Shown piece by piece: positions 1 to 64,000 of a stretch of 64,000 bases of DNA. The notes under the pieces are model-generated. The model had not been told where the DNA came from. It saw only the letters and a program-made list of their open reading frames with translations, and searched no databases. The stretch is from NCBI GenBank assembly GCA_900549665.1, contig URPH01000002.1, positions 29,947 to 93,946 on the forward strand, given 5' to 3'. Source of the DNA: an uncultured Lachnospiraceae bacterium (lineage in GTDB: Bacteria; Bacillota; Clostridia; Lachnospirales; Lachnospiraceae). The position numbers were made by a program, and so were the translations under genes. Position 1 is the stretch's first letter. The number at the start of each line of letters is the position of its first letter.

Positions 1-1255
1 TCTCAGCCGCAACAACAGCAAATCCTCTTCCGGCCTCTCCGGCACGCGCTGCTTCAATAGATGCATTGAGTGATAACAGATTGGTCTCACTTGCTATCTC
101 TGTGATCATTTCTACCGCTGCTCTGATATCGGTAACACAGTCGTTGGTAACCGTTGTCTGCTTGGATATAAGCTCAACGGATTCTCTGGTCTTGTCATTA
201 ACGGCGCTCAACTGTGTCAGAATCTGAACCGCATCATCACCGGCTGAATTCATTTCTTTAGAGGTACTTCTTAATTCATCTACATCATTGGTAGTATCTA
301 CGATCATATTGCCCATCGTAATAACATGCTCTGTTGCCTTCTGGGTCTCATCAGCCTGATTACCGGCACCGGTCGCAATTTCATTGGTGGCAGTCTCAAC
401 CTGCGACATCGTTTCGATACTGTCCACAACGCTCTGTGTCATATTGTCGGATGCGGCATAAACACGGTCGGCCATATCCTTGACCCCTGCCATAAACTCT
501 TCCAGTCTTGTCTCCAGTTCGATAACCGAAGCACTGATCTCGCCGCTCTCATCACCTCTTGCGGTATATTTTTCCAGATCCGGATTCTTGGTAAAATCCA
601 ATCCTGACATTTTCTTGATTTCCTGATTTAATACCGTAATCGGCTTTACGATCCTGATCGCAATAAATGTGGTAAAAGCGATATAGAAAAGCAGTACACC
701 AGCAGCTGCGGCAATTCCTATAATCGTAACCTCTCTCATTTCCGCAAAAATCTCATGCTCGTCCGCTGTAACAACAACAATAAATGAAGCAGAACCGTCT
801 ACATAATAGGATGCATATTTTTTGACACCATTAAAATCATATTTGATAAGCGCCGGCTCCGGTATCTCTCCCTGCTCAATCTGACTAACCAGCTGTTTGA
901 CCGCGGCATTTTCTACCGGCTGTCCGATCTTTTCCGGTGTGGGATGAAACAGCATCGTGCCATCACCAGAAACAACATATGTATAGCTGGATGGAATATC
1001 ACTTACAGCAACATCTCTTACAACACGGCCAAGCGTACTTGAATTGAGGGCAACAGCACTGCCACGCTCTGCTTTGATCGTGTCGATCTCTTTTCCGGTT
1101 ATCTTTGCCAGATCAGTCATATAGTCTTCCGTCAGCTCGGACAGATTGCTCTTTGCCTTCGGAATGACAATCAGCATCACAATGCAGACAACAATGACCA
1201 AGGATACCGAAACCAGAGATACTACTTTTCCAGTTATTGAATTTAATTTCTTCAT
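1..1255 (-). CDS. Methyl-accepting chemotaxis protein, 3' end truncated by window edge. It has an N-terminal TM segment, an extracellular sensor domain, a HAMP domain and the start of the MCP signalling domain.
   Basis: Minus-strand translation starts [17 protein letters not shown] at 1255 and is preceded by a GGGGGAA RBS. Downstream residues ...[20 protein letters not shown]... and ...[27 protein letters not shown] match the MCP signalling-domain consensus. The ORF runs off the window start, so it is absent from the ORF track. Confidence 0.8.
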
Positions 1256-1410
1256 ATCATTTCCCCCATTGATATTTATAAAATTATACCAGTATTTTAT
1301 CAAAATCAGACAAAAAAATCAACATTGTGAACAAAACAAATCAAAAGTCAGATAATACTCATGTAAAAAGTATGTAAAATCCTGCAACAGCTTATAACAA
1401 CAATCTTAAA

Positions 1411-1446
1411 ATAAAAAAACAGAGGATCCTATGCAAAGATCCTCTG
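1411..1446 (-). terminator. Rho-independent terminator downstream of tRNA-Thr
   Basis: Perfect 9-bp stem cagaggatc/gatcctctg (1420-1446). It is flanked by an A-run on the plus strand, which is a T-run on the minus strand after the hairpin. Confidence 0.55.
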
Positions 1447-1454
1447 TGTAATAA

Positions 1455-1527
1455 AGCTTCCTAACGGACTCGAACCGTCGACCTTCTCATTACGAGTGAG
1501 ACGCACTACCAACTGTGCTAAGGAAGC
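1455..1527 (-). tRNA. tRNA-Thr (anticodon CGU)
   Basis: The reverse complement gives a 7-bp acceptor stem (GCTTCCT/AGGAAGC), a D-arm GCACAGTTGGTAGTGC, an anticodon stem TCTCA/TGAGA with loop CTCGTAA (anticodon CGT), and a T-arm GACGG-TTCGAGT-CCGTT. Confidence 0.8.
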
Positions 1528-1597
1528 AATCTAGATATATAATATTCAGACCAAAACTTATTATATACAAAGATATTTGAGAATGCAACTGTTTTTC

Positions 1598-2500
1598 TTA
1601 CTCTGCCATATGAATATCCAGCTGCGGGAACGGAATTTCAATGCCCGCACCATCCAGAGCATCTTTCAGCCCCTCCAGGATCTCCGCTCGAAGATTCCAA
1701 TAATCTTCTGTTTTGGCGTAACATTTTACGCAGAGTATGACCGCACTGTCTGCCAGCTCTTCGACGCTGACTACCACATCCTTATCCTGCATGACAAGGG
1801 TATGACCTTTTACAAAATCATACAAAACCTGTCTTGCCTTGTGGATATCAGACTGATAAGAAATCCCGACATTGACATCCAGCCTGCGGAACTGTGCTGT
1901 TGTATAATTGACCAGACTGGTATTGGCCAGTGTACCGTTGGGCAGAATAACGGTACGGCCGTCAACGGTCAGCAGTTTGGTATAAAACATCTGGATTTCT
2001 GTTACGTTTCCTTCATTGCCATTGGAATCCTCTTTGATATAGTCTCCAACCTTGAAGGGCTTTAAAAGCAGGATCAGGATTCCTCCCGCAAAATTAGCAA
2101 GACTTCCCTGCAGTGCCAGGCCGATCGCCACTCCGGCCGAACCGATGACGGCAACCACACTTGTCGCATCCAGTCCCAGTCCGCTTGCGATCATAAATAA
2201 TAAGATGACATACAGGCCCACTTTTACAAATGAATCGGTAAACTGGATCACTCCCGTATCTACCTTGGCCTTTGTCATGGAATGCCTGACAATCTTTCGA
2301 ATCATCCTGATCACCCACATCCCGATAAATAAAAATATCAGGGCTAAAACAATGCGGATGCCCAGATTGAGTGCCTTTTGCGGCATTTGTTCAAGATATG
2401 CTTTTAGGATACTTACCTTTTCTTCAACCTCTTCGGGCGTTAATTCCTCAATATCCGTAGTGGCAAGACCTTCTATCGATCCAAAACAGGGAAAAAACAT
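1598..2500 (-). CDS. Small-conductance mechanosensitive channel (MscS family)
   Basis: 300 aa with TM helices, then the conserved MscS beta-domain region (...NFAGGILILLLKPFKVGDYI...VTEIQMFYTKLLTVDGRTVILPNGTLANTSLVNY...). Confidence 0.85.
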   Translation of the reverse strand: MFFPCFGSIEGLATTDIEELTPEEVEEKVSILKAYLEQMPQKALNLGIRIVLALIFLFIGMWVIRMIRKIVRHSMTKAKVDTGVIQFTDSFVKVGLYVILLFMIASGLGLDATSVVAVIGSAGVAIGLALQGSLANFAGGILILLLKPFKVGDYIKEDSNGNEGNVTEIQMFYTKLLTVDGRTVILPNGTLANTSLVNYTTAQFRRLDVNVGISYQSDIHKARQVLYDFVKGHTLVMQDKDVVVSVEELADSAVILCVKCYAKTEDYWNLRAEILEGLKDALDGAGIEIPFPQLDIHMAE

Positions 2501-2501
2501 A

Positions 2502-4970
2502 TCAGATCATTTCCTCCTCAAACTTTTTACGTTTATTTTCGATGTCCTTTGCTTTTTTTTCAAGATCCTGTGCTCTTTGCGCCGCATCCATGGATTTTTT
2601 GAGAGCATCCTTGGCAACCAGTTCAGCCTCCTGGGCAACAGCTCTTGCAGCAATTGCAGATTCTTTAAGTTCATCTTCCTGGGCAATCAGCTCCTGGAGC
2701 TTTCTGGATTCTTCCCGTCTTTGCCTTGCGATCGCACGCTTTTCCTCTATTGCAGCCTTCTCCTTTTCTGAAAACGGCGTGTAAGAAAAGACAACGACAC
2801 TGAATGCTGGTGAAGTAATGCGGATGGATTCTTCTCTTTCATCACATTCATCCAGATCACTGCTGAGTGCTTTTGTATTGCTAAATCCGTTTCCGCCGTA
2901 TTTTTTCAGGTCGGAATTAAATATTTCCTTGTATTTACCGGCATACGGAACTCCGATTTTGTAGCCCTTCCGGTCCACACCGGAAAAATTGCACACAACA
3001 ACTAATGATTCTTTTGCGTTACCTGTCTTCCGGATGAAAACAAGGGTATTTTCATTGCCGGATATATTGTTGATCCATTCAAAGCCATCCGGATTTTCAT
3101 CCATTGTATACAATGCCGGATGTGATTTATATAATTCGTTGAGTGCCGTCACATACTGATGCATATTTTTGTGGTCATCATATTTTAGCAGATCCCACTC
3201 GATGCTGCGTTCTTCATTCCATTCATCAAATTCTCCAAAATCCTGTCCCATAAAGAGGAGCTTCTTGCCTGGATGCATCATCATATATCCGTATGCAGCC
3301 CTCAGGTTTGCGAATTTCTCCGGAATGTCCCCGGGCATCTTTCCAACCATTGCAGACTTGCCATGGACAACCTCATCATGGGAGAGCGAAAGGATAAAGT
3401 GCTCGCTGTATGCATAAACCATACTAAAGGTCAGTTCTCCGTGCCGACCGGCGCGGAATAACGGATCACACTTCATATAATCCAGGAAATCATTCATCCA
3501 GCCCATATTCCATTTATAATCAAAGCCAAGCCCGTCTTTTTTTACAGAGGCGGTTACATTGGGCCATGCTGTTGATTCTTCTGCTATCATCATAACAGAA
3601 GGATCTGTTTTTTTAATAATACTGTTTAAATGCTTCAAAAATTCCACGGCTTCCAGATTTTCCTTGCCGCCATACATATTCGGCACCCAGTCTCCGTCAT
3701 TTCTGCCATAATCAAGATACAGCATGGAGGCAACCGCATCCATACGGATACCGTCTGCATGATATTCCTTAAACCAGTACAAAGCATTGGCGATCAGGTA
3801 ATTTTTAACCTCCGGTCTGCCATAGTCAAAGATCAGTGTCCCCCAGTGCGGATGCTCTGCTTTTCTTTTGTCAGCGGGCTCATACAGGCTGGTGCCGTCA
3901 AAACCGCAAAGGCCATGTACATCACGCGGGAAGTGTGCGGGTACCCAGTCTAAGATCACACCAAGACCTTCCTTGTGAAGGTAATTGATAAAATACTGAA
4001 AATCCTGCGGTGTTCCATATCGGGAGGTCGGTGCATAATAGCCAATGACCTGATATCCCCAGGAAGCATCTAACGGATGCTCCATAACCGGCATCAGCTC
4101 AACATGCGTATATCCGGTCTTTTTCGCGTATTCAGCAACCTTTGGTGCAAGCTCTCTGTAATTGTAAAAATCCCTGCCATCATCGGGCTTTGCAAAAGAT
4201 CCGAGGTGGATCTCAAGGACACTCATGGGATTCTTGTGCATATCTGTTTTTTTACGGTTTTCGATCCAGGAATCATCCTCCCATGAAAAACCGGTCAGAT
4301 CATATACTATAGATGCCGTATCCGGACGCTTCTGGCTGTATATGCCATAAGGATCCGCCTTCAGAAAGGTCAGTCCGCCCTTTGCCTTGATTTCAAATTT
4401 GTAGTTGTCCCCGATATTTGCCCTGGGGATAAAAAGCTCAAAGATGCCGGAATCCCACAGGCGGCGCATCTGATGGATTCTGCCATCCCAGCGGTTGAAA
4501 TCACCGACAACACTGACACGCATCGCATTGGGTGCCCAGACTGCAAACAACACGCCATGTACCCCATCAATAACATAGGGATGTGCACCGAGCAGATGAT
4601 ATATCTCATAATGGATACCCGCATTAAATTTTTCAGCATCCTTTTTGGTAATGACAGGCTCATAAGCATAAGGATCATAAAAGGTATCGGTTGTTCCGTC
4701 TTCCATACGGACAGAAAAGCTGTATTTATCCAAGGAAACGGTCTTGGGGATCAGAACTGCAAAAAATCCCTCTTCGTCCGCCAGTTCCATAGCATATTCT
4801 TTATTTTTGGTATGCAGGACAGCCTCCACCGCCTGCGGATAGAAAAGCTGTACCAGATTGCCGCCGCTGACAGGATGTACTCCGAGAATATTTTGCGGCT
4901 GATCTTCTTCTGAATATGTAATTCCTTCAATGGCAGCCCAGTCCATCAACTTATATAATTTATTCGTCAT
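2502..4970 (-). CDS. glgB: 1,4-alpha-glucan branching enzyme GlgB, with an unusual ~95-aa charged C-terminal extension
   Basis: GH13 motifs are present (GVILDWVPAHF, GIRMDAVASMLY, EESTAWP, HDEVVHGK), together with the N-terminal CBM48 region. The C-terminus after ...VVVFSYTPF is a K/E/A-rich predicted coiled coil. Confidence 0.9.
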   Translation of the reverse strand: MTNKLYKLMDWAAIEGITYSEEDQPQNILGVHPVSGGNLVQLFYPQAVEAVLHTKNKEYAMELADEEGFFAVLIPKTVSLDKYSFSVRMEDGTTDTFYDPYAYEPVITKKDAEKFNAGIHYEIYHLLGAHPYVIDGVHGVLFAVWAPNAMRVSVVGDFNRWDGRIHQMRRLWDSGIFELFIPRANIGDNYKFEIKAKGGLTFLKADPYGIYSQKRPDTASIVYDLTGFSWEDDSWIENRKKTDMHKNPMSVLEIHLGSFAKPDDGRDFYNYRELAPKVAEYAKKTGYTHVELMPVMEHPLDASWGYQVIGYYAPTSRYGTPQDFQYFINYLHKEGLGVILDWVPAHFPRDVHGLCGFDGTSLYEPADKRKAEHPHWGTLIFDYGRPEVKNYLIANALYWFKEYHADGIRMDAVASMLYLDYGRNDGDWVPNMYGGKENLEAVEFLKHLNSIIKKTDPSVMMIAEESTAWPNVTASVKKDGLGFDYKWNMGWMNDFLDYMKCDPLFRAGRHGELTFSMVYAYSEHFILSLSHDEVVHGKSAMVGKMPGDIPEKFANLRAAYGYMMMHPGKKLLFMGQDFGEFDEWNEERSIEWDLLKYDDHKNMHQYVTALNELYKSHPALYTMDENPDGFEWINNISGNENTLVFIRKTGNAKESLVVVCNFSGVDRKGYKIGVPYAGKYKEIFNSDLKKYGGNGFSNTKALSSDLDECDEREESIRITSPAFSVVVFSYTPFSEKEKAAIEEKRAIARQRREESRKLQELIAQEDELKESAIAARAVAQEAELVAKDALKKSMDAAQRAQDLEKKAKDIENKRKKFEEEMI

Positions 4971-6222
4971 ATTGTTTTTCTCCTCTTGTTATGTCATGAA
5001 TAAACAGACCACTGCGAAGCTTTGGTTCAAACCATGTGGATTTGGGCGGCATCAGCCGATGTGCATCTGCCACGGCAAACAATTCCCCAATGGAGGTCGG
5101 ATACATGGAAAAAGCACAGGCAGCTCCATCATCCACTCTCTTTTCCAGCTCCCCTAGTCCACGGATACCTCCGACAAACTCGATCCGGTTGTCGGTCGTA
5201 GGATCCTTTATGGAAAACAATTTGTAAAGTACATAATCCTGAAGAATGGATACATCCAGACTTTTTACAACATCAGAATCAAGCAGGTGCTCTTTTGCTT
5301 TCAGACAATACCAGGTATGATCCATATACATGCCAAATGTCCCCTTGTGCCTGGGTGCATACGGTGTATGTTCCGCTCTTGAAATCTCAAAATCTGTTTG
5401 GAGTGCAGTAATCAGACTGTCCTTTGTATAGCCGTTCCACTCTTTCAGTACACGGTTGTAATCTAAAATCTTTAACTCATCATCCGGGAATAAGACCGAC
5501 AGAAAATAATTGTATGCTTCCGATCTGTCATCCTGCGGATACTGTTCCTTACGCTTCAGCGATACTTTAACTGCAGATGCACAGCGATGATGTCCGTCTG
5601 CAATGTAAATAGACTTCATGGCGGCAAACCGTCCCATGATCGAAGCAATATCCTTTTCATCATCTATGATCCAGACCGTATGCCCTACCCGGTCATCGGA
5701 AACAAAATCATAAACCGGAGCTTTTATCATTGTACGCTCTACGATTTTTTTTAATTCATCATCCTTGCGGTATGCCAGAAAAATAGGACCGGTCTGCGCA
5801 TTGGTCGTGTCCACATGACGGATACGGTCAAGCTCCTTGTCCGCCCTTGTATTTTCATGACGCCGGATTGTCTGATCTACATAATCATCCACCAGACAGC
5901 AGCCCACAAGTCCTGTCTGTGAACGGCCGTTCATTGTCAGACGGTAAATATAATAACAGGGCTTTTCTTCTTTTATAAAACGGCCGTCAGCGATCATGCC
6001 GCGCAGCATTTCATCAGCCTTTTGGTATACTTTATCCGAATACATATCCGTATCATCTGTAAACTGTGTTTCCGGCCGGTCAATGTTTAAAAACATATCC
6101 GGATGGCCTTCCACCACTTTTTTAGCTTCTTTGCGACTATATACGTCATAAGGAAGGGATGCGATCTTTGCCTCATATCCTGCCTTTGGACGAATTGCCC
6201 GAAATGGTCTTATTTCTGCCAT
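4960..6222 (-). CDS. DUF1015 family protein
   Basis: Start refined to MAEIRPFRAIRP (ATG at 6222), preceded by ACGGAGGAA. The ORF track's longer start at 6252 lacks an RBS. The N-terminus is typical of DUF1015. Its stop overlaps the glgB start by 11 nt. Confidence 0.7.
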   Translation of the reverse strand: MAEIRPFRAIRPKAGYEAKIASLPYDVYSRKEAKKVVEGHPDMFLNIDRPETQFTDDTDMYSDKVYQKADEMLRGMIADGRFIKEEKPCYYIYRLTMNGRSQTGLVGCCLVDDYVDQTIRRHENTRADKELDRIRHVDTTNAQTGPIFLAYRKDDELKKIVERTMIKAPVYDFVSDDRVGHTVWIIDDEKDIASIMGRFAAMKSIYIADGHHRCASAVKVSLKRKEQYPQDDRSEAYNYFLSVLFPDDELKILDYNRVLKEWNGYTKDSLITALQTDFEISRAEHTPYAPRHKGTFGMYMDHTWYCLKAKEHLLDSDVVKSLDVSILQDYVLYKLFSIKDPTTDNRIEFVGGIRGLGELEKRVDDGAACAFSMYPTSIGELFAVADAHRLMPPKSTWFEPKLRSGLFIHDITRGEKQYDE

Positions 6223-6369
6223 AAATTCCTCCGTATTTTTGTACCGTAACAAGTATTATCTTTAAAAATTATAACAAACTCACAAACAAATGTGAAGTAT
6301 AATCAGCACGGTATTTTGACAGGTCACACAATGAGTGCTACTATAATAATACTAAAGGAGAGACTGACT

Positions 6370-6660
6370 ATGACACAGGAAGACAAAGACTTTTTAAAGC
6401 GTGTTACGACCTATGCAGAAAAAAACTGCAAGGATCTTGATCCCAAAAAGACCAAATCCAGCGTCCGGTTAGACAAAATGATGCCGGTTTTTGAGGAAAT
6501 TGCCAGAGAAAACGGACAGGATGTGGAAGATGTTTTTGTGCGTTACATGGACTTATCCATGGAAGCAGACATGACAAAGGCCGGCAAGGATACCTCTGAC
6601 ATCTTCGATATTCCGGATGGTGAATTCGGAAGTGGCGGATTGGATCTATTCCATTCATAA
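6370..6660 (+). CDS. Small hypothetical protein (~96 aa), acidic
   Basis: ATG at 6370 preceded by AAAGGAGAG. MTQEDKDFLKRVTTYAEKNC... is one of the few plus-strand genes. It is followed by a strong bidirectional terminator. Confidence 0.45.
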   Translation: MTQEDKDFLKRVTTYAEKNCKDLDPKKTKSSVRLDKMMPVFEEIARENGQDVEDVFVRYMDLSMEADMTKAGKDTSDIFDIPDGEFGSGGLDLFHS

Positions 6661-6680
6661 TACCTGATAAAGAACAGATA

Positions 6681-6737
6681 AAAGACCTTCAAAATCTTTT
6701 GTATCATCAAAGGATTTGAAGGTCTTTTTATATTTTT
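6681..6737. terminator. Bidirectional rho-independent terminator between the small plus-strand gene and the SulP gene
   Basis: 13-bp stem aaagaccttcaaa/tttgaaggtcttt, with an A-run on one side and a T-run on the other. Confidence 0.6.
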
Positions 6738-6751
6738 AATAAACAATTATT

Positions 6752-8413
6752 TTATTTACCGGTCTGTTCCAGCAGTTTATTGGCAAATGCCAGAGCATCG
6801 TCAATATGTGCACAGAAATGATCTGCCCCCACCTTGTCCACAAAGCCATCCTTCTGCATCGTATGGTAGGGCTGGTCGTTTACATGTGAAAATACAAGCT
6901 CTACGCCATGTCGTTCGCATTTTTCCTGAAGGTTTTCCAAAGAATGCATAGCTGTTGCATCCAATGCCGGCACACCACGCATACGGATAACAAGCACCTT
7001 GGTAAAGTCCTTTAATGTGATCTCTGCCATTCTGTCAGCCGCACCGAAAAACATCGGTCCGCTGATCTCATATACCCTGATCTGTGTCGGAACACTTCTA
7101 AGCTCGATTGCGTCCGGATCATTTTCATCATCAAAGTATTTCCAGCCACGCACCTCCGATTCATCACTCATACGTTTCATAAACAGTACGCAGGCTGCAA
7201 TCATGCCGGCTTCGATTGCCATAACAAGGTCAAAGATAACGGTAAGTAAAAAGGTCATAACCAGTACAAAAATATCACTTTTCGGCGAGGTCCTGCACAA
7301 ATGCAAAAAGGTCTTAAAGCCGCACATATTGTAAGCAACCATAAAGAGGATGGCTGCGATTGTCGGCATGGGAATCAGTGCCGCATACGGCATCAGAATC
7401 ACGAGTACCAGTACCAGTGTGATGGAATGTACCATTCCGGCGATCGGAGTCCGGCCGCCGTTTTTAATATTGGCAGCGGTTCTTGCGATGGCACCCGTAG
7501 CCGGAATTCCTCCAAACAACGCCGATCCGATATTACCAATTCCCTGTGCAACCAGCTCCATATTGGAACGGTGTCTGGAATTGATCATACTGTCTGCCAC
7601 CACACAGGAAAGCAGTGATTCGATGGCAGCCAGAATGGCAATGGTAAGACCGTCCGAAAATTCCGACCGGATCGTTTCCAGTGTGATATGCGGAATATGA
7701 AAGGCCGGCAATGCAGAACTGATCGTATATAAATCACCGATCGTATTGACATTGAGCTTTAAAAAACGAACCATCAGGATTCCTGCAATAACAGCGATCA
7801 GCGAACCCGGAATCTTTTTACTGATAAAAGGCCAGACAATCAGAATTGCCAGACTGACCATACCAACAAGTACAGCCATCGGATTGATCGTGGGCAGGAA
7901 ACGGATCACAGCCTTTACCTTTTCCATCGTCTCGATCGTGACTGTTCCCGGTGCATAAGTAAGTCCCATAAAGTCCTTTAATTGTCCAATTACAATTGTG
8001 ACGGCAATTCCGGCTGTAAAACCGGTTGTGATCGTATAGGGGATAAATTTGATCAGACTTCCGAGTCTGCAGATTCCCATGATGATCAAAATAATACCGG
8101 CGATCAGAGTTGCAACAATCAGACCATCCATACCGTTTTTTGCCACAATTCCGGCTACGATCGTCGCAAAGGCAGCTGTCGGTCCTGCAATCTGTACTCG
8201 GCTTCCGCCGAAAAACGAGATCAGAAAGCCGGCAACAATGGCGGTATAAATTCCCTGCTCCGGTCCTACTCCGGATGCAAGCGCAAGCGCGATCGAAAGC
8301 GGCAGCGCAATGATAGCCACAATAATTCCGGCAATCACGTCCTTTACAAACTGCTCTTTTGTGTAGGTCTTCATGACACTAAACAACTTGGGCTTTAACT
8401 TTTCTTTTGTCAT
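6752..8413 (-). CDS. SulP family inorganic anion (sulfate/bicarbonate) permease with C-terminal STAS domain
   Basis: 553 aa with multiple TM helices, the SulP signature region (AGPTAAFATIVAGIV...) and a C-terminal STAS-like domain. Confidence 0.85.
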   Translation of the reverse strand: MTKEKLKPKLFSVMKTYTKEQFVKDVIAGIIVAIIALPLSIALALASGVGPEQGIYTAIVAGFLISFFGGSRVQIAGPTAAFATIVAGIVAKNGMDGLIVATLIAGIILIIMGICRLGSLIKFIPYTITTGFTAGIAVTIVIGQLKDFMGLTYAPGTVTIETMEKVKAVIRFLPTINPMAVLVGMVSLAILIVWPFISKKIPGSLIAVIAGILMVRFLKLNVNTIGDLYTISSALPAFHIPHITLETIRSEFSDGLTIAILAAIESLLSCVVADSMINSRHRSNMELVAQGIGNIGSALFGGIPATGAIARTAANIKNGGRTPIAGMVHSITLVLVLVILMPYAALIPMPTIAAILFMVAYNMCGFKTFLHLCRTSPKSDIFVLVMTFLLTVIFDLVMAIEAGMIAACVLFMKRMSDESEVRGWKYFDDENDPDAIELRSVPTQIRVYEISGPMFFGAADRMAEITLKDFTKVLVIRMRGVPALDATAMHSLENLQEKCERHGVELVFSHVNDQPYHTMQKDGFVDKVGADHFCAHIDDALAFANKLLEQTGK

Positions 8414-8463
8414 TTTTTCATTCTCCTCATAAGATATATACTGACATCTCTGTCATTTGCACA

Positions 8464-8499
8464 TAAAAAGATGCTCTGGATTTACCCCTCCAAAGCATC
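8464..8499 (-). terminator. Putative rho-independent terminator overlapping the stop codon of the WYL regulator gene
   Basis: Stem gatgctctgga/tccaaagcatc (10 of 11 bp paired), followed on the minus strand by TTTTTA. Confidence 0.45.
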
Positions 8500-9465
8500 G
8501 GTTAAGGCCTGTTTCATCTGATTTACAACATGTGGCGGAGAAAGGATACAAACCTCTTTCCCCAGACCGAAAATCCATCCGAAAAACTGTTGACTGACAG
8601 TCACGGATACAAAAACAGTAGAATAATCTTTCCCTTTCGGAACAATCATAATATCTTTTCCAAACCGGTCAATAAAAACACCTGCCAGATGGTTTGGAAA
8701 TAAAATCTTTACTTTTTCTTCTTTTCCACCAAACATTCCAAATTTTTTATTGGAATAGGTCGCTATATTTTCCTGCTCAAACGCTTCTTTTCCTTCTCTT
8801 TCCCGGTCAAGCATCGTGATATCGAGCATCTTGTCAACCCGGTAGTGCCGGATGGTCCGGCTCTTTTCATCCCAGGCAATCAGATAATAATTTTCATCAT
8901 TGAAGGACAACATCCATGGCGATACCTCATAAAGCTCACCGCCATGCCGAAGCTCACGCTTTTTTTCGGTATTCCACCGGAAATACCGGAAGCTTATCAT
9001 ATGGTTTTGGGAAATTGCGGACTGGATGGCATCGACCGAATAATAGATGCTTTCGTTGTCCGCCTTGACCCGGTCCTGTACATAGACCTGCCTTTGCAGC
9101 TTTTTGGCATCGTATTCACTGCACTGGCCCTCCAGCTTGGATATCAGCTCCTGCGACTTTTTCAGGGTCAGAAATCTGGAAGTCTGGATCAGGTCTACCA
9201 ACAGCTTGAGCTCTGCCAGTTCAAACTCCCTGGTAAGCAGCCGGTACTCATAAGAGGCGCCTGTCTTTTCTCCCACAACCTCATATCCCAGCTTTTCCAG
9301 ATCACGGAAATCTGCATAAATACTCTTTCTTTCCGCAGAGATATCATGATCCTGTAAATAGGCAAGTATCTCCGGCATGGTAACGGCATGCTCATCATCT
9401 GTCTTTGCCTGCAGAAACTTCAAAAGATAATATAATTTTAGTTTTTGATTGGATCCCTTTGCCAT
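8482..9465 (-). CDS. YafY/PafBC-type transcriptional regulator (N-terminal wHTH plus WYL domain plus C-terminal WCX-like extension)
   Basis: The N-terminal HTH pattern (...MPEILAYLQDHDISAERKSIYADFRDLEKLGYEV...GASYEYRL) and the WYL-type motif (NYYLIAWDEKSRTIRHYRVDKM) support the call. The gene is the last of the cassette, 35 nt after the macro gene with no intervening terminator. Confidence 0.75.
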   Translation of the reverse strand: MAKGSNQKLKLYYLLKFLQAKTDDEHAVTMPEILAYLQDHDISAERKSIYADFRDLEKLGYEVVGEKTGASYEYRLLTREFELAELKLLVDLIQTSRFLTLKKSQELISKLEGQCSEYDAKKLQRQVYVQDRVKADNESIYYSVDAIQSAISQNHMISFRYFRWNTEKKRELRHGGELYEVSPWMLSFNDENYYLIAWDEKSRTIRHYRVDKMLDITMLDREREGKEAFEQENIATYSNKKFGMFGGKEEKVKILFPNHLAGVFIDRFGKDIMIVPKGKDYSTVFVSVTVSQQFFGWIFGLGKEVCILSPPHVVNQMKQALTDALEG

Positions 9466-9500
9466 AATTACTATCTCATAAAAACTTCATTTTGTGTGAT

Positions 9501-10640
9501 TCACTCGGTTATAAAGCCCTTTACCTCACCATAGGCATCAATACCGATGGTATCCCGAAGCTTTGCATCCTCTTCATCGGAAAGCGCTTTCAGTTCGTCT
9601 ACAAATTCATACTCCGTCTTGTCAGCCAGTTGTTTTTTGGCATATGCAGACAATGCACTGTCCTTGATACATACTCTGACAGGAGCTTTGGGTGCCTGAA
9701 CCTCTTCTGCTCTCTCTTCCTGTTCGGGTTCTTCTTTTTTAGACACGGAAACCACCGGCTCGATGTACTCATTGCGGAATTTTTCACGGATTTCAGCAAG
9801 ACATCTACCCAATGCATTATCCTTGCTGTCACCGCCGCACAAGGTGGTATCTCCTGTTGCCAAAAGCTTTCCTCTCAATGCGGGATTTTGTGTATATTTT
9901 GCCATATTTGCTTTTAATAACAGCTTTTCATATTCATTGTAGTCAAACAGATTGTCAGCTCTTTCTGCTTTTAAGTACTCAGCAACGGATTCATAGGAAA
10001 GTCCGTCCAGTACAAAATGAGCCGGATAGGCATTGTTAAAGAAGTATCTGTCATCTTCCTTTTCGGCACCGATTTTAACCATATCCTCTTCTACATCATA
10101 TTTGCTTACCAGATCAGAAAGGCTTTCTTTGTTGGCATCCTTTAAGGCCTGATCATAAGCAAACTTGGTATGTGAATCGAATAATACAAATACAACCTCA
10201 TCAATATCATTCTGATGCTCATTTAAAAATGTGCGTACAGCTTTTACTGCGATTTCCGCAGCCATATATACCGGAAAACGGTAAGCCCCCGTCGAGATTG
10301 ACGGAAAGGCGATCCTGCGGATATTATTTTGAGCGGCTAACTTGAGTGAATTTTGATAACAGGCAAACAACAATGCTCTCTCATCGTTATTGCCGCCGTG
10401 CCAGATGGGACCAACCGTATGGATCACATACTGACAGGGAAGATTGTAGGCTTTGGAAATCTTGGCCTGACCGGTCTTGCAGCCATCGAGTAATTTGCAT
10501 TCCTTTAATAGTTCAGGACCGGCTGCCGCATGAATGGCTGCATCGACACCTCCGCCACCGAGCAGGGTCTTGTTGGCTGCATTGACAATGGCATCCATTC
10601 CCTGCATTTTTGTGATATCCCCCAGTTTTGTTCTGATCAT
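9501..10640 (-). CDS. MacroD-type macro domain fused to a NADAR (YbiA-like, DUF1768) domain, plus an ~90-aa C-terminal tail
   Basis: The N-terminus matches MacroD/YmdB ([39 protein letters not shown]...VIHTVGPIW...[14 protein letters not shown]). The middle matches NADAR/YbiA ([23 protein letters not shown]...[20 protein letters not shown]). A strong GGAGGATG RBS precedes the ATG. The ATG overlaps the Hsp70 stop (ATGA). Confidence 0.8.
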
Positions 10641-12334
10641 AAATCATCCTCCATAAATGTTTTTAAAAAGATGCGGAAGCTCTCTCTGGCTTCATCGATC
10701 ACTTCCTGTTTTCTGGTATCAAGTGCATCGTCAAATTTCTGCAATTCACGCTCGATCATCTTTCTGTCATTGCCAAGGCACTCTTCATATAAACGTTCCC
10801 CTTTTAAAAGTAACAGTTTATTTTCTTCTTTTTCTCTCGGATGGATCTTTAAATATGCGATCTCCTTCATGCGCTCTGCAATCTCTTCATCCGACATATC
10901 ATTGTGTCCGCCCTTGATAATCTGTTTGGTCTTTTCACCTGTTGAAACAACGGTTACCTCTACCTCCAAGATGGAATTGATGTCATAGGTATAGGTGACA
11001 TCTACCGCCTCTTCCCCGGCAGGCGCCTTGGGAATTGTGATCTCTAACTTTCCAAGTAACAGATTATTTTCAGCAAAACGGCTTTCTCCCTGTAAAATCT
11101 TGATATTGAGCTTAGACTGATTGTCCTTAACCGTATAGAGACGCTCGGTGCGGCTGGCGGGAATGGTCGTATTGCGCTCGATGATCGGGCAGAAATGACC
11201 ACCCTCATATACATTTTCTTCTTTTTCAACAACAACCTCGGTTCCCAATGTAAACGGACATACATCCGTAAGTACCACTTCCCGGATCACCTCGTTGCGT
11301 TCCTTCATGGCTCCCTGGATTGCTGCACCCAGAGCCACTGCCTCATCCGGATTGATCGATGTATCGGGCATATTACGGAACATCTTACCGACAAAACGGC
11401 GGATAAAGGACATCTTTGTTGCCCCACCGATCAGCACAACCTTATCTATGTCTTTTACCTTAATATGGGCATCCGATAATGTCCGTTTGATCGGTGTTTT
11501 CATTTTTTCAAGTAAATCGGCACAGGCTGCTTCATAAGCGTCTAAGGAAAGGACAAACTCGATGCTTTCCCCATCCACATTGCAAATCATCCTGGAGGAA
11601 TTGCCATCCGCAAATCCGATCTTGCAAAGCTCTGCCTGCTTGTGGATATGACGAAGTGTCCGGTAGGAAAGCTTGCTGCGGTCAAGCTGGATATTTTTGT
11701 CAAAAAACATATCCTCGATAACTCTGGTAAAATCCTCCCCGCCCAGATAATTGTCTCCGGCGACGGCTCTTACTTCGATAATATTGTCATTGAGCTCCAG
11801 AATGGAAACATCAAAGGTTCCTCCACCCAGGTCAAACACCAGATACTTGGCACTGTCTGTATTTTGGTAAAGACCATATGCGATTGCCGCTGCGGTCGGC
11901 TCGCTGATAATACGTTCCACCTTAAATCCGGCAAGCTCTCCGGCTCTTTTTGTCGCCTTTCTGCGGTCATCATTGAAATAGGCCGGCACACTGATAACAG
12001 CCTCTGTGACCTCCTGTCCCAGATAGCTCTCCGCATCCTCCTTCAATGCTTTTAATACAAGAGCTGACAGCTCTTCCGGTCTGAACTGTTTGTGCAGCAG
12101 CTGAAACTTACGTGAGCTTCCCATATCTCTTTTGAATACGGAAGCGGCACTGTCCGGATATAAAAGCATGCGCTCCTTTGCGGTTTCCCCAATATAAATC
12201 TGTTCATTCTCATCCATGCTTACCACCGACGGTGTCAGATGACTGCCCAGTCTGTTGGGGATAATCCTGGGGCCTTCTTCTGTAAAATAAGCGATCAATG
12301 AATTTGTTGTTCCTAAATCAATACCTACGATCAT
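10637..12334 (-). CDS. Hsp70 family ATPase, short HscC-like form (565 aa), C-terminus ...FMEDDL
   Basis: Phosphate-1 motif IDLGTTNS, phosphate-2 motif [14 protein letters not shown], adenosine motif VLIGGATKM, and substrate-binding-domain beta-sandwich motifs ([16 protein letters not shown]) are all present. The C-terminal lid is short. Confidence 0.85.
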
Positions 12335-12376
12335 AACTTCAAAACTGTCTTTCTATTTCTAATTTCTCAAAGTACT

Positions 12377-15300
12377 CTATTTCCATTCTTTTTTGGATCT
12401 GACAACCTCATCCTTGGCCTTGGGGTCATTTTTGGTAAGAGCAAGTGCTTCGTGATACAGCTTCATCGCATGAAGCTTTTTGCCGTCCATATAATAGTAC
12501 TTAGCATTATGATAACACAATTCATACTTTTTGATAAAGCCCAATTCCAAAAGTTTCTGATATGCTCCGGCTGCGTCCATATAGTTCTTTTCTTTTTCAT
12601 AGCAGCCGATCAGTCTCATCCACAAATCATAATCCTTCGGATAACGGTCCAGCTGCTTTTTGATATATTGTACACAAAGGGCATAGTCCTTCTTTTTTTC
12701 ATACAATTCCGAAAGATAAATATAGACCCTTGTAGGCTCCTCATCGTCTTCCAGCCTTTCAGATATCTTCAACTCTCTTTCGGCCTCATCCAGTCTGTTG
12801 GTCCTTATAAAAATATTTCCGGCATTATTGTGTGCATATACATTATCGGGCTCAAGCTCAGTTGCTTTTATATAATAATGCAGGGCTTTTTCATAATCCC
12901 TGCCAAACTCATACGCCAGCCCGAGTTCTATGGTGTTAAAGGCATCCTTTTCCAGCTCATACATTTTCTTTGCATAAAGAAGTGCACACTGATAGGCATC
13001 ATCCTTCTCTCTTTCCTCTTTTAGGCGAGCTACCTTATAGCGGAAACTCCTGGACAGATAATACAGATTTTCCTGCCCTTTGGGATTGACCTCATATGCC
13101 ATCCTGAAATAATCAATTGCCTGATCAAAAGCTTTACCCTGATCGTCTTCTTTGTTGTAGAAATATTTACCAAGCTTTAAGAAAACATTGTAGCTGTGCA
13201 GATTGAGCGCGACAAGACGCTGATAGCACACCAGAGCCTCATCCTTTTTGTCATTGTCCCATAACACATCACCCATCAGTTCCAAAAGACCGATATCATC
13301 CGGACATCTGACAAGTCCCTCACGGATGCTTTCCAACGCTGTTCTGGAATCGTCCAGGGCAAGTCTGTATAAGGCATCCTCCAAAAACAGCTCACTAAGC
13401 TCTAACGATGTCTCATCTATTTCGTTTTCCCCGGCTCCCGGCTTTTCCGGATTGTGATTTAAAGAGCCGACTTCCGCTTTCTTCTTATCATACTTTTCAA
13501 TATATTGCTTTTTAAACCGGTAAAACTCACAGATCAGAGGTCTCAGTTCTTCATTGTCCGAAGAATGATTGCGTCTGCATTTATAATAATAAAGCTGCAG
13601 GACATCGCTTTCCTGTTTTTCTTCCTGCGCCTGCTCATAAATATTTAAAGCATCTGTATATTGACCCGCATAATAAAAGACCTTCATCGCATACTCATAT
13701 GGCTTGACATATCCTGGGAAAATACGTTTACATTGATAAAAATCATCGATAACGCTCTGTCCCTTATGCATATGAAAAGCAGCTTCCTGACGATGCAGAT
13801 ATGCGGGATAATAAGTTTCGTCCTTTTGGATCAGCTCACTGCAAAGATCATATGCTTTCTGATATTCTTCGTCCTCTATATAATACTGGGCCAGCTGGTC
13901 ATTATATGACATCTGGTACATAACGGCTGTTTCTAATGTCACGCCATCTTTGATTTCCTGTATACCGATTTCCTTTTGTCCCAGATTCCAATGACACATT
14001 CCGACCGAAAAATGAGAAAAGCCTTTCCGGTTCAACTTTTTTTTGCTGTCCTTTGTATGATCATCTACCGTCTGATCGATCATATCACGCCAACGAATCA
14101 GATAAGGAAGCGCCAGATCATATTTTTCCATAGCCAGATAATTGCGCCCCATCAGATTGACAAAATCATATTCTTTAAACTGATCCTCCGGTGCAGCTTT
14201 CAGTGTTTTTTCGACCTGATCAAATTTTTGTTGTTGGAAATAACACCACCCGATTTCAATCCGTGTTTCCGTATCCTCAGGATTGTCATTTAGCATTTCC
14301 CTGTATTGCGGCACCAGACTTTCATTGAGACTGTCCAAAAGATTGTTTAACTTGAAAGAACGGTCTCCCATATCTAAAATATCCAGGCACAGCTCCTTGG
14401 CATCTGCATATTTCCCCTGTTTTTGTCTTGTTTTCAGCATTCCAAGATTTGCCAGATAAGAGGCTTCATCCTGCTTTAACAAACCTTCAAAAATCTGCTC
14501 TGCCACCTCTGTCTTTTGAAGCTCCAGAAATACCAGTCCCGCATAATAACCTGTATAACAGTCGTCCGGATAATCGGAAGCCAGACGGTCAGCAATCTCC
14601 ATGGCGGCATCCGGAAGCTTTTCGGCTTTGCTGCAGATAAGCCAGAAATGCAGCTTTTCCGCATCTGCATACGGATGATGGATCTCGTATGCATCCAACA
14701 GTTCAAACTCATGCCTGATCTCTGATATCCCGGCTGCCGTATCTGTACCATCCGTTTCTGCAGATGCGGCAGGGTCCATCGCCTCTTCCAGTCTGTCAAT
14801 CTGATTTTTGAGATCCAGATAACGGTTTATGTACTCATCAACATGATCCGATACATCACCCTCGAAAATATCATAGTCGATAAAGGAATCATGCTGAATA
14901 TAATAATTAACATATCCTAAAAAATTCTCGGGAAACTTTTCTTTTAGAAGCTCTGTCTCTGCGCAGATATGAAATTTGTCATCCAGGATTTTCCAGATAT
15001 TCCATGGGAAAAAATGATGATCCATGATATAGACAAGCACTCGTTCCTGCAGCTCGCCATCTAAATCATCTTCATAGGAATCCATAAGGCTCTGCCATTG
15101 TGCTTCATCCTTTCTGGAATCCACATCCACGTACAACCGGTTCATTTGATAAATAAAGCGGTCTGTCTCGGAGCCGTCCTTTAATGCCTCAAATGCATCC
15201 TGCAGATCGGCATTTTCCGCTTCATCTTTTTGTTCCGCATAGGATAAAGCATTTTCATATGCCTCTCTCAAGCGCATAAATCCGACCTGATCATCCTCCG

Positions 15301-15400
15301 GATTGACTGATCTTAACTTTTCGTGATACACCTGCCTGATTGCATCTGTATCTTTTGTCTCGGCAATTCCCAAAATCTTCCAAATTTCATATTTTTCCAT
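12377..15400 (-). CDS. Large (1007 aa) J-like-domain protein with an extensive TPR repeat array. The J-domain HPD motif is replaced by NPE.
   Basis: The N-terminus MEKYEIWKILGIAETKDTDAIRQVYHEKLRSVNPEDDQVGFMRLREAYENAL aligns to DnaJ J-domain helices II and III with N-P-E at the H-P-D position. The rest carries many 34-aa TPR-like repeats. The gene has its own promoter region downstream of the serA terminator and an AGGGAG RBS. Confidence 0.75.
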   Translation of the reverse strand: MEKYEIWKILGIAETKDTDAIRQVYHEKLRSVNPEDDQVGFMRLREAYENALSYAEQKDEAENADLQDAFEALKDGSETDRFIYQMNRLYVDVDSRKDEAQWQSLMDSYEDDLDGELQERVLVYIMDHHFFPWNIWKILDDKFHICAETELLKEKFPENFLGYVNYYIQHDSFIDYDIFEGDVSDHVDEYINRYLDLKNQIDRLEEAMDPAASAETDGTDTAAGISEIRHEFELLDAYEIHHPYADAEKLHFWLICSKAEKLPDAAMEIADRLASDYPDDCYTGYYAGLVFLELQKTEVAEQIFEGLLKQDEASYLANLGMLKTRQKQGKYADAKELCLDILDMGDRSFKLNNLLDSLNESLVPQYREMLNDNPEDTETRIEIGWCYFQQQKFDQVEKTLKAAPEDQFKEYDFVNLMGRNYLAMEKYDLALPYLIRWRDMIDQTVDDHTKDSKKKLNRKGFSHFSVGMCHWNLGQKEIGIQEIKDGVTLETAVMYQMSYNDQLAQYYIEDEEYQKAYDLCSELIQKDETYYPAYLHRQEAAFHMHKGQSVIDDFYQCKRIFPGYVKPYEYAMKVFYYAGQYTDALNIYEQAQEEKQESDVLQLYYYKCRRNHSSDNEELRPLICEFYRFKKQYIEKYDKKKAEVGSLNHNPEKPGAGENEIDETSLELSELFLEDALYRLALDDSRTALESIREGLVRCPDDIGLLELMGDVLWDNDKKDEALVCYQRLVALNLHSYNVFLKLGKYFYNKEDDQGKAFDQAIDYFRMAYEVNPKGQENLYYLSRSFRYKVARLKEEREKDDAYQCALLYAKKMYELEKDAFNTIELGLAYEFGRDYEKALHYYIKATELEPDNVYAHNNAGNIFIRTNRLDEAERELKISERLEDDEEPTRVYIYLSELYEKKKDYALCVQYIKKQLDRYPKDYDLWMRLIGCYEKEKNYMDAAGAYQKLLELGFIKKYELCYHNAKYYYMDGKKLHAMKLYHEALALTKNDPKAKDEVVRSKKEWK

Positions 15401-15488
15401 TTAAAATCTCCCTGTTCATTTACAACAATTTTATGAAACCGATTGTCGGAAAGCTGACATCGGTGACCAATATGCCAAAGGACAGACG

Positions 15489-15524
15489 ATAAAATTAAGG
15501 GAAAGATTCTGACATCTTTCCCTT
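15489..15524 (-). terminator. Rho-independent terminator after serA; separates serA from the J-like/TPR–Hsp70 cassette
   Basis: Perfect 11-bp stem aagggaaagat/atctttccctt with loop tctgac. A short T-rich run follows on the minus strand. Confidence 0.5.
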
Positions 15525-15572
15525 ATGGTTTATTTCATTATATACGCACAGAACGGTCTGCCTCTTTTGTGA

Positions 15573-16736
15573 TTATTTTACAACACGTACTCTGAATACA
15601 CCCTCAATTGTTTTTAACTTGTTGATCACATCATCGGTAGCAGCTGCTTCAATATCGAACATGGATACAGCATAATCTCCGCGAGATTTATTGATCATAT
15701 CGGAAATATTGATATTGACATCACCAAAGCATGCAGCAAGCTTTGTGATGGTATTGGCGATATTTTTGTGGAATACGGCAACACGTCCGGCCTTGGTGCA
15801 TACGCCCATATCAATTGCCGGGTAATTTACGGAATGTGTGATATTGCCGTTTTCCAGATAATCAACCATTTCCTTAACACCCATAACCGCACAGTTGTCT
15901 TCGGATTCCTCTGTAGAAGCTCCGATATGGGGTGTCACGATACAACCGGCCTTGCCGGTTGTAATGGTGTTGGGGAAGTCTGTCACATATTTATGGACTT
16001 TGCCTGCCTCAATGGCTGCCAATACGTCCTCTTCCTTGCAGAGCACGTCTCTTGCGAAGTTTAAGATCACAACGCCGTCTTTCATCATGTCGATGGCTTC
16101 TTTGTTGATCATACCCTTGGTAGAATCCAGAGCAGGAACATGTACTGTAATGTAATCACATTCTCTGTAGATATCTTCTACATTGACAACATGCTTAACA
16201 GCGCGTGATAAGCTCCATGCAGCATCTACAGACAGATACGGATCGTATCCGTAAACTTCCATTCCGAGACTGATGGCAGCATTGGCAATTTTTGCACCGA
16301 TTGCTCCCAGTCCGATGACACCAAGCTTTTTGCCATCGATCTCTGATCCGGCAAATTTTTTCTTTTCTTTTTCAGCAGCCTTGGCAACATCTGCATTGCC
16401 GGTCTGGGATTTGACCCATTCGATACCGCCGGTCACATCACGGGCTGCCAAAAGCATACCGCAGAGAACAAGCTCTTTAACCGCATTGGAATTGGCTCCC
16501 GGTGTATTGAACACAACAATTCCTTTCTTTGCAAGCTCATCCAACGGAATATTGTTGACGCCGGCACCGGCTCTGACAACAGCCAGCAGATTGTCGGAAA
16601 ACTCCATGGAATGCATGTCTGCACTTCTGACAAGGATTCCCTCTGCCTGATTGACATCGTCTGTTTTTGTATATTCACTGCCAAAATGATCAAGTCCGAC
16701 CTGAGCAATTGGATTTAAACAATAATACTGATACAT
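15573..16736 (-). CDS. serA: D-3-phosphoglycerate dehydrogenase
   Basis: 2-hydroxyacid dehydrogenase fold with a GLGAIG NAD-binding motif and a C-terminal ACT domain. It sits adjacent to serC. Confidence 0.85.
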   Translation of the reverse strand: MYQYYCLNPIAQVGLDHFGSEYTKTDDVNQAEGILVRSADMHSMEFSDNLLAVVRAGAGVNNIPLDELAKKGIVVFNTPGANSNAVKELVLCGMLLAARDVTGGIEWVKSQTGNADVAKAAEKEKKKFAGSEIDGKKLGVIGLGAIGAKIANAAISLGMEVYGYDPYLSVDAAWSLSRAVKHVVNVEDIYRECDYITVHVPALDSTKGMINKEAIDMMKDGVVILNFARDVLCKEEDVLAAIEAGKVHKYVTDFPNTITTGKAGCIVTPHIGASTEESEDNCAVMGVKEMVDYLENGNITHSVNYPAIDMGVCTKAGRVAVFHKNIANTITKLAACFGDVNINISDMINKSRGDYAVSMFDIEAAATDDVINKLKTIEGVFRVRVVK

Positions 16737-16819
16737 TTTTTCATCCCTCTTTCTGAATCAATATGCCGGACCTGTTTACTGTACAGGTCCCGACATTTTT
16801 ATAATCATCATCGCATGCT

Positions 16820-17902
16820 TTATGAATTTTTAGCTTCAAACTCTTTCATAAATGCAACTAATTTTTCAACACCCTCTCTGGGCATTGCATTGTAAATGGA
16901 TGCTCTCATACCGCCAACGGTTCTGTGTCCCTTTAAGTTGACAAATCCTGCCTCTGTTGCCTCTTTGACAAATTTGGCATCAAGCTCTGCATCACCGGTA
17001 ACGAAAGGCACATTCATAAGCGATCTGTCCTCTTTGACTACAGTTCCCTTGAACATCTTGCTTTCATCTAAGAAATCATATAAGATCTTGGCTTTTTCTT
17101 CATTTTTTTCTTTCATGACAGATAAGCCTCCCATCTTTTTTAACCATTTGAATACCTTGCCACAGATATAGATACCGTAGCAGGGAGGTGTATTGTATAA
17201 AGATTCAGCATCTGCATGGATCTTGTATTTCATCATGGTAGGTGTTCCGGGAAGTACATCCTCTGTGATCAGATCTTCACGGATAATGACGATCACAACA
17301 CCGGCCGGACCGATATTTTTCTGAACTCCACCATAGATCACACCGTATTTGCTTACATCAACAGGCTCTGAAAGGAAGCATGATGATACATCGGCAACCA
17401 GTGTCTTGCCTTTGGTGTCAGGTAATTTTTTGTATTTGGTACCATAAATGGTATTGTTTTCACAAATATATACATAATCCAGATCTTCCGGAATATCAAG
17501 ATTACTGCAATCCGGAATATAAGAGAATGTTTTATCTGCACTGGATGCCAGCTCTACAGCCTCGCCGTAGATCTTAGCTTCCTGATAAGCTTTCTTTGCC
17601 CACTGACCGGTCACAATATAACCGGCTTTTTTGTTTTTCATCAGATTCATGGGGATCATGGCAAACTGCAGCGAAGCACCGCCCTGTAAGAACAATACCT
17701 TGTAATTGTCAGGGATGTTCATTAATTCTCTAAGATCAGCTTCTGCTTCTTTGATGATGTTATCATACACTTTGGAACGATGGCTCATCTCCATTACCGA
17801 CATGCCGCTTCCCTTATAATCTAACATTTCATCTGCAGCTTCTTTTAATACTTCCTCAGGTAAAACTGCCGGACCTGCTGAAAAGTTATAAACTCTGGAC
17901 AC
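16820..17902 (-). CDS. serC: Phosphoserine aminotransferase
   Basis: VYNFSAGPAVLPEEVL N-terminus and class-V aminotransferase features. GTG start with an AAGAGGAGGG RBS. Confidence 0.9.
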   Translation of the reverse strand: MSRVYNFSAGPAVLPEEVLKEAADEMLDYKGSGMSVMEMSHRSKVYDNIIKEAEADLRELMNIPDNYKVLFLQGGASLQFAMIPMNLMKNKKAGYIVTGQWAKKAYQEAKIYGEAVELASSADKTFSYIPDCSNLDIPEDLDYVYICENNTIYGTKYKKLPDTKGKTLVADVSSCFLSEPVDVSKYGVIYGGVQKNIGPAGVVIVIIREDLITEDVLPGTPTMMKYKIHADAESLYNTPPCYGIYICGKVFKWLKKMGGLSVMKEKNEEKAKILYDFLDESKMFKGTVVKEDRSLMNVPFVTGDAELDAKFVKEATEAGFVNLKGHRTVGGMRASIYNAMPREGVEKLVAFMKEFEAKNS

Positions 17903-18007
17903 TGAAAGTCCCTCCTCTTAATATATTATTGCGAATCTGAAATGTATATCAAAAATAACACTTCAAACTCCATTTTAGACTTGTATAAAATTTTCGTCAA
18001 TGAAAAT

Positions 18008-19411
18008 TTAGTAAAACAGGATAACCGGGGTGCCGATTTCTACCATATCATATAACTTGCTTACCTCTGAAATCGGTGTATTGATACACCCGTGTGACCC
18101 GTTTGTTTTGTAAATTTCACCACCAAACCTGCCTCGCCAGTTGGCATCATGGATCCCGATATTGTTGTAGACAGCAATCCAATATGAAACCGGAGTACGG
18201 TAATCTGCCCCGATCAGCACCCGGTTTCTCTGCATATAATATACATAGCACACCCTCTGCGGGGTTCCGTTTCCTTTTCCGGTACAGCCGGTCACGACGG
18301 GTGTCTGAAGCTTGATCCTGCCATTGACATAATAATACATGGTCTGGTTGGTCATATCCACTTCAATATAAGTATTACCTATATCATTACTGCCTTTTCC
18401 ATAGCCTCTCTGGCTGTAGATTGCCTCGGATTTATCACTTTTTTTGTCATTTATCAATGTAAGCAGGTATTCCTTCTGCTTTTTCTGATCCAGTTTATAT
18501 CCATAATTACCTTTTTCAATGACAACCGTACCGCCCCGTGTAGGGTTGAACTGCCATGGACCGCCTACACTGTCATGCCTGTCTGCCCACTTTTGCACGG
18601 TCATTGCAACAGCCTCCTCATCGATCATGAGATTGCCGTTGTCATCAAAAGAAAACTCACCCTTATCATCTTTTGAAATCCAGGAAGCGATCACAGACGC
18701 ATCCACCGTTTCATCACCATCATAAAAGCAACAGACAATTTCTACACTCTGCAGGTTATCGATCTTTTTCCAAAGTCTGAGTGTCTTTTTCATTTTGGCA
18801 GTATATTCCATCGGAATATAGCAGCCCGCATCGGCCAGATTTACACAGGTATCACCGTTTAATACAGCATCAACAACCGTCTGTATGGTAAGATCCACAT
18901 CTAAAAGATCCTTTGTTTCATCTATCAACTGATACCCGTCTTTGGATCTGACGATTTCCACACGCACCTTTTCCGGATCCGCCTGATTTTTGATCAGATC
19001 AAGCTCATTCAGATAATCTCTGAGCATTTCCTCGTTGCATGTCCCCTTTGGTTCAACCGTTTCATCCTCAATGTCAGCATATGCTAACTTAATTCCCCAC
19101 ATAAGCGGATTTTGCTTTTGCAAAATCCTGTCTAAATCGTCCATATAGGAATAACGGTAATCCATTTCCATAATCGGAATTTCCGTTTCCCTTCCGGACT
19201 TATCTATGATGGAAAAGGCTGCATCTTCTGTTTTCTGAACCAATAAATCATTGACCTCGTCCGGTGTCATTCCTGCCGCATAGATACCGTTTATCATCAC
19301 ACCGTTCATATAGGTATCATGATACTGCCATGCAATATACAGATAGATACCGGCGCATAAAACAACTGGGACAAAAATGATAATTGCCAAAACTGTAATA
19401 ACCTTTTTCAT
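18008..19411 (-). CDS. L,D-transpeptidase family protein (YkuD catalytic domain) with N-terminal membrane anchor
   Basis: The C-terminal catalytic motif ...GIHDANWRGRFGGEIYKTNGSHGCINTP matches the L,D-transpeptidase HxxxxxxSHGC signature. An N-terminal TM helix is present. Confidence 0.75.
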   Translation of the reverse strand: MKKVITVLAIIIFVPVVLCAGIYLYIAWQYHDTYMNGVMINGIYAAGMTPDEVNDLLVQKTEDAAFSIIDKSGRETEIPIMEMDYRYSYMDDLDRILQKQNPLMWGIKLAYADIEDETVEPKGTCNEEMLRDYLNELDLIKNQADPEKVRVEIVRSKDGYQLIDETKDLLDVDLTIQTVVDAVLNGDTCVNLADAGCYIPMEYTAKMKKTLRLWKKIDNLQSVEIVCCFYDGDETVDASVIASWISKDDKGEFSFDDNGNLMIDEEAVAMTVQKWADRHDSVGGPWQFNPTRGGTVVIEKGNYGYKLDQKKQKEYLLTLINDKKSDKSEAIYSQRGYGKGSNDIGNTYIEVDMTNQTMYYYVNGRIKLQTPVVTGCTGKGNGTPQRVCYVYYMQRNRVLIGADYRTPVSYWIAVYNNIGIHDANWRGRFGGEIYKTNGSHGCINTPISEVSKLYDMVEIGTPVILFY

Positions 19412-19429
19412 CTTATGTACCTTTTCTTT

Positions 19430-21109
19430 TTACTTCTGTTTTGAAAGATCATCCGCATCAAATACATCACTGATCGGTGTACCGGGTGATACCATCGGAA
19501 ATACCTTATCATCCTCATGGATCACAACCTCGATCAGAGCCGGACGCTTGCACTCCATAGCCTTGGTAATGGCGGGAAGTACCTCTTCCTTCTTTTCCAC
19601 CCTGAAAGCCACACAGCCAAGAGCCTCAGCCACCTTGCAGTAATCAACCGCATCATTTAAAACAGTCTGTGAATAGCGGTGTCCGTAAAACAATGTCTGC
19701 CACTGTCTTACCATACCGAGCACCTGATTGTTGATCACAACCTCGATGATCGGAATATTGTATCTGGATGCTGTTGCCAACTCCTGCATGTTCATACGAA
19801 AGCACCCGTCACCTGCGATATTGACAACCGTCTTGTCGGGACGTCCAAGCTTGGCTCCTATGCAGGCACCAAGTCCGTATCCCATGGTTCCAAGACCGCC
19901 GGATGATAAAAATGTACGGGGTTCAGAATAATGATAAAACTGTGCTGCCCACATCTGGTGCTGTCCCACATCTGTTGTGATGATCGCCTCACCCTTGGTG
20001 GCCTTATCAAGTGCTTCGATAAAATACGGACAGGTCAGATCCTTATCATCATATTTTAAGGGATACTGTTTCTTTAAATCCAGTATATGCTCCATCCATT
20101 CCTTGTGCTCCGATTTGGACACATGTTTATTTAATTTGGAAAGGATTTCTTTCAGATCACCGATCAGGGCCGCATCTGTTTTGATGTTTTTATTGATCTC
20201 TGCCGCATCAATATCGACATGTATGATCTTGGCATTTTCAGCAAAGTGCTTGGGATTGCCGATAACACGGTCCGAAAAACGTACACCAAGTGCGATCAGA
20301 CAGTCACATTCGGATACACCCAGATTGGACGCTTTGGTGCCATGCATACCAAGCATACCGGTATAACGCGCATCATTGCCGTCAAATGCACCCTTGCCAA
20401 GCAACGAATCGCAGACCGGGGCATCAATGATCTTGGCAAGCTCACGCACCTCTTTGGAGGCACCGGAAAGGATTGCACCGCCACCTACAAAGATAAACGG
20501 TTTTTGAGCCTCATCGATCATCTTGGCCACTTCATCGATCTGATCCATGGTATATCTGCTCTTTTTTTCTTCTTTGACAGGCTCTTCTCTTGTATATTCG
20601 GTCGTATTGGCTGTCACATCCTTGGTAATATCCACAAGCACCGGACCCGGTCTGCCGCTTTTTGCAATATAAAAGGCTTTGCGGATCGTTTCAGCAAGCT
20701 TTGTCACGTCCTTTACGATAAAGCTGTGCTTGGTAATCGGCATCGTAACACCTGCAATATCCACCTCCTGGAAGGAATCCTTGCCAAGAGCCGGAAGTGT
20801 CACATTGGCGGTAATGGCAACAACCGGAATGGAATCCATATAAGCTGTCGCAATACCGGTGACCAGATTGGTCGCACCCGGTCCGCTTGTAGCCATGCAG
20901 ACACCGACCCTGCCGGTAGCTCTTGCATAGCCGTCTGCGGCATGTGCAGCACCCTGCTCATGGGATGTCAGAACGTGTCTGATCTCATTGCTGTGCTTAT
21001 ATAATGCATCATATACATTTAAAATTGTTCCGCCCGGATATCCAAACACGGTATCCACACCCTGCTCTTTTAAACATTCGATTACAATTTCTGAACCTGT
21101 CAACTGCAT
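19430..21109 (-). CDS. ilvB: Acetolactate synthase (acetohydroxy-acid synthase) large subunit
   Basis: TPP enzyme with the IlvB/ALS N-terminus MQLTGSEIVIECLKEQGVDTVFGYPGG and the TPP-binding motif GDGCFRMN...N. No small-subunit gene is adjacent. Confidence 0.85.
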   Translation of the reverse strand: MQLTGSEIVIECLKEQGVDTVFGYPGGTILNVYDALYKHSNEIRHVLTSHEQGAAHAADGYARATGRVGVCMATSGPGATNLVTGIATAYMDSIPVVAITANVTLPALGKDSFQEVDIAGVTMPITKHSFIVKDVTKLAETIRKAFYIAKSGRPGPVLVDITKDVTANTTEYTREEPVKEEKKSRYTMDQIDEVAKMIDEAQKPFIFVGGGAILSGASKEVRELAKIIDAPVCDSLLGKGAFDGNDARYTGMLGMHGTKASNLGVSECDCLIALGVRFSDRVIGNPKHFAENAKIIHVDIDAAEINKNIKTDAALIGDLKEILSKLNKHVSKSEHKEWMEHILDLKKQYPLKYDDKDLTCPYFIEALDKATKGEAIITTDVGQHQMWAAQFYHYSEPRTFLSSGGLGTMGYGLGACIGAKLGRPDKTVVNIAGDGCFRMNMQELATASRYNIPIIEVVINNQVLGMVRQWQTLFYGHRYSQTVLNDAVDYCKVAEALGCVAFRVEKKEEVLPAITKAMECKRPALIEVVIHEDDKVFPMVSPGTPISDVFDADDLSKQK

Positions 21110-21135
21110 ATCTATTCTCCCTTATCCATAATACA

Positions 21136-22818
21136 TCAAATTTTTGCTTCGTTTTTCTTAACTTCCAAAATAGCCCCGCGGTTTCCGCTTGTAACAAGCT
21201 CTTTGTATCTTGCCAGATAGCCTGTGGTAACCTTGGGCTCTCTGGGCTGCCAATTTGCTTTTCTTTCAGCCATTTCCTCGTCGGAAACCTTGACATTTAA
21301 GGTCATTTCCGGGATGTTGATGGAAATGATATCGCCTTCTTTTACAAAAGCGATCGGTCCGCCGACTGCTGCTTCCGGAGAAACATGACCGATGGAAGCA
21401 CCTCTGGATGCTCCTGAGAAACGTCCGTCAGTGATCAGGGCCACGCTGGAACCAAGTCCCATGCCTGCGATAGCTGATGTCGGATTGAGCATCTCTCTCA
21501 TACCGGGACCTCCCTTGGGACCTTCATAACGGATGACAACAACATCACCTGCAACGATCTTTCCGCCCTTGATAGCGGCGATCGCATCCTCTTCACAGTC
21601 AAATACTCTGGCAGGACCTTCGTGTACCAGCATTTCCTCTGCAACGGCAGAACGCTTTACAACACTTCCGTCGGGAGCCAAATTGCCCTTTAATACTGCA
21701 AGGCCACCGGTCTTACTGTACGGATTGTCAACCGGTCTGATAACCTCGGGATTTTTGTTGACTGCATTTTTGATATTTTCACCAACTGTTTTACCGGTTA
21801 CGGTCATACAGTCTGTATTTAATAATCCGATATCCGCAAGCTCTTTCATAACCGCGTATACACCACCGGCCTCATTTAAGTCCTCCATGTAGGTCGGGCC
21901 TGCCGGAGCCAGATGGCATAAGTTGGGTGTCTTTTCACTGATCGGATTGGCAAATGCGATATCAAAATCAAAACCGATCTCATGAGCGATTGCAGGAAGA
22001 TGCAGCATACTGTTGGTAGAGCAGCCAAGTGCCATATCAACGGTCAGCGCATTCATGATCGCATCCTTTGTCATGATGTCTCTCGGGCAGATATTTTTGC
22101 GGTACATTTCCATAACAGCCATACCTGCATGCTTTGCAAGCTTGATACGCTCAGAATATACTGCCGGGATAGTGCCGTTTCCGCCAAGTCCCATACCAAG
22201 TGCCTCTGTCAGACAGTTCATGGAATTGGCTGTATACATACCGGAGCATGAACCACAGGTTGGGCATACCTTTTCTTCAAATTCGCGTACCTCTTCTTCG
22301 GTCATTGTACCGGCTGCGTTGGCACCTACTGCCTCAAACATGGAAGAAAGACTTCTCTTCTGTCCCTTTACATGACCTGCTAACATCGGTCCGCCGGATA
22401 CAAATACGGTCGGCACGTTGATACGTGCTGCAGCCATCAAAAGTCCGGGAACGTTTTTATCACAGTTGGGAACCATGACAAGGGCATCAAACTGATGTGC
22501 CAGTGCCATACATTCAGTCGAATCGGCGATCAGATCTCTGGTAACCAGTGAATACTTCATACCGATATGTCCCATGGCAATTCCGTCACAAACTGCAATA
22601 GCCGGGAATACAACAGGCACACCGCCTGCTTCTGCAACACCAAGCTTAACGGCATTGACGATCTTATCCAGATTCATATGGCCGGGAACGATCTCATTGT
22701 ATGAGCTTACAATACCGACCATGGGCTTTTTCATTTCTTCTTCGGTAAATCCCAAAGCATTGAACAAACTTCTGTGAGGCGCCTGCGCCATTCCTGTTTT
22801 AACATTATCACTCTTCAT
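21136..22818 (-). CDS. ilvD: Dihydroxy-acid dehydratase
   Basis: IlvD/Edd family, with Cys ligands CPTCGSC and the conserved SGGPM region. Confidence 0.9.
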
Positions 22819-22859
22819 ATCTATGTACCTGCCTTTAACTAAAATAATAATATTCTTTT

Positions 22860-23960
22860 TTATACTCTCTCTGCAAGCAGATCACCCATCTGTCTGCATC
22901 CGACAAGCGTAAACTTATCTTTCTGTGCTTCATCCTGTGGCATAATATCGATTGTACGATAGCCTTCCTTTAAGACCTGCTTAACCGCTGCATCAATCGC
23001 ATCAGCTTCCTTGTCCAGATCAAAGGAATATCTGAGCATCATGGATGCGGAAAGAATGGTTGCGATCGGATTGGCAATATCCTTGCCTGCGATATCGGGT
23101 GCACTTCCGTGGCTCGGCTCATACAGTCCAAACTTGCTGTCGTTTAAGGAAGCGGATGCTAACATACCGATAGAACCTGTTACCATACTTGCTTCGTCCG
23201 ATAAAATATCGCCAAACATATTTTCCGTCAGGATCACATCAAACTGTGCCGGATCCTTGACAAGCTGCATTGCACAGTTGTCAACTAACATATGCTCTAC
23301 CGTCACCTCAGGATAATCCTCTGCCACTTCATTGACGATCTTTCTCCAAAGTCTGGAAGAATCCAGAACATTGGCCTTATCCACGCTGGTCACCTTTTTG
23401 CGTCTCTTCATCGCAATGTCAAAGCCCTTGATCGCAATCCTGCGGATCTCATCCTCGGAATAGGTAAGGGTATCGACAGCTACCAGCCTGCCGTCTACCT
23501 CTTCGGTCTTTCTTTCACCAAAATACAATCCGCCGGTCAGCTCACGCATGATCATCATATCAAATCCCGCAGCTGAAATCTCTTCTTTTAACGGACATGC
23601 GCTTGCGAGCTCATCATACAGTACCGCCGGTCTTAAATTGGCAAATAAATTGAGTGCCTTGCGGATCTTTAAAAGTCCTGCCTCCGGTCTTAAGTTGGGT
23701 GGAAGCTTATACCAGGGACTGGTGGTCGTATTGCCGCCAATAGAGCCCATCAAAACCGCATCTGCTGCTTTGGCAGTAGCGATTGCTTCATCGGTAAGCG
23801 GAACGCCGTGCACATCAATGGATGCTCCTCCCATCAGAATATCTGTATATAACATCTCATGACCATATTTTTTACCAACAGCATCCAGTACCTTTTTGGC
23901 TTCTGTCACAATCTCCGGTCCAATTCCGTCACCGGGAATGCATACAATATTTAATTTCAT
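22860..23960 (-). CDS. leuB: 3-isopropylmalate dehydrogenase
   Basis: Start refined to [18 protein letters not shown] (ATG at 23960, AAGAGGA RBS). The ORF-track N-terminal extension to 24098 lacks homology and an RBS. Confidence 0.85.
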
Positions 23961-24165
23961 AATCAATCCTCTTTTCCCTAAAAAATCAGGCATTCCGTCT
24001 ATTGCAATACAGCTGTCAGGGCCATCTGCCCCACAGTATGAACAAAACGTATATGCCGTCTCTAATATCATAATAGAAACTGTCGGAAATATCAACATTT
24101 TTCATGGTAAAACTGCCTACTATAACCGGTTGGAATAATTTGTATAAACGGCGGTTATTATCAAT

Positions 24166-24202
24166 TATAAAAAAGACCAACAGCAGCTGCTGTCGGCCTT
24201 TT
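24166..24202 (-). terminator. Rho-independent terminator after yajC (end of the tgt–yajC unit)
   Basis: GC-rich palindrome gaccaacagcagctgctgtcggcc, flanked by an A-run and a T-run. Confidence 0.5.
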
Positions 24203-24225
24203 CATAGTCTGTGTCATGACAAAAA

Positions 24226-24603
24226 TTATTTGTCTTTCTTTTTATCTTTTTTATCCTCTGCGGGAGCGGGTGCGCCTGCTTTTTCAATCTGGGCAATTGC
24301 ACTTTTACTCATCGGGATACGGCAGTTTTTGTTGCTGCCAAACTCTACGATAACAGTATCATCCGTGATATCGATGATCATACCATAAAAACCGCTTGTT
24401 GTCAGGACACTGTCACCAATCTGCATATCTGCAAGCATGGCGTTGATACGTTTCTGTTCTTTTCTCTGAGAACCACCCATCAACCAAAACATAGCTACAA
24501 TTGCTACAATCCAGACAACTATATATACAACTGTATTTGTTGTGCTCATTCCTGAACTGGCTGTTAATAACATTCCCATAACCGGACCTCCTAATTTTTT
24601 CAC
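24226..24603 (-). CDS. yajC: Preprotein translocase subunit YajC
   Basis: Single TM segment followed by the YajC-like region (...QKRINAMLADMQIGDSVLTTSGFYGMIIDITDDTVIVEF...). The true start may be an internal Met. Confidence 0.7.
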   Translation of the reverse strand: MKKLGGPVMGMLLTASSGMSTTNTVVYIVVWIVAIVAMFWLMGGSQRKEQKRINAMLADMQIGDSVLTTSGFYGMIIDITDDTVIVEFGSNKNCRIPMSKSAIAQIEKAGAPAPAEDKKDKKKDK

Positions 24604-24672
24604 TAAAAAATATCATACACAAAACAGGCTTTTACTTCAAGTATTTTTGCAAATTTCATAAGGATTTAAGAA

Positions 24673-25806
24673 TTAGGCCTGTCCGTTTTTCATAGAATCG
24701 AGCTTTTCTTTTTTGTATTGCGCAAATCTGCCCTCGTCCAGTGCATCCCGGATCTCTTCCATCATGTGATTGTAAAAATACAGGTTGTGCATAACGCAGA
24801 AACGCATTCCAAGCATTTCCTTGGCCTTTAACAAATGTCTGATATAGGCTCTGCTGTATCTGCGGCAGGCCGGACACTGACAGCCCTCTTCAATCGGTCT
24901 TTCATCCAGCTCATACTTGGCATTTAACAGATTGAGCTTACCGTATGCCGTATAAACATTGGCATGTCTGCCGTTTCTGGTCGGATATACACAGTCAAAG
25001 AAATCAATTCCGCGCTCAACAGCCTCCAGAATATTTTCCGGAGTACCGACACCCATCAGATAGGTTGGTTTATTTTGGGGAAGATGCTCGACCGTCACAT
25101 CCAGAATATGGTACATCTGTTCATGAGTCTCTCCTACTGCAAGTCCGCCGATCGCATATCCGGGCAGATCAAACTCGGATATGCGCTTGGCATGTTCAAT
25201 TCGCACATCATCATAAATGGCTCCCTGGTCAATGCCAAAAAGCATCTGCTCCCTGTTAATCGTATCCTCTAATTGATTCAGACGGTGCATTTCATTTTTG
25301 CATCGTTCAAGCCATCTGGTCGTACGCTCCACGGATTTTACCACATAATCCTTATCCGCCAAAGCCGGTGCACATTCATCAAATGCCATGGCGATCGTGG
25401 AAGCCAGATTGGACTGGATCCTCATACTTTCCTCCGGTCCCATAAAGATCCTGTGTCCGTCAATGTGTGACTGGAAGGTGACACCTTCCTCCTTGATGCT
25501 GCGGAGCTTGGCAAGCGAGAAAACCTGAAATCCACCCGAATCGGTCAGGATCGGTTTATTCCAGCTCATAAACTTATGTAAACCGCCAAGCTTTTTGATC
25601 ACCTCGTCGCCGGGACGTACATGCAGATGGTAGGTATTGGATAACTCGATCTGTGTCCCCAGCTGTTCAAGATCCTCGGTTGATACTGCACCCTTAATGG
25701 CGGCAACCGTACCTACATTCATAAAAACCGGGGTCTCAACCACGCCGTGCGGTGTGTGAAAACGTCCTCTCTTGGCACGTCCTTCTGTCTTTATCAATTC
25801 ATACAT
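24673..25806 (-). CDS. tgt: Queuine tRNA-ribosyltransferase (tRNA-guanine transglycosylase)
   Basis: Start refined to MYELIKTEGRAKRGRFHTPHGVVETPVFM (AAGGAGAG RBS). Zn-site C.C..C motif CQCPACRRYSRAYIRHL. Confidence 0.9.
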   Translation of the reverse strand: MYELIKTEGRAKRGRFHTPHGVVETPVFMNVGTVAAIKGAVSTEDLEQLGTQIELSNTYHLHVRPGDEVIKKLGGLHKFMSWNKPILTDSGGFQVFSLAKLRSIKEEGVTFQSHIDGHRIFMGPEESMRIQSNLASTIAMAFDECAPALADKDYVVKSVERTTRWLERCKNEMHRLNQLEDTINREQMLFGIDQGAIYDDVRIEHAKRISEFDLPGYAIGGLAVGETHEQMYHILDVTVEHLPQNKPTYLMGVGTPENILEAVERGIDFFDCVYPTRNGRHANVYTAYGKLNLLNAKYELDERPIEEGCQCPACRRYSRAYIRHLLKAKEMLGMRFCVMHNLYFYNHMMEEIRDALDEGRFAQYKKEKLDSMKNGQA

Positions 25807-25882
25807 GCTATGTGCTCTCCTTAACTGTTTGCTCAAATTTTTATTCTCAAATCATCTTCTATGATCGTTTATTCCATCTGTA

Positions 25883-26746
25883 TCATTCCCGGATCTGCTC
25901 CTTGAATTCCTCCAGACAGATATTGTTACTGCTTATATATCTGGCTGCTTCTTTTCCAACATACCGAAAATGCCATGGCTCAAACTCAATTCCCGTAATG
26001 GTTTCCTTTCCTTTTGGATACCGCAGTATAAATCCATACTCCATACAGTGCCCGGCAAGCCACTTGCCCGCATCTGTATCCGCAAAGCCTTCATTCAGAC
26101 CGGAATAACGGTCTGATATGATATCCAGAGCCAGACCGATCTCATGCTCGGATGAACCGGGAATATTGACAGCCTGTGCCGAAAGATAATAGGAATCCAT
26201 ATAAGAATTACCACTCTTTATATAGGCTTTTACTTTTTTGTCAAATAAATACTTTTGTCTTGTGGACGGTCTGTACGGCGAGCATACCACCAGTGTAATG
26301 CCATCATCCTTTGCATCCTCTATCATCTGTTCAAGATCTGAAATGATCCTTCTGTCACATTTCATATTTCCGCGGGATGTCTTAAATGAACCAAGCTTCA
26401 ATTTATAATCATCCGGGATCGGATGCTGCTTGTTTACTAAAATCAGTCTCCAGTCATCCGTACGGAAGACTGCTTCTTCTGAGCTTTTATCCTTTGAATC
26501 CTCCGTCTTTTCATCCGCCATTGTTGTCTTTGGATCCGTTATAACCGCCTGACTGCTCATAACAGCTGCCGACAGTGAATCGTTTATGCTGTTTTCAAAA
26601 AAATGCTCCTGCACCTCTGCCCACATAACACTGCTGTTACAGATAAAAAACAAGGCCGCCGCCAACAACATAATCCACTTTTCAGGTGTATGCTTTTTAT
26701 TCTTTGACTTTTGTTTCATAGTTCCACTCGCAACACTAAATACCAT
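25883..26746 (-). CDS. D-alanyl-D-alanine carboxypeptidase, VanY/peptidase M15B family, membrane-anchored
   Basis: M15 motifs (SEHEIGLALDI ... EPWHFRYVG). The N-terminal hydrophobic segment suggests a membrane anchor or signal peptide. Confidence 0.75.
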   Translation of the reverse strand: MVFSVASGTMKQKSKNKKHTPEKWIMLLAAALFFICNSSVMWAEVQEHFFENSINDSLSAAVMSSQAVITDPKTTMADEKTEDSKDKSSEEAVFRTDDWRLILVNKQHPIPDDYKLKLGSFKTSRGNMKCDRRIISDLEQMIEDAKDDGITLVVCSPYRPSTRQKYLFDKKVKAYIKSGNSYMDSYYLSAQAVNIPGSSEHEIGLALDIISDRYSGLNEGFADTDAGKWLAGHCMEYGFILRYPKGKETITGIEFEPWHFRYVGKEAARYISSNNICLEEFKEQIRE

Positions 26747-26907
26747 TTATCCGGTTTGTTTTACATAATTTAAACGCTTACATCATCATATCATGCTTTA
26801 TATTTTTTGTCAGTCCAAAAAAACTTATATTGCGGCACAGAAAAAAAATATATATAATAATTTCGGGAGTTATCCCATTTTATGATGAAAACAAGGATGG
26901 TAAAGAT

Positions 26908-28023
26908 ATGGCCGGCTCTATTTTCGGAAAACATTTTACAATACAGACATTTGGAGAATCACATGGCGAAGCGCTCGGAGTTGTTGTGGACGGAGTTCCC
27001 GCAGGTCTTTCCTTATGTGAGGAGGATATCCAGATTTATTTAGACAGACGCAAGCCCGGCAGTTCCCAATTTGCCACCAAACGTGCGGAAAGTGACAGCG
27101 TTTCCATTCTGTCCGGCATATTCGAAGGAAAAACAACCGGTACACCGATCGCAATGCTTGTCAAAAACACTTCCCAGCGTTCCGGCGATTACAGTGAGAT
27201 TGCCTCTTATTATCGTCCCGGTCATGCTGACTATACCTTTGACCGGAAATTTGGTTTCAGGGACTACCGCGGTGGCGGCCGTTCCTCAGGAAGAGAAACG
27301 ATCGGACGTGTTGCCGGTGGTGCCGTTGCCCTCAAGATCTTAAAAGAACTCGGAATTGAGGTCTGTGCTTATACCAAGTCCATCGGCCCCGTATCCATTC
27401 AATATGATCATTTTCAAAAAGAGCTCATCACCCAGACACAGACCGGTATGCCGGATGCAGATGCAGACCGCAAGGCAAGTGATTATCTTTCAGAATGTAT
27501 GAAAGAAAGTGATTCTGCCGGCGGCGTTGTCGAATGCTATGTCAAAAATGTTCCCGCCGGTATCGGCGAACCGGTTTTTGACAAACTGGATGCCCGCCTC
27601 GCGCAGGCTATCATGTCCATCGGAGCCGTTAAGGCCTTTGAGATCGGCGACGGATTTACCTGTTCCCGGAAAAAAGGAAGTGAAAACAACGATTCCTTTA
27701 CCATTGTCGATCACAATGTGACCAAAAAGACCAATCATGCCGGTGGTATTCTCGGTGGCATCAGCGATGGAGATCCGATCGTGCTCCGTGCCCACTTCAA
27801 GCCGACACCTTCTATTTTCCAGACCCAGCAGACGGTCAATAAAAAGCAGGAAGAGATCGATATCAACATCAAGGGCAGACACGATCCCATCATTGTACCG
27901 AGAGCCGTTGTTGTCGTAGAAGCCATGACAGCCCTTACTGTTTTAGATCTGATGATGGACAATCTTTCTTCCAGAATGGATTATCTCAAAAAAATATATC
28001 AACCCGGTCATAAAGAGGAATGA
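26908..28023 (+). CDS. aroC: Chorismate synthase
   Basis: MAGSIFGKHFTIQTFGESHGEALGVVVDGVPAG N-terminus. The start ATG at 26908 is preferred over the upstream ORF-track ATG at 26830. Confidence 0.9.
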   Translation: MAGSIFGKHFTIQTFGESHGEALGVVVDGVPAGLSLCEEDIQIYLDRRKPGSSQFATKRAESDSVSILSGIFEGKTTGTPIAMLVKNTSQRSGDYSEIASYYRPGHADYTFDRKFGFRDYRGGGRSSGRETIGRVAGGAVALKILKELGIEVCAYTKSIGPVSIQYDHFQKELITQTQTGMPDADADRKASDYLSECMKESDSAGGVVECYVKNVPAGIGEPVFDKLDARLAQAIMSIGAVKAFEIGDGFTCSRKKGSENNDSFTIVDHNVTKKTNHAGGILGGISDGDPIVLRAHFKPTPSIFQTQQTVNKKQEEIDINIKGRHDPIIVPRAVVVVEAMTALTVLDLMMDNLSSRMDYLKKIYQPGHKEE

Positions 28024-28239
28024 TGGAGACTGTGATATATGTGATAAATCAACTAAAATCAATAAAAAAAGGGAGCCTTCCGAAACCGGATGACTCTCTT
28101 TTTATAATCTGTATAGTTGCAGTTGTTTATATCATTGTCCTTGAATACCAACTTTTGAGTATTGACTTTTAAATATCGACTTTTGAATATATTTCTATCG
28201 AACATTGCATTTCCAGTATCTCAGTCAAAGGTCTTAAAA

Positions 28240-29364
28240 TTATTTACTCTCTTTATCTTCCTTAGCTTCTTTACTTTCCTTAGCTTCTTTTTTCTCAGCC
28301 ACTTCCGGCTCAAGCTTGTGGAAAATAATGCAGTTAGGGCGATCAATCTCCATTTCCTTGCCATTCATGACAATCACTCCCTTTTGAATATCCACATGGA
28401 AGAAGGTCAGTGTGTTGGACTCATGATTCAGCGATACCAGATTTTTATTATCCGGGAAAAGTGCCGCATCCTTGGGATACTCGCCACTGATCGGCAGACA
28501 GAAAATCTTTTCCAGTTCACCGTTTTTGTGATCGATCTTAAAGAGTACCACACTGTTATCTCCAGCATTGGAGCTTAAAAGATATTTTTCATCTTCCGAA
28601 AAGTTCAGGGCGCTGGCTGCAGAACCGCCGGCATGGTAATCATTTAACGTCGGATATGTCGCGATCTTGGTAAATTCCGGATCTCCGTCTGAAACCTCAT
28701 GATAAGAATATACATCTATATAATTTTTGATCTCATGAACAATATATATATACCGTCCATCCTTTGTCATCTTGATATGACGCGGTGCTGATTCCTGCTC
28801 ACTGCGGATAACATCAACTAGTCTCAGCTTGCCGTTATCATGATTCAAGCTGTATACATTGGTATGATCCATCCCCAGATCAGCTGCCATCAGATACTTG
28901 TTGTCCCTGGTCATCTTGACACAACTGACATGCGGTCTGAAATTGCGCTCAGCAATGCTGCCAAGACCCTTGTGATAAATTTCGTCCGTGATTTCACCCA
29001 CTCCACCATCTTTGCCTAACCGGAGTACGGTAATCTTACCATCATGATATCCTGCAACAAACAGGAATTTATCCTCATAATCGGTTGATAAATAGCAGCC
29101 TCTCATACCATTGATCGAAGCATGGTTGATCAGCTTCAGACTGCCATCCTTTAAAATTTTAAAGGATTCAACACCGAAATCCGTGATGGAATATAAAAAT
29201 TTCTGATTGTGCGAAATCGTCAAATAGGATGAGTTGGTAATCTCAATCTGCGATTTTTTTTGAAAACGTCCTTTTTTTATATCCACATCATAAATGATAA
29301 TGCCGTGATTGTCATTCATTGTATAAGTGGAAACATAAGCTACATATCTGTCACTACCGCTCAT
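28240..29364 (-). CDS. pgl: 6-phosphogluconolactonase-like 7-bladed beta-propeller (lactonase family) with a K/E-rich C-terminal tail
   Basis: Repeated propeller-blade motifs typical of the 3-carboxymuconate cyclase/Pgl family. The tail is ...EVAEKKEAKESKEAKEDKESK. Confidence 0.7.
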   Translation of the reverse strand: MSGSDRYVAYVSTYTMNDNHGIIIYDVDIKKGRFQKKSQIEITNSSYLTISHNQKFLYSITDFGVESFKILKDGSLKLINHASINGMRGCYLSTDYEDKFLFVAGYHDGKITVLRLGKDGGVGEITDEIYHKGLGSIAERNFRPHVSCVKMTRDNKYLMAADLGMDHTNVYSLNHDNGKLRLVDVIRSEQESAPRHIKMTKDGRYIYIVHEIKNYIDVYSYHEVSDGDPEFTKIATYPTLNDYHAGGSAASALNFSEDEKYLLSSNAGDNSVVLFKIDHKNGELEKIFCLPISGEYPKDAALFPDNKNLVSLNHESNTLTFFHVDIQKGVIVMNGKEMEIDRPNCIIFHKLEPEVAEKKEAKESKEAKEDKESK

Positions 29365-29455
29365 AGTCCTCGCTCCGTTTCTTATTTTTTATCTGTTTAG
29401 CAGGCCAACGCCCACATAAAAAGTATAGCATGTATCAAAAATCTTGTTAAGCCAT

Positions 29456-29692
29456 TTATTCATCTTCCGGCATTTCCGACATTTCACAGCAACGACTCTG
29501 TCCATCTCCATCCCTCTGGAACGGAACCGCCTGCACCTGATTAGGGCAATATTCTTTTTTGCCTCCACAATCACTTTGTTTTTTTTCGCAATTTTTGCTG
29601 CCCTGAACACATCCACAGCCGGGCTGTTTATTACAGCCATCAGACTGGCCAAAGCCGGCCAGCAGAAATAAAATCAACCAGATATTATTCAT
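29456..29692 (-). CDS. Small secreted cysteine-rich protein (78 aa): signal peptide plus a 9-Cys mature region
   Basis: MNNIWLILFLLAGFGQS signal-like N-terminus. AAAGGAGAG RBS 8 nt upstream. Mature part GCNKQPGCGCVQGSKNCEKKQSDCGGKKEYCPNQ...RCC. Confidence 0.45.
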   Translation of the reverse strand: MNNIWLILFLLAGFGQSDGCNKQPGCGCVQGSKNCEKKQSDCGGKKEYCPNQVQAVPFQRDGDGQSRCCEMSEMPEDE

Positions 29693-29752
29693 ATTTTCAC
29701 TCTCCTTTATATTTGTAGCCTATGCAGATATAAAGAAAATGTGATCAAATGA

Positions 29753-30283
29753 TTATTTGTTGAGCACAACATGCTTTACAAACCAGAAAGTATTTTTCTC
29801 TCCTTCCGTGGAAAGCATCTTTAGTAAAATATAAATCTGTTTCTTGGTCTTTGGATGCATGGCGCAGTCAATTCCCTTTTGAAAATATTCCAAGGGGGCC
29901 GAATCGGTGTATTGATCCTTGAGATATACCTTGGATGCCGCGATCCTGTCCATCATCATCTCAACAACGTACCGGACCGGCATCGGTGCCGGCGCCATCC
30001 CGCCCTTGATTTCATGGGCACTATAATCGATCCAGTATTCAAAATGATGCTTGTTTCTTCCCTTGTGATGCAGCCATGCAGAGGAATATCCGATAGCCTC
30101 GCGTTCTGCATTGTTGGGGCTGCGGTCTCCCTGATAATATCTGGCTCCAACCATAAATTCCGTTGGAGAAAACTTGGAAAGATCATGCCAGATTCCCTGC
30201 CAGTAAAGCCCTACCTTAAAGCACCCCTGCATGACCAGATATTTATGATAACAGATTGTCTTGAAATGTTTCCATGTCTTCAT
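29753..30283 (-). CDS. Conserved hypothetical protein (176 aa), His-rich and possibly metal-binding
   Basis: Intact ORF with no strong homology I can name with confidence. Motifs include WHDLSKF and HHKGRNKHHFEYW. Confidence 0.5.
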   Translation of the reverse strand: MKTWKHFKTICYHKYLVMQGCFKVGLYWQGIWHDLSKFSPTEFMVGARYYQGDRSPNNAEREAIGYSSAWLHHKGRNKHHFEYWIDYSAHEIKGGMAPAPMPVRYVVEMMMDRIAASKVYLKDQYTDSAPLEYFQKGIDCAMHPKTKKQIYILLKMLSTEGEKNTFWFVKHVVLNK

Positions 30284-30285
30284 GT

Positions 30286-32166
30286 TTAGAGCTCCGTTTC
30301 TTTTACACTTATAAATACAGCCATGGAGCGGGGCGGTAATATGACTGCCTCTTTGCGCTCTCCCTGTTTATCACACGGTATTCTGATCCTGTCATTTGCA
30401 CATGTAGCCATCACCGGCTTGAATTTCAGCCGGTCAGGGAGCTTTGGCAATGCAAATTCGTGCTCAATCCAATGTGTATTATATGTAATATAAATAAAAT
30501 CATCTCTGTTACCGGCCGGTGTCGTGGCAAAGCTTCCACAGTATAAAACACCGAAATGACGGTTGTAATTTTCGGTCCCGGCATACCATGCCTGCTCGCA
30601 ATGGTATGATACATCCGGATATCCTGCTGATAAATAATCACTCTGCGTCAATGCTTTTTCCATATGCAGGATCGGATGCTTTTTCCGGAATGCGATCAGC
30701 TTTTTGGTAAAATCCAGCAATTCACTGCCATAGGCAGTCTCTTTCCATTCAAGCCAGCTTACTGCATTGTCCTGACAATATGGATTATTGTTGCCGTATG
30801 CACTGTTGCCAAATTCATCTCCGGCAAGCAGCACCGGTGTCGCCTGTGCGCTGAAAAGTAACAACAGAGCATTTTTACTCTGCTGTTCACGCAGTGCTAT
30901 GATCTTCTTTTTTCGTGTCTTTCCCTCGGCACCGCAATTCCAGCTATAGTTGTAATCACTGCCATCGCGATTGTCTTCACCGTTTAATTCATTGTGTTTG
31001 CGGTCATATGAAACAGAATCGGCAAGTGTAAAGCCCTGATAGGACGAAATTTCATTGATCAGCGCATAATCCGACGGATTGTCCCTCAATCGCTGCATAA
31101 CCGGTCGGATCATATCCTCGTCACCCTTTAAATATCTGCGGACATCATATAAAAAGCCGCCGGATATCACAGCTACATGCTTACAGCTATCCTTATTGAC
31201 AGTCACATCACACTGCAGAGATTCAAAAATCAGCTTGGTATGCTTCAGATACGGATCCGTGATCAGAAGCTGTACCGGAAGATAGCAGCCCATCAGCTTA
31301 AAACCGTCTAAATGATACTCTCTTACCCAGTAGCGGCATACATCCAGTATAAACCACTGCGGAATCTCCGGAGGGAAATAAAAATCAGCCACCAGCTCCA
31401 GCTGCTCGGCATGCAATGCCTTCACAAGCTCTTTTAATTCCAGATCCGGTCTGTCACCATATGCATAAGCTCGTTTGGGTGCAAAATAATGTCCGTCTGT
31501 ATATCCCCAGTAATTAACCTTGGATTTCCACGCACCCTTTTTATCATCCAGATAAGGTACAAGCTTATCATCCAGTCCGGTATATAAGGGATTGTAGATA
31601 ACATCATTGAATTCAAAAATCGGCATGGTCTCGATTGTTGTCACGCCAAGAGCCTTGATATAGGCTATCTTTTCCTTTAATCCCCGAAAGGTCCCCTTTG
31701 CCATGACATTGCTTGATGCATGCCTGGTAAAGCCTCTCATATGCATTTTGTAAATAATGGCATCCTGAAATGGTATCTCCGGTGACACATCATTTTCCCA
31801 GTCAAATACATCTTCATGATGACAGCATCTTACCGTCTTCTGACCGGAAACCGCATCGCCAAATCTGTGTGAGGAAGCAATCAGGACAGCATTCCGGTCC
31901 GTGATCTTTTTTCCATCTGCATAATATAAATATTCAAAATCAGTATATGGAAAATCCGGCAGCAGAATACAATACAGACCATTTACCAGATATTCCGGTT
32001 TAAAGTCGATTTTGTATTCCTTTTTCCGGCCATCTGCGACCACATACAAAACAATTCCGCCATGTTCTTTTCCGACCGGTTCACTGACAATGGACAAACC
32101 GGCTGCAACTCTATGTATACCAAGAGGATATAATTCCCCTTTTATAATTTGTAATCTATATTCCAC
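30286..32166 (-). CDS. glgX: Glycogen debranching enzyme (GlgX/isoamylase-type GH13)
   Basis: N-terminal CBM48-like domain plus a GH13 catalytic core (GFKLMGC..., ...DEFGNSAYGNNNPYCQDN...). 626 aa. Confidence 0.8.
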   Translation of the reverse strand: MEYRLQIIKGELYPLGIHRVAAGLSIVSEPVGKEHGGIVLYVVADGRKKEYKIDFKPEYLVNGLYCILLPDFPYTDFEYLYYADGKKITDRNAVLIASSHRFGDAVSGQKTVRCCHHEDVFDWENDVSPEIPFQDAIIYKMHMRGFTRHASSNVMAKGTFRGLKEKIAYIKALGVTTIETMPIFEFNDVIYNPLYTGLDDKLVPYLDDKKGAWKSKVNYWGYTDGHYFAPKRAYAYGDRPDLELKELVKALHAEQLELVADFYFPPEIPQWFILDVCRYWVREYHLDGFKLMGCYLPVQLLITDPYLKHTKLIFESLQCDVTVNKDSCKHVAVISGGFLYDVRRYLKGDEDMIRPVMQRLRDNPSDYALINEISSYQGFTLADSVSYDRKHNELNGEDNRDGSDYNYSWNCGAEGKTRKKKIIALREQQSKNALLLLFSAQATPVLLAGDEFGNSAYGNNNPYCQDNAVSWLEWKETAYGSELLDFTKKLIAFRKKHPILHMEKALTQSDYLSAGYPDVSYHCEQAWYAGTENYNRHFGVLYCGSFATTPAGNRDDFIYITYNTHWIEHEFALPKLPDRLKFKPVMATCANDRIRIPCDKQGERKEAVILPPRSMAVFISVKETEL

Positions 32167-32382
32167 TCTTATTCTCCTGTAAATCAGATAAACTCCGTCA
32201 CAATCATGTCACACTATCCAGAATTCAGGTTTATTATAACACACATCCCTGAAATAAAAAAGAATTTGTCCACAACCGCCGTCTATACTTTCCGCAAAGT
32301 ATATGATACAATTTAGGATAGTAACAGGCATCCTGATGCCTTTCAACAAAAACACGGACACATACACACAGGAGGACACATT

Positions 32383-32700
32383 ATGGCTGATGAAAATACA
32401 TTTGAAGAAATTGACGGGGAAGAAATGACCGTCACACTGGAGCTGGACGATGGCGATGTAGACTGTGCCGTTGTTACCATTCTTACTGTTGATGAAAAGG
32501 ATTATATCGCTCTGATGCCCTTGGACGAAAATGGTGAAAATGAAGATGGTGAGGTCTGGTTTTACGGTTATAAAGAAAACAAGGATGATCCCAATGAAGA
32601 GCCGGAGCTGATCTACATTGAAGATGATGCAGAATATGAAAAGGTGGAAGAAGCCTTTGATGAGTATCTGGATAATTGCGAATTTGACGAATTAATTTAA
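32383..32700 (+). CDS. DUF1292 family protein
   Basis: Acidic 105-aa protein matching the DUF1292 pattern (...DGEEMTVTLELDDGDVDCAVVTILTVDEKDYIALMP...). An AGGAGG RBS is present. Confidence 0.75.
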   Translation: MADENTFEEIDGEEMTVTLELDDGDVDCAVVTILTVDEKDYIALMPLDENGENEDGEVWFYGYKENKDDPNEEPELIYIEDDAEYEKVEEAFDEYLDNCEFDELI

Positions 32701-32742
32701 TGAAACATGAATCCGTTATGGCGGTGATAAGCTTTTTTCTTA

Positions 32743-34491
32743 TCACCGCTTTTTCTCTGTATTCTTTAACTCCTCCAAAAACGGAGATACCGTCTGACTC
32801 TTATCATGTAAAAGCCACAGGCTCTCCTTTGCCCTTGTCAATGCCACATAAAACATCCGCCGCTCCTCTTCCAGTTCCTGTAATGTCAGCATTCTTCCAT
32901 GCGGAACCTTTCCGTATTCCAGATTTGGCAGATACACCCGGTCAAATTCCAGTCCCTTCGAGGCATGGTATGTCATAACCGTCACATGGCTGTTTTTCTG
33001 ATCCGTTTTCTGTTCTGCTTCATATTCCTTTTGCAAGGCAGAAGGATCATTGCATTTTTTTAACCGTTCAAGAAACAATTCAAATGCCTGATCCGTACCG
33101 GTTCCCGGACGTGTCTTTACACCGGATTTATAATAAGCTTCATATCCCATGGCCTTGTAAATATATCTGGCCTGACCAGCCATATCCAGTCCTTTGGCAA
33201 ACGCCACCTGCCTTTCCAGCTCCACCAGTCTTTCCACTACCCAGCTTTTCCCCATGGCACGCTTTTTCAACTTGGCAAAATCAATCACCGGTTCCGATAA
33301 AATCCCATAAGGGATATACCTCACCGGCTTATTCATGATCTTAATAAAATCCGATCTTTTATACCCTTCATTAAAAAAAGCAAGATATGAAAGCAGATCC
33401 AGTGCCAATATCGTATCTTCTCTTTGTCCCTGCCCGATATTCTGGTAGGCATATACCTGTCTGTTGGTGCGCAAAAGAACGGCCTGCGTCTTATCCGGAT
33501 ACTGATCATGATATTGAAAGACAGCCTCCCGAATCGTCATAAATTCCTCTTTTGCCGATTGACAAGGTATTACCTTCAGACTGTCCGTCCGGTCACTGAC
33601 AGCCTGTGGATGTTTTTCAAAACGGTCTTTATTATGGGCAATAAACCGCGATGAAAGTGCTACAATATCCCGGCTGCTTCTGTAATTATCGACCAGGCTG
33701 ACGGTCTTTGCATCAAAATCCCGGATAAATTGGTTCATCAGTGCCGGATCCGATCCCCGGAAGGAATAAATTGCCTGATCATCATCCCCTACTGCATAGA
33801 TATTGTGGTTTGCACCAAGCAGACAGATTGTTTCATACTGCAGGCGGTTAATATCCTGAAACTCATCGATCAGGATATGGGAAAACCGGTCCTGCCAGTA
33901 TGACCGGAGCTTCCAATCCGACTTTAGCTGCTGATAACAAAGCTTAATCATATCGTCAAAATCAAGCTTTCCGTTTTCCTGCAGCCATTCTTCATATAAA
34001 TGATAGATCTTCCGGTATTTTTCCGGCATTTTTTCATTTCGCTGCGACAAAGAATCCGGAAACAGATTTTTAAACCGGCTGATTTCCTGCATACAGCATT
34101 CCGCTTCCTGTATCAGATCAACAGATGTATCATGGGAATTTTCATTTTTAATAAGATCTTTCAGCAGTAAGAAACGTTCCTTGTCGCCGGCAAGCTGATA
34201 GGCTTTATTGGGATTGGATAATTTCAGAATATGGTAAAAAACAGAATGAAAGGTACCAAAGATCACATAAGAACAGGCGGGATTGGCGCTTACCGCTCTT
34301 TTTTGCATTTCCAGAGCAGCTGCTTTTGTAAAGGTGATCACAAGAATTTGATTGGCCGGAACGTGGCATTCAGATATGAGATAGATCATGTGATGTGTGA
34401 TGACATATGTTTTTCCGGAGCCGGGCCCTGCTAAGACAAGCAGTGGCCCGGCCTTGGATTGTATTGCTTTTAATTGCTCTTTATTGGGCAT
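32743..34491 (-). CDS. UvrD/PcrA-family ATP-dependent DNA helicase (582 aa, compact form)
   Basis: Walker A motif [29 protein letters not shown] and VALTRAK are all present. The start overlaps the gltX stop by 11 nt. Confidence 0.85.
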
Positions 34492-35953
34492 TTTTTAACA
34501 GTTCGATACCCTTTTTGATACGGGCGATCGATTCGTCCTTCCCAATGATCTCCATAATCTCTGTTGCACCGGCAGGTGTCATCTGCTTGCCGGAAACAGC
34601 GGTACGGATCGGCCATAATACATAGCCGTTTTTGTATCCCTTGTCTGCGGTAAATGCAGAAATTGCCGCATAAATACTGTCATTGGTATAATCATCCAGG
34701 GCTTCCAGTGTCGGAAGAATCTCTTCTAATACCTGTAAAGATGTCTCCGTATTGGTCTTCATCTTTTTGTGGGTATACATGGCAATATCATATTCGGGCA
34801 ATTCCTCAAAGAAATCAATCAACGGAGGAATATCCGGGAAAATTTCGATTCTGGTCTTGACCATGGCTGCGATCTTTTTCAGATCCAGGTCTTTTTTGAT
34901 CGCCTGTCTGATATAAGGCAGTGCTCTTTCATAAAACTTATCAAAATCCATGGCCTTGATATATTCACCGTTCATCCATTTCAATTTACCGTAATCAAAT
35001 ACAGCCGGTGACTTGGACATATGATGATAGTCAAAGGCTTTGATCAGTTCATCCAACGACATGATCTCTTTGTTGTCTGTGGGACTCCATCCAAGCAATG
35101 CGACAAAATTGACAACAGCTTCGGAAACAAAGCCCTGCTCGATCAGATCTTCATAAGAAGAATGTCCGCATCGTTTGGATAATTTGTGATGCTCTTCATC
35201 GGTGATCAGAGGACAGTGTACATAAACAGGCACATCCCATCCGAAAGCCTCATATAAGAGGTTGTACTTGGGTGAGGATGATAGATACTCATTGCCTCTG
35301 ACAACGTGTGTAATGCCCATCAGATGATCATCTACCACGTTGGCAAAATTGTAAGTCGGAAATCCGTCTGACTTGATCAGAATCATATCATCAAGCTCAT
35401 CATTGTTGACGGTAATATCACCATAAATATCATCATGGAAGGTGGTTGTACCTTCGGTCGGAACATTTTGTCTGATAACATAGGGCTTGCCGGCTGCCAG
35501 ATTGGCCTCTACCTCTTCCCTGGATAATGACAGACAATGCTTGTCATAGACATTGATCTCTTTGGTTTCTCCATTTTCAAGCCGGATAACCTTGTGGCAC
35601 TCTTCCAGTCTTTCTTTATCACAGAAGCAATAATATGCTTTGCCTTTTTCGATCAGCTCTTTGGCATATTTTAAATACAGTCCCTGCGCCTGACGCTCAC
35701 TCTGTACATAAGGGCCATATCCTTTATCCTTGTCCGGTCCCTCATCATGCACCAGTCCGGTTGCAGCCAGAGTACGCTTGATAATATCAACAGCACCCTC
35801 AACTTCTCTTTCCTGATCTGTATCCTCAATACGTAAAATAAAATCTCCGCCCTCATGCTTGGTGATCAGATAAGCATACAGAGCCGTGCGTAAATTGCCT
35901 ACATGCATCCTTCCTGTCGGGCTTGGCGCAAAACGCGTTCTGATTTTTGTCAT
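34481..35953 (-). CDS. gltX: Glutamyl-tRNA synthetase
   Basis: Class-I synthetase HIGH-type motif ([11 protein letters not shown]) and KMSKS motif (KLSKR). Typical GltX length. Confidence 0.9.
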
Positions 35954-37458
35954 TATTCTATTTCCTCCTGTTTCATATCATCCATAGACGGAAGCTTGTT
36001 AGCAGATTCAGCCTTAAAGGTATTAACAGCCTTGGTCGCCTGCGGAATGGCGATACAGGTACCTGCTCCGGCAACACAACCGCCGGGACATGCCATACCT
36101 TCGATCAGACAGCCATTCTTTTTACCTACCTTGGCAAGCATCAGCATCTTTTTACATTCGGCAAGACTTTCCGCATGCTCAATATTGACCTCGACATCCG
36201 GATAATATTCCCGGATAACGGCCTCGATTGCACTTGCCACACCACCGGCTACACCGTATCCACGACCGGCTCCGGTAGCGCGTTCATCAATCTCATCATC
36301 CTCAATCTCGGAAGGTACAATGCCCTTGGCTTCAAACATTCCACTCAGTTCTTCAAAGGTTATTACAAAATCCACATCAGAACGTACTGTCCGGCGGGAT
36401 GCCTCCAGCTTTTTGGAAGCACAGGGGCCGATAAATACGATCTTGGCATCCGGATGTTCTTTTTTGATCACTCTGGCAGTTGCCACCATCGGTGTCAGCT
36501 CATTGGAAATATTGCCAATGGTCTCCGGGAAAAACTTTTTCGCAAGCATTGACCATGATGGACAGCAGCTTGTCAATAAAAACGGAAGCTCTTTGGTCGC
36601 AACCTTTTCTACATAATGATGCGCCTCTGCCATGGCACCCATATCTGCACCGATCGCTGTTTCATAGATATCGGCAAAGCCTAAAAGCTTTAATGCCTTT
36701 TTCAATTTACCGGGAGTCACATTGGGACCGAACTGACCGACAAATGCGGGAGCCACCTGCGCAATGATCTGCGCTCCGCTCTGGATTGCACGAATCAGCT
36801 GGAATATCTGTGATTTGTCGGCAATAGCACCAAATGGACAGCTTACCATACACTGTCCGCAGGAAACGCACATTTCACTGTCAATACATGCACGCCCGTA
36901 AGCATCATTTTTGATGGCATTGACACCACAGGCTGCCGAACAGGGACGCACCTGATGGGAAATGGCATCATAAGGACACACAGCCTTGCATTTACCACAT
37001 TTGATACATTTTTCCGGATCAATGTGTGACTTGCCGTGGACCATAGTGATTGCGCCACGGGGGCATACCTCCCGGCACGGATGCGCGGTACATCCCATAC
37101 AACGGTCTGTCACGATATAAGCATTTTCCGGACATTTATTGCATGCAGACGGAATAACCTGCATAAGCGGCGGCTCATAATATTTTTCAGCAATATTACT
37201 TTCCTCTACACCCTCCGATATATGAACCGGTGCATTTTCCGGACGAAGCGACATTCCCATGGCAAGACGTACACGCTCTCTGACAATCGCACGGTTCCTG
37301 TAGACATCATCTGCACTGTCCGGATCAATATTATCAATAATTTTATAAGGCAATGCTTCCATATCATCTATCAGATTTTCTGAATCATATGCAAGCTTTG
37401 CAACCTCTTTAAATATTCTCCTTCGTGATTTGCGAACTTCAGTATCTATCCCTCTCAT
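35953..37458 (-). CDS. [FeFe]-hydrogenase family protein with N-terminal 4Fe-4S ferredoxin-like cluster domains
   Basis: H-cluster motifs L1 TSCCPSW, L2 GPCASKKLE and L3 [14 protein letters not shown], plus several CxxCxxCxxxCP ferredoxin motifs. The start is refined to MRGIDTEV (ATG at 37458, AGGAGG RBS). The stop overlaps the gltX start by 1 nt. Confidence 0.8.
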
Positions 37459-37602
37459 CTGATACCTCCTATATTTGTTAATATTTTGACACAAACACAT
37501 CAGAAAATCAAGACAGGCAACAGAAAAACTGCCAGGCATACATTGCCCGGCAGTCATACTTTTGTTGTTTTAAATCATGAATACTGTCAAAAGCCTCTTT
37601 TA

Positions 37603-38292
37603 TTAGAAAATACTAACAAGCTTTTTCTTTTCTTCGATGTATTCCTCTTCACTCAGAATACCATTGTCTCTCAATACTTTTAACTTTTTGATCTTGGTCT
37701 CGAACTCTGACAGATCTTCTGCCATACCTGACAATGCAACAGTAGATACATCTTCATCACGTGCTGCCGGTGTCGGAATTGCTGCCGGAGCCGGTGCCAC
37801 TGTCGGTGTCGGTGCTGAAGGTGCGGGGGCTGCAACAGGTGCTGAACCACCACCAACCGGTGCAAGACCTTTCTGCTGACGAATACGATCCGTCAGGGTC
37901 TCTGCTTTCGTCTTGGCATCCTTAATTGCTGCCGCAAATCCGGCCATATCATCCAGAGCGGGCAGATACAGATATCTCACAAATTTGGTTGCGGGATTCT
38001 CGATTGTTACCATCATTGCCTTTTTACCGGAATATGTAGTCTCATCAACAGATTTAACATTTAACAGATAATGAGATACATTGTCCACTCTTGTATTTAA
38101 TCCCTTCGGATTATCAGACATAGGCAATCTTCCGCTGATTCGGAGATTTGATACAGCAACTCTTAAATCTTCGGACTTGCCAATGAAACCTGCTTTAAAA
38201 GACCATTCTTTCTGAAATATGATTTTTTCAAGTCGAATACACTGGTTGCATACTTCGCCAGCTGATTCACCACCACAGATTAAACATTTCAT
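37603..38292 (-). CDS. Hypothetical protein with N-terminal Zn-ribbon (CxxC...CxxC), a Pro/Ala-rich linker and a C-terminal SHOCT domain
   Basis: MKCLICGGESAGEVCNQC at the N-terminus. C-terminal LKKLKVLRDNGILSEEEYIEEKKKL matches the SHOCT pattern. Confidence 0.6.
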   Translation of the reverse strand: MKCLICGGESAGEVCNQCIRLEKIIFQKEWSFKAGFIGKSEDLRVAVSNLRISGRLPMSDNPKGLNTRVDNVSHYLLNVKSVDETTYSGKKAMMVTIENPATKFVRYLYLPALDDMAGFAAAIKDAKTKAETLTDRIRQQKGLAPVGGGSAPVAAPAPSAPTPTVAPAPAAIPTPAARDEDVSTVALSGMAEDLSEFETKIKKLKVLRDNGILSEEEYIEEKKKLVSIF

Positions 38293-38509
38293 ACGTTTTC
38301 ACTCCCTATATCTAATATTTTAATTCTCTAAAATAAATCTCTTTTTATGGATTTATATACTACTTTTATTATAAGCATGGAATAAAAATTTGTAAACAGC
38401 AAACTTAGATTATTATACAGATTATTTTAAAATATATCTGACAAATCTGCTTTATTGTATTAATTGTATCACATTTTCTAACTTTTAGGCAAGAACCTGC
38501 AAATTCTTT

Positions 38510-38521
38510 TTGCATACAATA
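38510..38521 (+). promoter_or_regulatory. Candidate sporulation-sigma (sigmaE/sigmaK-type) -10 element upstream of cotJA
   Basis: GCATACAATA matches the CATACA-T / CATA---TA -10 consensus of mother-cell sigma factors. It lies about 28 nt upstream of the cotJA ATG. No convincing -35 element was identified. Confidence 0.3.
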
Positions 38522-38548
38522 CCAATAAAGCAAAAAGGAAGCACAAAA

Positions 38549-38716
38549 ATGAAAGATTCTGATTTTTTAAAAACAAAAACAGATTTTCCGGTCGGCATGG
38601 CCTATGTTCCCTGGCAGAAAATGGAACATATTTATGAAAATCTGGATGAAGCCTTTTCCATCGGCACCATTTTCCCGGAATTAAATAAGCCCTTTGAGGG
38701 GAGGCGTCTGAAATGA
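38549..38716 (+). CDS. cotJA: Spore coat-associated protein CotJA
   Basis: MKDSDFLKTKTDFPVGMAYVPWQKMEHIYENLDEAFSIGTIFPELNKPF matches the CotJA family. AAAGGAAG RBS. Confidence 0.7.
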   Translation: MKDSDFLKTKTDFPVGMAYVPWQKMEHIYENLDEAFSIGTIFPELNKPFEGRRLK

Positions 38717-39006
38717 TGTATGCCAATTCTGTTTCATTCTCCAACAAAGGAAAGCAACAACAGCTGTTAAAAGAAATTTCCATGGTGGATTTTGCCATCG
38801 TGGAATTAACAGAATATCTCGACACACATCCTGACGATGAAGACGCTGTCTCTTATGTCAAACAATATATAGCCATTTTACGCAAGCTGAAAGAAGAATA
38901 CGCTTCTTTATACGGTCCCTTAACGCTCTACGATTCAACTTATTCCAAAAACACAGACTGGGTATGGGCGAAAATGCCGTTACCTTGGGAAGGAGGTGCC
39001 AAATAA
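38713..39006 (+). CDS. cotJB: Spore coat protein CotJB
   Basis: ...FAIVELTEYLDTHPDDEDAVSYVKQY...YGPLT is the CotJB signature. The start overlaps the cotJA stop (ATGA). Confidence 0.8.
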   Translation: MMYANSVSFSNKGKQQQLLKEISMVDFAIVELTEYLDTHPDDEDAVSYVKQYIAILRKLKEEYASLYGPLTLYDSTYSKNTDWVWAKMPLPWEGGAK

Positions 39007-39615
39007 ATGTGGAATTATGAAAAAAGACTGCAGTTTCCCATCAATATAACAACGCCCAATGCGGAAATTGCCAAGATCATCATCTCCCAGTACGGTGGAC
39101 CCGATGGCGAGCTGGGTGCATCCATGCGCTATTTATCCCAGCGCTATACCATCCCTTATAAAGAGATCGCCGGACTGCTTACCGATATCGGTACAGAGGA
39201 GCTGGCGCATTTTGAAATGATCGGCGCCATTGTCTATCAGCTGACCAAGAACCTGAGCATGGAGGATATTGAAAAACAGGGGTTTGCTCCCTACTATGTG
39301 GATCACACTCTGGCTCTCTGGCCGCAGGCTGCCGGTGGCATTCCGTTTAATGCCTGCGAATTTCAGTCAAAGGGTGATATCATTACAGACCTTACCGAGG
39401 ATCTTGCGGCAGAACAGAAAGCCCGCACAACCTATGACAACATCCTGCGCCTGGTAAAGGATCCTGAGGTCTGTGCACCGATCCGCTTCTTACGGGAAAG
39501 AGAAATTGTCCACTTCCAGCGTTTCGGTGAAGCTTTGCGAAAAGTACAGGAGGATCTGGATCCCGTCAACTTCTACCTGTACAATCCGGAATTTGATAAA
39601 AAGCCCGGAAAATAG
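39007..39615 (+). CDS. cotJC: Spore coat protein CotJC (manganese-catalase/ferritin-like family)
   Basis: MWNYEKRLQFPINITTPNAEIAKIIISQYGGPDGELGASMRYLSQRY...DIGTEELAHFEMI matches CotJC. It is the third gene of the canonical cotJABC operon. Confidence 0.85.
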   Translation: MWNYEKRLQFPINITTPNAEIAKIIISQYGGPDGELGASMRYLSQRYTIPYKEIAGLLTDIGTEELAHFEMIGAIVYQLTKNLSMEDIEKQGFAPYYVDHTLALWPQAAGGIPFNACEFQSKGDIITDLTEDLAAEQKARTTYDNILRLVKDPEVCAPIRFLREREIVHFQRFGEALRKVQEDLDPVNFYLYNPEFDKKPGK

Positions 39616-39652
39616 GTCATTTCCGTGAAATTCACACAGTTTATACAGAATA

Positions 39653-39698
39653 AAAACGAGGAAACAAAGGTTTATTCCTGCGTTTCCCCGTTTTATTT
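39653..39698. terminator. Bidirectional terminator between cotJC and the convergent hypothetical gene
   Basis: Stem aaaacgaggaaac/gtttccccgtttt (one mismatch), flanked by A and T tracts. Confidence 0.45.
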
Positions 39699-40054
39699 CA
39701 GATCTCAATCAGCTCAAGCTCCGGAAGCTCATATTCCTTTTTGACCTTGACCGTCTCTGCCGGATAAGATATCTCTTCTAAAATATCAATATTAGAAATC
39801 CATGACATCATACCCTTATTTTTCAAAAGATACTGTACCTTTCCGTAATAAATTGTATTGGGGAAATTGTTTTTCCCCCTGCGGTTATTACGGCTTCTTC
39901 TGCTCTGATTTTCTGCATGCTGGACAGCGGCGGCATACAATTTGCGCTGCTGCGTGGCATAATCAGATGAACTGACTACAGCAAGACTGTTTTTGGATAT
40001 GATATAGACCGTATGATCTGCACTCTTTTTGTTAATGTAATCTAAAACCTTCAC
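39698..40054 (-). CDS. Hypothetical protein (118 aa) with an Arg/Asn-rich central segment
   Basis: Intact ORF immediately downstream of ssrA. No recognisable family. Confidence 0.4.
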   Translation of the reverse strand: MKVLDYINKKSADHTVYIISKNSLAVVSSSDYATQQRKLYAAAVQHAENQSRRSRNNRRGKNNFPNTIYYGKVQYLLKNKGMMSWISNIDILEEISYPAETVKVKKEYELPELELIEI

Positions 40055-40084
40055 GCTGCATTCTCCTCATTTGTATCATTTAAA

Positions 40085-40432
40085 GTGGACCAGACGGGAG
40101 TCGAACCCGTGTCCAAAAGCCTATTCCCTGTCCTTCTACTATCATAGTCTGTTATTTGACATTCCCTCCGTCAAACGGGAACAAACACCCTTTTGATTTT
40201 GGTAGCTTCATGATACGCCCACAGCCTCAAAGCTTTGACTGAGTCGTTTCCTACATAGTCGATGCCCGGGTCTTAAAGTGTAGGTGCCCTAAGTCGGACA
40301 GCTGCCAATTAGGCAGCGTATGCTAAATTTTCTTCAGCGTTTATATTTATTTTTGCCATTTGACGCATTGCATGCGGATAGCTTCTCCAGCTGCAAAACC
40401 CCTGTCGAAACCTTTACTGGCCCGTTTGGTGA
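40085..40432 (-). ncRNA. ssrA: tmRNA (SsrA), ~348 nt
   Basis: The 3' end GGGTTCGACTCCCGTCTGGTCCAC has a tRNA-like T-arm and acceptor. The 5' end GGGCCAGTAAAGGTTTCGACAGGGG pairs with the 3' end and includes the G3.U70 alanine identity wobble. An internal tag reading frame reads ...GCTGAAGAAAATTTAGCATACGCTGCCTAA (..AEENLAYAA*). It lies directly downstream of smpB. Confidence 0.85.
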
Positions 40433-40457
40433 GTTGTACACAACCTTGCGTTTTTAA

Positions 40458-40486
40458 AATATAACGTAATTTGGATGACAAGTCAA
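40458..40486 (-). promoter_or_regulatory. Putative sigmaA promoter of ssrA (TTGACT -N17- TATATT)
   Basis: Minus-strand TTGACT (40481-40486) and TATATT (40458-40463) with a 17-nt spacer. The mature 5' end lies ~25 nt further, consistent with RNase P processing of a precursor. Confidence 0.45.
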
Positions 40487-40577
40487 CCGGTTTGTCTGCT
40501 AAAAGCAATAAGTTTATAATTATTTTATCATGTAAATAAAATATTGCAACGAAAGCAGCAAAATCTGTTGCACATCT

Positions 40578-41042
40578 TTACAGATTGCGGATCTTAAACT
40601 CCCTCTCCGTCTCTCTTCTTAAGTCTTTTTTGGCAATATCCTCTCTCTTATCGTAGAGCTTTTTACCTCTGGCAAGGCCGATCTCCACCTTTGCCTTTCC
40701 ATCCTTGAAATAGACCTGCAACGGCACGATGGTATAGCCTTTTTCACTCATTTTTCCATCCAGCTTGCGGATCTCTTCCTTATGGAGCAGGAGCTTTTTA
40801 ATACGCAGCGGATCCTTATTGAATATATTTCCCTTTTCATAGGGGCTGATATTCATTCCATAAATAAATGCTTCTCCGTTTTCAATCCTTACAAAGCCCT
40901 CTTTGATGCTGCACTTTCCCATACGCAGGGACTTTACCTCTGTGCCGTGCAGCTCAATTCCGGCCTCATATTTATCATCAATAAAAAAATCATGGTATGC
41001 CTTTTTATTATTAGCTACCAGTTTCATTGTTTCTCTTGCCAT
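40578..41042 (-). CDS. smpB: SsrA-binding protein SmpB
   Basis: 154 aa with the SmpB signature (...[13 protein letters not shown]...NISPYE...[10 protein letters not shown]...). Confidence 0.9.
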
Positions 41043-43171
41043 TATACTTCCTCCGTTTCATCCAGCATAAAATCAATCGTATTGGAAACGTAATCCACGT
41101 CATGAACCGTTACCCGCACTGTCTGTCCGAGCTTAAAGGTCCGGTTTGTCTTTTCCCCATATATTTCATACCGGTTTTCGTCAAAGATATAATAATCTCC
41201 GGGAATTTTGGAAATATGGATCAGTCCTTCGACCGTGTTGGGCAGTTCGACATAAATGCCCCATGCAGTCACCCCTGAAATGACGCCGGTAAAATGCTCG
41301 CCGATGCGGTCTGCCATATACTGGGCTTTTTTGCATTTTTCCGTTTCGCGTTCTGCCTCATCGGCCCTGCGTTCCAGCTCTGAGGATTTTTTGCACACAT
41401 TGTCTAAAATGCTTCGGTAATGCTCCATCTTATCCTCTGTCAGGCGTCCGCGCAGATAATCCTTGATGATCCTGTGGATCTGTAAATCGGGATATCTGCG
41501 GATTGGCGATGTAAAATGACAGTAATACTGGCATGCCAGTCCAAAATGTCCGGTACAGTCCGGAGAATATCTTGCCTGCTTCATGCTCCGCAAGGTCAGT
41601 CTGCTGATAAGCCCTTCCTCATCCGTGCCCTCAATAGATGCCAACAGCTTTTGAAGCTCTTTGGGATGAACCTCCTCTGCAGAGGTCTTTAAACGATAGC
41701 CGAAATTGGAGATAAAGAGCGCAAGCTTTTTGATCTTTTCCGGATCCGGTGCTTCATGCGTACGATATACAAACGGTGCTTCCAGCCAGTAAAAATGTGC
41801 AGCCACCGTCTCATTGGCGATCAGCATAAAATCTTCGATCAGCCGGGTCGCAACATTTCTCTCATAGGGCTTAATATCGGTTGGCTTTCCATTGGCATCC
41901 AGTATGATCCTGCTTTCCTGAAAATCAAAATCAATGGAGCCGCGTTTTTTCCTGCGCTCGCGCAAAATTCCGGCAAGCTCTGCCATCTGCTCAAACATGC
42001 CGACCAGCTCTTTGTATTCTCTGCAGCATTCCTCATCGTGTGTTTCCAGAATTTTGGCTACAACGGAATAACTCATACGCCGGTTGACATTGATCACGGT
42101 CTCGGCAATCCGGTAGTCTACAACCTCGCCCTTTTCATTGATATCCATCAGGCAGCTCTGGGCCAGCCGGTCTTCCTTTTCATTGAGGGAACAGATCCCG
42201 TTTGACAGCGTATGCGGCAGCATCGGAATTACCCGGTCTACCAGATAGACACTGGTTCCTCTCTTTAAGGCTTCCTTATCCAGTGCGGAATTTTCCTGCA
42301 CATAATTGGAAACATCTGCAATATGCACGCCCAGATGATATCCGTTTTCATCCACGGTAAGGCTCACGGCATCATCCAGATCCTTGGCATCCTCACCATC
42401 GATGGTGACCATCATGACGTCTCTTAGATCCAGCCTTCCTTCTCTGTCAGCCTCTGAAACATCCCTGGATGCCCTCTCTGCCTGCTTAAGCTGCTTTTCC
42501 GTAAATTCCATAGGCAGGTCAAAGCCCTTTATAATCGATAAGATATCCACACCCGGATCGTTGATATGGCCTATGATTTCTGTGATAATTCCTTCCGGAT
42601 TTTTATCAGGGCCGCCGTAGCTTGTCAGTCTGACAACAACCTTATGTCCGTCCACAGCACCGTTTGTATGCTCTTTTGCAATAAAAATATCCTGCGCGAT
42701 CTTGGTATTGTCCGGTATGACAAACCCAAAATTTTTGCTTTTCTGATAGGTTCCGACAACCGTTTCAAGCGATCTGCATACAATGCTTACAACCTCTGCC
42801 TCCTGTCTCTTTCCTCTCTGTCCGGGCAGTAAGCGTATGCTGACTGTATCCTGATGAAAGGCTCCGTTTACTTTGTTTTCGGGAATATAATAATCCTCTG
42901 TAAAGCCTTCCACTTCAACAAAGCCAAAGCCCTTTGCATTGGATATAAAGGTCCCGGTCAAAACCTTTTGTTCGGGCTTTATATATCTTCCGCGCTTTGT
43001 GATCTGCAGTCTGTTTTCCGATAAAAGCTCCTCAAGCGCTCTTTTAAATTCCGGTCTGTCCCCGGATGAGACCTGCAGCATGATCGCAAGCTCTTTTTCC
43101 TTCATCGGAACATAAAATTCACTCAGAACAAACTGCTCTATATTGTTTTTTCTTTCTTCAAAACTTTTCAT
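41042..43171 (-). CDS. rnr: Ribonuclease R
   Basis: Cold-shock/OB N-terminal domains, an RNB catalytic domain (...DDAVS...HIADVSNYV...) and a C-terminal S1 domain. Classic rnr–smpB–ssrA arrangement. Confidence 0.9.
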
Positions 43172-43223
43172 TGTAATTTACCTACATAAAAAAGCACCCT
43201 TGCAAAGAGTGCTTTTGTCTCAT

Positions 43224-43463
43224 CTAAAACAGGTTTAAATTTAAAACGACTGAAAAAACAATAAACAATACTGCCGAAATCGTAGTAACCATAACCAGCT
43301 TACCTTCCTTCGACCTGCTCTTGTTTTTGGTCCAGTAGCTGTCATTGCCACCGCCAATAGCTCCCAGTCCCTGTGACTTGCCTTCTTGCATTAATACAAC
43401 AACTAATAAAAATACACAATCTAAAATATAAATAACAGTCAGAATTAATCTCAATGTGCTCAT
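43224..43463 (-). CDS. secG: Preprotein translocase subunit SecG
   Basis: 79 aa with two TM helices and the SecG central motif LLVVVLMQEGKSQGLGA. Confidence 0.8.
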   Translation of the reverse strand: MSTLRLILTVIYILDCVFLLVVVLMQEGKSQGLGAIGGGNDSYWTKNKSRSKEGKLVMVTTISAVLFIVFSVVLNLNLF

Positions 43464-43534
43464 TGATTGACCTCCTTACGCAATACAGACATCATAATAC
43501 CATATTGCATTGAGAATTTCAAGTCACAAAAAAT

Positions 43535-44008
43535 TTAATAAGTAACCCGGTTCATAAAACGCTCCCATTCCATAACCGTACCGCTGCAGGTAATATCAAT
43601 CCAGTAGGTATCATCCTCATTGAGATCCACACCAATCTGGTACTTTTTTTCATCAGGTGTTTCTGATACCGCCACGACATCATACAGAGGGACATCCTTG
43701 CACTGCTTTAAAATGCGGTCAATATCCGTAAGGACAATTTCCTCATCCGGCTTTTCTTCCAAAAGCTTTCCGTTGGCATCATAGTATTTAAAACCTTCTT
43801 TGACCATACCGGTAACTGCACCGTTTAAAAAACGCATATTGGCAGTATCGACAAAACGATCCACACATTCTTCATTATTGGGATTGGTTCCTTTTACGAT
43901 CAAGCCCTTTAAAACAAGTATGACCGTCTCCTTTTTCAGTTCAATATCCATAATACTGACTTCTTCGAAGTTGAAATATCTTAAATTATCTTTTGTTTCG
44001 AATCTCAT
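43535..44008 (-). CDS. Hypothetical protein (157 aa) at the position where spo0A is normally found
   Basis: Intact ORF with a purine-rich leader. No response-regulator motifs, so it is not Spo0A. Confidence 0.5.
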   Translation of the reverse strand: MRFETKDNLRYFNFEEVSIMDIELKKETVILVLKGLIVKGTNPNNEECVDRFVDTANMRFLNGAVTGMVKEGFKYYDANGKLLEEKPDEEIVLTDIDRILKQCKDVPLYDVVAVSETPDEKKYQIGVDLNEDDTYWIDITCSGTVMEWERFMNRVTY

Positions 44009-44250
44009 ATTGTATATACTTCTTTCCTTTTATATTTTCTTATCTTTTCTTTTTCTGGTTTTCTTTTATTTTTTCCTTTACATTTTCCTATCCAGCTTAG
44101 ATTTTCACCTTATCAATCCACTTTATAATACTACTTGTTCATAAATGTAAAAATCAGTATAAGCTGCCCTGTTTTGTAGTTTAGCATAATTTGAAATCTT
44201 ATCCAATTAATTTTTTATGAACTATATGCCAATAAATTTTTCGTCGGTTT

Positions 44251-45522
44251 TTACGAATTCTGTGCCAGCATATTCTCGATAAAAATACCATAGCCCTTTG
44301 TCGGATCATTGACAAATACATGCGTTACTGCTCCAATCAGTTTTCCGTCCTGAAGAATGGGACTTCCGCTCATTCCCTGAATGATTCCGCCTGTTTTTTC
44401 GATCAGATCAGGATCCGTCACTTTTATGATCAGTCCCCGGTTGCCCTCACTCTGACTGTAATCAATGCTGACAATTTCAACATCATACAAATCCCATTCA
44501 TTTCCGGACATCATGGCTATTTCTGCATCACCGGTATGAATATCCTGTTTTAAGGCAATGGGATATTTTTCCACACAGGAAAAGTCCACCACGGTTTCAT
44601 CCGGCAGTGCCTTTCCGTAGATTCCGTTTGCCGTATTGGATTCAATCGAACCGATCTTTGCCGAATCTAAAAACCGGATCACGCCGGAAATTTCACCGGG
44701 GTTTCCGGTCATTCCTTTTTTCACACCAACAATCTCTGTCTCATATAAACCGCCATAATCGATATCCAGAAGCTTTGCCGTATCTATATCATTGATACCA
44801 TGACCAAGGGCCCCAAAATCTCCGTCCTCGGTCACATAGGTAAGCGTACCAATGCCTTGTGCCGAATCACGGATCCATACACCGATCTGGTACTCCCCTT
44901 CCAGATTCTGTATCGGAACGATCTGTACCTGACTGATCTCGCCATTTCTCTGAATGGTTAAAAGTGTGGGCTCACCATTGGATTCCCGGATCATCCGGAT
45001 CACCTCGCCCTTTAATGCGACATCTGTGCCGTTAATTTTTAAAATATAGTCACCGGGCTGTAAGATATGACTGCTTGGACATGCCTCCGTTGTCGGTGTC
45101 GTCTTTACATTTCCAAGTCCGGCCACAAGCACCCCTTCCGATTTGACATAGATTCCGACCGGACAGCCGACCGGGTAGACATACTGCTCCTCTACGACCT
45201 CCAGCCGGATCTCCTTTAACGGAACAACCCCAAACAATTTGATATTCCATGTATACAGGCCGGAAGCTTCTTCTGTCAAAGTATCAGCAGTCGGAAGTTT
45301 TTTCTGTCCATTCCCAAAGGTTTCCACGACATCCTCTTTTTCACGGATCTCACCGGTAACCGGAAGTGCAAAATTAATTTCTTCCTTTTCACCCTTTTTT
45401 ACATAGATCACATCCGGAATCTGCCTGTAAAACAGCATTTCAAATGTGATAATTCCCAAACATATGGACAAAATAAAAGCCGTATATAAACAAATTTTAT
45501 ACTTTTTCATAATTCCCGTCAC
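44251..45522 (-). CDS. spoIVB: Stage IV sporulation protein B (SpoIVB, peptidase S55 with PDZ domain)
   Basis: N-terminal TM segment, a PDZ region and an S55 catalytic region (...GIGTLTYVTEDGDFGALGHGINDID...). It sits adjacent to recN as in other Firmicutes. Confidence 0.85.
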   Translation of the reverse strand: MTGIMKKYKICLYTAFILSICLGIITFEMLFYRQIPDVIYVKKGEKEEINFALPVTGEIREKEDVVETFGNGQKKLPTADTLTEEASGLYTWNIKLFGVVPLKEIRLEVVEEQYVYPVGCPVGIYVKSEGVLVAGLGNVKTTPTTEACPSSHILQPGDYILKINGTDVALKGEVIRMIRESNGEPTLLTIQRNGEISQVQIVPIQNLEGEYQIGVWIRDSAQGIGTLTYVTEDGDFGALGHGINDIDTAKLLDIDYGGLYETEIVGVKKGMTGNPGEISGVIRFLDSAKIGSIESNTANGIYGKALPDETVVDFSCVEKYPIALKQDIHTGDAEIAMMSGNEWDLYDVEIVSIDYSQSEGNRGLIIKVTDPDLIEKTGGIIQGMSGSPILQDGKLIGAVTHVFVNDPTKGYGIFIENMLAQNS

Positions 45523-45596
45523 CTCATATCAGACAAAACAAAAAAGAAGGAGTGTTATTCTCCTTCTTTAGTGTTTCAATGTTTCGATTTTTTACT

Positions 45597-47276
45597 TTAG
45601 TATTGTTTTGTCTGCTTTGCCATATTTTTCATTTCTGTCGCATTTTGTAAAACAGCATCTGTCAGCTCGTCTGTTCCGAGCAGACGTCCGATCTCAGCTA
45701 TGCTCTCTTCTTCGGTAAGCCTGTGTACGGAAGTACTTGTACGGTTGTCGGTTGTAGACTTCCGGATACAAAAATGGCAATCCGCCATTGCAGCGATCTG
45801 CGGTAAATGCGTGATGCAGATCACCTGATGCTCTTTTCTTAAAACTGCTAGCTTTTCCGAAACCTTCCACGCGGTTTTACCACTGATACCGGAATCGATC
45901 TCATCAAATACCAGTGTACCGGTCCGGTCTTTATCTGCAAATATTGTCTTAACAGCAAGCATGATGCGCGACAGTTCACCGCCACTTGCAACATTGGCTA
46001 ACGGCTTTAACGGCTCTCCCGGATTGAGAGATATCATAAAAGCAATGCTGTCACAGCCATTCTTTTTGCGATGCTCCTTATCATGCTCACAAAACACCTC
46101 AAAACGGCACTGTTCAAAATTGAGATCAACCATAGCCTGCGTCATCTTTTCGGAAAGCTCCATACAGGCTTTTTTTCTCTTTTCATAAAGACTTTGAGAA
46201 AGCTCATCATAGGAAGAAAGCAGCTCTTCCATCTGATTTTGCAGACTGACAAGTGTCTGCTCTCTATTTTCCATCCGGCTGATCTTTTCGGAAAGCGTCT
46301 GTGCATATTGGAAAATATCTTCCATATGACTGCCGTATTTATCCTTTAGGTGATTGATCAGATTTAGTCTGTCGGAAATCCTTTGTAAATCGGATGCATC
46401 CATTTCAAAATGATCCAGATACCGGTCAAGGGAATGGATACAATCCTGTAATACCATTTCCACATCGGATAGCTGTGTGTAAGCATCTGCTAACTCTTCA
46501 TCATAATCCCGTACCGGCAAAAGTGTCCTGAGTGCCATTGACATCTCATTTAACAGGCTGTTATTTTGTCCGCCGAGTATTTCCTGTACACTTCCAACGG
46601 AATCCTGAATTTTTTTGGCATTGGAAAGGCGTTCGTACTGCTCCTGCAGCTTCTCATCCTCGCCTTCGGTAAGCTCTGCTTTTTCGATTTCATCAAGCTC
46701 AAATCTGGCAAAATCCAGCTCTCTTGTATAGTCTGTATCCTGATTGGCAAGCTCTTCATATTGAAGCTTCAGCTTTTTATAATCCCTGTAAAGCTCCCGG
46801 ATTCTTTGAAGGTCACCGGAAATTTCATTCATGGCATAGGAATCGAGCATTTCCTCCTGTACATCGGCCTTTAAAATAGCCTGATGCTCTCTTTGTCCGT
46901 GAATATCGATCAAAAGCTGTGCGACAGACTGCATTGTCTTTAAAATGACGTTTTCTCCGTTTATTTTACAAACACTTTTATTGGGATAAATCCGGCGCTG
47001 CAACACCAGAATATCATCCTCACAGTCAATATCCAGATCTTTTAACCGCTCCTTTTGTTCATCATCCGGCAAAAAGGTCAGGGTCACGGAAGCAAACTCC
47101 GCCCCCGTTCTGATCAGCCCCTTATCAGCCTTTGCTCCCAAAGCCAGCTGGACAGAGGATAGCAAAATCGACTTTCCGGCACCGGTCTCACCGGTTAAGA
47201 TATTCAGTCCTTCTCCAAATTCCACCTCAGCCATATCGATCAGGGCTACATTTTTAACTTGAATACTCTCTAACAT
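45597..47276 (-). CDS. recN: DNA repair protein RecN
   Basis: SMC-like protein with Walker A (GETGAGKS), a long coiled coil and C-terminal Walker B/signature motifs. Confidence 0.9.
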   Translation of the reverse strand: MLESIQVKNVALIDMAEVEFGEGLNILTGETGAGKSILLSSVQLALGAKADKGLIRTGAEFASVTLTFLPDDEQKERLKDLDIDCEDDILVLQRRIYPNKSVCKINGENVILKTMQSVAQLLIDIHGQREHQAILKADVQEEMLDSYAMNEISGDLQRIRELYRDYKKLKLQYEELANQDTDYTRELDFARFELDEIEKAELTEGEDEKLQEQYERLSNAKKIQDSVGSVQEILGGQNNSLLNEMSMALRTLLPVRDYDEELADAYTQLSDVEMVLQDCIHSLDRYLDHFEMDASDLQRISDRLNLINHLKDKYGSHMEDIFQYAQTLSEKISRMENREQTLVSLQNQMEELLSSYDELSQSLYEKRKKACMELSEKMTQAMVDLNFEQCRFEVFCEHDKEHRKKNGCDSIAFMISLNPGEPLKPLANVASGGELSRIMLAVKTIFADKDRTGTLVFDEIDSGISGKTAWKVSEKLAVLRKEHQVICITHLPQIAAMADCHFCIRKSTTDNRTSTSVHRLTEEESIAEIGRLLGTDELTDAVLQNATEMKNMAKQTKQY

Positions 47277-47317
47277 CCTTATCTGCTCCTTATCCGTGCA
47301 TTATCTCTCCTTAATGA

Positions 47318-47770
47318 TCATGCTTCAGATAATAGTAAACGAATTTTCTTTTGCACAACCAGTGCATCCTGCACCGAGCGGATGGCTACCATAACCGTGT
47401 CATCCCCTGCGATCGTCCCGACAATTTCATGATATTGAAAGGAATCCACACAGGCAGCAACCGCCATTGCCATACCGGGCTGTGTCTTTAAAACCAGTAG
47501 ATTCATGGCCGTATCAACAGAAATAACGCTTTCTTTTATGACACGGACGTAGGTCTTTGACAACTCGTTGGCAGCCTTTGGCATGACATAACAGGCTTTT
47601 TGTCCTCCGGCTGCCTCTTTTTGGAGATTCATCTGCCGGATATCCCTGGATACCGTAGACTGTGTGACATGAAAGCCACGTTCGTTTAAAAGAGCTGCCA
47701 GATCCTCCTGTCTGGTAATATGTTGTTGTGTAATGAGTTCAGCTATTGCCTGTTGCCTTTTATTTTTCAT
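47318..47770 (-). CDS. argR: Arginine repressor
   Basis: ArgR/AhrC N-terminal wHTH (...TQSTVSRDI...) and C-terminal oligomerisation/arginine-binding domain (GTIAGDDT). Confidence 0.85.
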   Translation of the reverse strand: MKNKRQQAIAELITQQHITRQEDLAALLNERGFHVTQSTVSRDIRQMNLQKEAAGGQKACYVMPKAANELSKTYVRVIKESVISVDTAMNLLVLKTQPGMAMAVAACVDSFQYHEIVGTIAGDDTVMVAIRSVQDALVVQKKIRLLLSEA

Positions 47771-47820
47771 TTGCCTTCCTTTATCATTTTAAATGCAATG
47801 AAACAATAAGAAAATCAATT

Positions 47821-48636
47821 TTAATCGTTAAATTTTTTATTTAGTATTTCCAGAAAGCTGACATGACTTAACCGTATAAACTTGGTCACTCTTTCCGATC
47901 TGGTAATAAAGACTTCATCGCCGGTTGCCAGAGCTTCGGATATCGCACCATCAAAATTGACTTCCATATCCTGATTTTCACCATTTCTGCCATTGGGAAT
48001 CCGGATCATAATCTCATCATCCGCGGAGAGAACAATGCTGCGGGCATTCAGTGTATGCGGACAAATCGGTGTCAGCAAAATCATCTTTGCCCTCGGCTCT
48101 ATGATAGGTCCTCCGGCTGACATATTGTATCCGGTGGAACCGGTCGGTGTAGAAACGATCATGCCGTCCGCTTTATAACTATGGAGGAACTGTCCGTTCA
48201 CATAGATTTCAAAGGCGAGAATATGTAAAGAACCCTTTCTGGTCAGTACAATATCATTTAACGCATGGTACACCGCAGGCTGACTGTCTTTTCTGCTAAG
48301 TCTGCCGTTAATCATCATACGTTCCTCAATGCTGTATGCATGATTTTTTAATGCAGCAACCGCCGAATCCATCTGTCCGATTTCGATTTCTGTCATAAAA
48401 CCCAGATTTCCGAGATTAATACCAAGAAAAGGAATGTCAACATCTGCAAAATCCGTTGCCGCCTTTAGCAGTGTGCCGTCTCCTCCAAGTACAAAAATAC
48501 AATCTACATCTTTTTCCATCGGGGCCGGAGCAAGAACACTTTCAATTTCCTGTTTTTTTAACAGGGAAACCAGATTCCCGGTAACCGAAAGTGATGGATC
48601 CTTTGCCGTATTTGTAATAATATATACTTTTTTCAT
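47821..48636 (-). CDS. nadK: NAD(+) kinase
   Basis: GGDGT motif (FVLGGDGTLL), NE/D short motif and DG..STPTGSTAY-type motif (VSTPTGSTGYNMSAGG). Confidence 0.85.
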   Translation of the reverse strand: MKKVYIITNTAKDPSLSVTGNLVSLLKKQEIESVLAPAPMEKDVDCIFVLGGDGTLLKAATDFADVDIPFLGINLGNLGFMTEIEIGQMDSAVAALKNHAYSIEERMMINGRLSRKDSQPAVYHALNDIVLTRKGSLHILAFEIYVNGQFLHSYKADGMIVSTPTGSTGYNMSAGGPIIEPRAKMILLTPICPHTLNARSIVLSADDEIMIRIPNGRNGENQDMEVNFDGAISEALATGDEVFITRSERVTKFIRLSHVSFLEILNKKFND

Positions 48637-48644
48637 ATAAAAAC

Positions 48645-49454
48645 CTACTTGTGTGCGAGTGCCTGTTCGGAGGCCGAAACAACAGCATCTATTTCTTCCA
48701 GTTTTGGCATGACAGGAGTATCCGATGAATTCTTAAGCCACAGCAGATACTCGATATTTCCTTCCGGTCCCTTGATCGGTGAATAATCAAGTCCCATGAT
48801 TTCAAAGCCGATGGATGCCGCAAAGCTTTCGATATTGACAATCACTTCTTTATGCACCTTAGGATCCGTGACAACACCTTTTTTGCCGACCTTTTCTCTT
48901 CCTGCTTCAAACTGTGGCTTGATCAGACAGATCATATAAGCATCTTTTTTGAGTAAAGCCTTGGCCGGAGGCAGGATCTTTGTCAGTGAAATAAAGGAAA
49001 CATCGGTTGCCGCAAAATCAAGCTCCTCCGGAATCTGCTCCTTTGTCACATAACGGAAATTGGTCTTTTCCATGCAGATGACCCGCTCATCATTGCGAAG
49101 CTTCCAGTCAAGCTGTCCGTGTCCGACATCAACCGCATATATCTTTTTGGCTCCGTTTTGGAGCATGCAGTCTGTAAAACCACCTGTGGAAGCACCAATG
49201 TCAATACATACAAAGTCCTGTACCTGTATCGGAAAAACCTGAAATGCCTTTTCAAGCTTTAATCCTCCCCTGCTCACATAAGGAAGGGTATTACCTCTTA
49301 CTTCAATAGAAACCGTATCCTCGAAGACAGAACCGGCTTTATCCTCTTTCTGCCCTTCCACATATACAATTCCCGACATAATGATCGCTTTTGCTTTTTC
49401 CCTGGATGCTGCCAGATTGCGCTTAACCAAAAGCACATCTAATCTTTCTTTCAT
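48645..49454 (-). CDS. tlyA: TlyA family rRNA 2'-O-methyltransferase (hemolysin A-like)
   Basis: N-terminal S4 domain plus a FtsJ-like methyltransferase domain (CIDIGASTGGFTDCMLQNGA). Confidence 0.85.
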   Translation of the reverse strand: MKERLDVLLVKRNLAASREKAKAIIMSGIVYVEGQKEDKAGSVFEDTVSIEVRGNTLPYVSRGGLKLEKAFQVFPIQVQDFVCIDIGASTGGFTDCMLQNGAKKIYAVDVGHGQLDWKLRNDERVICMEKTNFRYVTKEQIPEELDFAATDVSFISLTKILPPAKALLKKDAYMICLIKPQFEAGREKVGKKGVVTDPKVHKEVIVNIESFAASIGFEIMGLDYSPIKGPEGNIEYLLWLKNSSDTPVMPKLEEIDAVVSASEQALAHK

Positions 49455-49484
49455 AGATCTTCTCTTTTACTGTTTTCTATAATT

Positions 49485-51377
49485 TTATCGTTTTTCATTT
49501 TTATATTGATTCCATGCCGCGCTGACGGTATCGGCAATGGTTTCTGCGTCAATGCCGACTTCTTTCTTTAACAGATCGACATTGCCATGCTCTACATAAG
49601 AATCCGGCAGGGCAACCGGTAAAACCCTGATGCCCGGATAGGTTTGCTGAACATAGGATAATACATGCTCACCAAATCCTCCACACAGGACATTTTCTTC
49701 CATGGTAACGATCATCCGGTGATCCTTTAACAGGGTATCCACCATATCCGTATCAATCGGCTTTACAAATCTTGCATTGACGATCGTTGCATCAATGCCT
49801 TCCCTTTGTAACAGCTCATCCACAAAAAGTGCAGTCTGTACCATGCTGCCGACCGCAAGCAATGCGATATCCTTTCCTTTTTTCAAAAGCTCCGCCCTTC
49901 CGTACTCGATCGGCGCGCGCTGCTCCTTCATGCTGTCACATGCAACACCTCTTGGATATCGCACGGCAATCGGGCCGTCAAAATCAACCGCAAACTTTAA
50001 CATATCGGAAAGCTCCCATTTATTTTTGGGCGCCATGATATGCATATTGGGGATACCGGATAAATAAGACAGATCAAAAATGCCCTGATGTGTCTCTCCA
50101 TCACTTCCTACAAGTCCGGCTCTGTCGATCGCAAATATAACCGGCAGATTCTGGATGCAGACATCATGAATGATCTGGTCATAAGCACGCTGTAAAAAAG
50201 AGGAGTAAATGGCTACGATCGGCTTCAGACCGCCGGCTGCCAATCCTGCTGCAAACGTGACCGCATGCTCTTCTGCAATTCCAACATCAAAAAAACGATC
50301 GGGATACTTAATGGAAAAACGTTTCAGTCCTGTCCCATCCGGCATGGCCGCCGTAATAGCCACAATCCGGTCATCCTTTTCAGCCAGTTTATTGACAACC
50401 GTTGCAAAAACATCGGTATAGGTTGCCAGCTCTTTTTGCTTTTTGGGAATGCCTGTCTCAATATCAAACGGCTCCGCCCCATGAAAACGGGACGGGTGCT
50501 TTCTGGCAGGCTCATATCCCTTGCCCTTCTGGGTAAGCACATGTACCAAAACTGCATTTTTCACACTTTTAGCTTCATTAAGCACCTTTTTAAGCGCACG
50601 GATATCATGCCCGTCCACAGGTCCCAGATATGTAATTCCCATATCTTCAAAAAACATGCCGGGAATCACCAGCTGCTTGATACTGTTTTTTACATTCTGG
50701 ATACTTCTTACTACCTTCTGGCTCTTTTTAGAGCCATCCTTTAATCCATAGTAAATACTGTCTTTTAATTCCAGATATTTCTGGTTCGTCCTGATACCAT
50801 TCAGATAATTGGAAATACCACCGATATTTTCTGCGATCGACATATTGTTATCATTGAGCACAATAATAAAATTGGAACCCATGCGGGATGCATTGTTTAA
50901 TGCTTCATATGCCATACCGCCTGTCAAAGATCCGTCACCAATGACAGAAACAACCTTGTAATCCTTGTGCTGGATATCTCTTGCCTTGACAAGCCCCAGT
51001 CCTGCTGAAATAGATGTAGAGCTGTGCCCTGTGTCAAATGCATCGCACCGGCTTTCCTTCCTCTTGGGGAAGCCGCTCATACCGCCAAACTTACGCAGGG
51101 TATCAAAGCCGTCGCGCCTTCCGGTCAGAAGCTTGTGCGTATAGGACTGATGTCCCACATCCCAGATAATCTTATCCTCCGGCAGATCCAGCACCAGATG
51201 GAGTGCCATGGTAAGCTCAACCGTACCCAGGTTAGAACCCAGATGGCCACCGTTTTCACTGATCTTTTCAATCAGGAAGGAACGGATCTCCTCTGCCAAC
51301 TGCTTATAGTCCTTCGGATCAATTTTTTTGATATCATTTTCTTTTTGTATTTTATCCAAAATCATTGTAATCACCAA
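49485..51377 (-). CDS. dxs: 1-deoxy-D-xylulose-5-phosphate synthase
   Basis: TPP-binding motif GDG..TGGMAYEALNNA and the transketolase-like middle and C-terminal domains. Confidence 0.9.
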   Translation of the reverse strand: MVITMILDKIQKENDIKKIDPKDYKQLAEEIRSFLIEKISENGGHLGSNLGTVELTMALHLVLDLPEDKIIWDVGHQSYTHKLLTGRRDGFDTLRKFGGMSGFPKRKESRCDAFDTGHSSTSISAGLGLVKARDIQHKDYKVVSVIGDGSLTGGMAYEALNNASRMGSNFIIVLNDNNMSIAENIGGISNYLNGIRTNQKYLELKDSIYYGLKDGSKKSQKVVRSIQNVKNSIKQLVIPGMFFEDMGITYLGPVDGHDIRALKKVLNEAKSVKNAVLVHVLTQKGKGYEPARKHPSRFHGAEPFDIETGIPKKQKELATYTDVFATVVNKLAEKDDRIVAITAAMPDGTGLKRFSIKYPDRFFDVGIAEEHAVTFAAGLAAGGLKPIVAIYSSFLQRAYDQIIHDVCIQNLPVIFAIDRAGLVGSDGETHQGIFDLSYLSGIPNMHIMAPKNKWELSDMLKFAVDFDGPIAVRYPRGVACDSMKEQRAPIEYGRAELLKKGKDIALLAVGSMVQTALFVDELLQREGIDATIVNARFVKPIDTDMVDTLLKDHRMIVTMEENVLCGGFGEHVLSYVQQTYPGIRVLPVALPDSYVEHGNVDLLKKEVGIDAETIADTVSAAWNQYKNEKR

Positions 51378-52289
51378 TTAACTGCGTCTTGCTACTAAAG
51401 ACATGACTAACTCTTCCAAAAATTCATTTCTCTGCGGTACATTTTTCAAAATATCAACAGCCTCTTTGGACAATCTTTCCACATCTTCTTTGGACTTGTC
51501 CATACCCTCTAATGACAGATAGGTAGCCTTTTGATTTTTTTCATCGCTGCCGATCGGCTTGCCAAGCTCTTCAAAAGAACCGGTAGCATCCAGAATATCA
51601 TCCTGGATCTGGAAAGCCAGACCGATATTGGAGCCAACCTTTTCCATCATGGCAATCTGTTCATCGTTAGCACCTGCTAACGCAGCTCCACACATCAGGG
51701 CACATTCGATCAGGGCTGCCGTCTTATTTTCGTGAATAAATAAAATATCGGAAAGTCCCATATCGGCATTGTTGTTTTCATTGACAACATCTACACTCTG
51801 ACCGCCGACCATTCCGAAAATACCGGCCTTTTTTGCAAGAATGCCAAAGGCCCTTATCATGCCCGGATCAACAGCTGTATCCTGCATAGCTTTTGCTATC
51901 GTCTCATAGGCATAATTTAATAAAGCATCGCCTGCAAGGATTGCAATATCCTCACCATATACAACATGTGTCGTTTTGCGGCCTCTGCGATACTCATCAT
52001 TGTCCATTGCCGGAAGATCATCATGCACCAGTGAATAATTGTGTATATATTCAAGGGCTGCCATAAAGGGATATACCTTTTCATCCTCTTTTCCAAATGA
52101 CCGGTAAGCTTCCCACATAAGCATCGGTCTTAAGCGTTTTCCGCCTGCCATCACGCTGTAGCGCATAGCCCCGATCACCTGCTTTTGCAATCCCTCTTCC
52201 TTAGGAAGCATGGAAAAAATAATCTCCTCGATCTGCTGTACCCGGTTTGTAATCTCTTCTTTAAAGTTCATCTGTTTCTCCATTCTCAC
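51378..52289 (-). CDS. ispA: Farnesyl diphosphate synthase / polyprenyl synthetase
   Basis: FARM motif VHDDLPAMDND and SARM motif FQIQDDILD. Confidence 0.85.
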   Translation of the reverse strand: MRMEKQMNFKEEITNRVQQIEEIIFSMLPKEEGLQKQVIGAMRYSVMAGGKRLRPMLMWEAYRSFGKEDEKVYPFMAALEYIHNYSLVHDDLPAMDNDEYRRGRKTTHVVYGEDIAILAGDALLNYAYETIAKAMQDTAVDPGMIRAFGILAKKAGIFGMVGGQSVDVVNENNNADMGLSDILFIHENKTAALIECALMCGAALAGANDEQIAMMEKVGSNIGLAFQIQDDILDATGSFEELGKPIGSDEKNQKATYLSLEGMDKSKEDVERLSKEAVDILKNVPQRNEFLEELVMSLVARRS

Positions 52290-52473
52290 GTATCAGCATT
52301 ACCTTTTTTTCTACCGCGATAATTGCCTCATGACATGATTTGATATAGTTCATACCTTCTTCATAAGCGGAAAGTGCCTGCTCCAATGGAATATCATCCC
52401 GCTCAAGCAGTTCAATCTGTTCTTCTATTTTCTGAAACATTTCATCTACATTTAGTTTCTTTTTTGCCGCCAT
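52261..52473 (-). CDS. xseB: Exodeoxyribonuclease VII small subunit
   Basis: 70-aa helical protein (...LEQALSAYEEGMNYIKSCHEAI...). It overlaps the ispA start. Confidence 0.8.
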   Translation of the reverse strand: MAAKKKLNVDEMFQKIEEQIELLERDDIPLEQALSAYEEGMNYIKSCHEAIIAVEKKVMLIRENGETDEL

Positions 52474-52542
52474 TTTTATTCCTCTCTGATCCGGTCATAT
52501 CGACAAACCGGTCATATCCATGTCCGGTCATAGTTTTCATTT

Positions 52543-53841
52543 TCAGCTCTGTGCCTTCAGATATCCATCATCCTTTTTTATCCCGGTAACGGAAGCCGTT
52601 GCACATCCATCCAGATAATGTAAAAATATTTTTTCTCCGGGCGCTAAGTCTGAAACTCCGGTTATCTTTTCTCCTGCCTCATTTTTGACAAATGCATATC
52701 CGCCCGAAAGCTTTTTGAGCGGGGAAACGGCATCCATCCTGCCGCTTAAAAGCGTGAACTGTTGTTTATAAAGCTGCCATTTTCTGTCAAAGCCATACGG
52801 AAGCATCTGTGAATCGTGATCCAATCTCTGCGTTGCCTGAAGGATACGCCGGTCCATATATTGGATGAGAAGCTTTTCACTGTGTACAAGCTTAAGCCGT
52901 TGCTCTTTTAATTTATTTTTGGGTGACAGGGAAAGAACCTGCCGTTGTTTCTGCTCCAGCTGATTTTGTAAAAATCTGAGCTTTCTTTGAATGATCTGGT
53001 AATACCGCTCTTCATAGGTCTCAAACTGTAAAAATACCTCGCGGATATCCTTTGTCACGGCAACTGCCGCCGCAGTCGGTGTAGATACCCTCATATCAGC
53101 TACCAGATCAGATATGGATACCTGTTGTTCATGTCCGATGGCAGATACGATCGGGATCGGACAGTTGAAAACAGCATCCGCCACCATCCGTTCATTGAAA
53201 GCCCAAAGATCTTCTGTTGAGCCACCGCCCCTTGCAAGGATAATCACATCAACATTCCTGCCTTGGAGAGTATCGATTCCGCGTACAATACTAAGCGGAG
53301 CCTGTTCCCCCTGTACATAGGCCGGATATACCAGAATCTCTATAAAAGGATTGCGTCTGGTCGCATTTTCGACAATATCATGCACTGCTTCTCCGGGGTA
53401 GGCTGCCACAACACCGATCCGGTTGATATAATCCGGCAGCTTTTGCTTGTAACATGCATCAAACATTCCCATTTCTTCAAGCTCGGCTTTTAATTTTTCA
53501 AAAGCCTCATTGATCCTGCCGGCTCCGGCCTGATAAATTTCCATGACCTTTAATTTGTAGGAACCGCCCTTTTCATAGAGGTCCACACTGCAGCCGACAA
53601 TGACCTCATCCCCATCCTTTAAGCGGAAATGAAGCCCCTTTTTCTGATAGCCGGAAAACATGGCGCACTGAATGATAGAAGTCCGGTCCTTTAATGTAAA
53701 ATAAAGGTGACCCGAGGAATGATATTTCACATTGCTCGCTTCACCCTTTACATATAAGGACTTTAATAATATGTCATTGACAATCATATCCTTCAGATAT
53801 GCATTTACCCATGAAACGGAATAAACATTTTTCATGATCAT
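52543..53841 (-). CDS. xseA: Exodeoxyribonuclease VII large subunit
   Basis: N-terminal OB fold followed by the catalytic domain. Conserved xseA–xseB–ispA–dxs synteny. Confidence 0.85.
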   Translation of the reverse strand: MIMKNVYSVSWVNAYLKDMIVNDILLKSLYVKGEASNVKYHSSGHLYFTLKDRTSIIQCAMFSGYQKKGLHFRLKDGDEVIVGCSVDLYEKGGSYKLKVMEIYQAGAGRINEAFEKLKAELEEMGMFDACYKQKLPDYINRIGVVAAYPGEAVHDIVENATRRNPFIEILVYPAYVQGEQAPLSIVRGIDTLQGRNVDVIILARGGGSTEDLWAFNERMVADAVFNCPIPIVSAIGHEQQVSISDLVADMRVSTPTAAAVAVTKDIREVFLQFETYEERYYQIIQRKLRFLQNQLEQKQRQVLSLSPKNKLKEQRLKLVHSEKLLIQYMDRRILQATQRLDHDSQMLPYGFDRKWQLYKQQFTLLSGRMDAVSPLKKLSGGYAFVKNEAGEKITGVSDLAPGEKIFLHYLDGCATASVTGIKKDDGYLKAQS

Positions 53842-53844
53842 CCT

Positions 53845-54243
53845 CTAATTTGCAAATTTAGCTAAAATGCCGTTAATAAAGGATGGTGATTCATCCTGTC
53901 CGAATTTTTTTGCAATCTCAACAGCTTCATTGATCGCAACAGAGGTCGGAACCTTGTCATCATACAGAATTTCAAAAAGCGCAAGCCTTAAGATGGCTAA
54001 GTCCACCTTTCCCATACGGGTGGTGGTCCATCCGGTTGCCTTTTCATTGATCATCTGATCGAGTTCATCAATCTTATCTACAATCGCTTCATATTTTTTC
54101 TGAATTTCTTCCTGTGCTTCCGGATCTGCCGATTCATCTGCATCAAAAAAAAGTCTGACCTGCTCCGGCATATCCTCCGGACTGTTGAATTCAACTCGAA
54201 ACAGGAGCTTAAATATCTGTATTCTTAAATTTCTTCTGGTCAT
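53845..54243 (-). CDS. nusB: Transcription antitermination factor NusB
   Basis: 132-aa all-helical protein with the NusB signature (...RRNLRIQIFKLLF...AILRLALFEIL...). Confidence 0.85.
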   Translation of the reverse strand: MTRRNLRIQIFKLLFRVEFNSPEDMPEQVRLFFDADESADPEAQEEIQKKYEAIVDKIDELDQMINEKATGWTTTRMGKVDLAILRLALFEILYDDKVPTSVAINEAVEIAKKFGQDESPSFINGILAKFAN

Positions 54244-54260
54244 TCGTATGTCCTCGGTAT

Positions 54261-54641
54261 TCAGTCTTTCATATTGATACCGCCAATGCGGATATTGACA
54301 ATGTCTACAGTAAGACCTGTCATGCTTTCGATCGCTGCCTTTACTTTATTTTGTACGCTCTGGCAGGTTTCCGGGATATTGTATCCGTAATCGATCATAA
54401 TAGCCAGGTCAACATTAACCTTGCCATCAACAACCATAACCTTAACACCCTTTGTAAGCTTTTTGACACCGACACGGCTCATCAGCTCATTGGTGATATT
54501 GCCCACCATGGATGCCACTCCGTCCACTTCGGTTGCTGCAATGGAAGCAATCATGGCTACCACGTCATCTGCGATTGAAACAATTCCATCATTTCCATTG
54601 CTTTTTAAGGTATAAGCTTCTCTTTCAAACTCTTTTTCCAT
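54261..54641 (-). CDS. Asp23/Gls24 family envelope stress response protein
   Basis: ...IADDVVAMIASIAATEVDGVASM... matches the Asp23 family. It sits upstream of nusB as in Bacillus (yqhY). Confidence 0.8.
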   Translation of the reverse strand: MEKEFEREAYTLKSNGNDGIVSIADDVVAMIASIAATEVDGVASMVGNITNELMSRVGVKKLTKGVKVMVVDGKVNVDLAIMIDYGYNIPETCQSVQNKVKAAIESMTGLTVDIVNIRIGGINMKD

Positions 54642-54722
54642 AAGAAACTCCTTTCGTCCATATCTATTTCATATACTTTAATTCTGTTTACAACTTTATA
54701 CATGATTATAACAAAAAAACGC

Positions 54723-55901
54723 TTAATTGAAAAGCCAAAAACAAAATGTATTGGAGATGTCATCGACTGCATAGGTAATGCTGTCTTCCGCATCCAGATA
54801 ATCAAATGCATGCTGTTCATCCACAAGATACCGGAATATATCATTGTAGACTGCGTCATTGGCACATTTGAAGCGTACCGTCTGCTCTCCGCTTTCATAA
54901 CCCCTGTCAAAAACAGACTGCAGCTGTTCCGGATCAAGTCCGCTTATATAGAGGTTTTCATGAATATAATAATTGCAGTCTTTTGCAACGCATTCAGGCA
55001 GGGCAACCGGATTTTGGGCAACATGCGTCTGATTCAATGTAGCAGAATCCACCATGAAATAATCATAATTGACCGGATTGGCATCCTGATACCGGCTGTC
55101 TTTAAAGTCCGAATCGCCCCAGGTCGTATCCAGATAATACCATGCACCGTCTGCCTTGACCAGATTCCATGCATGCGATTCTCCATCGGCACTTCCGTTT
55201 ACAACAACCGATTCCACCCCAAGTCTGTTTAAAAGAAGCTGGGTAGCCTTGGCATAGCCGTTACAGACGGACTGGTGAAACAAAAAGACCGAAAGCACAT
55301 TTTGATTGTCCCTGCAGTTCATCACATAATCCGTATTGATGATCAGGGTATCAAAGACATATCTGACCTTGTCATAATCCGAACCATCAACCGGTGCATT
55401 GGCAATCAGTTCAGAAATGGCAGTCTCCAGCTGTTCATTGTACTGTGCTGTCAATTCCTCGTCATAAATATAATTGGCATGAAAAGAAATGGCAACGATT
55501 TCATCATCTCTGGTCCGGGTCGTATACTGGTATCCATCGATATAAAACAATTCCGGATGGTCATACAGAACACAGTTGAATACCTTGTCCAGCAAATCGT
55601 CAGAAAGCGTCGCAACACTGACCTCTGTCCTGTTTAAGACAGCTGAAAGGATTTGTCCGTACACAATCTGCTCATCTGATGACAGCTGCGAATAACAATA
55701 GCCGTTTTCATCTATGGCAACCAAAGCATCCTGCTCATCAGACTCTCCTGTAATGTCAGAGTCTACGTTTTCCTGATCCGTTATGTCTGAAAAGGATGAA
55801 AATTGTCCTGTCTCCTCATCTGTGAAATCATCCTCACTGCAACCCGGCAGAAAAAATGCGAGACACAGGCACAACAACAAAATGGCATTTCTTTTTTTCA
55901 T
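54723..55901 (-). CDS. Transglutaminase-like domain lipoprotein
   Basis: Lipoprotein signal (LLLCLCLAFFLPGCS) and a Cys-His-Asp transglutaminase-like core (CNGYAKA...HAWNLV...D). Confidence 0.7.
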   Translation of the reverse strand: MKKRNAILLLCLCLAFFLPGCSEDDFTDEETGQFSSFSDITDQENVDSDITGESDEQDALVAIDENGYCYSQLSSDEQIVYGQILSAVLNRTEVSVATLSDDLLDKVFNCVLYDHPELFYIDGYQYTTRTRDDEIVAISFHANYIYDEELTAQYNEQLETAISELIANAPVDGSDYDKVRYVFDTLIINTDYVMNCRDNQNVLSVFLFHQSVCNGYAKATQLLLNRLGVESVVVNGSADGESHAWNLVKADGAWYYLDTTWGDSDFKDSRYQDANPVNYDYFMVDSATLNQTHVAQNPVALPECVAKDCNYYIHENLYISGLDPEQLQSVFDRGYESGEQTVRFKCANDAVYNDIFRYLVDEQHAFDYLDAEDSITYAVDDISNTFCFWLFN

Positions 55902-55914
55902 TTAAACTCCAAAT

Positions 55915-57525
55915 TTAATCATTTTTACCAAATTCAGCAAGCTCCAGCCCCTTATTGCGGTCCAGAGTCATGCCGATGCTCCATTCATGTGAAAACAAAA
56001 GAAGAGGGTTTCCTTTTAAGTCTTTGATCTTCTTCATATCTGAGGTGCCGGAAATCTGATTCAGATCCAGATCCTTATTGACGATCCACCGGATAAATTC
56101 ATAAGGCAGATTTTCCAGCTTGATCTCTACATTGTATTCATTTTCCAGACGGTATTTTAAAACATCAAACTGCAGGACACCGACTACCCCCACAATGATC
56201 TCTTCCATACCGGTATTAAACTCCTGAAAGATCTGGATGGCACCTTCCTGTGCAATCTGTGTAATACCCTTGACAAACTGTTTTCTCTTCATGGTGTCAA
56301 GCTGACGCACTCTGGCAAAATGCTCCGGTGCAAATGTCGGAATGCCCTCGTAGCGGAATTTATCCTTGGGCATGCAGATCGTATCTCCGATGGAAAAGAT
56401 GCCCGGATCAAATACACCGATGATATCACCGGCATATGCCTCGTCCAAAATCTTGCGGTCATTGGCCATCAGCTGCTGCGGCTGCGATAAGCGCATAACC
56501 TTATTTCCCTGCACATGCTTTACCTCCTGGGACGCATCAAAACGTCCGGAACAGATACGCATAAATGCAATACGGTCTCTGTGAGCCTTGTTCATGTTGG
56601 CCTGGATCTTGAATACAAAAGCAGAAAAATCATTTTTTACCGGATCGATCAGGCCGATATCCGCTTTTCTGGGAAGCGGTGTTGTTGTCATCTGTAAGAA
56701 ATGCTGTAAAAAGATTTCTACACCAAAGTTGGTCAGGGCCGATCCGAAAAATACCGGTGTCAGATCTCCGCTCTGGATCAGGTCAAGATCATATTCTGCA
56801 CTTGCGCCGTCCAACAGCTCGATTTCCTCTGAAAGCTTGTCCCAGGCCTCCTGTCCGATATGTCCAAGCAGTGCTTTATCATCATCCACGGAAATAACCT
56901 GTGTTTCGCCTTCTTTGGTGCCCTTTTGTGTATCGGAATAGGTCACAACACTCCTGCTCTTTCTGTCATATACCCCCTTGAAGCCCTTACCGGAACCGAT
57001 CGGCCAGTTGATCGGACAAGTGGCAATTCCCAGCTCCTTTTCAATTTCATCCAAAAGATCAAAGGTATCATTGGCATCCCTGTCCATCTTGTTGATAAAG
57101 GTAAAGATCGGAATGTGGCGCATGACGCATACCTTAAACAATTTTCTGGTCTGCGCCTCAACACCCTTGGATGCATCAATGACCATGACAGCCGAATCGG
57201 CTGCCATCAGGGTACGGTAGGTATCTTCCGAGAAATCCTGATGTCCCGGAGTATCCAGAATATTGATACAGTAGTTATCATACTCAAACTGCAATACAGA
57301 AGATGTAACGGAAATACCTCTTTCCTTTTCAATCTCCATCCAGTCGGACACCGCATGTCTGGCAGTCGCCTTTCCCTTGACACTTCCTGCCAGATTGATA
57401 GCTCCGCCGTAAAGCAGGAATTTTTCCGTCAGGGTCGTCTTTCCGGCATCCGGATGCGAAATAATGGCAAATGTTCTTCTTCTGTTGATTTCATACTCTA
57501 GGTTACTCACAAATGTTTCCTCCAA
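55915..57525 (-). CDS. prfC: Peptide chain release factor 3
   Basis: Translational GTPase motifs G1 (SHPDAGKTT), DTPGH and NKMD, plus RF3-type C-terminal domains. Confidence 0.9.
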   Translation of the reverse strand: MEETFVSNLEYEINRRRTFAIISHPDAGKTTLTEKFLLYGGAINLAGSVKGKATARHAVSDWMEIEKERGISVTSSVLQFEYDNYCINILDTPGHQDFSEDTYRTLMAADSAVMVIDASKGVEAQTRKLFKVCVMRHIPIFTFINKMDRDANDTFDLLDEIEKELGIATCPINWPIGSGKGFKGVYDRKSRSVVTYSDTQKGTKEGETQVISVDDDKALLGHIGQEAWDKLSEEIELLDGASAEYDLDLIQSGDLTPVFFGSALTNFGVEIFLQHFLQMTTTPLPRKADIGLIDPVKNDFSAFVFKIQANMNKAHRDRIAFMRICSGRFDASQEVKHVQGNKVMRLSQPQQLMANDRKILDEAYAGDIIGVFDPGIFSIGDTICMPKDKFRYEGIPTFAPEHFARVRQLDTMKRKQFVKGITQIAQEGAIQIFQEFNTGMEEIIVGVVGVLQFDVLKYRLENEYNVEIKLENLPYEFIRWIVNKDLDLNQISGTSDMKKIKDLKGNPLLLFSHEWSIGMTLDRNKGLELAEFGKND

Positions 57526-57528
57526 CTG

Positions 57529-58686
57529 TTATAACAGACTTTTTCCGTCTGTCTTATTTTCTATATTCAGTAAATGCAGAACGGTGGCTGCAATATCGGC
57601 AAACGTATCCCTTGTGCCGTAATTGCCGGCTGGAATATCTTTGCCGTAGAAAATATACGGTGTATATTCTCTGGTATGATCGGTTGACAATGTATAGCCC
57701 GGATCACAGCCATGGTCTGCGGTAATCATCAGCACGTCATCATCACGCATTTTGTCCATGATCTCAGGAAGCTTTTCATCAAAATAAGCCAGTGCCTTTG
57801 CATATCCGTCAATATCCCTCCGGTGTCCGTAAAGCATATCAAAATCAACCAGATTGACAAACAACAGACCGTCAAAATCCCGGTCCATATACTGAAGTGT
57901 CTTTTCAATACCATCTTCATTGCCGGTCGTATATACAAACTCGGAAATGCCGCTTCCCGCAAAAATATCGTGGATCTTGCCGACAGCCAAAACATCCCTT
58001 CCGGCAGCCTGTATCAGATTGAGCATGGTAGCTTTTGGAGGCATCAGAGAGTAATCATGTCTTCTGCTGGTTCTCTGATAGTTGCCGTCCCTGCCGGTAA
58101 ACGGTCTTGCAATGACACGCCCGACACCATGCTCTCCCTTTAAGATCTCTCTCGCTATATGACAGTATTCATACAATGTCTCAACCGGAACCACATCCTC
58201 ATGGGCTGCGATCTGAAACACACTGTCTGCGGATGTATACACGATCAGTTTCCCGGTTTTGACATGCTCATCTCCGTAATCCCTGATAACCTCTGTCCCG
58301 GAATATGGCCTGTTGCACAATACCCCACGTCCTGTTCTCTTTGAAAACTCATCAATGATCTCTTTTGGAAATCCGTTGGGATATGTCGGAAGCGGACGCA
58401 TGGACTGAATGCCTGCAATCTCCCAATGTCCGATCGTCGTATCCTTTCCCTGAGATGCCTCCTGCATCCTCGCATATCCGGCTATCGGAGAATCCTCTTT
58501 CTGTCCTACACTGACACCGTCTATATTGAACAGGCCAAGCCTTTGCATATTGGGCATTTTAAAATAAGGACTGGTGGCGCAGGATGCAATGGTTGATGTT
58601 CCGGCATCATGAAATGCCTCTGCATCCTTGGCTGCACCGATTCCAAAGCTATCTAAAACAATTAAAATGATTCGTTTCACAGCTAT
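57529..58686 (-). CDS. deoB: Phosphopentomutase
   Basis: Start refined to MIAVKRIILIVLDSFGIGAA (AAGGGAG RBS). The metal-binding motif DSFGIG and the alkaline-phosphatase-like core are present. Confidence 0.85.
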   Translation of the reverse strand: MAVKRIILIVLDSFGIGAAKDAEAFHDAGTSTIASCATSPYFKMPNMQRLGLFNIDGVSVGQKEDSPIAGYARMQEASQGKDTTIGHWEIAGIQSMRPLPTYPNGFPKEIIDEFSKRTGRGVLCNRPYSGTEVIRDYGDEHVKTGKLIVYTSADSVFQIAAHEDVVPVETLYEYCHIAREILKGEHGVGRVIARPFTGRDGNYQRTSRRHDYSLMPPKATMLNLIQAAGRDVLAVGKIHDIFAGSGISEFVYTTGNEDGIEKTLQYMDRDFDGLLFVNLVDFDMLYGHRRDIDGYAKALAYFDEKLPEIMDKMRDDDVLMITADHGCDPGYTLSTDHTREYTPYIFYGKDIPAGNYGTRDTFADIAATVLHLLNIENKTDGKSLL

Positions 58687-58781
58687 CATCTCCCTTGTAC
58701 ATTTTATTTTCACGAATGTCTTATTGTTACCCATAGATGAACAAATTATACCACAACCGGCCATCTATATAAAGCATGTTT

Positions 58782-59630
58782 TTAATTTCCCCCGACCGGT
58801 GAAATTGTGATATTCTCTGCCGGAATACCGGTTTTTCTCTTTACAATATTCTCAATCTGCGCAATCTGTGCCTGGCTCAATTCATTCATACCGATACAGA
58901 CATCCGCATAATCCCCGTTAATACTTACCACATTCTCTGAAAATCCCTTTGCCTGAAGCATTACCATCGCATCACATTCCTTCTGCGCGATATCCGTCAG
59001 GGCGATCATGCTGTTAACGGCATCCTGTTTGGCCGCTTCAGATACATTTTCATTGTTGATGATATCCAGCAAAACTGCCTTGTTCTGCGATCTGGTCTGC
59101 TCTTTGATCAAATTAGCCTCTGCTAACGATGTGACAGACATGGTATTGGTAAATACTGCTTCCCCGGGAATATCCGCTGTTTCAGTGCCGGCTTCTGCCT
59201 CCGCGTTGGTTTCCACTGCCGCATCCGCCGTATCCTGTGCCTGTGCATACAGACCGGGATCATCCATCCCCGTAGTATCCTGTGCATACAGTTCTGTATC
59301 GTCGGTGCCATCTGTGCTTGCAACTGTATCCAAATCTTCATCCAGACTGTCGATCTCTGTATAATATGTATCATCCTCGTCTGAAATGTCATACAAAGCT
59401 GTCTCATCATAAGTAATGTCAGCATCCTCCAGAAGACTGTTGTTCATGGTTTCTTCTACCGTCTCTGCATCTGCTTCCTCAAACTGTGCCGATGTTGTAA
59501 ATAAAACATCGTCATCCACCTGTTTTCCGGTAAAATTCAGATATCCGGCGATTGCGATCATAAGCGCTAACGCTGTTATCATAATCTGATTCCTCTTCCA
59601 CAAGTTTTTAACTGAAAATTCTTTTTTCAT
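58782..59630 (-). CDS. spoIIIAH: Stage III sporulation protein AH
   Basis: N-terminal TM segment, an acidic D/E/T-rich linker and a C-terminal YscJ/FliF-like domain (...MVMLQAKGFSENVVSINGDYADVCI...). It is the last gene of the spoIIIA operon. Confidence 0.7.
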   Translation of the reverse strand: MKKEFSVKNLWKRNQIMITALALMIAIAGYLNFTGKQVDDDVLFTTSAQFEEADAETVEETMNNSLLEDADITYDETALYDISDEDDTYYTEIDSLDEDLDTVASTDGTDDTELYAQDTTGMDDPGLYAQAQDTADAAVETNAEAEAGTETADIPGEAVFTNTMSVTSLAEANLIKEQTRSQNKAVLLDIINNENVSEAAKQDAVNSMIALTDIAQKECDAMVMLQAKGFSENVVSINGDYADVCIGMNELSQAQIAQIENIVKRKTGIPAENITISPVGGN

Positions 59631-59642
59631 AGTTTCGCCCCT

Positions 59643-60311
59643 TTACCCGGTTTTACTTTTCATTTTTACTATTGCTATTTTATGCTCATCCAAATCAAAT
59701 AATGACAACACCGCATCTTCCATTTGCTTTTTCACATTTTCACGATCCGCACCATCCGTCACGATCAGAATTCCCTCTATAGACGGTAAGAGCTGTTTTG
59801 AAATATAGGGGATGTCCCGCCCCTGTGAATCAACAGTATAAACCGTTTTCTCCTGATCTTCATAACGTGCTGCCGATGAAGACGCATTTCCATTATTTTC
59901 ACTGTCGTTATCCCTCTGATATGAAATATCCTTTTCCACAATACAGCTGCCGACATCCTCCAGTGTCACAATAACCTTTACTCTTCCGGCTCCATTGATC
60001 GCAATCAGTGCATTGCCAAGTTTTTTTTCCAGATACGATGCATAAGCATCATAAAACTGCATCGTCTGATCTGTCGGTAACGCTGCATCATATGTGCTGC
60101 CGGTTGCCGGCTCCTCCGACATTTTTTCAGTCAGGCCTGTCAGGCTCTGTGTTGATTTTAGGGAGCTGTCAGTCTTTTTATCATCCTTAACCGGCATACT
60201 GATCACCAAAATCAGCAATCCGCCGATCAACAGGATCGCCAGTCTGTCCTTCCCTATTTTTTCTATCAACTGTTTCCACTGCTTCATATTCCATTTTTCA
60301 TTCGGATCCAT
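59643..60311 (-). CDS. spoIIIAG: Stage III sporulation protein AG
   Basis: ...RLAILLIGGLLILVIS TM segment and a C-terminal ...GAGRVKVIVTLE...GILIVTDGA motif. The preferred start is MDPNEKW, because the upstream GTG at 60359 lies inside the tandem repeat. Confidence 0.7.
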   Translation of the reverse strand: MDPNEKWNMKQWKQLIEKIGKDRLAILLIGGLLILVISMPVKDDKKTDSSLKSTQSLTGLTEKMSEEPATGSTYDAALPTDQTMQFYDAYASYLEKKLGNALIAINGAGRVKVIVTLEDVGSCIVEKDISYQRDNDSENNGNASSSAARYEDQEKTVYTVDSQGRDIPYISKQLLPSIEGILIVTDGADRENVKKQMEDAVLSLFDLDEHKIAIVKMKSKTG

Positions 60312-60355
60312 TTTTCCACATCCCTTCTCATGTTTTGCCCAATTCTCCCATGCGA

Positions 60356-60475
60356 TCACTGTCTACTTCGTCACTTCCTGTTCAGTCTCTTTCTATTCAG
60401 TCACTGTCTATTCAATCCCTTTCTATTCAACCTCTTTCTATTCAGCCTCTTTCTGTTCAGCCTCTTTCTGTTCTG
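60356..60475. repeat. About 8 degenerate tandem copies of a 15-bp unit (plus-strand consensus yCTCTTTCTrTTCAG) spanning the spoIIIAF 3' end and the spoIIIAF–spoIIIAG junction
   Basis: Direct reading shows consecutive 15-mers tcactgtctacttcg, tcacttcctgttcag, tctctttctattcag, tcactgtctattcaa, tccctttctattcaa, cctctttctattcag, cctctttctgttcag and cctctttctgttctg. The in-frame copies encode the EQKEA pentapeptide repeat of SpoIIIAF. Copies with G-to-A changes carry TAG stops. Confidence 0.8.
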
Positions 60476-60809
60476 GTAAAGCAGCGTCCAGCTCTTCTTC
60501 ATACTCCGACACCGTTTCGTCTACATACCGCTCCAGAAGCCTCTGCGATTCATCCTTGATATGATCTGTATCCATACTCCAGATCTCATCACTTTTTTTC
60601 AGATTTTCCTCAAACTGCGAAAGCAGGCCCTGATCGGATACATTCGTGATATCCACCAGATTTCTTCCAAGCGGATATATTAAAAACAGAATAATGAAAA
60701 TACCGGATATGTTTTTATACAGTCCCTGAAATTTCTCCGACAAAAAAAGCTGGTATATAAAATCACACAGACAGACAAAAATACAGATATTTCTGATATA
60801 TTCACTCAT
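60438..60809 (-). CDS. spoIIIAF: Stage III sporulation protein AF, with a C-terminus ending in an (EQKEA)n repeat
   Basis: Two N-terminal TM helices and the SpoIIIAF-like order and size within the operon. The C-terminus ...ALPEQKEAEQKEAE is encoded by the tandem repeat. Confidence 0.65.
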   Translation of the reverse strand: MSEYIRNICIFVCLCDFIYQLFLSEKFQGLYKNISGIFIILFLIYPLGRNLVDITNVSDQGLLSQFEENLKKSDEIWSMDTDHIKDESQRLLERYVDETVSEYEEELDAALPEQKEAEQKEAE

Positions 60810-60840
60810 TTACCTTTCACACTCCATTTGATATTTGTGG

Positions 60841-61899
60841 TTAATACAAAGCATTCATACCCAGGGTGGCAACCGCAATTGCAATAAAAAACATACCGCT
60901 TGCGAACAGCTGCACACGGGAGAGCAGAAAAAAACAGTCTGCCATCTTCCATACATGAGAGGTAAACTTTTTTTCTCCGGATATCTGTAAAACAGCTGAT
61001 GCCAGCCGTACGACAAAACCAAGCATCAGGGTCGTGACTGCCGGTCTGAAGCACATGACAAATAGTATAAAAATGCCGACAATTCCAATACTGTTTTTCA
61101 CAAGAACGGCTCCCCTCAGGACTGTTTCCGTGATTGCCATAGCATAATCCCCAAGCCCCGGTATAAAGGAAACGGTCTTTAAGATCACACGGCTTTGTAC
61201 ACCGTCCACAGCCGGCATGATCCCTGCCTGGAGCAGACTTCCGGAAACAGCCGCAAAGATTGCGGAACGTGTCATAAAAATGACCAGTTTTCTCATAAGC
61301 GCTATCATTCCGCCAAAACGATTTCCATCAGGTAACTGATTTAACACATACAATACACAGATAAACTGAACCATCGGCATCACAAAAGCAGCCATGATAT
61401 TTTCCACAATGAATAAAAAAAACAGCTGCAGCTCATAATATGCGGCCGCAGTCACAGGACCGCCGGAAATCCCCATTACCATACACATGGCCGGCATTAA
61501 AACACCACAGAAGCTTTTCATTTCATCTAAAAAAGACAGACACTGTTCATAGGAACGCAAAAAGCATTTCATCAGGATCAGGGATACAAATAAAAATATA
61601 AAATAATTGGAAAAGATCGTAATTTTTTCATTTGCAAACAAATCCGATAATCCGTGCAAAAGCAGCGCAAATATACCCAGCAGAAAAATTCCGAGGAAGA
61701 TTTCCCTGCACTGTGTCAGATTTCCGATACACACATCCCGGACATACTGTATAAGCAGTGCTTTTATCGTGTCCATATTTCCCTGCATGATCTCCGTGAT
61801 CAGATCATCCGCGGAAACTGTATTTCCTCCCATTATCCGATTAAGAAAAGTATCGATATTCCTAAGATCCATCCCCCTGATCAAAGCATTATCCATCAA
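60841..61899 (-). CDS. spoIIIAE: Stage III sporulation protein AE
   Basis: Polytopic membrane protein at the SpoIIIAE position, between AD and AF. Confidence 0.8.
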   Translation of the reverse strand: MMDNALIRGMDLRNIDTFLNRIMGGNTVSADDLITEIMQGNMDTIKALLIQYVRDVCIGNLTQCREIFLGIFLLGIFALLLHGLSDLFANEKITIFSNYFIFLFVSLILMKCFLRSYEQCLSFLDEMKSFCGVLMPAMCMVMGISGGPVTAAAYYELQLFFLFIVENIMAAFVMPMVQFICVLYVLNQLPDGNRFGGMIALMRKLVIFMTRSAIFAAVSGSLLQAGIMPAVDGVQSRVILKTVSFIPGLGDYAMAITETVLRGAVLVKNSIGIVGIFILFVMCFRPAVTTLMLGFVVRLASAVLQISGEKKFTSHVWKMADCFFLLSRVQLFASGMFFIAIAVATLGMNALY

Positions 61900-62273
61900 T
61901 AAAACTCCTTTATGACATCAATCAGATTTAAAAATACCGGCATGCCGATCAGCAATACACTGAATTTTCCTGCCGTTTCAACGCCCTTCCCGATCGCTGC
62001 ATACCCGGCATCCTTGCAGATTCCCGCGCAAAATTCACTGATATAAGATATACCTACGATCCGCAGCAGCATCTGTATATACGCATCAGCACCGGCTAAC
62101 TGTCCGGAAACAATTTTTATCATGTCTGCAATATTGATAAAGGAATCCATACAGATATAAAACAAAAACATGCTGGCACAAACGGAAAAAACATAGGCTG
62201 ATTCCGGTCTTGTCTGTTTGATAAACAAAATAATCGCTACGGAAACAATGGCTAAAAGTCCGATTTTGAGCAT
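61896..62273 (-). CDS. spoIIIAD: Stage III sporulation protein AD
   Basis: 125-aa four-TM protein (...IVGISYISEFCAGICKDAGYAAIGKGVE...) matching the SpoIIIAD signature. Confidence 0.8.
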   Translation of the reverse strand: MLKIGLLAIVSVAIILFIKQTRPESAYVFSVCASMFLFYICMDSFINIADMIKIVSGQLAGADAYIQMLLRIVGISYISEFCAGICKDAGYAAIGKGVETAGKFSVLLIGMPVFLNLIDVIKEFY

Positions 62274-62288
62274 ACGCTATCCATCCTC

Positions 62289-62501
62289 CTAAAACGAAAA
62301 CAGATCCTCCATCGTATGGAACAGATCAACTATATACGGCAGCACCCAGGTGAGGACCAGAATAAAGCCGCACAAGCTGACCATATAGGCATGTTCTTCC
62401 TTTCCACTGTGTTTTAATACCTGATTGAGCAGCGTGACCAGTATTCCGACTGCCGCGATTTTAAACAAGATACCAATACTCATGGAATCCTCCTTTACCA
62501 T
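62289..62501 (-). CDS. spoIIIAC: Stage III sporulation protein AC
   Basis: ~65-aa two-TM protein (MSIGILFKIAAVGILVTLLNQVLKHSGKEE...). The true start is probably the internal MSIGIL. Confidence 0.7.
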   Translation of the reverse strand: MVKEDSMSIGILFKIAAVGILVTLLNQVLKHSGKEEHAYMVSLCGFILVLTWVLPYIVDLFHTMEDLFSF

Positions 62502-63004
62502 AGTAATATGATGACAAACAGACTGATCAACAATCCCATCGACCGGTACAATCTGCAGGTTTCTTTTTCCTTTTTATTCATCAGTTCATATTCCTGTTTT
62601 ATTTGTTCGTTAGCATCGGCTAACTGTTTCAGCTGGATCTTTCTGTCATAAAAGCCTGTCTGGTCAAACATATGGATCCATACCTTTCTGACTGTTTCCG
62701 GCAGGACAAGAGAAAGCTTTTCCATCTCCTCATGCCAGATCATATATAATTCTTTTCCGTCATTTTTTTGGATGGATCGTGCCGTACTTTGTAATACTCT
62801 TCCGATTTCTCCCGACTGCCTGACGGAAATCCTGCAGACAGCCTCCTTTAGAGTTGCCCGCTCCGTCTTTATCTGTCCGATAAGCAGTTCCATGACTGAA
62901 ATCATCATATGCAGATTCTCCTGTATTTCCATATACCGTAGGGCTTTATAAAATCCAAGCATAACCCCGGAAAAAAGAACAAGTCCACTGCCGATTATCT
63001 TCAT
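62495..63004 (-). CDS. spoIIIAB: Stage III sporulation protein AB
   Basis: 169-aa membrane protein at the AB position with SpoIIIAB-like topology. Confidence 0.75.
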   Translation of the reverse strand: MKIIGSGLVLFSGVMLGFYKALRYMEIQENLHMMISVMELLIGQIKTERATLKEAVCRISVRQSGEIGRVLQSTARSIQKNDGKELYMIWHEEMEKLSLVLPETVRKVWIHMFDQTGFYDRKIQLKQLADANEQIKQEYELMNKKEKETCRLYRSMGLLISLFVIILLW

Positions 63005-63007
63005 AGC

Positions 63008-63979
63008 TTACCCACCTTTCTTTTCTGCCAGAAGCTTTTGTCCTATATCATAAATCTGCCAGATCTGCTTTTTTTCTCCGTCTCTATCCCGTCTCCATTT
63101 AAGCAGTATGATTCTCTGAAAAATTCTTTTCATAACGTCCTGATATGTATTTTCCTTGGCAAGTATCTGTGAAAGACAGTTGCCGTGCACCGACGCAAGA
63201 AGTCTGATACCGCATACCGAAGCCATATCCAGGGCTTCATAATCATTTTTCAGGCCAAGCTCATCCACGACCAGTATTTCCGGTCCCATGGAACGGATTG
63301 CCATCATCATTCCATCTGCTTTCGGACAGGCATCCAGCACATCAGTCCGGATCCCGATATGATTTTGCGGTATACCCATATAACATCCGGCAAGCTCAGA
63401 ACGCTCGTCGATCACACAGATCTGTTTGCCGTCTGCATACGTGCTGCCATCCGACAGACTTCTGGTCAGATCTCTTAGCATGGTCGTTTTTCCCGCTCCC
63501 GGAGAAGAAATGATCAGCGTATTTAAAAATTCCTTTTTTTCAAACAGGTATGGCAGGATTTCATCTCCTGCACCTAAGACCTCATGCACAACCCTGATAT
63601 GTAAAAATGCAACCTTCTTCATCATGGCGATCCTGCCATTCTCCAATACAACCTGTCCGCCAACGCCTACTCTGTGTCCGCCGGCCACCGTCATAAACCC
63701 CTGCTTTAACTGACTTTCATAAGCATATGGAGAATAATCACAGATATGGTTAAAGATCATATCTACATCTTCTTCGGAAAAAACATAGGCCTGTCTGATA
63801 TCTTCCGAGAGTACACCGTTAAAATCCGGATAATATTCTTTTTTCCCAATGATAAAAATACACGGACAAAGGACTCTGATACGGATTTCCTGCAGCTTTT
63901 GAATCACATGGTTTAAGGATGAAAGTAAGGGATGAAATTTTGTTGGAAACAGATTTTTGATCTGGTCTGATTTTTTCAT
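63008..63979 (-). CDS. spoIIIAA: Stage III sporulation protein AA (secretion-type ATPase)
   Basis: Walker A motif SPGAGKTT and a Walker B region VDELG. It is the first gene of the spoIIIA operon; the operon promoter lies beyond the window end. Confidence 0.85.
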   Translation of the reverse strand: MKKSDQIKNLFPTKFHPLLSSLNHVIQKLQEIRIRVLCPCIFIIGKKEYYPDFNGVLSEDIRQAYVFSEEDVDMIFNHICDYSPYAYESQLKQGFMTVAGGHRVGVGGQVVLENGRIAMMKKVAFLHIRVVHEVLGAGDEILPYLFEKKEFLNTLIISSPGAGKTTMLRDLTRSLSDGSTYADGKQICVIDERSELAGCYMGIPQNHIGIRTDVLDACPKADGMMMAIRSMGPEILVVDELGLKNDYEALDMASVCGIRLLASVHGNCLSQILAKENTYQDVMKRIFQRIILLKWRRDRDGEKKQIWQIYDIGQKLLAEKKGG

Positions 63980-64000
63980 ATATTCTCCTTGTACAAACTA

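Follow-up and report, generated by a model that had tools for sequence, protein, structure and literature searches.

In the window (the whole 64,000-nucleotide stretch of DNA from an uncultured Lachnospiraceae bacterium that was analyzed), four minus-strand open reading frames of 1007, 565, 379, and 327 aa follow one another with spacings of 42, −4 (an ATGA overlap), and 35 nt. An earlier note on this DNA had described the same four genes with these gaps, and the list of open reading frames agrees exactly. In the direction of transcription, the locus contains the following features:

15496..15525, minus strand: terminator-like hairpin with a T-run, 3' of serA; 12-pair stem; upstream boundary of the unit
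15401..15495, minus strand: intergenic leader 5' of the gene for the 1007-aa protein (the giant); promoter presumed
12377..15400, minus strand: DjlB/DjlC-type J-protein, 1007 aa, with a J-like N-terminus, a DjlB_C helical region, and long TPR arrays
15221..15400, minus strand: J-like domain of the giant, residues 1-60, with N33-P34-E35 at the HPD position
10637..12334, minus strand: HscC-type Hsp70, 565 aa, with a conserved acidic/hydrophobic C-terminal tail
9501..10640, minus strand: Macro/NADAR-like open reading frame, 379 aa
10131..10640, minus strand: MacroD/YmdB-type macrodomain, residues 1-170; start codon overlaps the Hsp70 stop (ATGA)
9771..10073, minus strand: shortened NADAR-like module, residues ~190-290, probably inactive
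9504..9770, minus strand: clade-specific C-terminal tail, residues 291-379; a disordered acidic linker, then three helices
8482..9465, minus strand: WYL-WCX transcription factor with a putative HTH, 327 aa (Pfam, PADLOC)
8470..8499, minus strand: terminator-like hairpin with the WYL stop codon in its loop; 11-pair stem; downstream boundary of the unit
6752..8413, minus strand: SulP/STAS anion transporter, outside the cassette of the earlier note

The 11 terminator-like sites found in 10 kb are no excess over the shuffle expectation (8.6 ± 3.8), and the two that flank the cassette have the longest stems among them. Both are conserved in relatives, the serA hairpin between the window and L028 (a relative at 84% identity) and the hairpin at the WYL stop in every cassette-bearing relative. 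Additionally, the ATGA overlap of the Hsp70 and Macro genes is conserved throughout the cassette-bearing clade (giant identity 52 to 98%), across which no internal terminator was found in the cassette. With its start overlapping the Hsp70 stop codon, the Macro gene lacks a separate intergenic region upstream and, given this translational coupling, is probably expressed together with the chaperone pair. The close packing and the flanking terminators bear out the appearance of a single transcription unit, and the four genes are presumably carried on a shared transcript. In contrast, the promoter that had been assigned to 15401-15488 was not recovered: this interval contains no sigma-70-like match on the minus strand and is not conserved in L028, which shares just the last ~35 nt of the leader with the window. 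Comparison of the window with its relatives likewise revealed no conserved operator 5' of the giant gene. The spacer between the Macro and WYL genes measures 35-38 nt in the window and L028, where it has no promoter-like match, and 118-120 nt in the 62%-identity clade, where it is strongly conserved.

The Hsp70 and the giant J-protein

The 565-aa protein scores 443 bits against Pfam HSP70 and does not reach the NCBIfam DnaK or HscA cut-offs. Over 556 aa, it shares 42% identity with E. coli HscC (417 bits), compared with 35% for E. coli DnaK (315 bits). HscC-type Hsp70s are marked by a length of 550-580 aa, deletion of the segment of NBD lobe I that corresponds to DnaK 76-101, and 4-8 extra residues in loop L1,2 (PMC8215388). 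A further mark of the class is an ATPase that responds only to its cognate DjlB/C-type J-protein. The length of the window protein lies within this range, as do those of its homologues (561-566 aa). Moreover, its alignment with DnaK has a 26-aa gap at DnaK 76-101, which does not appear in the alignment with HscC, and a 5-aa insertion in loop L1,2 of the substrate-binding domain. By these alignments, the protein is an HscC-type Hsp70 that is nearer to HscC than to DnaK, in line with its earlier description as HscC-like.

The giant had been read as a TPR-array protein with a degenerate J-like domain, and this description holds: the N-terminus is J-like, its motif is non-canonical, and TPR arrays come after it. 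In BLASTP, its J-like domain is 40% identical to E. coli DjlB (E 1e-12) and 44% identical to DjlC (E 5e-13), and its fold matches that of the J-domain 2och (TMt 0.66). With a Pfam DnaJ score of 20.4 bits, under the gathering score of 27.8, the domain is a real but divergent homologue. Many TPR families are above threshold in the giant. In precomputed Pfam annotation, scored on the homologues and not on the window protein, PF27158 (DjlB_C_2nd) is present in all giant homologues, with no mark of a weak or faint match. The C-terminus of the giant is charged (…KNDPKAKDEVVRSKKEWK) and, by inspection, lacks a DjlC-like membrane tail anchor.

DjlB/DjlC-type J-proteins are recognized by an HPD or HPE tripeptide between helices II and III, and E. 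coli DjlB and DjlC have HPE, which is the sole HPD replacement known to be tolerated (PMC13254874). The tripeptide of the giant is NPE. This variant replaces HPD in 92 of 92 related loci (80 species loci and 12 metagenome contigs).

In E. coli, the J-proteins of HscC (Hsc62) are DjlB (YbeS) and DjlC (YbeV), and the Sel1-repeat proteins YbeQ and YbeT are encoded nearby (Kluck et al. 2002, reviewed in PMC8215388). Judged from sequence, the giant and the 565-aa protein are the Lachnospiraceae version of this DjlB/DjlC–HscC system. Both Hsp70s are ~560 aa long, lack the DnaK 76-101 segment, carry the L1,2 insertion, and end in an acidic/aliphatic tail. In both systems, the J-protein is encoded alongside, departs from HPD at the motif position, and contains a DjlB_C region, and TPR-like repeats are present at both loci. 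However, the window locus combines the J-domain, DjlB_C, and about 700 aa of TPR in one apparently soluble 1007-aa protein, whereas the E. coli J-proteins are roughly 480 aa, DjlC is membrane tail-anchored, and the Sel1-repeat proteins are separate (PMC8215388). The motifs also differ (NPE against HPE), and in the window, unlike at the E. coli locus, the J-protein gene is followed by the Hsp70 gene in one operon. DUF1266 partners were found neither in the four cassette proteins by Pfam nor in the related loci with precomputed Pfam annotation. In such a pair, the NPE-variant J-like domain would dock onto the Hsp70, the TPR arrays would pick clients or might bind the conserved acidic C-terminal tail of the Hsp70, and the ATP-driven Hsp70 would remodel the clients selected by the TPR arrays. 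This scheme has its parallel in E. coli HscC with DjlB/DjlC and the adjacent Sel1-repeat proteins.

The Macro/NADAR-like protein and the WYL regulator

The 379-aa protein scores 151 bits against Pfam Macro (gathering score 22) and 212 bits against the NCBIfam O-acetyl-ADP-ribose deacetylase model NF001664, above the cut-off of 200. The catalytic motifs N…GGGVD and ISTG of the macrodomain are nearly invariant (alignment A2), and the domain is predicted to be an active ADP-ribose or O-acetyl-ADP-ribose hydrolase.

The module that follows is a real but divergent NADAR homologue. Its score against Pfam NADAR (PF08719) is 30.7 bits for the whole protein and 33.5 bits for the fragment, under the gathering score of 35.1, with a good match at profile positions 90-131 only. 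The only meaningful Foldseek matches of the AF2 model in the PDB are YbiA 2b3w (E 2e-3, prob 1.0, TMt 0.52) and NADAR 8bau (E 9.6e-3); the model has a mean pLDDT of 69, and its domain is ~60 residues short. The catalytic residues of NADAR are E43 and K50 of Pn and a Glu, Asp, or His on the last strand (E125 of Pn) (PMC11543638). In alignments with YbiA and the canonical fusions, the first catalytic Glu is Ala, Ser, or Thr clade-wide and the last-strand Glu is Gly or Ser, so that only the catalytic Lys position is kept, as Lys or Arg. The module is probably inactive.

With the canonical Macro-NADAR fusions (for example P0050, P0063, and P0087; 450-650 aa), the protein shares 55-65% identity in the macrodomain and the order of its domains, and the N- and C-terminal NADAR motifs can be aligned. 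In contrast, the NADAR-like core is shortened by two deletions of about 19-28 and about 23-36 residues, both catalytic glutamates are lost, and an unrelated 90-aa tail replaces the long C-terminal domain of the canonical proteins. This tail, with low to moderate pLDDT, was found in P0041-P0046 alone. Of the MacroD–NADAR fusion named in the earlier note, the descent from Macro-NADAR fusions stands and the fold is probably NADAR-like, but the module fails as a NADAR domain by catalytic residues and by the Pfam threshold, an outcome that the note had set beforehand as refuting.

The fourth gene encodes a WYL-WCX regulator, as had been reported; both domains pass Pfam (WYL 56.8 bits, gathering score 21.8; WCX 28.7 bits, gathering score 23.9), and PADLOC WYL models score 102 and 73 bits. 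The N-terminal 147 aa have no Pfam HTH match, and the full-length PADLOC WYL model PDLC01457 spans residues 14-312. Similar to DriD, PafBC, BrxR, and CapW, the protein has WYL and WCX domains and a putative N-terminal DNA-binding region. Its closest solved relatives, at weak similarity (E about 1e-4), are DriD-type WYL proteins and PafC. DriD and PafC are DNA-damage regulators. In contrast to those factors, its homologues at about 60% identity are mostly standalone in other Lachnospiraceae and are not attached to a defense or damage operon. Neither the giant nor the Hsp70 has PADLOC matches beyond noise. Collectively, the domain calls of the earlier note hold over threshold for HSP70, Macro, WYL with WCX, and TPR, while DnaJ and NADAR remain under the Pfam gathering scores.

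Distribution and origin of the four-gene arrangement

A giant relative is carried by 498 species genomes, mostly of Lachnospiraceae and other Clostridia, and the neighborhoods of the best 80 were examined. The Hsp70 gene lies directly 3' of the giant gene in 76 of 76 evaluable genomes, the remaining 4 of the 80 being cut by a contig end. In contrast, the Macro domain, the NADAR-like module with its tail, the WYL regulator, and SulP occur in only 4 of the 80 species (L020-L022 and L028), each closely related to the window organism. Co-occurrence of the four genes had been named beforehand as a test of a dedicated four-component system, and its outcome leaves that system unsupported: Macro and WYL are lineage-limited, and SulP, an unrelated gene, has the same distribution, which makes it seem that SulP arrived in the same block. 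Moreover, the order serA-giant-Hsp70-small ORF-DUF1015-glgB persists without the block in clades where the giant is only 40% and 33% identical, contrary to the claim that the cassette was the sole part of the window outside conserved synteny. In other species, the genes 3' of the Hsp70 gene encode GGDEF-EAL, ABC transporter, RluA, CobU-like, FtsH, S9 peptidase, and other proteins, often at 7-48 nt; given such heterogeneous neighbors, tight spacing is no evidence of function.

These observations are best explained by two unrelated modules that now presumably share one transcript, a reading to which we assign a probability of roughly 0.7. On this comparison, the first module is an old, widespread, self-contained pair of an HscC-type Hsp70 and a dedicated DjlB/DjlC-type J-protein fused to a TPR array. 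The second would be a three-gene block (Macro/NADAR-like, WYL-WCX, and SulP), confined to the clade and placed between the Hsp70 and DUF1015 genes, most parsimoniously by insertion. Canonical Macro-NADAR fusions that occur without an Hsp70, the standalone WYL homologues, and the degenerate NADAR-like module also favor this reading. A mechanistic dependence of one module on the other finds no support in the comparison. Rather than a new four-part system, the locus is most likely a lineage-specific juxtaposition, which limits its importance as it stands. Several points run counter to the two-module reading. The ATGA overlap and the missing internal terminator make co-expression likely across the clade and could reflect a recruited function. 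The restriction of the Macro/NADAR-like protein and its tail to the cassette context fits adaptation to the chaperone operon. A thematic link may be seen between the kinship of the WYL protein with DriD and PafC and the sensitivity of E. coli hscC mutants to UV and Cd (PMC8215388). A published prediction also links ADP-ribose erasers, WYL factors, and chaperones.

That prediction, which among published ideas comes nearest to the cassette, concerns ARG-centric systems directed against viral ADP-ribosylation and is computational (Iyer, Burroughs, Anantharaman, and Aravind 2022, Viruses 14:1977, section 3.8, PMC9503650). The four genes might be an Hsp70-based analogue of such systems and work together as a stress-response operon that counters ADP-ribosylation, for example by the ADP-ribosyltransferases of phages or competitors, or that is linked to DNA damage; we consider this unlikely. 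The WYL protein would sense an ADP-ribose-derived ligand or ssDNA and de-repress the operon, the Macro domain would clear proteins of ADP-ribose, the NADAR-like module and tail would bind modified targets or dock on the chaperone, and the HscC/J-TPR pair would refold or release modified proteins. Similar to the cassette, in whose four proteins Pfam detects no ADP-ribosyltransferase domain, the template lacks a linked transferase and combines an eraser, an HTH-WYL one-component regulator or Nudix factor, a peptide-binding chaperone, and sometimes Macro or NADAR (PMC9503650). Within the clade, the order of the four genes, the ATGA coupling, and the terminators on either side have been maintained. 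The Macro protein has its tail only in the cassette context, and contig L019 has Macro-NADAR, ARG, and WYL genes side by side. However, the published systems include a core ARG enzyme (ADP-ribosylglycohydrolase) and a phosphatase, both missing from the cassette (PF03747 has no match among its four proteins), and their chaperone is vWA, SseB, or TY-Chap instead of an Hsp70/J pair. The published association recurs across phyla, whereas the cassette occupies a single narrow clade, as would fit one evolutionary event. The identical distribution of SulP, the lack of a conserved operator 5' of the giant, the lack of PADLOC matches for the chaperone pair, and the mostly standalone WYL homologues all weigh against such an operon, as do the other Macro-NADAR neighborhoods, two of three of which have no WYL gene. 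The earlier statement that no described system is known to pair these modules accordingly needs amending for the predicted coupling of ADP-ribose removers, WYL factors, and peptide-binding chaperones, a coupling that does not include Hsp70/J pairs.

A related version, likewise unlikely, is that the HscC/J-TPR operon of this clade captured the Macro protein, whose NADAR remnant would only bind and whose tail would serve for docking, together with the WYL regulator as an Hsp70-based response to DNA damage or to ADP-ribosylation of host proteins. If it were true, the locus would represent a chaperone-coupled equivalent of the predicted ARG-centric systems and would tie an HscC-type Hsp70 to a physiological role for the first time; functional recruitment of Macro and WYL would in itself provide the first concrete physiological context for HscC.

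Least likely is an autonomous hydrolase-regulator module that lies beside the chaperone operon by chance, its WYL factor regulating itself and controlling only Macro or distant targets. WYL factors commonly adjoin the genes they regulate (Makarova et al. 2014, as cited in the literature), the 118-120 nt conserved spacer of the 62%-identity clade leaves room for a promoter or operator, and the L019 cluster of Macro-NADAR and WYL genes lacks Hsp70. However, the short Macro-WYL spacer in the window and L028 has no promoter-like match, the Macro gene has no intergenic DNA upstream, and no relatives were found in viral contigs. No close homologue of the Macro/NADAR-like/tail protein was found outside the cassette, so an autonomous mobile Macro-WYL pair was not observed.

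Within the two-module reading, the conserved J-protein and HscC pair is more useful than the four-gene idea. Its invariant NPE at the supposedly essential HPD position offers a clean natural test of whether HPD deviations are selected and functional, a question called enigmatic in a 2026 J-protein review. Outside the synteny described above, the giant-Hsp70 pair lies among unrelated neighbors, with an HSP20 gene beside it once.

Gene layout and flanking signals

Based on the ORF listing, the cassette consists of four tightly packed minus-strand genes with intergenic gaps of 42, −4, and 35 nt, bounded by terminator-like hairpins, which confirms the layout described in the earlier note:

12377-15400, minus strand, giant gene (ORF, 1007 aa, J-like/TPR protein)
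10637-12334, minus strand, Hsp70 gene (ORF, 565 aa, HscC-type chaperone)
9501-10640, minus strand, Macro/NADAR-like gene (ORF, 379 aa)
8482-9465, minus strand, WYL gene (ORF, 327 aa, regulator)
15525-15496, minus strand, terminator-like hairpin after serA (hairpin scan)
8499-8470, minus strand, terminator-like hairpin with the WYL stop codon inside the loop (hairpin scan)

The two hairpins have the longest stems of the 10-kb scan, in which such sites are overall no more numerous than shuffling predicts, and both are kept in relatives. Across the serA-giant, giant-Hsp70, Macro-WYL, and WYL-SulP spacers (SulP is the adjoining transporter gene), phylogenetic footprinting showed conservation limited to terminators and ribosome-binding regions, with no conserved inverted repeat upstream of the giant. 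The cassette promoter is presumed rather than shown to lie in 15401-15495, because this leader carries no sigma-70-like site on the minus strand and is poorly conserved, even against the closest species-level relative. An Rfam search of 5000-19000 returned no RNA family.

A check for GATGCTAG-like motifs yielded the 8-mer GATGTCAG, which has three copies in the cassette-flanking intergenic DNA (8441-8448, 15454-15461, and 15509-15516). It was rejected as a candidate operator: the window-wide count is not significant (5 matches against 2.2 expected, with 8 of 100 shuffles reaching 5), and the related locus L028 does not share the promoter-proximal copy. The Macro-WYL spacer is only 35-38 nt in the window and L028. 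It spans 118-120 nt in the clade whose giant is 62% identical (L001 13830-13945; L020-L022), where it is almost identical among the four loci and may accommodate a promoter or operator serving WYL.

Distribution of the cassette genes

With an alignment of 21 giants (A1) as the query, a scan covering a single genome for each GTDB species identified 498 species genomes that encode a relative of the giant. The best 80 of these 498 loci were retrieved, and the window proteins were run against them by tblastn. In 76 loci, the gene immediately following the giant encodes Hsp70 (64-98% identity), and the remaining four end inside or right after the giant. In contrast, the macrodomain, the NADAR-like/tail segment, WYL, and SulP occur in only 4 of these best 80 loci, namely L020-L022 (giant 62% identical) and L028 (84%). 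In the next clades out, with giants of 40% and 33% identity, the genes run serC-serA-giant-Hsp70-small ORF-DUF1015-glgB, and the three extra genes are absent from the locus. Thus, the giant and Hsp70 belong to the conserved serA-DUF1015-glgB synteny, and the view of the earlier note that the cassette is the sole non-syntenic block is not confirmed. A dedicated four-component system, for which that note had itself looked to co-occurrence and to the NADAR assignment, is not supported, because co-occurrence fails and NADAR falls below threshold.

We favor, with a probability of roughly 0.7, a composite in which, in one clade, a conserved DjlB/C-HscC chaperone operon was extended by genes for a Macro hydrolase, a WYL regulator, and a transporter. 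The simplest reading of the gene orders would be that the Macro/NADAR-like, WYL, and SulP genes entered as a single block, and the Macro gene would now be co-translated with Hsp70. Throughout the cassette-bearing clade, neither the order of the five genes nor the ATGA overlap varies. An origin of the added genes from phage or mobile DNA was rejected, as the Macro/NADAR-like and WYL proteins have no close relatives in viral contigs and the base composition is unremarkable, without anomaly.

Elsewhere, the first gene after Hsp70 varies, encoding, among others, GGDEF-EAL, ABC transporter, helicase-like, S9 peptidase, RluA, CobU-like, RelA/SpoT-like, FtsH, or a 91-aa acidic protein. These labels come from reading translated sequences; the Pfam scan was limited to the 91-aa protein and gave no match. 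In other species, the following gene often shares the strand of Hsp70 and is separated from it by only 7-48 nt; therefore, tight packing after Hsp70 is common with clearly unrelated genes. The sole defence-like neighbour seen among these downstream genes is a 1010-aa protein in L070 (14049-17081), 31 nt after the Hsp70 gene, with superfamily-1 helicase motifs and an endonuclease-like C-terminal region by inspection. More distant giant-Hsp70 pairs lie in unrelated neighbourhoods, and one paralogous giant stands alone. In L009/L010 (7001-17072), an HSP20 gene directly follows the pair, and another DjlB-like giant comes about 5 kb further downstream, past an isocitrate/isopropylmalate dehydrogenase gene.

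The giant and Hsp70 as a chaperone pair

In the Pfam check of the proposed domains, HSP70, Macro, WYL, WCX, and TPR were upheld, whereas NADAR and DnaJ scored below their gathering scores. The labels "HscC-like" and "J-like" proved correct. Hsp70 scores 443 bits with the HSP70 model and is under the NCBIfam cut-offs of both DnaK and HscA. It is 42% identical to Escherichia coli HscC over its full length and 35% identical to DnaK. Aligned to DnaK, it lacks 26 residues (DnaK 76-101) and has 5 additional residues in the substrate-binding domain; this deletion and this insertion are both hallmarks of HscC (Mayer review, PMC8215388).

For the giant, the N-terminus reaches 20.4 bits with the DnaJ model (gathering score 27.8), and many TPR families pass. 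PF27158 (DjlB_C_2nd) is present in all giant homologues. The first ~55 residues are 40% identical to the E. coli DjlB J-domain (E 1e-12) and 44% identical to that of DjlC (E 5e-13). Moreover, residues 1-260 are all-helical in a confident AF2 model (pLDDT 87), the N-terminus of which matches the solved J-domain 2och (TMt 0.66); in a Foldseek search with these residues, the DjlB_C region had no solved relative. Collectively, the DjlB_C domain, J-domain identity and fold, and HscC identity and indels indicate that, by sequence and predicted fold, the giant and Hsp70 are a DjlB/C-HscC system, a known kind of Hsp70/J pair.

The HPD tripeptide of canonical J-domains is replaced by NPE in 92 of 92 related loci (L001-L012, L020-L099), at 15296-15304 in the window (codons N33-P34-E35). 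An HscC-type Hsp70 adjoins the NPE giant in every related locus where the contig permits checking. E. coli DjlB/C carry HPE, the sole replacement known to be tolerated, and the meaning of other HPD deviations is described as enigmatic (2026 review, PMC13254874). The physiological role of this kind of pair is poorly understood even in E. coli, where the hscC mutant is sensitive to UV and Cd2+ (PMC8215388). Our literature search found no link between HscC and phage defence, and PADLOC returned nothing for the giant and Hsp70 beyond a 15-bit TPR match.

Additionally, the C-terminus of Hsp70 is a conserved tail of acidic and hydrophobic residues, F[KR]xFLExxEE(x) among the Hsp70 genes of L001-L099 and FMEDDL in the window (10640-10670). 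In eukaryotes, EEVD tails are bound by TPR co-chaperones; the tail of Hsp70 is reminiscent of these, and the adjacent J-protein has long TPR arrays.

Between the window and the L020-L022 clade, the giant is only 62% identical, compared with 93% for Hsp70, 92% for serA, 89% for SulP, 80% for WYL, and 78% for DUF1015; therefore, the J-TPR protein evolves much faster than the surrounding genes. The giant is broken into two ORFs (635+ and 321 aa) in L111 (1-2772), a metagenome contig from the cassette clade, either by a frameshift, possibly reflecting decay, or by an assembly error.

The Macro/NADAR-like and WYL proteins

The macrodomain scores 151 bits in Pfam and 212 against the NCBIfam O-acetyl-ADP-ribose deacetylase equivalog cut-off of 200. 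NADAR remains under its gathering score of 35.1, with 30.7 bits for the whole protein and 33.5 when the segment is scored alone. Structure prediction was needed for the NADAR-like/tail segment because a PDB sequence search with it gave no match. The only meaningful matches of the AF2 model of residues 170-379 (pLDDT 69, core 83-93) are E. coli YbiA and Phytophthora NADAR. Aligned with canonical fusions and YbiA, the module has two deletions, of about 19-28 residues between helices and about 23-36 residues spanning the D..WG.G loop. A/S/T stands in place of the catalytic Glu, and G/S occupies the position of the last-strand Glu that is diagnostic of the YbiA subfamily; the phosphate-binding Lys position is still K or R (residue roles as in Schuller et al. 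2023). We infer that the module is a remnant that has lost catalysis but may retain ADP-ribose binding. The final ~90 residues form a tail specific to the clade, in which three helices follow a disordered linker. Full-length relatives occur only in the cassette (P0041-P0046); other Macro-NADAR fusions, in other settings, share 40-45% identity over about 77% of the length.

For the fourth protein, WYL (56.8 bits) and WCX (28.7 bits) both pass, and it alone among the cassette proteins is recognised by PADLOC, through generic CRISPR-associated WYL models. Homologues of ~60% identity are very abundant in Lachnospiraceae and are standalone in both contexts examined, with no Hsp70 or Macro gene nearby. 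In one, L016-L018 (6001-8191), the homologue is followed by two tandem DUF3841 genes; their products matched no other Pfam family, and our literature search found no mention of DUF3841.

The cassette resembles the logic of the predicted "ARG-centric" host systems against viral ADP-ribosylation (Iyer et al. 2022, PMC9503650). In those systems, an ADP-ribosylglycohydrolase is accompanied by phosphatases, by peptide-binding chaperones (vWA, SseB, TY-Chap), and by a WYL or Nudix regulator with a presumed role in ADP-ribose sensing; Macro or NADAR joins them occasionally. However, the cassette lacks the ARG core and a phosphatase, has a different chaperone, and is not recurrent across lineages. Functional recruitment into an ADP-ribosylation or DNA-damage response would be of interest if true, and we consider it improbable.

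A consistent Macro-NADAR and WYL pairing was rejected, as it is present in one of three other neighbourhoods. That one, L019 (6001-11171), encodes a 593-aa Macro-NADAR, an ADP-ribosylglycohydrolase, a WYL-WCX protein with a C-terminal helix-hairpin-helix, DUF503, and a LigT 2H phosphoesterase, and looks like an ARG-centric system (PMC9503650). In L102-L104 (1045-9657), a canonical 588-aa Macro-NADAR lies between GmrSD (split into N and C parts), an HNH protein, and AbiH, a defence-island-like setting. The third fusion is near DUF87 and HAD genes.
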